The translations under genes were made by a program, and so were the position numbers. The notes below the pieces were generated by a model. It was given only the letters and a program-made list of their open reading frames with translations, had not been told where the DNA came from and made no database searches. This document shows positions 1 to 64,000 of a DNA stretch of 64,000 nucleotides, one piece after another; position 1 is the stretch's first letter; every line of letters begins with the position of its first letter. This stretch comes from Octopus bimaculoides (Eukaryota). The stretch spans positions 30,589,362-30,653,361 of the forward strand of contig NC_068984.1 of the NCBI RefSeq assembly GCF_001194135.2. Reading direction: 5' to 3'.

Positions 1-272
1 GAGATCGTTGCCAGTGCCCCTAGACTGGCCTGTGAGGGTGGCACATAAAAGACACCATTTCGAGCGTGGCCGTTTTCGTGCGGGTGACACGTAAAAGCAC
101 CCACTACACTCTCTGAGTGGTTGGCGTTAGGAAGGGCATCCAGCTGTAGAAACTCTGCCAAATTAGATTGGAGCCTGGTGTTGCCATCCGGTTTCACCAG
201 TCCTCAGTCAAATCGTCCAACCCATGCTAGCATGGAAAGCGGACGTTAAACGATGATGATGATGATGATGAT
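1..272 (+). mobile_element. RTE-clade LINE 3' UTR and (GAT)n tail (repeat family A)
   Basis: Near-identical to the sequence downstream of the RTE-like ORF end at 11928-12360 (…TTGGCGTTAGGAAGGGCATCCAGCTGTAGAAAC…CATGCTAGCATGGAAAGCGGACGTTAAAC) and ends in (GAT)n. Confidence 0.85.
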
Positions 273-800
273 ATATATATATACACATACACATACACAC
301 TCACACATACATTCATGTATATGTATATATATGAGACCCAGTATAACATTCACTCAGTTTGCTCTCCAAAATGGTTGTTTTAGGAAGGTAATCCCATCAT
401 GGATATCCTGCAAGACAAAACATTCAAGCAAGACATTATCCTCTGATCTATCCAGAAGGAAATATTTCCAAATAAAAACTCTTTTGGACAGTGATGGCCT
501 TCAAAACCCTTGTTACCATGAAGATGATGTTGAATGATAACAACAAAAAGACAACAACAATGATGATGATGGTAGTGATGATTATGATGATGATAGGTTG
601 TCAATAGCTGTTTTTATATTAACACGCTCAACTTGTTTCTATCCAGTTCCATTTTTGTTGTCACTTAGCCTCAAATCTACTTTGACCAATTACATCAAAG
701 ATGAAATGCATTCAAGATAGAACTGGTCTATCAATTCAATATGGTAAAGATGTGTGGCTCCTAATACTATAAGAACAAGTGGAAACACAAAATCACCTCA

Positions 801-970
801 TTGCTTGAAAAGAAATTGCTGCAGGACCTCCTCACGGTTTGAATGCAATTTGCTACAGAAACTTCATGTCTGCTTGATCATAAATTGCTGAAAAAATCTC
901 CTTGCTTTTGAACAAAAATTGCTGCAGAATCTTCCCATTACTTCAACACAAATTGCTATTGTTTTCCAAA
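801..970. repeat. Degenerate ~34-bp tandem repeat, about 5 units
   Basis: AA(A/T)TTGCT core at 813, 847, 882, 916 and 950 (spacing 34, 35, 34, 34). The units also share TTGA/TTCA upstream and GCAGAA-like sequence downstream. Confidence 0.7.
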
Positions 971-1491
971 CTATCTGTTACACGCATTTTTATGGGATGT
1001 GTGGTAAAAGAAAAAAAAAATGAGCAAACATTTTCACTTTTCCAACTGTTTGTTAATAAATGTTCTCATTTGTCAATGTTGTTTTGCTTTCAATGTATAA
1101 TGTAAGGTGAATAAAGCTAAGTTTATTTTCCTAAACCAGTGTGGCTTAACTCAGTGATACGCGATAACCCATCTTATATCTCTTAAATAAACAGTATGGG
1201 AAATATAGGTGAACTGTATGTATACACTCCACACTATGTATGTAGATACCTGTGCATGTGTGTGTGTATCTGAATATATATTTATATATTTGCATTCAAC
1301 TGTACATATATGCATATACACTGCTCTCTCTCTCTCTCTCACGATATATATATATATATATATACATACATACATAGATCATCATTTAATGTCCATTTCC
1401 CATATTGGTATGGGTTGGACACACACACAAAGACACACATTAATACATATGTGTATATATATATGTATGTATATATATATATATATATATA

Positions 1492-1905
1492 NNNNNNNNN
1501 NNNNNNNNNNNNNNNNNNNNNNNNNNNNNNNNNNNNNNNNNNNNNNNNNNNNNNNNNNNNNNNNNNNNNNNNNNNNNNNNNNNNNNNNNNNNNNNNNNNN
1601 NNNNNNNNNNNNNNNNNNNNNNNNNNNNNNNNNNNNNNNNNNNNNNNNNNNNNNNNNNNNNNNNNNNNNNNNNNNNNNNNNNNNNNNNNNNNNNNNNNNN
1701 NNNNNNNNNNNNNNNNNNNNNNNNNNNNNNNNNNNNNNNNNNNNNNNNNNNNNNNNNNNNNNNNNNNNNNNNNNNNNNNNNNNNNNNNNNNNNNNNNNNN
1801 NNNNNNNNNNNNNNNNNNNNNNNNNNNNNNNNNNNNNNNNNNNNNNNNNNNNNNNNNNNNNNNNNNNNNNNNNNNNNNNNNNNNNNNNNNNNNNNNNNNN
1901 NNNNN
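1492..1905. other. Assembly gap (N run) flanked by (TA)n
   Basis: N run. Shorter N runs occur at 15746-15779, 30543-30552, 47890-47899 and 51728-51737, mostly next to microsatellites. Confidence 0.99.
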
Positions 1906-3372
1906 ATATATATATATATATATCGGTTAGTAACACACACACACACACACACATATGTATTGAATGAGGGAGAGAGATTTATAAATATAGGTTTCAATGG
2001 GGAATAGATGACATAAGAGTGTATATGTAAACATATGCTTGTGTACTGTTTGTGAGAAGTGATATTAAGCGAGAAGCACAACAAAATCTATTACCCTGAA
2101 TAGACTTCAGAGGAAATGTAGTCTTGTTAGATTTCAATGGAAAATGGTGAAACTCATGATTTTAACTTATGAAAGTAAATGTATTTGGCCAAAGATTATA
2201 TGATACTGTGGCCACTAGGATATGGTGGGAGATTGGCAGATGCACAATAAATGAACGCCTGGTTTACTTCAGTACACGTGTAACCTCCAATATCAAAATA
2301 AGACATGTGTTCAATATAGGAAATTGAATCTTCTTTCTATTGAATATATTGTCCTCCAATATTTGTTTTGCAAATTACCTGTGAAGGTTGGATAATTATA
2401 AAGTGGCATTTCTCAACCAACGAGATATCAGTTTGTAAATTTTTTTTTTTTTTATCTTGTTTCAGTAGCTGCCAGGGAAAGTGAGTAAATATAGTTGGAT
2501 GCAGGATAAATAATTAGCTCATTGCTGCATCTACAATCCTTTTCCATCACTTTTTCTTCCTCATGCATATTTTGTACTTGACTGTATGTTTCAAAAAGCA
2601 TAAACAGATTTACATAATCTTATACTTTGTTTCCTGGCTATTTATTATCACAAATATTACAAATTCATATATATACATATTTATGTATATGTATATCATA
2701 TATATGTGTGTGTATGTATATATGAATGAATATATGGATGAATGTGTGCATATATACATATATATATATGTGGGATATGTATCCACTAACCTATGCATGT
2801 GTAAAAATATATAAATATAGGCATTGAGAAACTGACAAAGATACAGAGAAAGATGCAGGTAGAAAGATAAATGGGATTTTGATGATTATTATAATTGTTA
2901 TTTGCAGTAGCCAAATATGGTAGAACGAAGCTGATTAAACACATATGATCATATTCTTGTTGGAAATATAATCAATCTTTATAAGCAACACTCATACATT
3001 CACACACACATACACAAACATACTTACTCACATGTATGTATGTATTACATTATGTTGATGGTACATATGATTACGAAGCGGTATATGATGAAAGATTTAT
3101 ATAAGAAAAAATATATTAGTTTTTCCTTTGCACTCTGAGAAAACTTGCCAGCAGTGAGATTTGTTGTTTTCACATTGACTACCTGAAAGTGATGTTATGT
3201 GGATAGTTTTATTCCCTAAAGATAACAAACTTTGTTACTGCTAATAGTGTAAAAGTGAAAAATGAGGTAAAGAGAAATAAAACTACAGTTGCTGCACTGG
3301 TTACCACTGTAAGTCTATATTACATAAAAGTGATATAGGATTTGGTCATGCAAGATTCATTATAGATAAATA

Positions 3373-4075
3373 TTGGGTCATCCCATAAAGAATGCAGTTT
3401 TTTTCAATTGCATGAACTAAAAGCCAGAGGAGAACAGGAGAATCTACCTGCATCATCTTGCTATAGAAGCAGGTAGTAATTTTACCTTGTCCTCATTCTT
3501 AGTGCAAGTTTTGAAGAGTGCTTTTCGATTTTAACTTATTTTTTCGAAGCTATAATGGAAGTGACAAAGGAGCATATTCAGCATATTTTGCTTTATGAGT
3601 TCAATAAAGGCAACAAGGCAACAAAAAGTGCAAGGAATATTAATGCATGATATGGAGATCAGACAATAAGCGTAAGCCAGTGTCAAGAGTGGTTCCAGAA
3701 AATCCAAGCCCGAAACTACAGCCTAGAAGATGAGCCTCATTCTGCAAGCCCTGGTGGAACAAAATCCCATCGTAACTGTTGAAGAACTAGCAGAGAAGCT
3801 TGGATTTTGTCATTCAACTATTCATCGACATCTGCACAGTCAGAAAATTGGGTCAATGAGTTCTTCAAAAACTCTTCGAGTCTAATCACATGCAGAGAGT
3901 GAATGAGTGCTCTTCTTTCCTCTCATGTCTCACGAATGAACCATTTTTGGACCGAATCGTCACTGGTGATGAGAAATGGGTTCTCTATATAAATGTCAAG
4001 TGCTGAAGACCGTGGGTCTAGAAAAGAGAAACACTAGCAACCCAGGCAAAAGAAGGTCTTCACCCATGTAAGAAA
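3373..4075 (+). mobile_element. Mariner transposon 5' part with transposase pseudogene
   Basis: From ATG 3555 it reads MEVTKEHIQHILLYEFNKG…SLEDEPHS…TVEELAEKLGFCHSTIHRHL…FLDRIVTGDEKWVLY, with stops and frameshifts. This is a mariner HTH plus the first catalytic D motif (TGDEKW). A TA and TIR-like TTGGGTCATCCCATAA lie at 3371-3388. It is cut off by a family A tail. Confidence 0.88.
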
Positions 4076-4079
4076 CCTT

Positions 4080-4224
4080 GCCATATCAGATCAGAACCCC
4101 TAGCTTACCAGTCTTCAATCAAACCATCCAACCCATGCCAGCATGGAAAGCTGACGTTAAACGATGATGATGATGGTGATGATGATGATGATGATGGTGA
4201 TGATGAGGATGATGATGATGATGA

Positions 4225-4227
<3 letters not shown>
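4080..4227 (+). mobile_element. Short family A (RTE-type) tail fragment
   Basis: CCAACCCATGCCAGCATGGAAAGCTGACGTTAAAC followed by (GAT)n. Confidence 0.75.
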
Positions 4228-4269
<42 letters not shown>

Positions 4270-4707
4270 AGTGAGTAGTATAAGAGATAGATTCAGAGCA
4301 TTTTGTGGCTATCGCAGAAAGCTCTACTTACTGATTAAACTAGTAGTCTGCATAGTAATCTAGTACAGAGAAGCAGGAAGTAGAATGTCCATGCAGCTGA
4401 AATCCAGTAGATCTGATCAATGAAATTATTTCATGTGGAGTATACAAGCCATAAAAAGTCAAGAGGTATGAGAGGTGGATATATTTAATTAACCACTTGA
4501 CATTCTAAGGATTATGGCCATTTCACAACCTTCTTCATATAGAACTAATTTCTGTGTGGAATAAATTATGCTTACAGGTTTGCATTAATATGCATGCTTG
4601 ATATTATACAATACAATTGTATATTCACTGATCAATGCAAGGTAGCTCATCAGGTCACCAGAACATCACAGTTACACCAATGATTTAATTCAAAGTATAT
4701 ACGCAAA

Positions 4708-4777
<70 letters not shown>

Positions 4778-5573
4778 ATGCATATATCTCCAGTTATCCG
4801 TTCTCCATTTATATATATATATTTTATATAGTTCTTAAGCTGTTTATTTTTATATTTACTTTAACTTTTTCCCTTCCTCTTTTTATCATGTAGAATCTTA
4901 ATTTCTTAATTTATATGAAACAACATATTTTCATTTTTACTGACCAAACAAAGCTGATTTTATGTAGTCTCAGCCTTCCATACATCGTAAATATAAAGAG
5001 AAAATTGTGTGTGTATATTTAAAGTTGAATCATTAGTTTAACCATAATGTTCTAGTAATCTGACGAGCTAGCTTTTCTTGTTTGTAGAGATTTGTGAAGA
5101 TTTTCTTATTTGCAGCGATTTGCAAAGCATACATATTAATATGAACATGTAAGCATAATTTCTATCTCATTGAATTTATTGCATGAAAATGTCCATGAAA
5201 TGGCCATAATCAAGTGGTTAAATAAATGTTTCCACCTTTCATACATTCTAGCTTTTTATGGTTTATATACACACATACAGAGGCAGGCATACGAAGTTTA
5301 GACAAATGGATTTGAAATGAATGACTACTTAGTCACTTAATGTCTGTTTTTCTACACAAACATGGATTAGATGAAGAGTTATTTGAATCAAGTATTTACA
5401 CCTTGATGCTCTTACTATCACCAATCCTTACTTGTTTTTCAAGTAAAGATTTTTTTTTCAGGGACTTTCAAAGCATAAGGAGACAGGCCATAATATCAAT
5501 AAGAAATGTCAACAACATCACTCTTTTGCTTACGTGATAACAAGCATAGGATAACAATGTTCACACACATTTG

Positions 5574-5575
<2 letters not shown>

Positions 5576-5636
<61 letters not shown>
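5576..5636. repeat. (CA)n microsatellite
   Basis: Pure dinucleotide run. Confidence 0.97.
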
Positions 5637-5638
<2 letters not shown>

Positions 5639-5654
5639 TAGGGTTCTTACTGTT

Positions 5655-5891
5655 TCTTATTTCTTTATTGCCCACAGGGGGCTAAACATAGAGGGGACAA
5701 ACAAGGACAGACAAAAGGTTTAAGTCGATTACATCGACCCCAGTGCGTAACTGGTACTTAATTTATCGACCACGAAAAGATGAAAGGCAAAGTCAACCCC
5801 AGCAGAATTTTAACTCAGAATGTAACGACAGACAAAATACCGCTAAGCATTATGCTTGGCATGCTAATGTTACTGCCAGCTCGTCACCTTT
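5655..5891 (-). mobile_element. tRNA-derived SINE, family B (Nin/Sauria-like central domain)
   Basis: Homologous to copies at 16589, 16830 and 22554. The family has a B-box-like GAGTTCAAATTCC and a GTCGACTTTGCCTTTCATC…AAGTACCAG core. The resemblance to the Nin-type SINE domain is from memory. Confidence 0.8.
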
Positions 5892-5958
5892 CTTGCTGTT
5901 TCTGTCTACCAAATTCACTTATAAAGATTGATCAGCCCAGGGCTACAGTAGAAAATAC

Positions 5959-5992
<34 letters not shown>

Positions 5993-6089
5993 TTATTTCT
6001 ATTTTTTCCTATTTGCATGTGTTGGGTGGATCTCTACATTTCTTCACTTATAGCTGTTTCTTATTGTCTCTTTTATGAGCTTCAACAAC

Positions 6090-6370
6090 CTTAGCTCTAC
6101 TTTTAGCACCAAATACATCTCTACCCAATGCTCAACCACCATATGCATTACTTACTTACCTGCACCAAGGGCAGTTTTCACTGTTGCAAATCACATCCAA
6201 TTCCCCTTATACTCAATTTTATGTGGCCTATCTTACATCCCACTCTATCATCACACATCTAGTAGAGCATACTCTTTCCAATTCTTCCAGTCTCTACATG
6301 TCCACTACATTAAATACCAATCTTTCACTACCATGTATCATCACACTTGTTTTCGATATTTATGTTATTT
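6090..6370 (-). pseudogene. Highly degraded RTE LINE ORF2 C-terminal fragment
   Basis: The minus strand reads VMIHGSE… followed by residues alignable by eye to the RTE HGSETW…RLRWYGHV region. The + strand 120-aa ORF is its antisense shadow. Confidence 0.5.
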
Positions 6371-8024
6371 ATGTGTGCTGCACCATTGCAGATATCAGAA
6401 CACTATATTAATAAACTCAAAAACGGATATCACTTGAGAAGCACAGGATGTCAGTAGCTCATCATTAATGAGTTGTTTTTGGCTCCTATATGAAAGCTTA
6501 CTTGTTTTGAAATAACTTTGCTACTGTTATATTTAAACAGCACCACACCCATGATTTTCAAAGACGTTTTTCATGTTCACTGTTGTCAAAGCATGAAATA
6601 AACTATGTGTGTCAACTGTTGGCTGTCAAAGCACTGCATCCTTCAAAGATTCCATGCTTCCCAAATTTGCTCTCAGATTACTCCTGATGTGCCTATGTTC
6701 CCTTTTCTCTCTATGATTTTCTTGAAGTTCACTGTTCTGTTTTTTAATGTTTTAATCTGTGTGTTGTCCATGTAATAGTAGCTTTCATTGTTGTCTTTCT
6801 TTACTTGTTTGATTTTTGTCCCCTCTTTTTTTAATATTTTCTGATGAGTTACAGTGCACATGAGTACTATGTACAGTAAGCTCATCATCATCATTATTAT
6901 TGAGGGTATCATAAAAGTCTACCGGAGATTCAGAGACGTAACAAACAGGATTTCATTGAGGTTGTTGTTTTTTAGTTGTTAGAATGCATTATTTTGTTTA
7001 TCACTGACAAGAATAAATAACTCCACCAACTGTCTTTGTGCTCTTGATGTGAAAATTGCTTTTGAGGTCTCTGTTCATGGAAATAATGGATTCCAAGCTT
7101 AAAATGACTTAATTGTTAATGGTTGACATCTGTGAAGAAGGTAAAGAAAGGTTTTCTGCATGTCATTATTTGTTGTAGAATGTAACAGATCATTGATATG
7201 CTGAAGGAAATATATAGGAGAAGTAAGTAAACTTTGGATTACAACAAAGTTTTTAAAATGTGTCTCAGAGAAGGCCACATCACAACATGCTGTGATGGAG
7301 AGGTGTCTTAGTAAAGATAAAGATGTCTATGTATCCCCTAGGTAGACCATTTAACAAGTAGGCTCTCATGCTAGAGAAGCTTTACTGATATCATAAGCCA
7401 CAGCATATCTCAAATACAAGACATAACTTGTGTATGACATAGGAGAGCCAGTTTCTTGTAATGCTAGCTCTTTGTAATCTGTACTGGACCGAAGAGAGGT
7501 AGGATCATTTTAAAGTAACACAATAAACGTGCTTCTTAGTTGTAAACCCCCAATTTTCAATAGTTCAGTCTACATAACTATCTAGATACCACAGCTCTCA
7601 TTTGATTGTAATAGCACTTAAAAATTGAGGAGTGTGTATCGTTAATCGTACAATTCTAAACACAATTCCTCCCATAGATATAGTCTCTTCTCTTCAGGCA
7701 ATATTTATGGAGGCTACATTTGAGTTGCCCTTATTGAGAGAAAGTTTACAATGATGTCCACATGAAACCATTTGCATTTGTTGATAATTCTAATGATATT
7801 AGGGAAAGTATGAATATTACTAAATTATATATTTTTTGTTTAATAAATATAAGTGGCTATGACTCAGTAACAAGATATTGTAAGTGTATAGTTTCAATAT
7901 AATTTTGTGAGACCATTCAATATCAACATCTAAATTTGGCATAAGGCCATAAAATTTTAAATATCTTTCCAATTTAACTAGCATTTATCTTAATGAGGGA
8001 ACTTCTGTGCGGATACTGGAACTT

Positions 8025-8190
8025 CCAGAAATACTAGCTAAATCTCCCCCAAATCACATTCTTATTGACTTAAAATGGGAGGACATTGGATTATACAGTC
8101 TTTAGATATGCTATGCTGGAAAATAAGTGGAAATGATTATAGCAGGGATACCTTTGATCTTACAACTGACCTAGGGCTAAACAACGGCAA
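8025..8190 (+). mobile_element. Old dispersed repeat, family D (…AAATCTCCCCCAAATCACA…GGGCTAAACAAC)
   Basis: Diverged similar segments at ~20300-20480 (-), ~21610-21690 (+), ~42225-42360 (+) and ~57585-57730 (-). Confidence 0.45.
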
Positions 8191-8887
8191 GCAAGGAAAT
8201 ATGAAAATCCAAAAGTGAACTTTCGTTGATTTTGAACACAGAATTTTGAAGAGATGGAAGTCGTAATAAACAGCAGCAGTTACTGTATTCAGCATTCAAC
8301 CAATTCTACTATCAACTGCCCTTAAAAAGAATTCTATTAAATAATAAGGGAAATGTCTAAAATATGCACATTAAAATGAAAAGCAGCTTTAAATAAAAAA
8401 AAAAATAGTTCCTTCTGTTTTGAAGAGATTTGAAATTAAGTCTCAATATATCTATAAAAATTGAGCCTAATTAACATATCTTGTAAACAAGTTTGATAGC
8501 TTTCCTTCTTGTCCATTTCCTCCTCCTCCTCCTCCTCATCATCATCATCGTAGTCGTTGTCATCATCATCATCATCATCACCATCATCGTTGTCGTCGTC
8601 GTCGTCATCACTATTATCATTTACTTTTATTTCTTTTCTTTCTTCTTAATGCAAGCTTAATATATTTAATTATGCATAGAAATAGTTTGTATTGAATAGT
8701 GAAATCAATAGAATATGTAGACAATCATCATCAGTCGTCGTCCTGCTACAGCTGAAAGAGTTTTAAGAAAACCAAACGAAAACAAACAGAAGTAAAAAAA
8801 CGTTATCTTGGAAGGGAAATACTCAAACAGATACAACAGGTAACAACTGCAACATTACTGTTAACACTGATGTTGCTGCTGCCATCT

Positions 8888-8933
<46 letters not shown>

Positions 8934-9014
8934 AACTACTACTACTGCTACTGCCACTACTACTACTACTACTACCACTACTACTTCTACTACTACTACT
9001 GCTACTGCTGCTGT

Positions 9015-9057
<43 letters not shown>

Positions 9058-9059
9058 GC

Positions 9060-9144
<85 letters not shown>

Positions 9145-9290
9145 GCCACTACTACTACTACCACTACTACTACTACTGCTGCTACTACTACTACTGCTGC
9201 TGGTACCACCACCACCACTACTGCTGCTGGTGGTACCACTGCCACCACCACCACCACCACTACTACTAAAACTTCTGCAGCTGCTACTAC
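8888..9290. repeat. Compound trinucleotide tract (CTA/CTG/CCA)n
   Basis: About 400 bp of interleaved triplets, which produce the poly-L, poly-S and poly-V ORFs. Confidence 0.95.
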
Positions 9291-10024
9291 TCCTGCTTGT
9301 TGAAAAAAAGCAACTCAAGTTTTGTCATGTTCAAGAAGACTGATAACAAATTGTCACCCGATGAGGCATATAACTGATTTAATCATTCCAGTAAATTAGT
9401 TGCTGGTATCCTTGTAAACCCTAATTAATGAGAAACAAAAGTCTGACTCTGTTACGATAAGATTTCAGAATGTAGAGAAACAAAACTTTATAGTGGCTTC
9501 AATATTTTGGTACACGGCCAACAATTTCAAGGGAGAGACATAAGCAGGAAATTAAAAACCAAAATCTCTTAGGCTGATAGGCTAATAAGCATAAGGGCTA
9601 CAATTTGATTCCTTAACTGGGGCTGCATTATGTGTTTGACCAAAGCACATAGTTTTACATAATTCCAGTCTAGTCAGCTGGATTGGGTGCCAGCTCAATT
9701 CTGATGTAATCCTTTCTCTTACTGGCTGTCCCATTCTGAATGTGATCTATTGGTACAAGAGTGAGAGGGCCGAGATTATGCCTATGTCTTTTGGCAACTA
9801 CAAAGTTACTTAAAAGACTAAGCAAATGTGTGGTATATGCTACCAAGTAGTCCCCGATAAGGCGACACTGGCAGCGATCATGCTCAAATGGTGCTTTTCA
9901 CGAGTCACTGGCATGGGATCCAATCTGTGGCCCTGGCAACAATCACGCTCAGATGCACAAACATATATATGTATGCATGTAAGTATGTATGTATGTATGT
10001 ATGTATGTATATATGTATGTATGA

Positions 10025-10184
10025 TAGGCTTCTTTCAGTCACTGTCTACCTAAGCAACTCACAAAGGCTTTAGTCAGCCCAAGGCTTATATTACAAGACA
10101 CTTACCCAAAGACGGAATCAGTGAGATTGAACCTGAATCCATGTGGTTGGGAAGCAAACTTGCTAACACACAGCCACACCTGCA
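10025..10184 (-). mobile_element. tRNA-derived CORE-like SINE head, family C
   Basis: The reverse complement reads GCAGGTGTGGCTGTGTG…GGTTCAATCTCACTG…TTGGGTAAGTGTCTT, matching copies at 15115-15273, 17733, 29140 and 32804. Confidence 0.75.
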
Positions 10185-10924
10185 CTTAATAGTTATTTTT
10201 GTTTTTGACTTGGTTAATTAAATTTGTTTACCACGAGGATGTATGATTATGAGCCAGAAGGATATGATGCTATTGTTGCTGGCTCTTTTATTCTCCCTTT
10301 CTCCTCTTCTTAATTCTTCTAGCAGTTAGTCTTCTGCCTTGCACCACCAATCTTGTGGTCTTTCCCCCTGCACCCACAACAATGGTACAGCTGCAGTAGA
10401 TTTCTGCAGTCTTTTAGTGTCAAGATTTTTACATCCATTGAGACCCCATCTAAACTAAAATTAAACACCTAAAAATATAATAATGATATATATATATAGA
10501 AAGTGCTAAGCATAATGAAACCCTCATTGACTACTTTATAACCACATCAAATTAAACTGCCTATTTATATAAACTTTATGGGAATTCATAATTTATTGTG
10601 AAATTTACCCCTATCAATACTAGTATATATTACCATTATTATGTTAAATGTAAGTTGATAATATTTAGAAAGTAAAAAAACCTCTATATATGTTATAAAT
10701 TTATTGAATCAACTAGTAAATGAAACTATTTACCACAATTAATAAAGGAAGAATACTTATCTGCATGTTTACTCTTTCTTTAACCTGTGCAAATGGCTGC
10801 ACCTTCTGTCCTGCACTAAGTTGTGGTCCTATTGGTAGAATCCAAAATTAGTAATAATAGTATTATATATATACACACACGCACACACATATATCAAAAT
10901 AAGCAACAGGATATCAAGAAGCGA

Positions 10925-11010
10925 TGCAGTACGACCGTTTTAAGTGACTCCATTTAACTGAACAATGCAATCATTACATTAATTTAAATGCAGGGCTATC
11001 ATCAGCTGCA
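10925..11010 (-). ncRNA. Hammerhead ribozyme-like motif with a G12>A lesion
   Basis: Minus strand: TGCAG-CTGATGA-(long stem II region)-AAAA-CGGTCG-TA-CTGCA. Stem I TGCAG/CTGCA pairs perfectly and stem III is A-CG..CG-T, but GAAA reads AAAA. Confidence 0.55.
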
Positions 11011-11188
11011 CAAATATAATTTCAGTCAGTTGGACACATTAATATAATTTTTCTCAAATACTCTGACAGTGCAAGAAGATAGAAGAAATGCATGTTCTTG
11101 AATGGATTTCTTCTATCTTCTTGCTCTGTTAAAGTATATGAAAAAAATTGTATTAATGTGTCCAACTGATTAAAATTCTATTTATTTG

Positions 11189-11274
11189 TGCAACTGATAA
11201 TAACCCTGCATTTAAATTGATGTAATGACTGCATTGTTCAATTAAACAGAGCCACTTGAAACGGTCGTAGTGCA
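11189..11274 (+). ncRNA. Hammerhead ribozyme-like motif with a G8>A lesion
   Basis: TGCAA-CTGATAA(11194-11200)-…-GAAA(11258-11261)-CGGTCG-TA-GTGCA. This is the mirror copy of the left-arm motif. Confidence 0.55.
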
Positions 11275-11514
11275 TCACTTCTTGATATCCTGTGCTTATT
11301 TTGCTTATATTCACCTTAATTTGAGCTGTGCGGATAATACCGGACTGACTTGGTACTTCAACTTAAGTACCTAATTCAACTGAATTTCAATTACTAATAT
11401 ATATATATATATATGCTCACACACACATATATATGCATATATGCACACACACACAAATATATATATTTGTGCACACACATGGACACACACACAAATATGT
11501 ATAGATATATATAA

Positions 11515-11562
<48 letters not shown>

Positions 11563-11676
11563 ATGTATGTATATATATGTATATTTAGATATATATATGT
11601 ATATATATATTATATAGATATATATGTATATGTACAAACACACACATGAACCTTTGTGTATGCATATTTATATATA

Positions 11677-12360
11677 AGCATCAGTTGTGGCGTGCAAGAG
11701 AGACGATTGCGCTGGTATGGACATGTGGTGAGAATGGAGGAGGATAGCTGCGTGAAAAAGTGCCACACCCTAACAGTTGAGGGAACCCGTGGAAGGGGTA
11801 GGCCCAGGAAGACCTGGGCTGAGGTGGTGAGGCAAGACCTTCGTACATTGGGCCTCACCGAGGCGATGACTACTGACCGAGACCTTTGGAAATGTGCTGT
11901 GCGTGAGAAGACCCGGCAAGCCAAGTAAGATCGTTGCCAGTGCCCCTGGACTGGCTTGTGNNNNNNNNNNNNNNNNNNNNNNNNNNNNNNNNNNNNNNNN
12001 NNNNNNNNNNNNNNNNNNNNNNNNNNNNNNNNNNNNNNNNNNNNNNNNNNNNNNNNNNNNNNNNNNNNNNNNNNNNNNNNNNNNNNNNNNNNNNNNNNNN
12101 NNNNNNNNNNNNNNNNNNNNNNNNNNNNNNNNNNNNNNNNNNNNNNNNNNNNNNNNNNNNNNNNNNNNNNNNNGACACGTAAAAGCACCCACTACACTCT
12201 CCGAGTGGTTGGCGTTAGGAAGGGCATCCAGCTGTAGAAACTCTGCCAAATCAGACTGGAGCCTGGTGTTGCCATCCGCTTTCACCAGTCCTCAGTCAAA
12301 TCGTCCAACCCATGCTAGCATGGAAAGCGGACGTTAAACGATGATGATGATGATGATGAT
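11677..12360 (+). mobile_element. 5'-truncated RTE LINE: ORF2 C-terminus, 3' UTR and (GAT)n tail (family A)
   Basis: Frame reads …CGVQERRLRWYGHVVRMEEDSCVKKCHTLTVEGTRGRGRPRKTWAEVVRQDL…KTRQAK* (stop 11926-11928). RLRWYGHV and RGRPRKTW are typical RTE ORF2 C-terminal motifs. The UTR is interrupted by a gap. Confidence 0.92.
11961..12173. other. Assembly gap inside the RTE 3' UTR
   Basis: N run. Confidence 0.99.
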
Positions 12361-12385
12361 TTATACAAATATATATAAATATGTG

Positions 12386-12388
<3 letters not shown>

Positions 12389-12437
<49 letters not shown>
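12389..12437. repeat. (GA)n microsatellite
   Basis: Pure dinucleotide run. Confidence 0.97.
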
Positions 12438-12439
<2 letters not shown>

Positions 12440-12846
12440 CACACTTATCATTCAGCAAATGTGTCCCAGAAAGGTAATGTCATAGATGATTATGGATGAG
12501 ATTAAGTGAAGAACAATGAAATGTCTTAAGAATGTGAAAAAGAAAAGCTATTAGATAAACGTGCAATAAGTATTTAAATGAAGGTGAAAAGCAGTTATTC
12601 TAATGTATTACATTTGGAAACATTCCCAAGAGAAATTTAAGAAGAATACTTTTCTTACATGTTATTTGTTCTTTATTCAAGAATATGAACTACAAATAGT
12701 AATAGATACAAAAACAACATATTCAAAAACACTGTGTACAAACACACACACATGAACTTAAATGCATGGCAACTGAGCACTTATGACATTGCTTATAAAC
12801 AACATGTTCATGGACTAATATATATATATGTTTGTGTGTGTGTAAG

Positions 12847-12896
<50 letters not shown>

Positions 12897-13568
12897 CATT
12901 GACACACACACATACACATATACATATTAGATATACGATCTCTCTGTCTCTCTCTCTTGTTCTCTTTCTCTCTCTCTTGTTCTCTTTCTCTCTTTCTCCT
13001 TGTTTCTGTCATTTTTTTGTCATGTCCTCACCAGCTATTAAGCAGAAGTTTTATGTTAACCGTTCTTTCAATATCCATACATAACTTATTCAGCTTGTGG
13101 CAATATCAGATAATTTCAAAGATTATACATTTAGGATATTAATATGTATTATACACCTGTTGTTGGAGTCCACCAAGTAGCATTCAGAATGTCATAGATT
13201 TGTCATTTTTTCCCATGGTGGAAAATCATATACTGTAAGCAATAAACTAGTCTAAATAGCTATTTTAAAGATACATGTGTAAATGTGTGTATGTGTGTGT
13301 GTGTATATTCTCATTTTACATCTTTTTTTCCAATCCTTCCAAACCATCCTATTCAAGCCAGCATAAAAAAATGGACATAAAATGATGATATATACACTCA
13401 CACACATGTACGTAGAAACACACACACATTTACATATATACAAATACACACAAAAACATACATACACACACACACTCATATATATATTGTTAGAGGGAGA
13501 GATATCTTTTTTACATATATATATATATATGTGTGTGTGTGTGTATGTATATATATGTGTGTATATAT

Positions 13569-13599
<31 letters not shown>

Positions 13600-13704
13600 C
13601 ATATACATTCTTACATATGTAGCGATACATTACTACATATGTATAGATTAATACTTATTTCTGCTTCAGCAGTGTTTTGACCAACTTTCCCTGTTTAGTT
13701 AATG

Positions 13705-13760
<56 letters not shown>

Positions 13761-13762
13761 AG

Positions 13763-13816
<54 letters not shown>

Positions 13817-14206
13817 ACAAGATAGATGGTGAAACAGAGTGGAGAGAAAGAGATTCAACCCGAAATAATGCACTCCAGATTCCCTAAAGAGTTTGGAGAA
13901 TATCAAAAATAACAAGGTTTATGTAATGATGTATGAATAATGATCACTATCGCAAAATACAAAAATATCTCTCTGAAATTGGACAGAGGTTTTATTGTAT
14001 ATATTTTTTTCCTCTCAGACATGCTATCACATGTAAATATCAGTTTCAAAATTCACTTGCCAAAATAAAATACGTATGCATACATGTGTGTGTGTGTGTA
14101 TATGTGTGAATGTATCTGTGTATGTATGAGTATACGTGCGTGCATATACATATGTATATATGTATATATGAATATATGTATATATATATATGAATATATG
14201 TATGTA

Positions 14207-14273
<67 letters not shown>

Positions 14274-14964
14274 GTACACACACATGCATACACACACCAC
14301 ATGTATGAGTGTACATATAAATATATTATAAAGAAGAGGTAAAAGTATCTACAAGTTTGTAAGTTAGCAAAAATATAGTGAGTATTTTAATCCCAGAAGT
14401 AAAAAAAAAAATCTCATTTATTTTCATCTAAACCTTATTGATATCATTTCAACAGTTCATATTTTTGTTACAAAATTTAAAAAAGTCCTATATGTGTATA
14501 TATACATTCTAACATATATTCATACATATGTGTGTGTGCATGTGTTAGAGTTTTGTTATTTATCTGATTTCTGTCATTGCGCTGTGGTTATGCTGGTGTA
14601 CTGTCTTCAAATTTCTTAGTTGATCATATGCAACTGAGTACTGATTTCAGATTGGTACTGATTTTATTGATTTGAATTTACAGACTCTATAAGTTGTGGG
14701 ATATAGGGAAATGCAGACATAAAAGATAGCAAGATAATGGACTTATTGCTATCGATGCAGTTATTTACTTACATATATATCATCATCATAATTTTTATTA
14801 AAACAATCATGTTTCCATGCTAGCATGTATCAAATGAAGTTTATTGAAGTAAATTTTGTACAGCTGGAAGCTCTTCCTGTTGCCAACACATACTTGTTCC
14901 TGATCAATGTAATGTTTCTCTAGTTATTCAAACATGAGCAACACAATAGGCAGATATATTTTCT

Positions 14965-15273
14965 TTGTAAGCCTAGTACTTATTCTATCAGTCTCTTTTT
15001 CTGAATCGCTAAATTACGGAAATGCAAACACACTGGCATCAGTTGTCAAATAATGGTGGGGAGAGACCAAACACAGACACTCATGCACTTAAATATACAT
15101 GCTTATATATATGCGACTGGCTTCTTTCAGTTTCCCTCTAATAAATCCACTCACAAGGCTTTTGTCAGCTTGAAGCTATAGTAGAAGACACTTTCCCAAG
15201 GTACCATGCAGTAGGACTGAACCCAGAACCATGTGGTTGGGGAGCAAGCTACTTACCACACAGCTACTCCTGT
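14965..15273 (-). mobile_element. Family C SINE (head and 3' body)
   Basis: Head homologous to 32804-32967; body homologous to 35045-35270. Confidence 0.75.
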
Positions 15274-15404
15274 ATGTCTTTGGGGGTTGCAAAAAGTTGT
15301 ACCAATATAATGTAGGATAAATGTAGTAATGATAACAATAATCCTTGGGATAAATATGGGCAAAAAGGATAAACACCCCTCTGCTAAATATCTATTAATA
15401 TTAT

Positions 15405-15530
15405 ATCTCTGGAAGAAAAGAATCCATGAAGATGCTCAACCCGATGCCCATGGATGCTACAGAGTACACTAATCATCCCAGGAATACAGACTGTGATTTA
15501 AGAGACATGTGATTTGTGGCAACGTAGGCA
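15405..15530 (+). mobile_element. Dispersed repeat fragment, family F
   Basis: CATGGAT…TCATCCCAGGAATACAGACTGTGAT…ATGTGATTT also occurs, diverged, at ~33650-33730. Confidence 0.5.
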
Positions 15531-15613
15531 TCAATGCATTAAATGTTTATAATTTCCATCCAAGGATTATTGTTGTTATTACTACACACACACACATGTA
15601 TGTATATGTGTGC

Positions 15614-15667
<54 letters not shown>

Positions 15668-16588
15668 GGGTATATCTATATCTATCTATCTATCTATCTA
15701 TCTCTCTATATATATATATTACACACATATATATATACATATACANNNNNNNNNNNNNNNNNNNNNNNNNNNNNNNNNNATATATATGAATGTATGTATA
15801 TATGTATAAACGTATGTATATAAAGCACAATATATATTGTTTAAAAGTGTGTAGTATGTTACATGTTAGAATGATAAGAACTATAACTTTTCACTGAAGC
15901 TCTTCTATTGAGTGCATCTTATATCATATACATATTTGGGGTCATGCCAGAGTTGTTAGAGTTTGAAACACTTTATGACATTTATTATCACATCAAATCC
16001 CACAGAGGTTAACTTTACATCTCATTTTTGAGGAGGTGATAAAATAACGTACCCGACTAAGGCAAAAAAACTGGAAGAATCAGTAAAGTATCACAAAGGA
16101 TGCCTTATTGTATTAGATTCAGTTCTTTTATTTCTGTGTTCAAGTCTTGTCATGTCCTACTAGAATAGAAGATATACTCTGTTGTTCAATCTAACACCCA
16201 CCACCTGTACTTTCTGGTGTCTTTAGTGGAGAAGTGTGCGTATGAATGCATAGTTGTGAAAATGTTCATGAAATAAAATGATGCTAAGTTATGCGTGTAG
16301 ACAATGATATCATCTTTTGTGGTTGTACTATACTGGTGCAGTTTGCTGACATTTCTACTGCAAGCATTCTGACCCTTTTTGTAATTTTAGTATATCTCCC
16401 ACCCTCTACCTAGTCTCAGAGTCTCTGAACAGGGTCATGGGCACTGCACTTTCTCCTCACTAAAGGACAAAAACAAACATAGGTCTACTTAGATGAGATG
16501 AGGCATTTCACTATATAATTGAGTGAGAACAGCAACCCTCAGTAACTGAGATTATAAAGCCAGACAATTGATAATTGCTTTAAATATT

Positions 16589-16812
16589 AAGATGGTGAGC
16601 TGGCAGAAACGTTAGTATGTCAGGCAAAATGCTTGGCAGTATTTCGTCTGTCTTTACATTCTGAGTTCAAATTCCACTGAGGTCGACTTTGTCTTTCACC
16701 TTTTCGGAATCACTAAATTAAGTACCAGTTACGTACTGGGGGCTGATCTAACTGACTGTCCCCTCTCCCCGCCCAAAAAAATTTTGGGCCTTGTGCCTAG
16801 AGTAGAAAAAAA
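16589..16812 (+). mobile_element. Family B SINE
   Basis: GGTGAGCTGGCAGAAACGTTAG…CTGAGTTCAAATTCC (B-box-like)…GTCGACTTTG…AAGTACCAGTT. Confidence 0.82.
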
Positions 16813-16829
16813 TTGTTTTAAATGTTATT

Positions 16830-17061
16830 TATTTCATTATTGCCCACAGGGGGCTAAACATAATAGGGACAAGCAAAAACAAACAAAGGGATTAAGTCAA
16901 TTACATCGACCCCAGTGCATAACTGGTACTTATTTAATTGACCCTGAAAGGCTGAAAAGCAAAGTTGACCTTAGCGGAATTTGAACTCAGAACATAACGG
17001 TAGACGAAATACCGCTAAGCATTTCACCCGGCATCCAAACGATTCTGCCAGCTCACCGCCC
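16830..17061 (-). mobile_element. Family B SINE with a 16-bp target-site duplication
   Basis: Reverse-complement copy flanked by TGTTTTAAATGTTATT at 16814-16829 and 17062-17077. Confidence 0.88.
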
Positions 17062-17732
17062 TGTTTTAAATGTTATTACAATAGCGTTTATGCTGTGAGT
17101 GGGCACAGATTACATAGCTCTCTTACCTCAGTTTATTTGGCAGACAAACAAGTGCCATTATTACTCATTCAATTTTTAAAATACATTAATGATCAAATTT
17201 TAAAAAGAGAAAGAAATTCCACTCATAATAGTGTGGAAGATTAGATAAAACAGAGAAAAAGATAAAAATGGGGATTGAAATTGTTATAAATAAAACATTC
17301 TGAAATTAGTATGCCCTAGTGCACTGGAATTCAATTTTGCAAATTAAATCCATTCATGCAAGCTGAAAAGCAGATTTAAACTAGTAAATAGTATGTCTCT
17401 TTTTGCCTTTTGTTTTTGTTCTTCTAAATTTTCACTATTGTTGTAACCAGAAATAACCATTTTACAATTTTTCCAATTAAGATTATAATTGTCATAAAAA
17501 TTTTAGTACAAAAATACAATATTTGATAATCCATAATAGAGTGTTTACAAAAAGACTTGTGTTTGTAAGACAACATATATTTGTAATCAAAAGATACAAC
17601 ATTACAATTACAGGAGTCTATAGTGGAACCTCTAGAAATAGCAACTATATGTCCCTTAAATCACATCTGACTTTCTCATGTCCAGAAGAATACATTCCAC
17701 ATTGTAGTCACTGATATGCAAAAGATGGGGTG

Positions 17733-18150
17733 GTCAAGGTTGTGTAGCTAAGAAGCTTGCTTCACAACCACGTGGTTTTGGGTTCAGTCCCACTCTGCAG
17801 CACCCCAGGCAAATAATTTCCACAATAGCATTCAGTCCAACCAATGCCTTGTGAATGGATTTGGTAAAGAGAAACTGTGTGAAAGTCCATTGTATATATG
17901 TTTAGATATGTATATGTATATATATGTGTGTGTACCTTTGTATTTGTGTTTTGTCCCTCCTATCATCTGACAACTGGTGTTGGTTTGTTTATGCCCCTGT
18001 AACTTTGCAGAACAGCAAAGGAGTCCAACCAGACTTTAAAAAATAAGTACTGATGTTGATTTGTTCAGGAAAATCTTTCAAGGCCATATCCCATCATGGA
18101 CTTAGCTGCAGAACTGAAAAAAAGATAAAAGATAAGAGATAAAAGATAAA
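17733..18150 (+). mobile_element. Family C SINE, near full length
   Basis: Head with GGTTCAGTCCCACT, internal (TA/TG)n, body, and an AAAGAT-type repeat tail. Confidence 0.72.
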
Positions 18151-18829
18151 AGAAATATCTGGTTTATATCATCATGAAAGAGGTGCAATATTTCATTATA
18201 GAGATACCACAAGTAAACTAGTTTATTTTAAAGTATTTCTGCAGGAGGTCACATTTACCTTCAATTAACCTTTATAAATTTAGACTGTCTCCAACCTTAG
18301 AAGCAAAATAAATAGAATCACTTTTCAAATTATTATTATCATTACAGACTGTCTAAATTACAGTTCATATATCAAAGATTATTTTCAAATTAAAAAGAAA
18401 TACCTGCAAGCGCTAAAACCTAAGATACTATCTTTCAGGATACTGAAAGTACACACGTTATTCAATTTTGAACTCAGCATGACTTATTCAAGTTAAATAT
18501 GGCCAATTAAAATTTCTTTATATTTAATCATAATGGTTTCTGTAGGCTTTGTTAAAGTGAATTGTTAATAAATAAATCTTTAAAAATAATCTTGCTTCCT
18601 AAATTCAATCTTAAAATTAATTACTTATTTTATATACATAATAAAGAAAATATCCTGAAACTAAAAGACTAATTTGCTCTTAATAATTGTCTGTGTGTTT
18701 ATGATTATTTGAAAGATTTTCTATGTGATTCCTGAATTATTTTCAAAACTTTTGTAATATTTCTATTGTTTTAAGTAAAATTTCCTTAAATAAATGCTTG
18801 TTTATCACTAGAGTAAACTCAACATGATA

Positions 18830-19420
18830 TGGTATTAAATCCATATCTCTATGCTTCATTAAACCTTATAATTCTATTATTAGATAGCTCCATAATAAAA
18901 CGTTTATTCAATTTATCCAAGAACTCACTTAAAACATTAATTATGAATCCATTACTCTTAAATACTTGTATTAAAGCAATTCAACCAAGACAAATTATCA
19001 TGGAAAACTTGATAATTATAAATACATTTGTCTTTTTTTTCTTTCTTTTCCTTTCAAATATCACTTATATGTAGTTTAAGAGTGTGCATGCGTTTGCATT
19101 TGTACATGTATCTGTGTTTATGTGAGTATGTATCTGTGTGTTTTTTGAAGTAAAAATATATGCTTCTCATATTCATGATGGCCAGCAAAACAAAAAAGCA
19201 AAGCAGTAAAAAATAATTCCGTTGAGAGATAATCACCACGTGTGGTTTCTTCTCTTCGGTTAGACATCTATGCTATAGTTCAGCATTATTTTAGTGGTAT
19301 TTGCAAATCTTCCCCTGAGTCCATTTGTTGGCAATTATATTGATATTCAGGAAGTCTGCATTGTCAAATACTATTTGTAATGCTAATTCCAAATATTCTC
19401 TTATGATTGTCTTTATTGTT
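18830..19420 (-). pseudogene. Probable degraded Penelope-like retroelement RT C-terminal remnant
   Basis: Minus strand gives ADFLNINI (~19350, FLD-like motif) and then IQVFKSNGFIINVLSEFLDKLNKRF (18970-18893), resembling the F..NGY…FL.K helix of Penelope-type RTs. Alignment is by eye only. Confidence 0.4.
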
Positions 19421-19928
19421 GTGACCACTGATGAAAAGGGTGTCACCTATATCTATGGTCATAGGATTGATTTTGTAATGTAACTTCCTAGAGGTACATG
19501 TCTCACATGACAACTTATTAAGCTATTTATCTTTTCCCTCTGAAGCTTTTGTTTTGTTTATGTTTTTTCTAGGAAAGGTTTACTTACTCTCTAATGTTTC
19601 CTCATTTCAGAAAACACTAATTTCTGTTTAATACAATGTGTTTCTGGGGAATAGATATTGACCGACCTTTCAGTATAACATCAAGAATACATGAAGCAAT
19701 AGATGGAAAGAGTAAAAAATAAATAAATAAAAAAATGAATAGATTAAAAAGATTAAAATTAATGTAACAGTTAACTATTTAGCAAGTTCAGCAGAGCAGA
19801 GACAGTCTTAGAAATAGAAAAATAAGCAGAAAGGAACATATTTAATGGTGGTCAAATGGTGGAATTTTCATGACTAAAGTTTCATGAATCGGTTTGATAG
19901 ATTGTTACAAAAATATTGTTGAGGATAT

Positions 19929-20089
19929 TCATCATCATCATCATCATCGTTTAACGTCCGCTTTCCATGCTAGCATGGGTTGACTGAGGACTGGTGGACC
20001 AGATGGCTACACCAGGCTCCAATCTGATTTGGCAGAGTTTCTACAGCTGGATGCCCTTCCTAACACCAACCACTCTGAAAGTGTAGTGG
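19929..20089 (-). mobile_element. Family A (RTE) 3' tail
   Basis: (CAT)n followed by the reverse complement of the family A terminal sequence. Confidence 0.85.
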
Positions 20090-20856
20090 GTTCTGCATCA
20101 GCTCAGCTGCATGAAGAGTATGCTTTTTTAGCTTTTAGCTTCAAGTATATTCGTAGTTAGCCTAGTATCAATAGCTACTCAGAGTGAAGATATTTTCTCA
20201 ATACTAGCTAGAAGCTCAGTCACTGAGACACAACACAATTGTAGCTATGTGAAATATGTGTATAGTTGCTGTTGTTTTTGCTGATGGTAGAGATAGTGAT
20301 GGCTGTTGTTATTTAGCACTAAGTTGGCTCCTGACCAAGCAAAGCTATGACTTAGTGGATTCCACCAATAACCACTCATGTCCTTCAATCAGGTGCATTT
20401 CTAGGACAACATTATCCAAGGTGCTCCTCTTCTTTAAAGAAGATAAGATGTAATTTAAGAGAAATTTGATTGCTATTTCTACCATGTAGAGATAGTTTCG
20501 TTGTTTTGTGACATATGTATAGTTACCATAAGAGATTGCAAAATTAAAATTTTATTCAGGCTATGATTGGATTCACAATGTATAATTCGTGAGAGTTGTA
20601 AAAATTGCATTATGGTATTTTCCCCTGTCTTGTGCAATGTTGTGGCATTGCATCATTGAGATGTTTGTTTTGGAGCTGTTGAAAGGAAATATGCTGTTCA
20701 GAATCTAATGAAGAAGGTTTTAAATTATATGTATAAAAAGTCATTACAGAACAATTTCCTCTTATTTTTCCGACAGGAGCAATGAAGATGCCTTTCCAGT
20801 CTACTTAATTTGCTAGAAATACAACCAGGCTATCTTACAAAAAAAAAAAAAAAAAA

Positions 20857-21051
20857 NNNNNNNNNNNNNNNNNNNNNNNNNNNNNNNNNNNNNNNNNNNN
20901 NNNNNNNNNNNNNNNNNNNNNNNNNNNNNNNNNNNNNNNNNNNNNNNNNNNNNNNNNNNNNNNNNNNNNNNNNNNNNNNNNNNNNNNNNNNNNNNNNNNN
21001 NNNNNNNNNNNNNNNNNNNNNNNNNNNNNNNNNNNNNNNNNNNNNNNNNNN
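20857..21051. other. Assembly gap between poly-A and (GA)/(AAG)n
   Basis: N run. Confidence 0.99.
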
Positions 21052-21704
21052 AGAGGGAGAGAGGGGAGAGAGAGAGAGAGAGAAGAAGAAGAAGAAGAAG
21101 AAGAAGAAGAAGAAGAAGAAAAATATAGATATCAGTATTGATAGTTTATTTACTGACACTGAAAAGAAAATCTCAGCAGGATTTGAATCAAATGTGCAGA
21201 GATCTAGAATGAATGCAGCAAACCATTCTATTCGATGCTTTAGTGACTAGAAATTAAGATGAGAAGGTCATAGGTGGTATGCTTTTAAACACAAGTCTGC
21301 TGAAGCAGGATTGATCTGGTTTACTCTTTTAGCATTTAAACCGGTCATATCCTGCAAACATATTCTTCCTGTTTTATCTTCTTTCTAACCAGATCTGGTC
21401 TCTCACACTTACCCTATAATGTTATGCTAAACACGGTGGTGCATCAGCATGGCCGCAGCTCTGAGCTGAAACTTTGAAATGAAATGAAATGAAATCATGT
21501 CCCTGGAATTTCAAAGCACTTATTCCATGTGAATAAATAAGCATTACATTTGACAGAGATATCTGAATGCTAAACAACAACCACACTCTTTCCCAGCTAA
21601 GAAACCTCATTCTAGAAATAGCAGCCAAATATCCCTCAAACAGTACTCTTAAGTAAGAAAGAATATATTGGATAATCTGAAGATAAACAAAGGTAATGTT
21701 ATTT

Positions 21705-21945
21705 TCTTGAGTCCTACTGACTCATTAAGGCCAGTTTCTTAGTTTCATGACATACATATTCCCCACTTGCATGGGATGTTCTGGTCCATCACAGAATTAT
21801 TCATTTTTGCCAGCTGAGTGGACTGGAGCAAAGTGAAATGAAGTAGTTTGCTCAAGAGCACGACACATCATCTGATCCAGGAATCAAAACCAAAATCTTA
21901 TGATCATGATGCTGACACCCTAACCACTAAGCCATGTGCCTCCAC
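21705..21945 (-). mobile_element. tRNA-derived SINE with CORE-like domain, family G
   Basis: Minus strand GTGGAGGCACATGGCTTAGTGGTTAGGGTG (A-box-like)…TTGATTCCTGG (B-box-like)…CTTGAGCAAACTACTTCATTTCACTTTGCTCCAGTCCACTCAGCTGG. Confidence 0.65.
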
Positions 21946-22029
21946 AATCGGATAATATCAAGTCCTAGATATTTCTAAAATAATAGGATGGTCAAGGCTG
22001 GAATATATTTGATTCCTCCTCCTCATTAT

Positions 22030-22875
22030 CATCATCATTTAACGTCTGGCATGGGTTGGACAGTTTAACTGAGCTGGCACACTGAAAGGCTGCACTAGAC
22101 TCCAGTTTGATTTGGCATGGTTTTCTATAGCTAGATGCCCTTCCTAACGCCAACCACTCTCAGACTGTAATGGGTGCTTTTACGTGCCACCAGCACGGGT
22201 GCCATATGTGTGCCACCAACATCTGTCATGACTGCAAATTTGCTCGGCTTGATGAGTCTTCTTCTCAAGAATGACATAATGCTAAAAGTCTCGGTCATTG
22301 CCTCCATGAAGCCCAACACTTGAAAGAAACTCAACCACTTTGCCTCCATGATGCCCAATGCTCAAAAGCTATTCTTTATGTGCCACCAGCAAGAGTGCCA
22401 GTTTCCACAACTATGATTTCACTTGGCTTGACAGGTGCTCTCAAGCACAGCGTATTGCCAACGGTCTTGGTCACTAGTCATTGCCTCTGTGAGGCTCAAA
22501 GTCCAAAGCTCATGCTTCACCACCTCATCCTATGTCTTCCTGGGTCTACTTCTTATTTCTATACTGTCCACAAGGGGCTACGCACAGAGGGGACAAACAA
22601 GGACAGAAAAATGGATTAAGTCGATTATATCGACTCCAGTGTGTAACTGGTACTTATTTAATTGACCCCAAACGGATGAAAGGCAAAGTCGACCTCGACG
22701 GAATTTGAACTCAGGATGTAACGGCAGATGAAATACCGCTAAGCATTTCGTACGGAGTGCTAATGTTTCTGCCAGCTTGCCTGTCTACTTCTACCACAAG
22801 TTCCCTCCACAGTTAGAGTTCGGCACTTCTTTACACAGCTGTCCTCATCCCATATGCATCACCTGACCATATCAT
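22030..22875 (-). mobile_element. Degraded family A RTE 3' region with a repeated ORF2 end, interrupted by a SINE
   Basis: Tail and UTR at 22030-22210. Two segments are homologous to the RTE ORF end (~22215-22330 and ~22400-22553), and the ORF homology continues at 22783-22875. Confidence 0.7.
22554..22782 (-). mobile_element. Family B SINE inserted in the RTE remnant
   Basis: Flanked by the 10-bp duplication GTCTACTTCT (22544-22553 and 22783-22792). Confidence 0.85.
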
Positions 22876-23989
22876 TTATGTATATATTATATGTTGAGCT
22901 GGAACAGAGTGACCCAGGATTAAATTGACATTTTTATTTAATTTTAGATGATTAATCTATAGGAATGCAAGATTAGAATTTTTTGATGGCAGTCACAAAT
23001 TATAACGTCAACAAAAATACCCAAGTGAATCAGCTTCTTTTTTTAATTCACTTAACGAGATTAATGTTTCTTTAGCCAGGATTTAAAACATACTTAAAAG
23101 ATATCAGTGAGATACAAGAAAAACAAATTAGACATCCTAAAACTGATGTTCTTTATTTTATTGTTTAAGAACAATTTTCTTTGAGAGTTTTTTTTTTTGT
23201 TTTTCTAGTGATTCTCATTGACTGAGAAGAATATATCCAGTCATAAAACTTTTAAATTATAAATGTTTATGCCAATGTGTAGAATGTTCTTCACACCTTG
23301 TTGGGGGTCCTTAAAACTATTTTGAGCAATGCCTTAGGAAGTGATAAGTTCTATATTCCCTTTACACAAAACTAATAGTATCTGCAGTTGCTATTTATAA
23401 TAGTCATTGACAACATTCAGTACTTGAGGAGACACTTCAAGCTAAATAAAATCTTTGTCATCCATACATACTTTACAGGTGTCGCATAAAATGCACTCAA
23501 GCTGGTGCTGTGTAAATGCACCTGTGCCAGAGGTATGTAAAATGCACCCAGCACACTCTGTAAAGTGGTTGGCATTAGGAAGGGCATTCAGTTGCAGAAA
23601 CCCTGCCACAACAGATAATTGGAGGTGATGATGAGTCCATGTTGGCATGGGTTGGACAGCTTGACAGATTGTGATTGGTACATCTTGCCACCCTTAGTCT
23701 TTCATCACCAGCATTAGTAACTGTGTCACTAACACTGCTTCACCACTATTGCCTGAATTCCACAACCATCACTACAAAGTTCCACAAACAGCCTCATAAG
23801 CCAACAAGAGACTCTCTATGTGTTTGGCCAACTGGCAAGAAGTAGAGCATAAGTCTCTTTCATAGAACACCTTACCATCTTAGAAAGAAGATGGCATTGA
23901 ATAATGTGTTTCTAGATGCACTGGTTTTGGAAGAATAAATGTTGTTCATGTCTGGTACACCATCCATTCCTAGGTCTGCTTGATCAGAG

Positions 23990-24150
23990 TTGACTTGAGA
24001 CTAACCACCATCACCGCCACCAGAACCACCACTACCACCACCACTGCCACAACTGCCATGACCGCCACAACCGCCACCACCGCCACCACCATCACTACCA
24101 CCACGAACAACAACATCAGCAGCAGCAGCAGCGGCAGCAGCAGCAGCACA
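23990..24150. repeat. Compound (ACC/AAC/AGC)n tract
   Basis: Triplet runs that produce the poly-T and poly-V ORFs. Confidence 0.9.
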
Positions 24151-24772
24151 AATTTCATTTATGTAACATATTTTCTAAGAAATCAGTAGACTACAAAGGC
24201 AAAATTGAAAAAATTATCTGTAAATTATTCTTAATTCTATGATACTGTAATGTTGGCTTCTTTTTGTTCAGAAATAAAGATTAGAGCAGTGTGTCAACAA
24301 CATTTATGCTTATTTCTATGTCAATACTGTTCACATGAGGTTGAAGTGTCAAACAGAAATTCTTAATTAATTGCTGAATCATAATTTTGAGAATAATAAA
24401 ATAAAATAAAATATCTTAATGAATTTTTTTTCTTTATCATCTTTCTTGTCCAGTATTCTTACTTTCCTGTTTTCATGTTTGAAGTGTTATTTTTTTGTAG
24501 ATATTACCATGTTTTTTTGTTTTTTTTTCCTGGGTTTCGAAACAGAATTTATCAACATTTTCTTTCCTTTGGAGCTTGTTTTGTTAAGGTGATAGTTATT
24601 CATATTGTTTACAAAACTATTGATTTTTCCAAATAGTTCTCTACTATGAACAAGATTTGTTGATTATTCCATCCGTGGGGTGATAGCATGGAGACTGAGG
24701 CCTAGTTTTATTGTTCAGTTTCAAACTGGTTCTTTTCTGTTAGCAAATGACATTTGAACGATGCATGAATAT

Positions 24773-25659
24773 TACACGAACTCTGATCAATAAGTATCCA
24801 GACTGTTGCCATAGTAAGGAAACTAAAATACACAGTGTAAAGCTGCTTGGCAAAGCTGCTGTGCATGTGCACTAAGTTTTAACATTCTAGCTCACTTCTA
24901 CTGTTTATAGCAGTGCTTGGAAGGAAAGTGTGTAGCATGTGATCTTCACATTGACCACGACAGTGAAAATCGTCAAGGTGATATCTGCTTAGAGGCCTAT
25001 GCGAAGTTGTGCAAAGTGTATGGAGAGGTGCGTATGAGCCACATAGAAGTGTATGAGTGATTCAGACATTTCCAAAATAGCTGAAAAATATTGATATTGA
25101 TGAACGTTCTGAGGGACCTGCAACCAGCAGAACTGAGAAAAAGATCGCACATGTGCACGCAGCTATGAGGAGAAATCGTCGAATCATCACCCATGAGTTA
25201 TCAGAGGATGTGCAGATTAGTTATGGTTCAATTCAGTCCATTATCACTGAAGATTTAGGTATAAGACACGTGTCTGCCATGTTTGTGCCAAAAATGCTTT
25301 CAGCTGACCTAAAAGACACACGAGTTTCAGTCGCACAAAATCTCCTTCTTTGTGTCGAGAATGAGGAAAACTTCTTAAAATCTTTGCTTAGGCCTCTGAG
25401 CAGGTATTGCTAAGCTTTTGGCAAAAATTTGATGCAGATTCTCTGCTCAGCTTTCTCTGCCATGGTCACTGCAATGATTACACGCTACACACTTTTCTTC
25501 CAAGGACTGTTGTAAACAACAAAAGTGAGCTAGAATGTTAAAACTTAGTGCACATGCACAACAGACTTCAAGGTCAATCTGTGCCAAGCAGCTTTATTCT
25601 GCACGCTTTAGATTTGTTATTATGGTAACAGTCCTGAAACTTATTGATCAAACCACATA
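24773..25659 (+). mobile_element. Internally deleted mariner with long (~215-bp) inverted termini
   Basis: TA-flanked ends (…TGATCAATAAG / CTTATTGATCA…). The left ~24775-24990 is the reverse complement of ~25435-25657. The interior encodes a mariner HTH fragment (NRRIITHELSEDVQISYGSIQSIITEDLGIRHVSAMFVPKML…ENFL) but no catalytic domain. Confidence 0.88.
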
Positions 25660-27699
25660 GCTTTCAAATACTCATATCCTATATATCTCATTTATTTCTG
25701 TTATTTAAAACAAGTTTAGTATAACAAACCAGAGAAATACAACTCAGTACATGCGTATATATGCATTTTTATTTTCAATTGGCTCAAAGTTACAAAAGTC
25801 ACACAAGGGCCAAGAGGTTTGAGCATGGTGCTTATCAGACTGACTTCAAATCTGATAACTCTGGAATATTTGGTTAAAAGTTAATATTAGCAGCTCACTT
25901 GAGAATTGCATATTTTAAAATAGTCTGCCCATTAAACAGAGATGTTATTCAATATGAGTGTATGCAAATCAGGATGTACAAGAAAAATCAAAGGTATGAA
26001 TGGCATTCTTAAGAGCTGATTCATGGAAAAAGAAAGAATGTGTATTATGTAGTTAGTATGAGGTCAAAAGGAATGCAGTAGAAATAATTATAGGAGGAGG
26101 AGAGATTTAGAGGATGTGCTATGCAACTTACTAATTCCACAGAATAAAGGCCATATATTTTTCTTCTGGTGTGTGTGTGTGTGTTTGAGAGTCTCCTCTA
26201 TAGATTCTATCACTCAAATTGTTACAGTCATTCAGTGTTGGTCAACCTGAAGCTGCACTGGAAGGTACTATTTGCCCAAGGAACAGTATCATAAAATCCA
26301 GAACCACATGGCTGCAATTGAAAATTCTTACCCACACTTATAATTACATGTTTTTTTTATATTTATTATCTATAATGAGTTTTAAAATTTAATACAACTG
26401 ATAGCTTTGTCTGTTTATAGGGATGGATACAGAGAAATCAGAATACATTTTATTTAGATGTCCATTTTGCTGAATGAAAAAGACTAATCAAATATTGCAT
26501 CATGTCCAATCAAGTGTAACCCGATGAGGCTTAATTAGGATAAAGAAATTTCAATAAACTAACTTTTTGTAAAAATGTATCAGCAAATTGTCTTCTTCAA
26601 ATTACAACACTTCATGTCAATTGAAACTTATTTAAAATAGTCTGGCTTAGTCTTCTGATTAAAGGAGAGCAAACTATAAGGAAGATTAATTCTCAGAAAC
26701 CAAAACATTAATTTACTAGAAATTTAAAATAGTGAATTCAATAATCAACAATTTATGTGAATTTCCAGACAAATCACTTACTTAAGCATTGGGAATAATA
26801 GATTAATGATGGCTGGGGAAAAGAAACAGCAAATCTGAGCAGGGACCTTTTTATAAAATGTATTTGTATTTTGATCCTACATTAGCAATACCCAGCTCCA
26901 TCAAGGTATTTATAGCCTTTATATTTCATATCATATTTAGTAGATACTTGTTTTCTATAATACTATCTGGATAGTTCTAAAATGTAATAAATCAAGTGAA
27001 GTTTTTGGAGAAAAGCAAATAGGATCCTAGGAAAGAATGTTGCCTTTCTTATGTTTTACTTTTAATATTTATGTGGTTTTGAAGAAAATTTGGTTTTGAT
27101 GTTCATTTTAAAACTTTTTTTTCCCTTGAAATCTTGAAATCTTCACCAGGTTAACAATTGCAAATAAAAGCACATTATACAAATAGAAAATGTGATTCAT
27201 CATCATCATCATCATCATCATCGTATAACGTCCACTTTCCATGCTAGCATGGGTTGGAAGGTTTGAGTGAGGTTTGTATAACTTTGCACTGACAGAATGA
27301 TTAACACAGTGTTAACAGTTATTTCCTGTCGTGTACAAGAATAATTTTTTCTTGTATACCTTGTCATATTATAATTTGGATCCCATTTATCGATATTCTG
27401 CTGACATATGTGGATAATTTTATATTCTGTGGAAATTAATTGTTTGAAAATAACAAGGTTACAGTATTGAAAATGAAATTTAAAATAAGAATTCATGAGA
27501 TTAGAATATTCAAATACTTAAGATTGAATATCAATCAATCCCAGAATGGAATTATTATAGATCAAGAGTTATAAATATCATCAATATCTACAATAGAAAT
27601 AATGAAAGAAAAGCCAATGAGGGAAATGACAAGTTAATTGAAGATGGGAAAACTTAATTAAAAAGATTTGCCTCTCAGATAATGAGCATATCTAAACAG

Positions 27700-28330
27700 A
27701 CTGATCCAGATGTATCATTTGATGTCTGTAGAATGAGAAATAATGGGAACATTCTAGAATAAAGATTCTGTTTGAAGCTAATAAAGCATTATTAAAGCTT
27801 AAACCCCACTAAGGTTCCATATAATATCCAAAGTTGGGAAAAACCTTCTTATCTGGATATCATCAGCTATTTGATGCTTGGGAGATGAAATGGCACAATG
27901 TTGTTGTGACGTTTATCAGAGGTAATATGAACAAGATAGTTTCAATTTATTAATCATCAAAAAATCTAGATCAAAGAATTTGCACTCATCAAAGCAGCTG
28001 ATACTAGTATTTTAGTAGTTGATATGACTTATGAGATATTCTTTTTGTCAAGATTATCAGAATTATTCTACAAACCTGACATCTCATCATTTGTAACCCT
28101 CTCAGACCTAAGCTCTTGTGTCTAATTTTACCACTACCTGGGCTCCTGAGGAAAAAAGAAATGTATACACAGCTCAAGAGTAATGATTGCAGGCAGACAA
28201 ATGGACAGAATCACAAAAAATTCAGAATATCAAGAAAAGGCCTATATTTCAACTACTGTATTTCTTTGCCTAAATCACTACTTTTGGCACCACTTTCACT
28301 AATTTCACTGTTTGAATCAGTCTCATTGTC
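27700..28330 (-). pseudogene. Possible very old CR1/L2-like RT remnant
   Basis: The minus strand holds frame-broken traces resembling SAAFD and a YADD-like region. Support is weak. Confidence 0.25.
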
Positions 28331-28904
28331 TCTGTAAGGGTAAACACTTTGTCCAGAGAATAAATATTACCAATAATTTCCTAAACTGTAAGAGTCTAGG
28401 CTTTGCTGATTTACCAGACAAAGTGATGCATTCATCACATACTCATTTCATTGCAAAAGAAACCGTTTTTCAAAATAAAAACAAAGGTTAATAATTGCTA
28501 TGGAGGAAGTCATTCACAATGAGTAATAAACACACTTGATTACAAAGCCGTATGGTGACTGGTTGCCTATTTTTAATATTTATCTTGTTTTTCTATGTGT
28601 GTTGTTCATTACCACTTTAACAAGAATCTAGAAGAGACTATATTTGGGTTATTCCCACTATATTGGGAAGACAGTACAATAAGGTTAAGAGGGTTTGTTG
28701 GGTAAGCACAGAAAATGATGATCATCAAGTAAGTTAAGGTGAAATGGATTAGAGACTGTATACAGATATCATACTAACAAAGGGAGGGGCTTCTGAGATT
28801 CTGAGAGATACATTATACAACTGAACACTCTTAGTGTTTCTCCTATATATAACATAACTTTGGACAATAGTTTCAGAGACATTTTATTTGCTTATGATTA
28901 TCTT

Positions 28905-29290
28905 TTACTTGTTCAGTTATTAGACTGTGGCCATGCTGGAACACTGCCTTGAAGTATTTTTAGTCAAATGAATTTACCTCAGTACTTTTATTTTTTTAAA
29001 CCTGGCACTTGCTCTATTGGTCACTATTGCTGAACCACTAAGTTACAGGGGCATAAACACACCCTTACCCATTGTCAAATAGTGCTGAGGGACAAACACA
29101 CACATACACACACAAACACACAGACACACAAACACACGACTGGTTTTTTTCAGTTTCTGTCTACCACTTACAAGGCTTTGGTCAGCCTGAGGCTATAAGT
29201 GAGAGAAGACACTTGACCAAGATACCACACAATGGGACTGAACCTGGAACCATGTGGTTGAGAAACAAGCTTCTTACCGCACAACCACGA
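28905..29290 (-). mobile_element. Family C SINE, near full length
   Basis: Reverse-complement head (29140-29290) and body ending in GCATGGCCACAGTC. Confidence 0.75.
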
Positions 29291-30387
29291 TTAGTTTAAA
29301 GATTTTCAATTTGTTGGTAATATCCTTAGAATGCTTTGTATATAGAACACTATCTAAACCATTATATGATTTTCTCAACAGATTCAGAAATTGTAACTGA
29401 AAAGCTAAGGTGGGACACTAGCAACACCTATGTGTGACTTACTTCACTTTTGCTTACACATAGCACTTATATAAAATACAGTGATTGTTTTATAGATGAC
29501 TAATTACTGAGAAAAAACTTAGCTTATTTGGTTCTTGTTTTATGCTATTCAATGAATGTAAAAAAATCTCTAAAAAGTCTTCCAGTCTCTCCTTATCGTC
29601 TCTGACAGTTACTGGAATGAAGGGGTGCAGAATTAAGTGTATTTATCAAATATATATAACAAAATACTAGAATTATATTTGAACTCAAAACATATGATCC
29701 ACTGCAGCAAGGAATCACATAATTGAATGCATTGAATATTTTCTGCAGAATTTATAAAAAGCAAGAAATAAAGGAAAGAAATGTTAATTGTGGAATGGTT
29801 CTATTCAGAGACATAACAATGTATTAACATTTGTATTTTCAAAGGGCTGAATCTATTTTGGAAATTACTCAGAAAAAAAATTATGAACCAGCATATATTT
29901 CTAATATAAGATCAATTTCATACAATGGATAGAAAGCTATACCTTTAAGATGCAAAAGTTTAAAAGAAAGTAATACAAAATTCCATTTCGTTTTACGACA
30001 TTAATGAAAAATAGAGATAGCATTCATAACAGTATTCAGAAGGAAGCCATCGTAGATTTATGAATTATCTATATTAAGCTGCAAGACAACAGCCAATGCA
30101 AAACATGATTTCATCATAAGATTATACTTCACATATTAGATTTTAATCAAAGAAATTGCAAAAGAAGAAATAACTGAAAGAAAGTACTAAAATATGATAG
30201 GGTGATTAGAAAGATACGGGAACCCTAATTCTGGTTTGCAATAAAAATTAAATTTATTTCTGTCAAACTAAACTGAATACAATTTCTTTTTAAAAAGAAA
30301 GGTGATTTAGACATTTGAATTTGATCTTTACATGCATTATCTCTTACTGAATTGGTTTCAATGTTACATGATGTATGCTAAGTCATG

Positions 30388-30429
<42 letters not shown>

Positions 30430-31044
30430 TCTAATATAAGAATTAAATTTTATTAAAAATTTTAACAGTGGCCAGCATATGAAAAATACCTTTTCAGGTG
30501 AAAATTTTAATACAATTATAAATAAGGGCAAAAAGAAAATTTNNNNNNNNNNATATTTTTTTATCTATTTATATATATATTTATTTATTTATATATATAT
30601 ATATATTTATTTATTTATATATATATATATATATTTATTTATTTAGTAATATATATATATTTTCATTTATTCATTTATTATACACACATGCACACACTCA
30701 CATACACACGCACACGCACACGTTAATAAAGATATTTTATATTCTAAACATTTATATCCTTTGCATATGCCATTCCCATATATGTAATTCTACTGTGTAC
30801 GATTATACAAATGCATGAGTACCTGTGCATGTAAATGTCAAGCATGAATATGTATTCTGTTATATCTGAAATGAAATTCGGAATATCCTGGACATTATTT
30901 GAAGAAAGTAATTTGCATAGTCAATAAACAATCTGTAGAAATATATACATGTATAATTAAAGAAACTGAACAGAATTTCTTAATTGATATTCAAGTTTGA
31001 AAGTTTTGCATATTATTTGTATATTACAAAGTAATATACAAGGT

Positions 31045-31382
31045 AGAGGGGCTCCGAAAGGGGTCTCAGGGAGTAGTGTCCCTGCCTTCCTGAGCTAGTT
31101 TTCTCCTATATTTGTTAAAAATTGTGGTAGAGGTCTTGGTCTTGGGACCACTCATGTCTAGAAACTGAGGTTGGTGGCTAAGCAAGGGCATGCTCCCTAT
31201 ATAAAATCCAACTCCAAAAAAGCCTCATGATAGCAAAAGATGATGGGTATCAGCCAGCCCAAAAGTTGGGGGTGGGCTACACCTGCCTACCTCAGTTGCT
31301 ATAGCATTGAGGTAGATCCGGCCACCCCTGTTATCGGGGACAAAATCCGGATTTAAAATACTGGATTATGATGATGATGATG
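31045..31382 (+). mobile_element. GC-rich retroposon 3' end with (GAT)n tail, family E
   Basis: A GC-rich block in AT-rich DNA, containing GCAAGGGCATGCTCCC (similar to the family A AAGGGCATCC motif) and ending in GGATTATGATGATGATGATG. Confidence 0.55.
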
Positions 31383-32074
31383 TGAAGATGTGCTACATTA
31401 TTATTTATACTAGAAGTATATACACAACTAAATACCAAGTTGGAAACTGGTCAATTGTTTTACTGAAATGATAAGGATGTCACAGCTACAATAAAAAGCT
31501 TGTAAAAAGACCCATAACATTCAAAATGATCCTTTCTGGTCAAGTACCATAGTATATTTCATTAAGCATTTGAAGAAATAAAACATTATAAAAGTTATTA
31601 AACTGCAAACCCTTGACTAAAAAGAGAGCAGAATCCGTAATATCAGTGAAGACTGAAATAAAGTTATGAAGAAAAATCACTTGAGATATCCAAGCTCCTT
31701 GGTCATTTCCCTCATTGCACAAATTCCACAAAGAGAGTACTGCAGGAATTCCAGAATGTGGGTACTGCAAGACGTTTAAATGATATTGGCACTGCAATAT
31801 CACCAATGCTGGTCTTATTTGAGCCTTGTGTGTATATGTACATGTGTGCATGTGTGTGTGTGTGCATGTGCACATGTGTTTGAGTACGCACGTGTGTGTG
31901 TAATATCTGCAAATATAAAATATAAACAATAGCACTCAGAGAACACAAACCCCCACCAAGGCAACACCAACGTCATATCAACGATAAGCCAGAGATGATT
32001 TTTAAAATGAGAATATCTGAAATAAACTAGACTGCTCTCACAAATGAGAATACTAAAAATAAACCTGACCACTC

Positions 32075-32303
32075 TCAAAATTCAAGTAAAAAAATCATGA
32101 AAAATAATTCAGAACTTTTGTCCGGTACCAGATCGATCCCAAAGTCTAATCTGTTCGTGCCAGTCACAGTCACGAGGCCAAACATCCCTGAAAATTTCCT
32201 TTGAATCCATCCAGCGGTTCTTGAGATATCTTGTCCATGGATAAGCAAACAAACAAATGTGACTGAAAACAATACCTCCACCTTCGTGGAGGCAGAGGTA
32301 AAA
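32075..32303 (+). mobile_element. Helentron/HINE (DINE-1-like) non-autonomous element
   Basis: AAATTTCCTTTGAATCCATCCAGCGGTTCTTGAGATATC…(AAAC)n…GACTGAAAACAA followed by a terminal palindrome TACCTC…GAGGTA (32273-32300). The family assignment is from memory of this architecture. Confidence 0.5.
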
Positions 32304-32803
32304 AGAGGCACATGTAATGTAGTTGGTGCATCATCTAAAGAAGCTTTGAGGTGTTCTTTGACCTTTGTCTGAAAAATTATGACAACCCAACAACCCAACT
32401 TACAACTTTATTAATATTGCATGGTCTACAAGAAGATGAGTTCTACATGCTTTAGTTATGGAGATGGATTGGGATCACAGTTAAGTTCCCAAGTTGATTT
32501 ATTCAAAGGGGCTAGAGTCTGAATATGCCTGATATATAAGCTACATTATTTACTGGAGCAATACAAGCAGACTTTTGTTTTTGGCCTGATGTGAGAAATT
32601 AATGATACCACCTGGGATGTAGATTGACAGCTGCTTTGAAGTGTTGGCTTAATAGACAACCAAACAGACTATTATGCCAGGAATTTGAAGTAACTGTCAA
32701 TTTTTCTACTTGTTAAAAGAGAATAAATATGATACATTTCTGTAAGGTTCTGAGTGCTCTTTAGATTAATTTGTGCTGCTTTTTATCACTTTTGTCAGGA
32801 TAA

Positions 32804-32967
32804 GTGCAGGCATGACTGTGTGGTAAGAAGCTTGCTTCCCAACCACATGCTTCCAGGTTCAGTCCCACTGCATGACATTTTGGGTAAGTGTCTTCTACTA
32901 TAGCCTTGGCCAACCAAAGCCTTGTGAGTGGATTTGGTGGAGGGAAACTGAAAGAAGCCCATCGTAT
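32804..32967 (+). mobile_element. Family C SINE head
   Basis: GCAGGCATGACTGTGTGGTAAGAAG…GGTTCAGTCCCACTGC…TTGGGTAAGTGTCTTCTACTATAGCC…GAAACTGAAAGAAGCCC. Confidence 0.82.
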
Positions 32968-33784
32968 ATAATATATATATATGATGGGTATACAGCATAT
33001 GTCTTGAAGTTGGGTATGCAGCATGTCTTGAAGAAATCCTGGAAATAATTACATTCAGGGAAAACGTGATAAATAGATACTCTGAGATGGTCATATCCTG
33101 TAAGCATAGGAACAAAATATCATTCATGGAATTTGAAAAAAATATTTTGAAACGAAATAACAAATTATAGAACAATGAAGGAAGCAAAATGAATAAATGA
33201 ATACACCAATGTTTAAGATGATACACACTATAACAATAGAAACAGTGAAAAAGTCACCATAAGAGGGTTGTACTTATCAATTCAGTCAGCAAACTCCATT
33301 GTATAGAAGCTGACCACCTGCTGTGTTCAGAATTTATTGAGGACAGTTAAGTCTTGAATGAAACAGAACAAAGAAATGTACCACCATCCTTAAATTGCTG
33401 AATGAATGACCATCCTTAAAATTTTCAGAATGAATAGCAAATAAATCTAACACAACCACACACACTTCCATCTCCATATGACTACCGTTCTTTCCTCTAC
33501 TCCCATCACCTACCTCTCCTCATAAAGTACAGTAAAAATACCCACATAGCTAGATTGGCCTTCATACTGGCAAGAAGAGATAAACATCCCTCTGTGATTC
33601 ATCCAATAACACAGTATCGCCTGATGAAATGAATCAATGATGATGGTCAAATGGATGGCCATGGATAATATGAACTATACTGTACTCATCCCAAGGATAC
33701 AGACTATGATGTTAAAGTTATGTGATTTTGTGGAAATGCACGTAGCAATGCGTTAAATACTTATAAATTCCATTCTAGAATTAT

Positions 33785-34293
33785 TGTTGTCGCTTGCAAA
33801 GACTTGTTGAGGCAAGTGAAATCGAAATCAAACTAAATTCGATGACTGGCACCTATGCCAACGTCGTCTCCTTCATTGGACACGAAACTCAGCTTGCGAA
33901 GACTTATTGGGGCAAGCGAAATCGCGATAGCACCTGTGCCCAGTGTCGCCTTTCTGGCACTTGTGCCCGTGACATGTGTAAGGAGTTTCGGGCAAGATCG
34001 TTGCCAGTGCCCCTGGACTGGCTCTTGTATGGGTGGCACATAAAATACACCATTTTGAGCATGGCCGTTGCCAGTACCACCTGACTGGCCTTCATGCCAG
34101 TGGCACGTAAAAGCGCCCACTACACTCTCTGAGTGGTTGGCGTTAGGAAGGCCATCCAGCTGTAGAAACTCTGCCAAATCAGATTGGAGTCTGGTGTAGC
34201 CTTCGGGCTCCACCAGTCCTCTGTCAAATCGTCCAACCCATGCTAGCATGGAAAGCAGACGTTAAACGACGACGACGACGACGATGATGATGA
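33785..34293 (+). mobile_element. Family A 3' end with a non-RTE-ORF upstream segment (probable non-autonomous derivative)
   Basis: 33985-34293 matches the family A UTR and tail, but upstream it lacks the ORF2 C-terminus seen at 11677-11928. Confidence 0.7.
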
Positions 34294-34839
34294 TATATAT
34301 ATATATGTATACACACCAATGTTTAAGATGATACACACTATAACAATAGAAACGGGGAAAAGTCACTACAAGAGGATGACTTTTAAGTTTTAACCTGCTA
34401 ATACTCAATACTTCATTCAAAAGAAAAATGATTACTTAAGTTCCATGAGCTCTATATTAACTTTGAAGAAGTCCCACTACCATATAGTTAGAATATGGTA
34501 ACTTTCTTAGCATTAAAGCACCAAATGTTCCAAAATTCCCATCAACCAAATGATAGGACTGAAACACATATGTAGATTCCTTATTTTATTTTAATTTAGT
34601 TTTTGAGCTTTCAACCAGTAGTCAATTTATTTGTACTCATGTTGTTTTTAAAAAATTGTCATCTTTTTGTAACATACAAATAAATTATTAATTAAATCCA
34701 CTTCTTCTCCATTTTCTTTTTGTTTTCCTCCAATACTATAATTATCCTGAACATATACCAATGACTTTCACATTATATGATCGGAATTAAACCAGAAGAA
34801 TACCTTAGATTATATAATCCCTAATGGGGATATGACTTC

Positions 34840-35007
34840 CTCAACTCAGAGTGGTTGGCGTTAGGAAGGGCATCCAGCTGTAGAAACTCAGCCAGATCAG
34901 ATTGGAACCTGGTGCAGCCATCTGGTTCACCAGCCCTCAGTAAAATCGTCCAACCCATGCTAGCATGGAAAGCGGACGTTAAACGATGATAATGATGATG
35001 ATGATGA

Positions 35008-35010
<3 letters not shown>
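34840..35010 (-). mobile_element. Family A terminal fragment
   Basis: Terminal family A sequence followed by (GAT)n. It reads in the same sense as the copy at 1-272, so the element is oriented on the + strand; the 34821-35099 ORF call is its antisense. Confidence 0.5.
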
Positions 35011-35044
<34 letters not shown>

Positions 35045-35055
<11 letters not shown>

Positions 35056-35270
35056 TTGTATCTGTGTTTGCCCTTTCCCCCACAGTCACTTGATAACAAA
35101 TGTTGGTTTGTTTACGTCCCCATAACTTAGAGATTCGGCAATAAAGAAGACCAATAGAATAAGTACAAAGAATAAGTCCTGTTGTTGAGTTCTTTGAGTA
35201 AAGCCTTTTAAGGTAGTGCTCCAGCATGGCCACAGTCAACTGACTGGACCTATTAAAAAGAATGAAAAGA
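35045..35270 (+). mobile_element. Family C SINE 3' body
   Basis: TTGGTTTGTTTACGTCCCCATAACTTAG…TAGAATAAGTAC…GTGCTCCAGCATGGCCACAGTC. Confidence 0.7.
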
Positions 35271-35324
35271 ATAAAAAGAAAAAGTATAGTCTGTAAGTAT
35301 TGTCTGAGTACTTGCAATAGAGTG

Positions 35325-35585
35325 AATTCTGCTAAAGGCACCTCAAGGCTGACTGAATTTGAACTCAGAACACAAAGACCTAAAACAAACACCACCAGAC
35401 ATTCAGTTGGATGTTTGCAATATTCCACCAACCTGCCATGTTGGATTGGTACTTTTTCAACACTGAGAGGCCGAAAGGTTGACCTTGATGGATTTGAACT
35501 GAGAGAATAGAGAGCTGAAACAAAGAGCTGAAACAAAGAGCTTGAAGAATTTCGTCCAATTATCTTACCACTCTGCCAGTTTGCT
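35325..35585 (-). mobile_element. Degraded family B SINE fragments
   Basis: GAATTTGAACTCAGAA and GATTTGAACTGAGA (reverse B-box region) and ACCACTCTGCCAGTTTGC. Confidence 0.5.
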
Positions 35586-37034
35586 ACTTCAAACTAAAAG
35601 TAATCAAAAGATATAATTTCTAAATAAATGCAACAATACTTAAATAACAGCTATTTGTCATTAAATATGAAAAATAATAATATTCCAGTATCAGTTTAAC
35701 AAGTAAGAATTACTCATATTTACAGAGCAAACTGAAAAATTGTAGTTATTTAGAAGCATATTTTTCCAAAGCAGCATTCTTCAATTAGTTTGAAAACCAT
35801 TTTGTATCAGACACTAAATCATGTTGTACTGGTATAGAGATTCCAAGTGACATCCAGATAAAGTTAATTCTTGGTAATTGTGTTGCTCGTGTGAACATGT
35901 TGTTTCTTATCACAAGTTACATATATTTCCTCACATAACTGTATGTCTTTGATCTAGCAAATGGATCAAGGAATATGAAAGTCAGTCAGGTTAACCTATA
36001 AGAATAAATTCATGCATAGAATGTTCACAGAATTCAACAACGGTATTAGTATAAAGCCAATTTGAAAAGATGTAATATCAGAGATGCAACGTGGATTGCA
36101 TCTAAAGCCTGTGACTGGGTTGATAAAGTAGAATGATAGATAATCTATTGATAGCATGCTTATTCAATAATATGATGATAATGATGATGGTGATTGTAAC
36201 TTTAGTGGTGGTGGTGGTGGTGGTGATGGTGATGATAGAGAGCAGGGATTGAAGATAGCCACATCAATACTGATTTAACACCAAAGTCAACAAAATGCCA
36301 TATCCATTATTGATGGTGATGATGACTGATGATGGCAATGACGATGATGATTATGAATATGATGATGATTAAGATGATGATGATGGCAACTCCGTAGTTG
36401 TTGCTGCCAAAGCCACAATGCCAAAAGTGACAATATTGATGATGATGATTATAACAGTGGTTGTGGTGCTGGTGGGGGAGGTAGAGGAGGAGAAGGAGAA
36501 AATGGAAGATAAACCTGATATCAATTGAAGAAAATTGTTAATGACATTCACTAAAGGGTTTTCAGGCCTTATAGATCAGCAGTTGACGATAGCTATAGTA
36601 AAAAGATATTAAGATATTCATAAGGATTCTCCATTTAACCTCCAAGGTTATTTGTCACTTTGCAACGAATGGAACTGAAGACAATAAAAATTTAAATAAT
36701 GATATTGATGATGATGATGATGATGACAAAAATGAAGTGAAGTCAGATCTGTATAGAAGACAAGTATTTTTACCGAAAACTGAAGCAAAATTCATTTTGT
36801 GAAGTTTGCGTATGTTTTATGAATAAAACGCACACACAAATACATAAATGATCTCATATATTTATACTTTAACCTGATGGTGCTTTGTTTTACTTGGAAG
36901 CAATGCTACTGCATTGCAATACTTATTAAGTTTTTCTTTGAAAACGTCTTCACTGTTCTCAGTCTGTTAACAGCCAGGCATTCAGACAAGTATACTGGCA
37001 ATGATGTGGCAACATTCAAAATGATGTCTAGGTG

Positions 37035-37110
37035 AATCTAGCTGAAGAGAACTAATCAAATTTATGTTAACAAACCTAATTTGCAAAGTTCGAAACCTAG
37101 GTCCTAGATT
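37035..37110 (+). ncRNA. Type I hammerhead ribozyme (canonical core, palindromic stem III)
   Basis: Stem I AATCTAG(37035-41)/CTAGATT(37104-10); core CTGAAGA (37042-48); stem II GAAC/GTTC (37049-52/37088-91) extended by CAAATT/AATTTG; GAAA (37092-95); stem III ACCTAGGT; GUC cleavage triplet at 37101-37103. Confidence 0.88.
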
Positions 37111-37112
37111 AT

Positions 37113-37158
<46 letters not shown>

Positions 37159-37344
37159 NNNNNNNNNNNNNNNNNNNNNNNNNNNNNNNNNNNNNNNNNN
37201 NNNNNNNNNNNNNNNNNNNNNNNNNNNNNNNNNNNNNNNNNNNNNNNNNNNNNNNNNNNNNNNNNNNNNNNNNNNNNNNNNNNNNNNNNNNNNNNNNNNN
37301 NNNNNNNNNNNNNNNNNNNNNNNNNNNNNNNNNNNNNNNNNNNN
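37159..37344. other. Assembly gap after (CA)n
   Basis: N run. Confidence 0.99.
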
Positions 37345-37419
37345 TAAATGGAGACGAACATCATTCCTTCCTGTGATCAGCTTGGAAAAATAGTTAAGAT
37401 ATTAAGATATTGTTCTTAT

Positions 37420-38601
37420 ATGTAAAAATATCTTGAAATACTCAAGTGTAAACTTATTCAATAAAATCGGCATTGGCTTCAACCATAGCCTCCAGACAAC
37501 TTCAGAATCTCCTGCAACCCTCCTTGACAGTCTCCTTGTTTAAGTTGGTGAACGCTGCCATAATCCTTGCCTTCAGTTCATCTTTGGTGTTGGTCTCTTG
37601 CTCAACTGCATCCCACACATAATAATCAAAGGAGTTGCAGTCTGGGGAGTTAGGTGGACAGATGTTAGGGGTGATGTGGTCGCAGAAATTGTCTGACAGA
37701 CATGACTAGGTTCTCTCCTGCTTGTGCTGCATGATGCAGAGTCCTGTTGCCAGACATAGGGTTTTCTAGCAGCCACCCTCTTGACCCAGGCACTAGATTC
37801 AGGCCTCTGTGTTGAGTGTGAGGTCGTGTGGGAAGATGAATGTTGGTATAATGGCACCGTCACTAGTGATCACTCCAAACACCATGATGTTGACTGGATG
37901 TTTGATTTTTATCATTCTTGGTACATGTTTTGGAGACATGGCAAGCCTTAGATTGTTCTGTGTGTTCACCTTCTGATCCTAGCAGAAATTTTTCTCGTTT
38001 AAGAAAAAACCAAAGCATGTTCGGTTGGAGGGATGCTTGAGTTTGTTCAAAAGGTTCGTAGCACAGTCTTGCCTCTTGTCCTTGATGGCTTCGGATAAAA
38101 ATTAGCCCCTTCTCATCTTGTGTGAGGAATATTGAATGTTTTTATGCACTACCTTCCTGATAAGAAATTCAGACACTCTCATGTCCCTGGTGATGGACCA
38201 GACTGACTTGGAGAGATCATTGTCAATTATGGCCTGGATCTCACCAACAAATTTAGGAGTCCTTTTCTTATCAGAACAATCAGAGTGAGTTTTCCAAGCC
38301 GCCGTACCTCTGTAATCACCATTAGACTCATCCAATTCTTTCTGAATCCTCTGCACTGTCCTCAGATTGACACTCAAACACTGTGAAATGTTCGTATTGG
38401 ATCTTCCAGTGCAAATGCCAAGCAGTACAGCATGCCATTTCAAAATTTCTGGCTGAGTGAATTGTGTCATGGTGCTGTTTTTCTCACAGATAGTATCCAA
38501 CTTACCCTACATATACTGTGTAATTGATAGAATCAAAAGCAAACAATGCACATGCACGAAATTGAAAATATAAAATGGTGACAATTTACCCATCACGCCT
38601 A
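37420..38601 (-). mobile_element. DD37D (maT-type) Tc1/mariner transposon with a disrupted transposase (38470 to 37454)
   Basis: MTQFTQPEILKWHAVLLG…NLRTVQRIQKEL…IMVFGVITSDG…YVWQQDSA…PPNSPDCNSFDYYVW, with stops and frameshifts. Combining it with the 47072 copy gives 37 residues between the QQD and FDY aspartates. A TA-flanked terminus lies at ~38600. Confidence 0.88.
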
Positions 38602-38670
38602 TATATATATATATCTTTTACTCTTTTACTTGTTTCAGTCATTTGACTGCGGCCATGCTGGAGCACTGCA

Positions 38671-38790
<120 letters not shown>

Positions 38791-41700
38791 AAATAGATAT
38801 GTGCTTACTTCTGTAAATATTGCTCTTTCTGTAACAGTTTGTGATGTCTTTCTCATCTTTAATAAAATAATATATATGCACAAACATTACATGTACACAC
38901 ACACAGACATGTACGAGTATATATACTACATATGCATGTATGTGTGTGTGTGTGGCAGTGTGTATGCACAGGCAATACATAAATCATTGACTGATTTAAC
39001 AAAGGTCTATGCTTAAGCTGTTAAATGAACTGGCAAAAATACATGGATGCAAAACTTGCTTCACATGGAGAATATTCCATTATTTGTCCTTGTTATTGTC
39101 TGAGATATCTGCTAGTTTTGTATCATGAAAGAGTTTGGTAACAACAAAAAGCACATGATGTTAGGACATTTTTAGCTTTTAATTGATTTTGGTACTAAAG
39201 CAGTCTTAAAGTTAAGGTGCTTGATCACTAACATTACTGAGACCATTTTAAAAAATATTTTCTTTGACACCAGTTATTGTTTTCTTTGATAAACCACCTA
39301 ATTTTGATTACTCTGCAAAATGGTTGAGGTTAAAAAATGTTTCAAGCTATAAAAAATCAAACCAAAAAGAGAAAAATACAGGCAAAATATGGTCTGTCAA
39401 TCCATCTCAGAGGGAAGTGGAATCAAATAAGAAATGACTGAAGCCATGATTGTGAGAACCTGACCACCTTATGTTTGCATGGAAAATGAATGTAAAATAA
39501 TGATGATGAGGGTCTTTATGTTTCTCTTTAGAATGATTAACATGAGAAAGGACAGCTATCTAATATAAGGACAAAATTTTCTTAACTTATCATCTAATTA
39601 AATGAAACAGCAAAATAACGGTACATGACATGTTTTTGAAAACTTTGGTGGAAATAAAAAAAAGGAAAATCAATCCTTCCCAAAATTAAGGGAACCTTTT
39701 TCATGTCAATCAATTTTTGAAATAAACAAAATTGTTTTCTCTGAAGATTATACATTATTCTGTGAGTAGGTATCAATAGAAGAGCAATTTCTAGTGTAGA
39801 ATAAAATTTCTCAAACTAATAGAATGACAAAACCAAAAAAAAAAAAAAAAGAAGAAAAATTATAAAGGAAGGGAAAAGACAAAAATAGCAGCAGGTGTAC
39901 CTGAAAACTTTGGCAATTTCTTTCTACTGATAATTAGATGGCAAGATTGTAACAGAAAGTAAACAATTGCAGAGGCTGTGAAGTAAATATAGTATTGATA
40001 GCAAAGACATTTTGTTTGATACTAATTACTATGAATTTCGGTTACTGCTCTGTGTTGACAGGAAACTGTAAATAGTAAAACATGCTGGACACACTTCTAT
40101 ATTAACAGTGACTTACACGAGACCATAGATGCAATGAAAGGCACACATACACATACATATAGGCATCCAAACATTAATTCAGAAAGAAAAGGAAAACAAA
40201 ATGTGAAGTAGAAAAAAGAAGAAAAAACAGTCCTAAGATTTGTGTAAATAGAAAGGAGAAAACTGTCTGTGTGTTGATCACAATAATATAAGCTTGGAGA
40301 AGTTTTTGTAGAAACAGACTGATGTCTTCATTGCTACAAAACCATCATATCGCGTGACTTAGCAGGTCAGAGCAACACTAATATAATGGCTAATCAAATT
40401 AAGAATACAAGTGAAAGAAGATGTACAAAAACATTCATATAATTCTAGCAAATTAAAAGGAAAAACACTGAGACATTTCTAAAACATCACTGTTCAAATA
40501 TAAAACTTGTGTAAAGACCAATTCTCTTTAAAAGAATATATTGTTCTAGCTTTAGGCTGAAATTGAAAGTATTCAGATATTAGCAGTTCTTTGAAGTGTT
40601 TGTAATAGTTCTAAATAATAAATGGGTGTTAAACAATACATTCCAAATAATACAATGTTTAATATTGGGATACTTCCACTCACCAAAATCTGTGGACAGT
40701 TTTATTAAGGAACTAAGAAGGAAAGAATCAGATAAGTTTGCATTGTCTTCTTATACAAAAGGATATAAAAAATTCTAAACTCTTAGTATTTCAAAGACTG
40801 AAGGTATTCTGTTTAAAATAACCTTAAACAACAAATATTACAAATATATAATATTCAACTGAAACAACATCCATTCTCATGAACAATACAGATTGTACCT
40901 TCAAAAAATATTCAAAACAGCTATTTAAAATTTCAGTTTAAGCAATTCTAAGTTTAGACATAATTTATAGCTTTTAACCTCATTCATATAATCGAGTACT
41001 AATTTCTGTAAGGTAATGCCACAGACATAAATAAATAGGGAGGGATCAAATATTATATTCCTTTATATTTATGGATGATATTTAATAAAGATGCAGTAGT
41101 ATTGTTAGACACCAGGTCATTGAGCTACAAACAAAATTGTTATGATATTTATTTCTACCAATAAAAAAAATAAAAGTGAACATGATAGTACTTGTGTTTT
41201 AGATTGTTATTATGTCTCTTCCACAATAAATGTTCTAGCTTAACACACAATATCCTACCAAGTCATTTGCCAAACAAGTACAAACTCTGCAGTTTTATAG
41301 TGTACAGAAAACTGTTCTCTTGTCATATGTAAGGACACTATAGGTAACACACAGGAAAGAAAAAAAAAGTTATAAAATCTACTGTAAATTAGATTTCTAT
41401 TTGACAGCCAAAATGTAGGAATTCTTTTACATTTTATGTTAAAACAAATGAAGATTTTTGAAGGATTTTCTTGTATTAAAGCATTCTGCCAAATTTCTTT
41501 CAAACGTTCAATATCTTGTCATAATTTATACACTTCTTCAATCTGACAGAAAATGGACTATTCTTTGAATTCCATCAGGATATATACTGAAAGGAAATAA
41601 TATAAAGTACTTTACTGGTGCATGCAGCACAACTCTTGCACAGAATCAAGTGTTATTATTGTATAGAGGTTCCAATATTATACAGTAGTTTTACATCTTA

Positions 41701-44242
41701 AAGTGATAACTTTTGAATGGCAGTATAAAATGAAAGCTGGAATCAGTAGTTTTATCCTCCATGGACACTAGGATAGAAAATATACTTCTATTTCAGTAAA
41801 ATAACAGTATCCCGTCATGACCAATTTAACTTAAACTAGTAAAAGATCTTTAAAATATGTTATACTTCTGTAAAATTTTTCCTTTTGTACCTAAAATAGC
41901 TGCAGTTACTTGGGGAAAAATTTTGAAACATTTAGAGAGAAATGAAGTGCATATATTTTGATAAATATGCACTGTGAACTAGTTAGATGATATATTTCAG
42001 AAAATGCTATGAGTGAGTGGATATTGTGGAATAGATTACAGCAAGTAATTGAAAAATTAGTATGGACACATTGTAAAAATAGAGGATTTGCAATGGTAAA
42101 TTTGAGTGGTCAGAAAAGGGATAGGAAAAAACGAAAATGATTCATAAGACCAGATTATATACTACAGCTTATAAGTGTATGCAAGACTCAAAACCAGTAA
42201 GAGAGTTTCTACACAGTCATTTGGCTGCAATAACAAGTAGCTAAGTTTCCCTTAAACCATACCCTACTATCTTGAAGAAAAGCTGAAGTTGATACATTAT
42301 TCCTGAAAATAAAATGGATTTGGATGCTTTGAGTATAGATCTGGGTTAAACAATAGCAGGTGCAGTAAGATGAATAACAATAATCAACAAATATTTGATA
42401 TTAGACTCATAAAATATAGATTAACAATGAAAATTGTGCTATAATTATCATGATTGAAAAACCTCGGCCAGCATTATTTGAAAAACTCTAAGGTAGGAGG
42501 TAACCAATGGGATGCTTTGGAATATTCTATCTATGCTACACTTTGGTTATACAATTGATTTAATTGTGTATGAGACCACTAAGTAATGTTTTCTATGTCA
42601 GATATAGCATGATAGTAAGGAAATGTTTCATACATCTATGTATTATCCAAATCAGAGAAGAGTAAAGTGAATAATGTTACTCATTAATACTTCAAATCTC
42701 TAGATTCTACTGTGTTTGTCAAACCAGCATATCAACCAGAGAAAAAGTCTAAATATGAGGAAACTGGTGAATGTCTATTGCTAACAAGTAGTCCATAGAA
42801 TAACTTATATGAAGCTTTATAAGTTAAATTGCCACAAAGAGTGAAGAATATCACAGCATTTCAGGGTTATTGTAGCTATGTATATTCATATTACTTTGAT
42901 ACATATATTTTAATATAGTTTTATGTTTATCTTGGTCACATAAAAAAAAAATAGTCTATTTAAAATGGTGTCATGAGCATAATCTCAATGTACTCTATTA
43001 TTAATATGCCTAGATGTTAGCAGAAGGTTGAATATTTAATTACTGAATAAACTTTGGTTTTTAAATATCTAAAGTGATTTTGACAATCTCTTTTGGCATT
43101 TAGACAGTGTTTGTATAATGATTCTGCATTTCATGATGTAGATTTGTTAGGGATCTTCTGTGTAGGTGATCAATTTACTTACTGCTACTATGAAACCTAT
43201 TTAAAAACACATTGGACTCTTAAACATTGCAACAGTTTAGGGTAAGAGCAGATTTTGAGCCATACACTTAAAACACAGATTTAGCCATAAACAGAATGTT
43301 GAATGATGACTGCCTAATAGATGTTGTGTGTATGTGCATGTGTGTGTTTAGGTTAATCAGAGAATGAGCATAGCCATCATTTGTTTCTGACTCTCAGAGT
43401 ACTGTAGGTTAATGTAAGGCAGCAAATGTATAACTGAGAAGTGAATTCCTGTGAAGATGCAATTAGGAAAAAGAAATGGTTGGTCAACATCTTTGGAACA
43501 GAGTCTAGGAAAATGAGACAATGATGGTAGCAAGAGAAATGTAGGTATCTGGTAAGACAAGGCGGTCAGGTTAGGAAGCTATCCAATTCTGAAAACCAAA
43601 ATTAATGTAAAATAAATAGAAGAGACACAAAAAAGAACAAATATATGTGCGAACCAATGGCTGAAGCATTCTGATGAGTGAGATTTTATGGTCTAGAATG
43701 CATTATAATTCGAGATATGTGGACAATACTTGAATGATTGCTTGTAGAGAGTCAGCACCTGTTCAAGCTTGAAGTATTTTCTGGACTTAAAGGATGAAAA
43801 TTTTATTCTTATTTCATATAAGGTCATCATTGAGATAATCTAATATTGAAAGGCAAAAGTATTAGGAATGCCATTGCAAAATTCATGTTTATTTATTTAT
43901 TTATTTATGTGTTTCAGCCAAGTGGCTGCGGTCATGCTGGTGCACCTACTGGGAATTTAAATTTGTTCATTACCAAAAACAAGAAATAGCATTGAAAAAT
44001 TATGTTACTGAAGTGAAATCTTTCCCAGCACTTCGTATTATTAACATTGTTAGAACTTATGTACAGGCATGGCTGTGTGGTTAAGAAGCTCACTTTACAA
44101 ATGCATGATTTCAGAATCAGTCACACCAGGGTGACATATGGGGCAAATATCGTTCTGTTATTGTTAGAATTTATGTGTGTGTGTGTGTGTACGTGTGTGT
44201 GTGTGTGTGTGTGTACATATTCATACATACATACATACATAG

Positions 44243-45267
44243 TATCACTCAGGCAGCACCTGCTAAACAACAACAGCAAAAATAAATATATGAGTGCTGT
44301 GCTAAAAAGTGAAGTGAGCAACATTGTATGAGTTGGCAGTGAGCTCCTCAAAAAGCACTCTCTTCCTGATGATCTCCTATACATCCTCCAAACAACTGGG
44401 CTCTCTTACTTCAGAGAAGATCTGGATGGAAAGTACTCAGCATACAAAAAAAACAAAACAAAAAAAAACTATGCATGAGTATGCTGCCCGGAAGCTTGAA
44501 GAAGACAGCAAAATTGACACGAAGCACAGCCATTCTTGGACACAAGACCACTACATAATATCATACTTTGAGGGCTATGCGACTGCAATCCAGGAACAGG
44601 AAATTGCCACAAATTATCTGGTGAAAAAGAGAGAGACAGTCACACTCTTGTAATCCCAAGGTGCAACTGCATGTATAGGTTATGTCATGTTTCTGTGGAA
44701 GACATCGTGCATGTGATTAGCAGCTGTCCTAAAATGTCATCATGGCACTACCTCCCTATGCGGCACAATGTTGTTGCTAAAACAATTTACAATGCCATCC
44801 GCAAAAAAAGACTGCCCTGAAATAAACTTAGAAAATCCCTCTGTTATGGAGTTATGTAATACATTCGTAAACACCAACTCAAGGAATGCTGATGGAATAT
44901 TCCCATCAAACCTTCTTTGAAATGTAAATATAAGAGGCTAAATATTGTTGCTTGGGACAGAGGAGCAAAGATATGCACCATCATAGCAGTCAACTGCCCC
45001 GCAGATATAAATATCTCATTGAAAATCTAAGAAAAAGAGGATATCTATGGACAACTGCTTCAAAACCTCCAGCTTCTATATCCAGACTATGAATTCATAT
45101 TCATACCAATTATAATTGGAGTACTAGGTTTTGTTAGTAAATGCTTAAAGGAGAATGTGGATAAACTGGGATTTCCAGAAAGAGAAATTGACTGGTTAAT
45201 TCGTACATTACAAGTGCAATCTGTGAGTAGAACACTAAAAGTTTGCAAGACTTTTCTCAAGTTCTAA
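44243..45267 (+). pseudogene. R4/Dong-like non-LTR retrotransposon 3' fragment (zinc knuckle and restriction-like endonuclease)
   Basis: EGYATAIQEQEIATNY…RLCHVSVEDIVHVISSC…RHNVVAKTIYNAI…RLNIVAWD…CTIIAVNCPADINI…LLYPDYEFIFIPIIIGVLG…VCKTFLKF*. This is a CCHC-like knuckle, RH motif and degenerate PD-(D/E) region, with stops. Confidence 0.8.
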
Positions 45268-45658
45268 ATGTGAATTTGTCCGTGTTAATTACATCCCAAA
45301 GATGGAGCCTTGTATCTTTGTTGGAAACCAGCACCTTTCTCAGTGGAAGATTTATAACAATTAAAAAGTAAAAGTGATATACATACATAAATACATATGT
45401 GATAAGTTGTTTGTCGAACCTATATACTATGTGGTAACATTGTCATTGAAAAGTGTTTCCTTCGATGAAATATACGCTACTTTTAAATTCGTTCATGTGG
45501 CTACGAATTGCTCTAATACTGCTACAATATTTAAATCAATAACTGATTAAACAATTATCATTTAACTGAAAGGATCAATAACCTATCAGTTATAAAAGGT
45601 TAATGCTGCCTTTTCTATTTATAACTTCAGTAAATATAATTTCTAAAATAACGTTTTT

Positions 45659-45696
<38 letters not shown>

Positions 45697-45822
45697 CACA
45701 TATATATATAGACAATTAAATAGAGAGATTCAATTGACAATCTAACAATTTATTTATATTATAATATAACATAATATACTATGAATATAATATAAGATAA
45801 CATCAAAAATTATTAAAATACT

Positions 45823-45910
45823 AAAAATGCCAACAATTTGTTTCGACTGACATACATTATTTGATTTATCAACAATTCATATCCATGTATATAAGTCTCT
45901 TCAGGGTTTT
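45823..45910 (-). ncRNA. Type I hammerhead ribozyme motif (intact core, long stem II, bulged stem I)
   Basis: Minus strand: AAAACC-CTGAAGA-GAC-TT-ATATACAT…ATGTATGT-CA-GTC-GAAA-CAAATTG-TT-GGCATTTT. Core at 45904-45898, GAAA at 45844-45841, GUU triplet at 45834-45832. Confidence 0.75.
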
Positions 45911-46129
45911 GGTTCAAAAGACTGATGGAATTCCTTGTCAAAGGACAGCTAGATGGCAAAAAATTTGATTCAGATACCTATGTTCACGAGCGTGAATGTT
46001 AACTTTTAATTTGCATTATACCCCTATTTCTGTGGTATTCAACTGATGTACCAGTGAATTAGATGTTTTACACACCCCTTTGAAGGAATTCCTTTCTTTC
46101 GTTTGCTACTTTAATATTTATAGATGTGT

Positions 46130-46360
46130 GTGTGTGTGTGTGTGTGTGTATTTTAAATTAAAAAATGAAGACCAAACACAAAAAAACACAACAACGTGAG
46201 GATGTGGTACATGTAACGTATTAGCAGATGCTCAGGGAAGGAAAGAAAGATGGTTTAACATTTTGAGCAGACACTCTTCTTTGAAAACAGAGGAAAGTCC
46301 AATAGAAGGGAAGGCGGAGGAAGAAAATTGCCAATGATTCACATGTGGTTTGTCACATTA
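46130..46360 (-). mobile_element. Probable Penelope-type terminal-repeat remnant with a decayed hammerhead motif (46254-46286)
   Basis: Minus strand TTTT-CAAAGA-AGAG-TGTCT-GCTC-AAAA-TG-TT-AAA has the hammerhead layout with several core substitutions. Confidence 0.35.
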
Positions 46361-47071
46361 ATCTGGCTATTTGATGTTACTACTCTTTAACTCCAGGCAG
46401 AGCCTCTACCAGCTGGTTATCAGTGCAATCTGCACCTGGTATATATTGCAAGCAAGGGGGTGAACCCCTACTATCTTCTATAAAATGATGGCATCACCAA
46501 ACTGAATGGTTTTGGGTTATTAGTACCGATCTTCAATGGTGAACATCCAACCACTAGAGATGGCAGGAATTCACTCCAGTTTGCACTATTTAGAAAACGA
46601 AGTGATAATCAGTCACTGAACTTGCAACAAACAAGGTAGTTAGTTAGAAAATAAGATATGAAAGTAATTAAAGTTTGGTCAAAGTTGTTCCAACGACTTC
46701 TAGTTTATTAATCAATTTTTACATTTGGTTAATCTGTTTACATTGCACCTCACTTGGATCCTAAAAAAGGACTTATGGCTATTTAGCCTGGCTTTGTAGG
46801 GGCTCACTATTGCTCTAATATATTACTTTGCAAGCATCCCTTCATCTTAGATACCACCACCTATAGTCCATGACCTCAGTTTTACATCAGTCATTCACTG
46901 GGCACTCATTGTTAATTCTATATGTGCATCTTGCCTCTGCACAAGGTTTTGGGGCGTTCACTAATATCTACTTGACATAGGCACACTACTGGATGAAACC
47001 CTTAAGTTATGTCTGTTGATTAAACTCCTATATCTATGAGACTGTGTGAAATGGTAATCTAGTGATCTAAG

Positions 47072-47713
47072 GTTTGTTGTGTCCCCAAAACATTTACCAC
47101 GAGTGATAAAAATCAAACATTCAGTCAACATCATGGTGTTAGGAGAGATCATTAGTGATGGCGACATTATGCCTCCATTCATCTTCCCACACAACCTCAT
47201 ATTCAACATGGAGGCCTACATCAAGTGCCTGGAGGAAGCAGTGCTGCCTTGGGTCAAAAGGGTGGCTACTGGAAAACCCTATTTCTGGCAACAGGATTCT
47301 GCACCATGCCACACAAGCAGGAGAACCCAGTCATGGCTGTCAGACAATTTCTGCAACTACATCATACTTAACATCTCGCCACCTAACGCCCCAAACTGCA
47401 ATGCACTTCGTTAAGTGTCAGGTACAGTTGAGTGAGAGACCAACGAAACTCCTTGTAGCACCAAAGATGAACTGAAGACGAGGATTATGGGAGCATTCAC
47501 CAACTTAAACAAGGAGACCATCCAGAAGAGTCACAGGAGATTTCGAAGTTGTTTGGAGGCCATGGTTGAAGCCAATGGCAATTTTATTGAATAAATTTAC
47601 TGTTTAGTATTTCAAGATATTTTATGTAATTTTGCTAAATACATCTGTTAAAATGAGATGACAGTGTCATTTCCATTTTTGCATAATTTAGACAATAGTT
47701 TATTCACCATACC

Positions 47714-47716
<3 letters not shown>
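47072..47716 (+). mobile_element. 5'-truncated DD37D (maT-type) copy with 3' terminus
   Basis: IMVLGEIISDG…YIKCLEEAVLPWVKRVATGKPYFWQQDSAPCHTSRRTQSWLSDNF…. Homologous to 37420-38601; ends …ACCCTG followed by (TA)n. Confidence 0.88.
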
Positions 47717-47747
<31 letters not shown>

Positions 47748-47749
<2 letters not shown>

Positions 47750-47889
47750 GTAAAAGCACCCACTACACTCTCTGAGTGGTTGGCGTTAGGAAGGGCATCC
47801 AGCTGTAGAAACTCTGCCAAATCAGACTGGAGCCTGGTGTTGCCATCCGCTTTCACCAGTCCTCAGTCAAATCGTCCAACCCATGCTAG
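47748..47889 (+). mobile_element. Family A terminal fragment, nearly identical to 12180-12320
   Basis: Direct comparison shows about one difference. It is bounded by (TA)n and an N-gap. Confidence 0.8.
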
Positions 47890-47899
47890 NNNNNNNNNN

Positions 47900-47945
<46 letters not shown>

Positions 47946-49404
47946 GGGGTACAGTCTCTGAAAATTTGACAATGGGATTTGCTTATAAATATTTTCCTTA
48001 TATATGTGTAACTTCTTGTTGCTATTGAAAAAGTGTAGGATGATGTAACTAAATCATTTATAAACAAACTCTCTAGTTTCTTTGTTTTTTTTTTTTTGGT
48101 TTTTACTATATGTTCACTATGATCTACTTAACTATGAATACATTACGAGAAATTTTATGTATATGAGCCCTCCTTATGACTTTCTCTTTAAATATCATCA
48201 TCATCATTGTTTAAAATCCATTTTCCATATTGGAATGGAACACTCTATGAATAAATATAGGGTTTTAACTGCTGGATATTCGTCATACAATTCAAAGCTA
48301 AATCACACTGCATGATTTTATATATGTATATGTTTGTATTTGTGCATGGGAATTTAGTGTATACATTTGTGCCTACTTTATTTATATTGCTTGATATTTG
48401 TAAATGAGTATCACCATCATACAACGAATGTTCACCTTCTGTGACAGCAACAAAGCATGAGGAAATATTTATATGCTTGGAAATATGTGAGGACTAGAAA
48501 CAGCATAGGCAACTAGATATAGAAAATCTACCTTAACAAATTCCATTTGGCCCAAGCTTGGTTATATTGATGTTGATGTTGACACATTTATTGAAATACA
48601 CTCATAAAAGGATATTAGCTGACATTAAATTCACCAACAGAAATATTTGTTGAAAAACATATATTGAAACTTATTGTGAACTAATATTTTAAGCAACTTA
48701 TTTTAATTTAAAAATTATAATAAAAAAATTACATTTTAAAGGAAATATTTTTCATTATTTTGAGTAATCTTGTATACACTGTGTGTGTTCATTATACATC
48801 ATGCTCAACTTATCAAATATTTGAATGTTCTAACTTCTTTAGCAATAATAATTGTTATAATTACTCATACCAACCATAATGATTTCCAACAGAGATGCAC
48901 AATTGCAATCACTGTGGGTAAGTTATAGTCAATTAGACATACCCAATAATTATTGGTACTTATTACACTGTCCTATAAAAGATGATAGATAAAGTGTACT
49001 ATGGCTGAATTTGATTGTAAATGCTAAATGAATGAAACATGGTGCTGCAAACTATTTTGATCTATGCTCGTTGGATTCATTGTTATACCACTTATCACCA
49101 CTATAATGATTACTTCTTATATAGGCACAGGAGCAGAACGATTCGATGGACCCTAATATTTGGCTGATACTCAAGCAGATAATTTCTTTAATGATTATGT
49201 CTGGAAAATTTGTCTCAAGAACACTAATGATTTTGCAATGTGAATTGTTAGATTTTACCACAAAAAATGTTCTTAAATCTGATGGGTAGATTATGTGTAA
49301 TCTATTAGCACTAACTTGCATATTAGCAACTTTTAAATGTTAGGAGTTTAAAACATTTCAGGAGTTAATTCAATTATCAATAGGTTTTTGCATTGTTTTA
49401 TATA

Positions 49405-49559
<155 letters not shown>

Positions 49560-49709
49560 TTAACCTAATTCATTCATTTTTGTCTATGAATGTCTTTCTA
49601 CAAAATATTTGAATTTCTGATGTGTGTATTTCTGATGAATGTCTTTTGTATATATCTATAACTATCTCTGTCTATATATATATATATATATCTCTTAAAT
49701 GTATAACTA

Positions 49710-50880
49710 TTTCTGTATGAGTCAGAGCTCCAGCAGCAGAGGCATAAGGTCAGTCCAAACAGCCTTTGAATGTCACATTATATCAATCAGACAACATCTG
49801 CTGAACAGTAAAGACAGATGTGAGCATATTCCATGCATACTCAAAAGTGTAGGCAACAACATCTTCAGAGCTGGAGAACTACGATACTGTTACTCTGAGA
49901 ATACAATTGTCTCATGCAACCCAAAAGAGGCTGGACAGGCCTACCTAAATAGAAGCTTGAAAGGGCAGCAGGCATCATACCAACAAAAAGCAATGCATAG
50001 GTACATATCTTGTAAGCTCCAGGGCAACAACAGCATTGACAGGAAGAGTAACCTCTTCTGGATCTGCAATAGATACATTATATCCCACCTAGAAGGATAT
50101 GCCTTTGCTATCTAGGAATAGGAAATAGCTACTAAATACTTGATAAACAAAAGGGACAAAGGTACCAGCAAACCGCCATGTTGTGATAAGAAATATCAGC
50201 TCTGCTATACCAATGAATAAGATATCACCCACGTCATCAGCAGCTGCCCCAGAATGTCTATGAGATACAACCTGTCTTTGAGGCATGATATAGTTGCAAA
50301 GACTATTTACAATACTATTCACTAGAAGGAATGCCCTGATGTATGCATAAAAGACATGTCAGAACCAGCAGGTATTCACACCTTCAAATAGGAATACTGG
50401 TGGAACACCTCAATCATCATCATCATCGTTTAATGTCCGCTTTCCATGCTGCATGGGTTCGAGGATTTGACTGAGGACTGGTGAACCAGATGGCTACACC
50501 AGGCTCCAATCTGATTTGGCAGAGTTTCTACATCTGGATGCCCTTCCTAACACCAACCACTCTGAGAGTGTAGTGGGTGCTTTTATGTGCCACCGGCACG
50601 AAGGCCAGTCAGGCAGTACTGGCAATAGCGATGCTCAAAATGGTTTATTTTACGTGCCACCTGCACAGGAGCCAGTCCAGTGGTACTGGCAATGACCTAG
50701 CTCGAATGTCTTTTCATGTGCCGCCAGCACAAGTGCCAGGAAGGCGACACTGGCAACGATCACGCTCAAATGGTGGTCAAAAAATTTCAATTTGGTGCAA
50801 ACATAACAGAACTGATAGTGTTCTGTTAGACAGGGAACTAAAGTCAATGTACTGTTGCAGAGGTCAGTTGCCCAGCAAAT
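49710..50880 (+). pseudogene. Second R4/Dong-like fragment, split by a family A insertion
   Basis: SIRQHLLN…LEGYAFAI*E*EIATKYL…DITHVISSCPRM…RHDIVAKTIYN…EYWWNTSI, then after the insertion KISIWCKHNRTDSVLLDR (HNRPD-like). Homologous to 44243-45267. Confidence 0.75.
50414..50778 (-). mobile_element. Family A RTE 3' UTR and tail nested in the R4/Dong-like fragment
   Basis: (CAT)n plus the reverse complement of the family A end and three ~65-bp UTR modules. Confidence 0.85.
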
Positions 50881-51696
50881 GTGAATTGGTTGGAATTAGG
50901 AACAGAATCCAACCAGAGAAACCATGCTAAAATAGACAGCAGAGCTTGATGCAGCCTTCTGATTTGCCAGTCCCTATCAAACTTGATCACCCACGGTGCC
51001 TACTTTCACAATACTGACCTGCGTCACCCTTCACTTTTCCCTCCAATACACTGTTTCTATTACTATTCACATCCTCCTCCCTCTCCTCACCTTATATTTC
51101 TTATTGATTCTTGGTCTTCCTTTACTTCTCTGCCCTTCCTCCCTAAGCTACTTATATCCTCCATCTCCCTGCCTTTTACTCCTCTCTTCCTCCTCTTCCA
51201 TTCAACCTTTCAAATCTCTTACACTAAGATGTGATCTGCTATTTGCCAATTTTCCTCCTGACATATGAAGCTGGTATTATGGTAGTGTCTCAATGTGACC
51301 ATCAACTGGTTGCATATCCATGATTTATCACCCTTTCTATTTACTAATTCAAACATTACAACTATTACATAATTCTGAGGTCCCAGAAACAGTCGTTGAG
51401 TTACAAAGCCTTGCATTCTTCACTTAGTTTTCAGTATATTGTATACACCTATTCTTAATGTATGTAGTTTTGTAATTAAATATATCCCTATATATCTCTC
51501 TCTATATATATTATATTCATCATCATCATCATTATCATCATCTTTTAACGTCCATTTTCCATGTTGGCATGGGTTGGACGGTTTGACTGTGGTCTGGGGA
51601 GCCAGTCAGGAGGCACTGGCCACAGCTACGATATTGGTTTTACTTTACTCAACAGGTCTTCTCAATCACATCACATTCCCTGGTGCATCAGGATAT

Positions 51697-51727
<31 letters not shown>

Positions 51728-51737
51728 NNNNNNNNNN

Positions 51738-51775
<38 letters not shown>

Positions 51776-53374
51776 CCTATATATGTTTGTGCGTGGGTGA
51801 GGGTGTGTATATGTATGTATCTATATTTACATAGATCAAGGCTAATCTTGTTTATCTGCATCATTATATCTCTCTCTCACTGTGTATATATATTTATATA
51901 TATATATGTGTGCATGTGTGTGTGTGTGTGCATGTGTGTGTATGTATGTATGTATTTATGTATGCATGTATGCGTGTGCACATTCTAATACAAATATATA
52001 TCCTGCTATTGTTCGAGGAGAGGATTAGTTGAAATTTGAAAAGATAAATTACACAGACTATCAGAAGCTACAATAAATGTCTCAAACAGTGATTTGGATT
52101 TCTGTAAGCTACTTAAGGCTACTTTTCTTTTAAAGAGAAGAATATATATATATATAACTTGTATCATAACTATTTAAAATCTGATTTTGTTTCTTTAGAG
52201 ATACTGTAATTTGATGGATACTAGATTATCACTGTGTTTTTTTAAAAGGGGCCAAATACTGCCAAAATTGTTAAATTTATTTTCTTTTCGACAAGAAACA
52301 CACCACTATATGTGAAATTCTGTTTTGTAAATTTGCAGTCCAAAATTTCTTTTGAATTAAGCTCTTTATCAGATAGATTCTCACTCAGTAATCAATACTT
52401 CAAGATTCAGACAGAACCTCCAGAGAATATAGAGCAATCCTATTAGTAACACAAGATTAGACTGTAGCAGAATCCTGATTGTTGCTGCAATACTGTTAAA
52501 GATAACAAGAACATGAGAGAATTTCCATAAACTTGTTTCATATCTGTAGGTAATCTTTTATAACACAGCTTTATGTCTATTTTTTTTTCTTTCTTACAGC
52601 TTATTTTTGCATCTCTCACATATTTATCTAGATGATGTTTTAGGTTTCTTAAATGATATAGACGATGTGAATTGGATTCACAGATGGACTGTGAATTATT
52701 TTGCAGGTTTCATATATCTATTTATATGATGACATAGAATTATATAAGAAGATGAACACTCTATGTATTTAGCTCATTAGTGATGATTCATATTAATTTT
52801 CAGATTTTCTTTTTCTTTCATTTCTTATTTTACTAAATTATAATTTTCTTTTAAAGTATAATGGTTTTGATTTATTAGGATGTAAGTCTGACACAAACAT
52901 AAGAATACATCTGTCTGTTAGCAATAATTGAACAGATGGTTATATTCACACCTTCAGACTATGAGGGTTTCTATACCAATGTGACATTCTTGATATGCTC
53001 ATTCAACCTGACAGAAATAACAGCTAGATCTCACTCAAATTGTTACCCTACCATTTTTATAAAATAACACGTCAGATAATGAAATGGTCATTATTAGAAG
53101 GGTTTCGATCATAGCCATTTTTGATCATGTTTAGCATGAAGTTACATGGAAAAAAAAATCTGATTCTGTATGCAGCTTACACACACATACATACGGATAC
53201 ACATACACACACCTGCATGCTCACATGCATACACATATGCATACACAAGCACACACACAAATATACACACACAAACTCACACACAGAAACACAAAAACAC
53301 ACAAACATACACTCACAAACACACACTCACACACACACAAACACACATACACACACACAAACACACATACACAC

Positions 53375-53417
<43 letters not shown>

Positions 53418-54479
53418 ATTTCATATTCATAACTAGAAATATTAATAAAACTAAGGTCAAAACATGCATGAATTTCTGTACAGAAGACTTGTATTTTATG
53501 ATAACCTTTTCGGAGTTGCAATGGGGAGTATAAGCGAACTAGTTGAACGTTGATAAATTTTTCTTGGTTCTGTGAGTCATGTTCTTGATCTTCATGGCTG
53601 CAATGCAGCTGCATATGATCCTGCATCAAGCATCTGGTGTTCTGACCTTTGGTTGTGTGAAAAGGAAGAGAAAACTCATACTTAAATATATATTTCTGAT
53701 CACCTTCTTAGATGTCTCAGATGGCTTGGGCACAAATTACAATCATTGCGAGAATTTGCTGGCATAAAACCTATAATTCCCTAGTTAGTTATCAGAATTG
53801 AAGTGACATACAAGTTAGGGGTTGGGGCAGCTTGGTAGTATGTGCAAGCATGGTTGGTAACCATGATTACGTATTGCCTAGTTAATCCAAAATTTGCTGA
53901 GACCATAGACAATGGTAGATTTGTAAAAGCTTAGTTTCTAAAGGAGGAACGGATTAAGGATACTTGTAATGATTATATGTTAATTTGGAATATGTTTCTG
54001 GTGATGATATTAATTCTTGAAGAGAATTCAGGATTGCAAAGAATCCACTTCTCCATCAGCAACATCAGTTTGTGATCTGTAAGAGATCAGAGAATTTATG
54101 AATAATGAAGTCACCAAGGCTAATGACTTTATGAACAAATGTTAACAGTGTCAGAAGAAACAGATGATGAAGCAGCTGTTGGTGGAAGGAGAATTTCAGG
54201 AGAGCAGTAAATAAAGGCAGTAAATTAATATTTTGAGGAACATGGAAAAGAAACTTTAAGACAGACTAACTGGAAATCTTTATTACTTATTTTGATGTGA
54301 GAGAGATAAGAGGCAAAAGGTTTCGATAATTAATATTTTTAAGTTACTTTATCATTTATTTATATATTTAATGATACTTTGTGAATCTTCAGTATGTTTT
54401 TGGTAGTTTAATCAAAAGGTGTCTTCTACTCTCAGAAGATTGAATATTAAGGATGTTAATTTGCTTAATTTATGTAGAC

Positions 54480-54900
54480 CCATGATTTACTTTGGGTTCT
54501 ATTATGTATGTGATGAGGTCCATATCCCTTCCACGGATGTTGGCCGCAAGTTTGCAAGCCTTCAAGTGGAGCACCACACATCTTGTTGTCATGCATTCTG
54601 AGCTATTGACCATATTGTGTTTTTCTCCCTCATATGCCATTTCAGTCTTTATGAATTTAAGTGCTGACATTCCTTGCACAGCAATCCTTCCATGATAGCT
54701 AATACCCTCTGCATAATTTTGCTCACTAGCCAGAGTGATTTGCCATGGTGTGGCCATCGGTATGCACTACCAATTTGGGGAACCATAAATGAGAGCTGTG
54801 TAATAGTTGGAGACCAGTACTTCAATCCACACCTGAATGAGGTGAGCAGGTCTTCAAAAGTACGACTTCATTTGCTCTACACCAAGCACCACACTTGTTG
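54480..54900 (-). pseudogene. Degraded RTE-type LINE ORF2 fragment
   Basis: A GC-richer block whose minus strand has frame-broken GIS..WKD, RLKW and G..LRM motifs. Confidence 0.35.
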
Positions 54901-56208
54901 TTTAACAAATGTTAAAGGAGAAAGAGTTTTATGCTTAACTAATCATCAAAATACCTGTAGAATTTAGCTACTGTCATTTATATTCCAACTGATTTTACGA
55001 ACTATTTAGATTTACAAATGTCTATGACTGTAAGGTTTTAATGAAAAACATTTACTTACTGCTAGTTAGGAATTATATTTTTGCTGAGTTTAATAATAAT
55101 CTTTATCATGTCTTTTGTAATTCCATACATTCTTCCACCCCACTGCAATATCTAATATTTTCTGACTTATTTTAGTGTTATACATTTAATTAATGTAAAT
55201 GAAAAATACACTATCTACCTCTGTATAAACAATCTTCAAAGTGAAATGCTGATTAATGGCAAGAAAAGAAAATAAGTGACATTGATAAGATTTCATAATG
55301 AACTTTAAAAACATATGTGAATTCATTCAGTCTCTTTATTTTGAGCAAAGCAATTGTATTGGTAAAAAAATATATATATTTTAATTAAAAACTGTTGTTA
55401 AATAACTATATTGATTATTTTAAAGGTTTCACCTCTTTATCTCCATTCATATAGCATATATTTTGTAGACTACTTCAGAAAAGACTTTAAAATTGAACAC
55501 AATTCAACATATTATTCTTCAAATATCTTGAAAAGAATTGTATGTAGAGGTGGAAGGATATAATTTCTTGAGAATTCTGAAAGAAAATAATTATTCATTT
55601 ACTCTTGGAAAATAGGAGATTCTATTGTTTAGTGATAGTCTGTTTTAATTTATAGTTGTTTATATCTCTGGAAATGATAAGTCATGTTTTCTTCATATAT
55701 TTACAGACCAATTATCCTCACATTGAATATATTGGAAGGTATGTAATCATTCAAAAATGTATTTATTCTGTGACTTTAGCACAATGTCCATTTATTAGTA
55801 ACACTGAAGATGTTTTTAATTAGATTTTAAGCCTGGAATAGGTTCGATGATTTTAAGAGACAAGCATGCATGGTTAATAAGTTTGCTGTGTAAGAATGAT
55901 TCCAGACTCAATTCCACTCCATGACTACTTAGACAAGAGTCTTTTGATATAATCTTGAGGTGACCAATAACTTGTGAGTGGAATTTGGTCGATGGAATTG
56001 AGCAGGAGTTCGATCAATATACATATATATATAAATACATATATACATATATAGTACATACACTCATACATACGCACATATCTTTTTAACAATTTTGCAT
56101 TAATAGTTTTATCATTAGAGTTCTTCTTAAGGTGACAAGCTGGCAGATTTGTTATTGTGCTAGGTAAAAGGCATAATGGCATTTCGTTTGGCTTTACATT
56201 CATCAGAA

Positions 56209-56443
56209 GTTAAATGGAAAAAAGTTTTACGAGTCCAACAGCTGTTTCTGGGAGCTTGGTGGTTCAGAATAATGATAGTTACTTGAATCCATTGTGAGAT
56301 AACGCTGTCTCCATCTTCAGGGGAGAATTTTACTTTGGAAAATTTCACATTTGACGTGCTGACAGGATGGAGTTTAAAGATTATTCTGGACCACCAAGCC
56401 CCCAGAAACAGCTGTTTGACTCGTAAAACTCTATCCATTTAAC
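56209..56443. mobile_element. Foldback element (~63-bp arms) enclosing a decayed hammerhead-like core
   Basis: 56209-56272 is the reverse complement of 56380-56443. The spacer on the minus strand has CTGAAGA-TG-GAGA…TCTC, but GAAA is lost. Confidence 0.75.
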
Positions 56444-59400
56444 TCCTGATATCATTTATATTCTGTAAGTTAGACTATTTTACGTCCATGCACATGTACA
56501 TTTTTTCTTTTAAATGTATTTAATATTCTGGGTAAATCCTTTTGCCTAACTTGCTTCTCATTATATTTACTCATATATATATATACATGTACACAAGGTT
56601 GACCAAAAGTCACCTGATGGTAAATCAAAATTTCATCAATACTATCTGTAATTCTGTATTGACTCAAATGGAAAAATGTGTTGCTCAAGAAGGACTTCAG
56701 TTTGAACAATTTTCGTGATGTTTCATATTTAGATGTTTTTATTAAATTCATTCTGTCATTAAACATAAATAAATTTTGGAATTAAATAGTTTTGATTTAT
56801 TGTCAAACCATCCAACCCATGCCAGCATGGAAAGCAGATATTAAACGATGATGATTTTGATGATGATATGCATGTGTGTCTGTGTGTGTGTGTGTGTGTG
56901 TATTCATAAACCACAATGTGTTCACTCTGCAAATATTAATGCCTGGCTTGAACAATTATGTCAACTTTGTGCCACTATGCAAGCAATCTGTAACATTCAG
57001 AATTTTGCTTACATTGCTAATGAGTAGTTTTATACCATTCACTATTTACAGCTTGGAAGGAAGGGTTTTAAGGAAGATAAAACTCTTCAGATTCTTGTTC
57101 AAAGCATTGCAAGCCCTTTGACTTAACTATAGGGTCAAATTTCACAGTAAATTATCTATATATCTAGTAAATATATGGATATCATTCTGTGTACACATTT
57201 ATGGTATTTACATTCTTCTGGCTGGAAAAGTAATGATTTCTTTCATCTTCCATCAATATTGTACTCACTTTGTCCACAGCAAAAGAAAGGAAACAACAAA
57301 AACAATGTTTAACTGTAAAGCTATATCATATATGAGTATCATTTACCATTGTAAGAAGTAGGCAGGTGGCATATAACTGATAAATGCTATCTTAAACTTC
57401 AGTCAAAAGATGGAAAGAAATAATAATTGTATCAGTATGTCTTCAGAATGAGTACATAAAAAGTGAAACCTTTAATGATATCAAGAACACCTCGATGAGG
57501 AGCAGGTACAGGAATCATCCGATAAGTTCAAGAATATAATCTTCAAAAGTTGCTTTTGTATTGATAAACTAAAATGGTGTTGTTTTTGTTTAGCTTCAGG
57601 TCATTCCAGCTGTTACCATGTAACCATACCATTCTCATTCTCAAATGTAAAACTACATCATTCAATGTTATTTTATTTTTTTAAGACTTGGGATATTAAG
57701 AAGATTTCAAAGCTATTTTTGTCAATTTAATCAACCACAGGAAGGTGATTATAATTGATTTGTGCCAGTACTCTATGTTGTCATGTATGAGTCAAAGAGT
57801 TAGTTAGAGGATACTTTAACTTAAGGTAGAAAGAATGGTTGTTCAGGAACGATTGGTCTTGTTTATATAGATTTAGTTTTAATTTAACCTATTTTATTTC
57901 CTTGCTCTCACTGCATCTGTCTGCATCTGATAATTAAATCTAGTAAAATTAACCAAAAGATGATATTCTTATTTCATAATTCACGTATCTACGTAGTACA
58001 TATTGTAATATTAAGAAATCTTTCTCACATCCCACTGGAAGTATGTAAGAGTTATATCCATTACAATTGGATATTTTGATCTTCTCAAAAATTTTAGGAT
58101 ATTGAAAATCAATTTAGGGGATTGTATGAGAAGTTTAAAATTAAGCCAAACAGGTATTTTCTGCATAATAGCTTGACCTGCTACAAAATAACAGCTAAAT
58201 ATCCTGAAATCACATCCTACCATTTTATAGGAAATATGTTTTGGTCTTAAACACAGTAGATACTATTTCTATGAACGCTGAACTTATTTGGTGCATATGT
58301 GTTCTGGCTGAGGATTAATCCAGGACCAAATAGCCACGAGATATATAGTATTGTGATGCCATACTACTTTAGCATTCATTTTAATCATGATCCAAATAAA
58401 ATTAATGAAATTGTCTATTGCTAAAAGCAGAGTCAACTCTACTTTATGATCAAAGATGTACCAGCTGCAGTGAGTAAATTATTATTTTTTTTATATCTAA
58501 TGTGTCCTTCACTAATGTATAATTTGATGGAATCTAACAGTTATTTCCTGCAAGTCAGAAAACCATATAAAGGTTCCTTTATTGGATCAGTGAAGCAAAC
58601 TGTCTTTTAAAAACAAGTGTTTGTGTGTTTATTCCTTTTTAAACAGCAACTTGTGCTATCTGATATGTCTAATGTGACACATGCACCTAGTGCAACTAAA
58701 CTGGAATTACACATGTATACTGATTCCATTTACAGTAGAGATGTCTTTGGAACAGATATCACAGTGAACCAGAAATGATATGTTTTGTCCACCCCTTTTA
58801 AGAACTCTATGCTTGTAGATTGCAAAGTAGGCACTGACAAAGCATTGTGATAATATAAACAAACGTATTATAAACAAAGGTTTTCTTAAGAGCAATTTAA
58901 ATACAATATCATCCTTTTGAAATTTTCTGTATTATTAATTTATGTAGTGCAGCATCACTTCCACTTCTGAGAAATGCTATATAGTAGAGTATATGAGCCT
59001 GAAAATGAAGTGTAGAGTTAAGAACTTGGCTGACCAATATGTTTGGGAACAATTGCTTTAGACATTATTCAAGACAAGTTAAAAACTTGTTACAGGGAAT
59101 TTCTTTTTATAAATTAACCCTAATCAGTTTTGCTAGAGCAGAACTATGATGTGGTGGGAACCATTCGAATGTTTTAGGCCAGGTAATAAGTCTGCTAACA
59201 TTGATGGCTTAATCTTGTGGCCACTTTGCCATGAAAATAAGTCATAACTAACCATTATAACTTTATAATAAATGTCTTTACATTTACAATGTAAATTATG
59301 TTTTCATTTTAAATGTTGATGCCTGAAGGACAAAAAGAAAGTTCAACTTCAATGAAAGTAAATCATAAAGTAACATAAATACAACAATAACCAGACATTT

Positions 59401-60358
59401 TCTAAACTGCTTCACAAATTCTATCATTTCCTGTCCTACTAAAAATAATATTCATTGTTTCAAAATCCACCACAAAACTCCATTGATTATATAAGAGATA
59501 CCAATGATTTCACAGTAAAATTAAAAGTGTACAGGCAGGAATTGAAACAATGTACTGATACACATCCAAAACAAGAAATGACTAAACATATCTAACATTA
59601 AATAGGTTTCTACTGGGATTGTTTATATTAGTAATATTTAAATGAATGTTTCTATGATTTTTTAAAGGCTTTTTTTTATTGAATATGTATGTAAAATGTA
59701 GTTATATTAAACAGGATATATACTTCTTATATGATACTAGACATTAAAATAGATAATTTGAAGAATCGCATTCATATTAATAAGGATATTAGTTGCAATT
59801 ATCTGTAATGAAATGTCAAATTATACGACATTACAATTAGTTCTAGGGTGAAAAACTGTAACAAATGACATATAGATGTGCTGTATTTAAATGTTACATG
59901 AAAATAACAGATGAATTATTTATACTGTTTATTTGTACAAGGCAAGAAGAATTAATTTAGAAACATATAATAATCTTGTTGCCTAAAACACTAAACCTTA
60001 TTGGAAATACGAATACTGAATGAATTATGAGTTCTCCAAAGACTGCTTAAATCAAACAGTTCCCAAATCATTTTAAAAGCTATGTGTCACAAACCCAAAT
60101 GGTTAATAATATGTTTCCATTATCTAAGTCATGCATTTAACTGTATTGCGATACCAGCAGTTTCATTACATGGCAGGTACATACAATGCAAGATATACAT
60201 TTATATAACTAAAAAAATATCACACTATCAAAATATACTGGTAACAAGAGTATTGAGGAAATAGATGTGTAAGATGTGTACGTGTGTATGTGTGTGTGTC
60301 CACAAATACGATCCTGATGAATGGAGATTGTTCATTGATAGTTCAAAACGTAGTTTGA

Positions 60359-60409
<51 letters not shown>

Positions 60410-60416
<7 letters not shown>

Positions 60417-60480
60417 TCACTGCCTGGAATCAAACTCGGAATCTTGGGGTTAGTAGCCCACGATCTTGACCACAATGCCA
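60410..60480 (-). mobile_element. tRNA-derived head followed by an (AAT)n tail
   Basis: Minus strand ATGGCATTGTGGTCAAG (A-box-like)…CTACTAA loop…CCGAGTTTGATTCC (B-box-like), then (AAT)n at 60360-60412. There is no convincing acceptor stem. Confidence 0.6.
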
Positions 60481-60548
60481 TTAATAATAATAATAATAAC
60501 GTCAAAAAATACCTTAGGAATGAGAACCCAGGTTCGAAATTTCCCCAA

Positions 60549-60594
60549 GACACTTGATGAAGACTGGAGGGTATATCAGCCGAAACGTTGTGTC
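60549..60594 (+). ncRNA. Minimal type I hammerhead motif with a C3>T change
   Basis: GACAC-TTGATGA-A-GACTG…CAGCC-GAAA-CG-TT-GTGTC. Stem I GACAC/GTGTC is perfect, stem III is the palindrome ACGT, the triplet is GUU, and stem II has one mismatch. Confidence 0.65.
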
Positions 60595-61519
60595 AACAAC
60601 AAATGAGGACAAGTATCCATCAAATGTAAGTAATGTAAAGAAAGTAAATGTTTTGAGTATATATGTAAATCATTTCCAGGACTTAGCATCGAAAAACTCA
60701 AATTAGGAGTGTTTGATGGTCCTGATATCAGGAAACTCATTAAGGCTGATGAATTTGTTAATTCAAGGTATGACTTTGAATAGCATTTGTTGACATGGTG
60801 AAAAACCTCTTAGACAATCGCCGGGCCAAAAACTACAAGGAGTTAGTGGAAAAGCTGTTGAAAAGTCTACAAGACATAGGCATTAATATAAGTATTAAGG
60901 TTCATTTTTTACATAGCCGTCTAGATAAATTTCCGGATAATTGCAGCAATGTGAATGATGAGCAAGAAGAACGATTCCATCAGGATATCAAAACAATGGA
61001 AGAGTGGGACAAACGAATGATGTCTGACTACTGCTAGAGTATCAAAAGTGAATTAAATAACATTGAACATGACAAACAATCAAGAAAGAGAAAATTTTTA
61101 CCATAATTCTTATGTTCATGAAGGTTTTATTTCTGCTGTCAGTTTATTTAATGATTTGATGAACATACTTGTTGGTCTTTGTATATTCAATTGTGCTATG
61201 GTCTCTTTGTTATTGCAAAAAAAAAAGTATTTCTCAATAAGCAGACCAATATTTGTTGGTTTAAATATGAATTGAGGTTCCTACAATTTTACTTTGAGAA
61301 ATATTGCCATTGATCAATATCAAATATACAGAAAATAAATGAAAAAATGCTTTTCTTTCCAAAAATGAGGCATTTCTGTACAGCAAAAAGGTAGCTAACC
61401 AAAAAAGTTAGCTAAAAGTAAGGTCAATTTCAGATTCAGCGCCCTCAAATTAGAGATGTTTGGAGTGTTGACACCATTTCAAATTTTTTTTTTTTTTTGC
61501 TGACCAGTGTTATTTATTC

Positions 61520-62750
61520 ATATTAACGTCACACATAAAATAGAGAATCCCTACCTTAATTCGTTCCTGATTTTACATGTTCTCTGCACTCAGTACCCAT
61601 ATTCTGCTGCAGTACACAAGCATTATATAGTTATCCTGAGAGAGAAACCAGTACTGGTAATAGGGCCCTCAACTTTTATCACTCTATCTTTATATGGCTC
61701 CTGTTTCAGAAAATCCATCACCAGTGGTAAATATGTCATCTTAGTAGCAAAATCAGTTATAAATATCTATGGAAGCTTCTGAACATTTCAGAGAATTTAT
61801 TTCATGAGTATAATTATCGGTTAGTATTCATAAAAATCTACCACACATGAAATATTCCTTCTCTGTAAACCTACCTGTGATCTGACTCTGTCTCTTGCGT
61901 GGCCATTGCTTACATCAATTACACTAATGAAAATCTTACCTATTTCTTTCCTGCACACTTCTCAGATAAGAAGATTCTGTCTTCTTTCAAGCTAATCAAA
62001 ACTTTTGTCTTTGTTAGGCTTACATTGATGCCTTTTGATTCAAGACTTTGCTACAACAATTAAAATATTATCCTTAAGCTTCAACAGATCCAATTAAGTG
62101 AACCAAGTCATTCACATACAGTATTTCTCTGCTCTCTCCTGTTTAGAATAGTTCTCCAGGCTGTAGCAAAACACTTGGTATGGCCTGGAGAACCATTGTA
62201 AACAGGAGGGAGCAGAGAACCAAGCCCCAATGAACACCTATCTAAATACAAGAATTCTTCAGTAGACATAGTATTAACTATCGTTAAGATAATTTTTGTA
62301 TATGGTTTTCATGGCTCAAATGACTATTCATCTACGCCTAGTTTTCTTGGTGGCCATCAGACTACTGAGCAAGGTACTCAATGGAAGGCCTTCTCTAAGT
62401 TGACAGAATCTAAGCATAGTGAAGTACTAAGAACTTCTGTAGGTGTGTAACTCAGAAAAGAACATTTTTATTACCTCCATCCTGGTACAAATCAACTAGA
62501 TTGTGTATAACTCTCTGTTACATTCCTAATTTGGCCAATCACTTTGATGCTTCAGTAACTGCTTCCTTCTAGAGTATCTCCTTCGCTCTTGTAGAAGTTA
62601 ACAATATTACTGCACTAGTTGTTGAGGATGAAACCACCCTGTAATTCCAAAGAGGAAATCTCCATCTGATTCTTCAAAAGACAATAAACTGCAGCCAAAT
62701 TTTTCTCAAATACTACATTCCTGTCAAATATTGTTGAATATACAGGGTAT
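61520..62750 (-). pseudogene. Degraded RTE LINE reverse-transcriptase region
   Basis: Minus strand traces: EKAFH.VP, RKLGVDE, GVH.G…LLF.MVLQAI, LYVNDLV, KG.NVSL.KTKVL. These follow the order of RTE RT motifs, with many stops. Confidence 0.65.
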
Positions 62751-63362
62751 GCTAAAGTTGAATATAACATGCCATGGAAGATTGCAAAAGTTCATGGCAA
62801 GAAAACAGGTCAAATGTTATGACACAAGTTGAAATATTTATCGTAACATGTTTGAATGAAATCAGAGAATGACAATAGTTATGAATCTGCTTCAAGTTGA
62901 ATCTAAAGTACCTATAAAGGTATCTTACAAAGTCTTTAGAATACTTAAACATATATTACCAAACAACAACATTTACAAAATTACCTATTTACAGGAAAAT
63001 ATACTGATACCAACAAGAATGCTAAAAACAGGAAGTATTGACATTACTTCTAAACCTAACATTGCAGGTCCACATAGAATATATTATTGTTTCATACACA
63101 AGAATAAAGTTTGTCAACATGATACAAAGCTCTAAAATTTCTGCAATAAAATACAAATGGCATAAAAAAACACCTTTATGGAACAAAAATATTTTATCAT
63201 CTCTCAAGACATTCTTATAACCATAATTCAGGAAACATTTTTATTATGAGAAAAGAAGACAACCGTCATCATGCATTATACTGAAATCAAACTCAACAGA
63301 CCCTTTCAAAATGGATGTGATTACATATCATGCATAAAAGTAGGCATATGTGTGATATGATT

Positions 63363-63405
<43 letters not shown>

Positions 63406-63499
63406 TATGCATATGTATATAAACTTCCATAATGGTGAGATAAAAAAAGTGCACTCCATCTTGTGAGAGATAAATATTATTTAATAAACACAATATATG

Positions 63500-63832
63500 T
63501 TTTTATGTGCTATTACTATTAGTGTCATGTGCTGAGAGCATGCTAAACAGTGTTTCTTCTTTCAGCTTTATATTCGACGGTCTAAGGGGAAATAACTTTA
63601 ATCTTCCCTTATGCTTCTTTCTGATTTCTTTTTCATTTTCCGATTTTACAACCTTCCATCTTTTATATCTACTTCTTTGTCACCTTTTCTTGCTTTTTCT
63701 CTCATCTTATCATCCCATTTTTAATCTGCTATGTCATGTGGGCAATGTCTGATGATTGTGCTAGAACACCAGACATGTTAAAACACATTTGGCACGCTCT
63801 CAGCACATGAAGCTAATAGAAGCACATAAAAA
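63500..63832. repeat. Imperfect inverted repeat (~46-bp arms, ~240-bp spacer), MITE-like
   Basis: TTTTATGTGC…TCATGTGCTGAGAGCATGCTAAA (63500-63547) versus TTTGGCACGCTCTCAGCACATGA…GCACATAAAA (63788-63832). Confidence 0.7.
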
Positions 63833-64000
63833 GATATACTGCATTTATTAAACAATGTATGTAAATATATATATATATATATATATATCAGAAATGACAT
63901 ACATAAATGAAAAGAAAACAGCACTGCATAAGAAAGGCAAACTTTCAAATTAAAAACATGGAACACTAAACACATTGATATTATAAAAATATTAACCACC

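What the first reader, a model, noticed from the sequence alone, without database searches (positions are those of the whole stretch)
37035..37110. Fully canonical hammerhead ribozyme with a palindromic stem III
Seen: all conserved core positions are present (CUGAAGA, G10.1-C11.1, GAAA, GUC), with a 7-bp stem I, a 4-bp stem II extended by a second helix, and stem III ACCUAGGU. Established: a 2-nt loop is too tight for a monomer, but palindromic stem IIIs allow dimeric cleavage in Penelope-type hammerheads. The predicted cut is after 37103. The motif lies outside any element I recognise, so it may mark an unannotated retroelement end or cut a host transcript.
Basis: partly seen in the sequence, partly recalled or inferred. 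Interest (0 to 1): 0.85.

Follow-up and report, generated by a model that had tools for sequence, protein, structure and literature searches.

The report
Solitary type I hammerhead ribozyme motif
A complete hammerhead self-cleaving RNA motif of the ordinary animal, dimer-prone kind sits alone in repeat-rich, gene-poor DNA; it is most likely a stray copy left by a small ribozyme-carrying retroelement, so it is genuine but not unusual.

Summary
At 37035-37110 (+) every hammerhead core position is canonical. Helix I has 7 bp, helix II has 5 bp plus a 33-nt extension, and helix III is the palindrome ACCUAGGU. Cleavage is predicted after C17 (37103). A local Rfam scan scores it as Hammerhead_1 at 38.0 bits (gathering 34, E 5e-8). 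A descriptor as strict as the observed motif matched 0 of 300 shuffled windows. Two whole-window Rfam scans missed it, probably because of the helix II insert.

Folding supports the dimer idea. The monomer's best fold sequesters the core, with helix III probability about 0.01. Two copies fold best as a double hammerhead sharing an 8-bp helix III (-44.4 against 2 x -16.8 kcal/mol).

It is the only hammerhead in the 64 kb. It has no tandem or dispersed copy, and I found no reverse transcriptase or GIY-YIG trace nearby. A (CA)22 tract, a 186-N gap and a decayed mariner follow it.

The best reading is a solo copy from the retrozyme / Penelope-like lineage, probably weakly active or inactive. Genome copy number could not be measured: no searchable collection appears to hold the source genome.

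It is a new member of a known kind, of low to moderate interest.

The parts
37031..37034 (+). Distal part of helix I, 5' side: GG (37031-37032) predicted to pair with CC (37113-37114), followed by the UG half of a 2x2 internal loop. This loop is a possible 'loop 1'.
   Evidence: RNAfold structures. Inference only.
37035..37041 (+). Helix I, 5' strand, AATCTAG.
   Evidence: 7 Watson-Crick pairs with 37104-37110.
37042..37048 (+). Catalytic core C3 U4 G5 A6 A7 G8 A9 (CTGAAGA).
   Evidence: aligned to the RF00163 consensus CUGAnGA.
37049..37053 (+). Helix II, 5' strand, GAACT. G10.1 is 37049.
   Evidence: 5 bp with 37087-37091.
37054..37086 (+). A 33-nt extension of helix II: 3x3 internal loop (AAU/CAA), 6-bp helix 37057-37062/37078-37083, and a 15-nt tip. 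This is atypical for animal type I hammerheads, which usually have a 4-bp helix II with a 6-nt loop.
   Evidence: treated as an insertion by the Rfam model.
37087..37091 (+). Helix II, 3' strand, AGTTC. C11.1 is 37091.
37092..37094 (+). Catalytic core G12 A13 A14.
37095..37102 (+). Helix III, palindrome ACCTAGGT (A15.1 to U16.1). It can form a 2-bp stem with a CUAG loop in a monomer, or an 8-bp intermolecular helix in a dimer.
   Evidence: dimer minimum-free-energy fold; duplex energy -12.8 kcal/mol.
37103..37103 (+). C17. The predicted self-cleavage is 3' of this base (37103/37104).
   Evidence: Position in the hammerhead consensus. Cleavage itself was not tested.
37104..37110 (+). Helix I, 3' strand, CTAGATT.
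37114..37158 (.). (CA)22 microsatellite beginning 10 nt after the cleavage site. It may be the insertion target or the element boundary.
   Evidence: Tandem Repeats Finder. Penelope-like-element insertion bias for microsatellites is described in PMC8557442. The link to this locus is inference.
37159..37344 (.). Assembly gap of 186 N. It hides whatever follows the hammerhead, and a second tandem copy cannot be excluded.

Best explanation
This is a genuine type I hammerhead ribozyme motif of the canonical animal class. That class comprises the newt, Schistosoma and cricket satellite hammerheads and the non-LTR retrozymes.

Here it is present as a single ('monomer') copy, most likely left by a small non-autonomous retroelement of the retrozyme / Penelope-like-element lineage. 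It lies in non-coding, repeat-rich DNA of an animal genome.

Proposed mechanism (inferred, not shown):
1. When the + strand is transcribed, helices I and II form locally.
2. Helix III is too weak in a single copy, and the core is predicted to be trapped in an extended helix I.
3. Two copies of the RNA pair through the self-complementary ACCUAGGU. This gives an 8-bp helix III shared by two catalytic cores (a 'double hammerhead').
4. Each core then cleaves after C17 (37103), leaving a 2',3'-cyclic phosphate and a 5'-OH.
5. In active retrozymes, tandem copies supply the partner in cis. The excised unit is then circularised and reverse-transcribed by a Penelope-like-element enzyme.

This copy has no visible partner in cis. 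It is therefore probably a dead-end insertion that cleaves poorly, if at all.
For: Shown:
- The core and helices are all canonical.
- RF00163 scores 38.0 bits against a gathering score of 34, E 5.3e-8.
- It is the only hammerhead in 64 kb.
- The strict descriptor matched 0 of 300 shuffles.
- The monomer's best fold (-16.8 kcal/mol) is not the hammerhead fold. The hammerhead-competent monomer fold is -14.5 kcal/mol. In the ensemble, helix III has probability about 0.01 and C3 is paired 0.885 of the time.
- The dimer's best fold is the double hammerhead at -44.4 kcal/mol, against -33.6 for two monomers.
- The local DNA has 33% GC.
- No protein-coding gene signal was found anywhere in the window apart from transposase fragments.

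From the literature:
- Most animal type I hammerheads have a short helix III with a small palindromic loop and are selected to act as dimers (PMC4209133).
- Most lie in low-GC non-LTR retrozymes (PMC7229834).
- Monomeric derivatives are common and evenly dispersed, and retrozymes are related to Penelope-like-element terminal repeats (bioRxiv 10.64898/2026.07.22.740005).
- Penelope-like elements show an insertion bias for microsatellites, including (CA)n in one clade (Chlamys) (PMC8557442). This fits the (CA)22 tract 10 nt after the cut site.
Against: - No second copy, tandem or dispersed, exists in the window.
- No reverse transcriptase or GIY-YIG trace was found within about 6 kb at the sensitive setting (segments of 30 aa or more), or anywhere in the window for segments of 55 aa or more.
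- The 354 nt ending at the motif are not unusually self-paired (z = -0.95), unlike retrozyme circular RNAs. The unit boundaries are unknown, however.
- The long helix II extension, the 7-bp helix I and the 5-bp helix II differ from the usual 6-bp/4-bp architecture with conserved loop contacts.
- Genome-wide copy number could not be measured. No collection I could search appears to hold the source genome.
- Every core base and every stem pair is intact. This could equally mean a recent insertion or selective constraint.
Confidence: 0.62

Rival explanations
1. The motif is the visible edge of a tandem retrozyme or satellite array, or of a longer Penelope-like-element terminal repeat. The rest was collapsed into the 186-N assembly gap. 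On this reading it has a partner in cis and may be an active, circular-RNA-producing locus.
For: - The gap begins 55 nt after the cleavage site, directly after a (CA)22 tract.
- Tandem and complex repeat insertions commonly break short-read assemblies (PMC8557442).
- The motif is perfectly intact.
Against: - There is no upstream unit. Smith-Waterman alignment of the motif plus flank against 36400-36999 scores 39, against a shuffle mean of 32.8 +/- 4.8, and 39 of 300 shuffles score as well.
- The sequence after the gap is a decayed mariner on the other strand, with no similarity to 36400-37113.
- If the stated gap size of 186 nt is right, it leaves room for at most one short unit.
Confidence: 0.13
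2. It is a single-copy hammerhead retained by the host. It would process a host RNA such as an intron, a long non-coding RNA or a 3' UTR, in the manner of the conserved amniote intronic hammerheads (HH9/HH10) or the CLEC2 3'-UTR hammerhead.
For: - It is solitary, with no recognisable element around it.
- All catalytic and pairing positions are intact, although the adjacent mariner is heavily decayed.
Against: - No exon or protein-domain signal was found anywhere in the 64 kb other than transposase fragments.
- A dimer-dependent helix III suits a cis-acting single-copy processing site poorly.
- Rfam's clan competition assigns it to Hammerhead_1, not HH9/HH10.
- Isolated type I motifs in animals are usually retroelement-derived.
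Confidence: 0.1
3. It is a chance resemblance with no ribozyme ancestry.
For: - The DNA is AT-rich and of low complexity, and the hit is solitary.
- The whole-window Rfam scans did not report it.
- The 86-nt fold is only mildly better than shuffles (z = -1.84).
Against: - It scores 38 bits, above the curated threshold, with E 5.3e-8 for 1.3 kb across 4227 families. My own scaling of that value gives about 5e-5 expected hits for this one family across a genome of about 2.7 Gb.
- 0 of 300 shuffles reach the observed stem lengths.
- The 8-nt palindromic helix III and the G10.1-C11.1 pair are family hallmarks.
Confidence: 0.04

Closest known systems
Canonical animal type I hammerheads (Rfam RF00163: newt satellite 2, Schistosoma Sm-alpha, cave-cricket pDo500)
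   Same: - Type I topology and an identical catalytic core.
- The G10.1-C11.1 pair.
- An 8-nt self-complementary A15.1-U16.1 segment: ACCUAGGU here, ACGCGCGU in the Rfam consensus.
- It scores above the family's gathering threshold.
- It is predicted to be dimer-dependent.
   Different: - Helix II is 5 bp and continues through an internal loop into a further 6-bp helix (33 extra nt). The usual form is 4 bp capped by a 6-nt loop.
- Helix I is 7 bp before its internal loop, not 6.
- The conserved loop 1 / loop 2 contact nucleotides are not recognisable.
- It is solitary here, not in a satellite.
Non-LTR retrozymes of animals (Cervera & de la Pena 2020, PMC7229834; Li et al. 2026 preprint)
   Same: - They carry this kind of hammerhead.
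- They have low GC (33% here against under 45%).
- They lie in intergenic, repeat-rich settings.
- Dispersed 'monomer' derivatives are described.
   Different: - The defining tandem repeat of 150-450 bp is not seen in the readable sequence.
- The flank is not unusually self-paired.
- Copy number and circular-RNA expression are unknown.
Hammerheads in the terminal repeats of Penelope-like elements (Cervera & de la Pena 2014, PMC4209133)
   Same: - Dimer logic and palindromic 15.2-16.2 positions.
- Many occur as isolated motifs from truncated elements.
- Variants with a small palindromic helix III exist in flies, rotifers and shrimps.
- Penelope-like elements favour microsatellite targets.
   Different: - No reverse transcriptase / GIY-YIG reading frame or second terminal repeat lies nearby.
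- The mini-hammerhead hallmarks are absent: no extra nucleotide between A9 and G10.1, a helix III is present, and helix I is 7 bp rather than 4-5 bp.
Conserved host hammerheads of amniotes (HH9, HH10; CLEC2 3'-UTR)
   Same: They are single-copy type I motifs outside obvious mobile elements.
   Different: - They are described as isolated motifs rather than tandem copies.
- From my own knowledge, not tested here, they are conserved at orthologous positions inside genes and do not depend on a partner copy.
- Here helix III is dimer-type, no gene is detectable, and conservation could not be tested.

Membership tests
Hammerhead ribozyme, type I (Rfam RF00163) | Conserved catalytic core: C3 U4 G5 A6 N7 G8 A9, G12 A13 A14, the A15.1-U16.1 pair, and H17 (not G) | tested here: met
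   CTGAAGA at 37042-37048, GAA at 37092-37094, A37095-T37102 and C37103.
Hammerhead ribozyme, type I (Rfam RF00163) | Three helices around the core, with helix I open-ended and the G10.1-C11.1 pair present | tested here: met
   Helix I has 7 bp, helix II has 5 bp including G37049-C37091, and helix III is hairpin-closed and palindromic.
Hammerhead ribozyme, type I (Rfam RF00163) | Covariance-model score at or above the curated gathering score | tested here: met
   38.0 bits against 34, over the full model, in the local scan. It was not reported by the whole-window scans, which I attribute to filter loss.
Hammerhead ribozyme, type I (Rfam RF00163) | Loop 1 / loop 2 tertiary contacts (helix I of 6 bp, helix II of 4 bp, conserved loop nucleotides) | tested here: inconclusive
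   Internal loops exist at comparable positions: 2x2 after 7 bp of helix I and 3x3 after 5 bp of helix II. The conserved loop sequences described in PMC4209133 and PMC7229834 are not evident.
Hammerhead ribozyme, type I (Rfam RF00163) | Mg2+-dependent site-specific self-cleavage 3' of position 17 | not testable with these tools
   This requires in vitro transcription of monomer and dimer constructs.
Non-LTR retrozyme | Hammerhead-bearing unit repeated head to tail (about 150-450 bp units) | tested here: not met
   No tandem or dispersed copy appears in the readable sequence. The 186-N gap at 37159-37344 leaves one downstream unit untestable.
Non-LTR retrozyme | Low GC content (under 45%) | tested here: met
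   GC is 33.1% for 36760-37113 and 31.6% for the motif. The whole window is 33.9%, so this test does not discriminate.
Non-LTR retrozyme | Unit RNA is highly self-paired | tested here: inconclusive
   For 36760-37113, z = -0.95 against shuffles. The unit boundaries are unknown.
Non-LTR retrozyme | Multi-copy family in the genome, expressed as small circular RNAs | not testable with these tools
   No searchable collection appears to hold the source genome or its transcriptome.
Penelope-like element (terminal repeat) | Reverse transcriptase plus GIY-YIG endonuclease reading frame flanked by direct repeats that carry the hammerhead | tested here: not met
   Pfam gave no RVT or GIY-YIG hit in any stop-free segment of 55 aa or more across the window, or of 30 aa or more in 31.0-41.5 kb. 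A heavily decayed frame could still escape detection.
Penelope-like element (terminal repeat) | Mini-hammerhead architecture: no helix III, an extra nucleotide between A9 and G10.1, helix II of 7-8 bp, helix I of 4-5 bp | tested here: not met
   A9 is directly followed by G10.1, helix III is present, and helix I has 7 bp (compared with the description).
Penelope-like element (terminal repeat) | Insertion into microsatellite targets | tested here: inconclusive
   (CA)22 starts 10 nt after the cleavage site. However, microsatellites are very frequent throughout this window.
Conserved host hammerhead (HH9/HH10-like) | Located inside a host gene and conserved at the orthologous position across species | not testable with these tools
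   No gene signal was found in the window, and no related genomes were available. Rfam's clan competition chose Hammerhead_1.

The most novel reading that the evidence does not exclude
The most novel reading my evidence does not exclude has two forms.

Either the motif is the founding example of an undescribed retrozyme family with a long, two-part helix II. The host lineage looks, from composition and repeats recalled from memory only, like a cephalopod, and I found no hammerhead retrozymes reported for cephalopods.

Or it is a single-copy hammerhead retained by the host to process a non-coding or intronic RNA through intermolecular dimerisation.
Probability: 0.12. Interest if true: 0.5.

Novelty: new member of a known kind. 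Interest (0 to 1): 0.27.

Why it matters
Type I hammerheads with a short palindromic helix III occur by the thousands in animal genomes. They are already tied to retrozymes and Penelope-like elements, so one more copy changes little.

Its modest value lies in three points:
- It is a clean, fully intact example with an unusually long helix II. If it is active, it would show how much peripheral variation this class tolerates.
- If related copies exist in the source genome, it would flag a retrozyme family in a lineage where I found none described.
- It is a practical warning. Standard Infernal filters on long sequences miss hammerheads that carry large helix inserts.

Tried and rejected
**Rfam scans.** Whole-window scans in gathering mode and E-value mode gave no hammerhead. 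All other sub-threshold hits were microsatellite artefacts such as mir-297 and mir-466.

**First regex.** The pattern missed the motif because helix II spans 43 nt, more than the 38 nt I allowed.

**Copies within the window.**
- BLAST of 36401-37158 and of 35100-37113 returned only microsatellite or low-complexity matches.
- Tandem Repeats Finder and the repeat finder found nothing relevant.
- Smith-Waterman alignment for a decayed upstream unit was not significant.

**Search for a Penelope-like-element frame.** Pfam scans of 367 stop-free segments found only transposase HTH domains (HTH_23, HTH_48) and a few marginal, unrelated families, none of them reverse transcriptase or GIY-YIG.

**Relatives elsewhere.**
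- A pattern scan of JGI metagenomes gave 5 hits, none with hammerhead pairing.
- Scans of prokaryotic genome contigs and viral contigs gave 0 hits.
- A chimeric six-frame peptide query of 36795-37116 against the 5.8-billion-protein collection gave 0 hits. This is uninformative, because the source genome seems absent from that collection: the best hits to the window's mariner frame were only 45-76% identical.

**ENA assembly ERZ21867824.** Loci fetched from it through mariner homologues come from a different species. The two scanned (L001, L007; L008 was not available to the script) lack the window's abundant SINE and contain no hammerhead.

**Pol III-driven SINE idea (Sm-alpha-like).** A B-box-like AGTTCGAAACC lies inside the motif. 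There is no convincing A box and no tRNA-like structure.

**Literature and supplement searches** for the exact sequence returned only unrelated primers.

Full report
**1. Observation**

The sequence at 37035-37110 (+) is AATCTAG-CTGAAGA-GAACT-[33 nt]-AGTTC-GAA-ACCTAGGT-C-CTAGATT. Mapped to hammerhead numbering:

| Element | Coordinates | Note |
|---|---|---|
| Helix I | 37035-41 / 37104-10 | 7 Watson-Crick pairs |
| C3-A9 | 37042-48 | CTGAAGA |
| G10.1-C11.1 | 37049 / 37091 | plus four further pairs (37050-53 / 37087-90) |
| G12 A13 A14 | 37092-94 | |
| A15.1 to U16.1 | 37095-37102 | palindrome ACCTAGGT |
| C17 | 37103 | predicted cut 37103/37104 |

The 33 nt inside helix II form a 3x3 internal loop, a 6-bp helix (37057-62 / 37078-83) and a 15-nt tip.

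**2. More than chance?**

- A local Rfam scan of 36500-37160 reports RF00163 Hammerhead_1 at 38.0 bits (gathering 34). E is 5.3e-8, over the whole model, with all core columns matching.
- That E-value covers 1.3 kb on both strands against 4227 families. By my own arithmetic, scaling it to one family and a genome of a few gigabases still gives far fewer than one expected hit.
- My own pairing-aware descriptor found exactly this one motif in the 64 kb on both strands.
- In 300 dinucleotide-preserving shuffles of the window, a loose version gave 0.15 hits per window. A version as strict as the observed stems gave none.
- Two whole-window Rfam scans did not list the motif. The bit score is above threshold, so I attribute this to the speed filters, which are stricter on longer input, acting on a model interrupted by a 33-nt insert. 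This is an inference, but it matters for anyone relying on default scans.

**3. Folding**

As a monomer:
- The 86-nt RNA's best fold (-16.8 kcal/mol) is not a hammerhead. Helix I is extended by pairing core nucleotides with part of the helix III segment.
- Forcing the hammerhead helices gives -14.5 kcal/mol, with helix III reduced to 2 bp and a CUAG loop.
- In the ensemble, the helix III pairs have probability about 0.01 and C3 is paired 0.885 of the time.

As a dimer:
- Two copies co-fold best into the classic double hammerhead. Both sets of helices I and II are intact, and one 8-bp intermolecular helix III forms at -44.4 kcal/mol. Two monomers give -33.6.
- The isolated helix III duplex is worth -12.8 kcal/mol.

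These energies ignore tertiary contacts, so they show propensity rather than activity.

**4. Context**

- The window is eukaryotic, with 33.9% GC, eight N gaps and very many microsatellites.
- It carries at least 13 copies of one SINE-like repeat at 79-92% identity, and decayed mariner-like transposase fragments.
- Pfam scans of 245 stop-free segments of 55 aa or more across the whole window found nothing beyond transposase HTH domains and a few marginal, unrelated families. Scans of 122 segments of 30-54 aa in 31.0-41.5 kb did no better.
- In particular there was no reverse transcriptase and no GIY-YIG nuclease. No host gene is detectable, though short exons without domains would escape this test.
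- Ten nucleotides after the cleavage site a (CA)22 tract begins (37114-37158). It is followed by a 186-N gap (37159-37344) and then the 3' part of a decayed mariner on the minus strand (37345-38500).
- Nothing in 35100-37113 is repeated elsewhere in the window apart from low-complexity sequence.
- There is no decayed upstream unit.
- The 354 nt ending at the motif are not unusually structured (z = -0.95).

**5. Relatives elsewhere**

None could be found, but the searchable collections are poorly suited to the question.

- A pattern scan of JGI metagenome contigs returned five matches. On inspection none has hammerhead pairing or similarity.
- Prokaryotic genome contigs and viral contigs returned nothing.
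- As a proxy for a DNA search, I queried the large protein collection with concatenated six-frame peptides of 36795-37116. There were no hits.
- This negative result is uninformative. The window's own mariner frame found only 45-76% identical proteins, all from one ENA assembly.
- That assembly is another species. The two of its loci that I could scan lack the window's SINE, share only the mariner, and hold no hammerhead. The source genome therefore seems absent from the collection.
- Copy number, the single most useful fact, remains unknown.

**6. Comparison with what is known**

- Cervera and de la Pena (PMC4209133) describe 'canonical' animal type I hammerheads. These have helix I of 6 bp, helix II of 4 bp, and helix III with a 1-2 bp stem and a small palindromic loop. 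They are inefficient alone and active as dimers.
- The same authors contrast these with the Penelope-like-element 'mini-hammerheads'. Those have no helix III, an extra nucleotide between A9 and G10.1, a long helix II and a short helix I.
- The present motif has the canonical core and helix III, so it belongs with the former. Its helix II is atypically long and two-part.
- The authors also note Penelope-like-element variants with a small palindromic helix III, and that most motifs occur singly, probably from truncated elements.
- PMC7229834 places most canonical type I hammerheads in low-GC tandem non-LTR retrozymes. It notes that a 2-bp/tetraloop helix III is typical of invertebrate motifs, and that an axolotl motif of that form showed 22% monomeric self-cleavage in 1 h.
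- A 2026 preprint reports dispersed monomer derivatives and sequence kinship between retrozymes and Penelope-like-element terminal repeats.
- PMC8557442 reports Penelope-like-element insertion bias for microsatellites.
- PMC11167929 shows that hammerhead cleavage is not required for Penelope-like-element insertion in vitro.

**7. Interpretation**

- The best-supported reading (about 0.6) is a solo copy from the retrozyme / Penelope-like-element lineage. It is structurally intact but lacks a partner in cis.
- The main alternative (about 0.13) is that the partner copies are hidden in the assembly gap.
- An exapted host ribozyme (about 0.1) cannot be excluded, because intactness next to a badly decayed mariner could reflect constraint. 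It could equally reflect youth.
- Chance is very unlikely (about 0.04).
The motif and the dimer logic are sound. The 'monomer impossible' and 'Penelope-type' statements are too strong. The functional suggestions remain open.

**8. Verdict**

This is a real but ordinary feature: a new member of a known kind with a somewhat unusual helix II. Interest is low to moderate. The organism was not identified. The composition and the SINE sequence reminded me of octopod genomes, but that is recollection, not a test (a literature search for the sequence found nothing).

Noticed in passing
window 112-257, 12200-12345, 19943-20078(-), 22046-22160(-), 34128-34272, 34846-34990, 47771-47889, 50422-50565(-) and others: An abundant SINE-like repeat has at least 13 copies in 64 kb, at 79-92% identity to the 34846-34990 copy. 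Its 3' end runs into a (GAT)n tract. It is absent from the related-mariner loci of ENA assembly ERZ21867824. ARAGORN finds no tRNA-like structure in the window.
   Followed up: partly
window 37345-38500 (-) and 47058-47472 (+): Decayed mariner/Tc1-like transposase fragments carry stops and frameshifts, with an N-terminal HTH_23. Their homologues are 45-76% identical, all from one ENA assembly. A further Mos1-type HTH_48 hit lies somewhere in 1-21 kb or 53-64 kb and was not localised.
   Followed up: partly
window 37036-37109: Default Infernal filters on the whole 64 kb miss this hammerhead in both gathering and E-value modes. A 661-nt local scan scores it above threshold. The 33-nt helix II insert is the probable cause. 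Other insert-bearing ribozymes could be missed in the same way in long-sequence scans.
   Followed up: yes
window 37087-37097: The helix II 3' strand, the GAAA and the start of helix III together read AGTTCGAAACC. This is one mismatch from the Pol III B-box consensus GGTTCGANNCC. No convincing A box lies upstream (best candidates have 3 mismatches). It is probably coincidental.
   Followed up: partly
window 37026-37041 against 37096-37110: A CTAG-rich segment just upstream of helix I (GTCTAGGTGAATCTAG) can pair with the helix III / cleavage-site region. It takes part in the alternative, non-hammerhead best fold of the longer transcript.
   Followed up: no
window 13450-13610, 12810-12940, 14120-14300, 44169-44255 and others: Numerous sub-threshold Rfam hits to mir-297, mir-466, mir-3149 and mir-1277 sit on (CA/TG)- and (TA)-rich microsatellites. 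These are low-complexity artefacts, all far below gathering scores.
   Followed up: yes
window 8803-9343: A long trinucleotide (AGC/CTG-type) repeat tract gives poly-Ser, poly-Leu and poly-Val 'reading frames' of 145-171 aa on both strands. There is no evidence that it is coding.
   Followed up: no
L008 11674-18474 (ENA ERZ21867824 ctg123217l): The neighbouring called genes carry RVT_1, Integrase_H2C2 and rve domains. This is an LTR-retrotransposon-like element next to the mariner homologue in the other species, unrelated to the finding.
   Followed up: no
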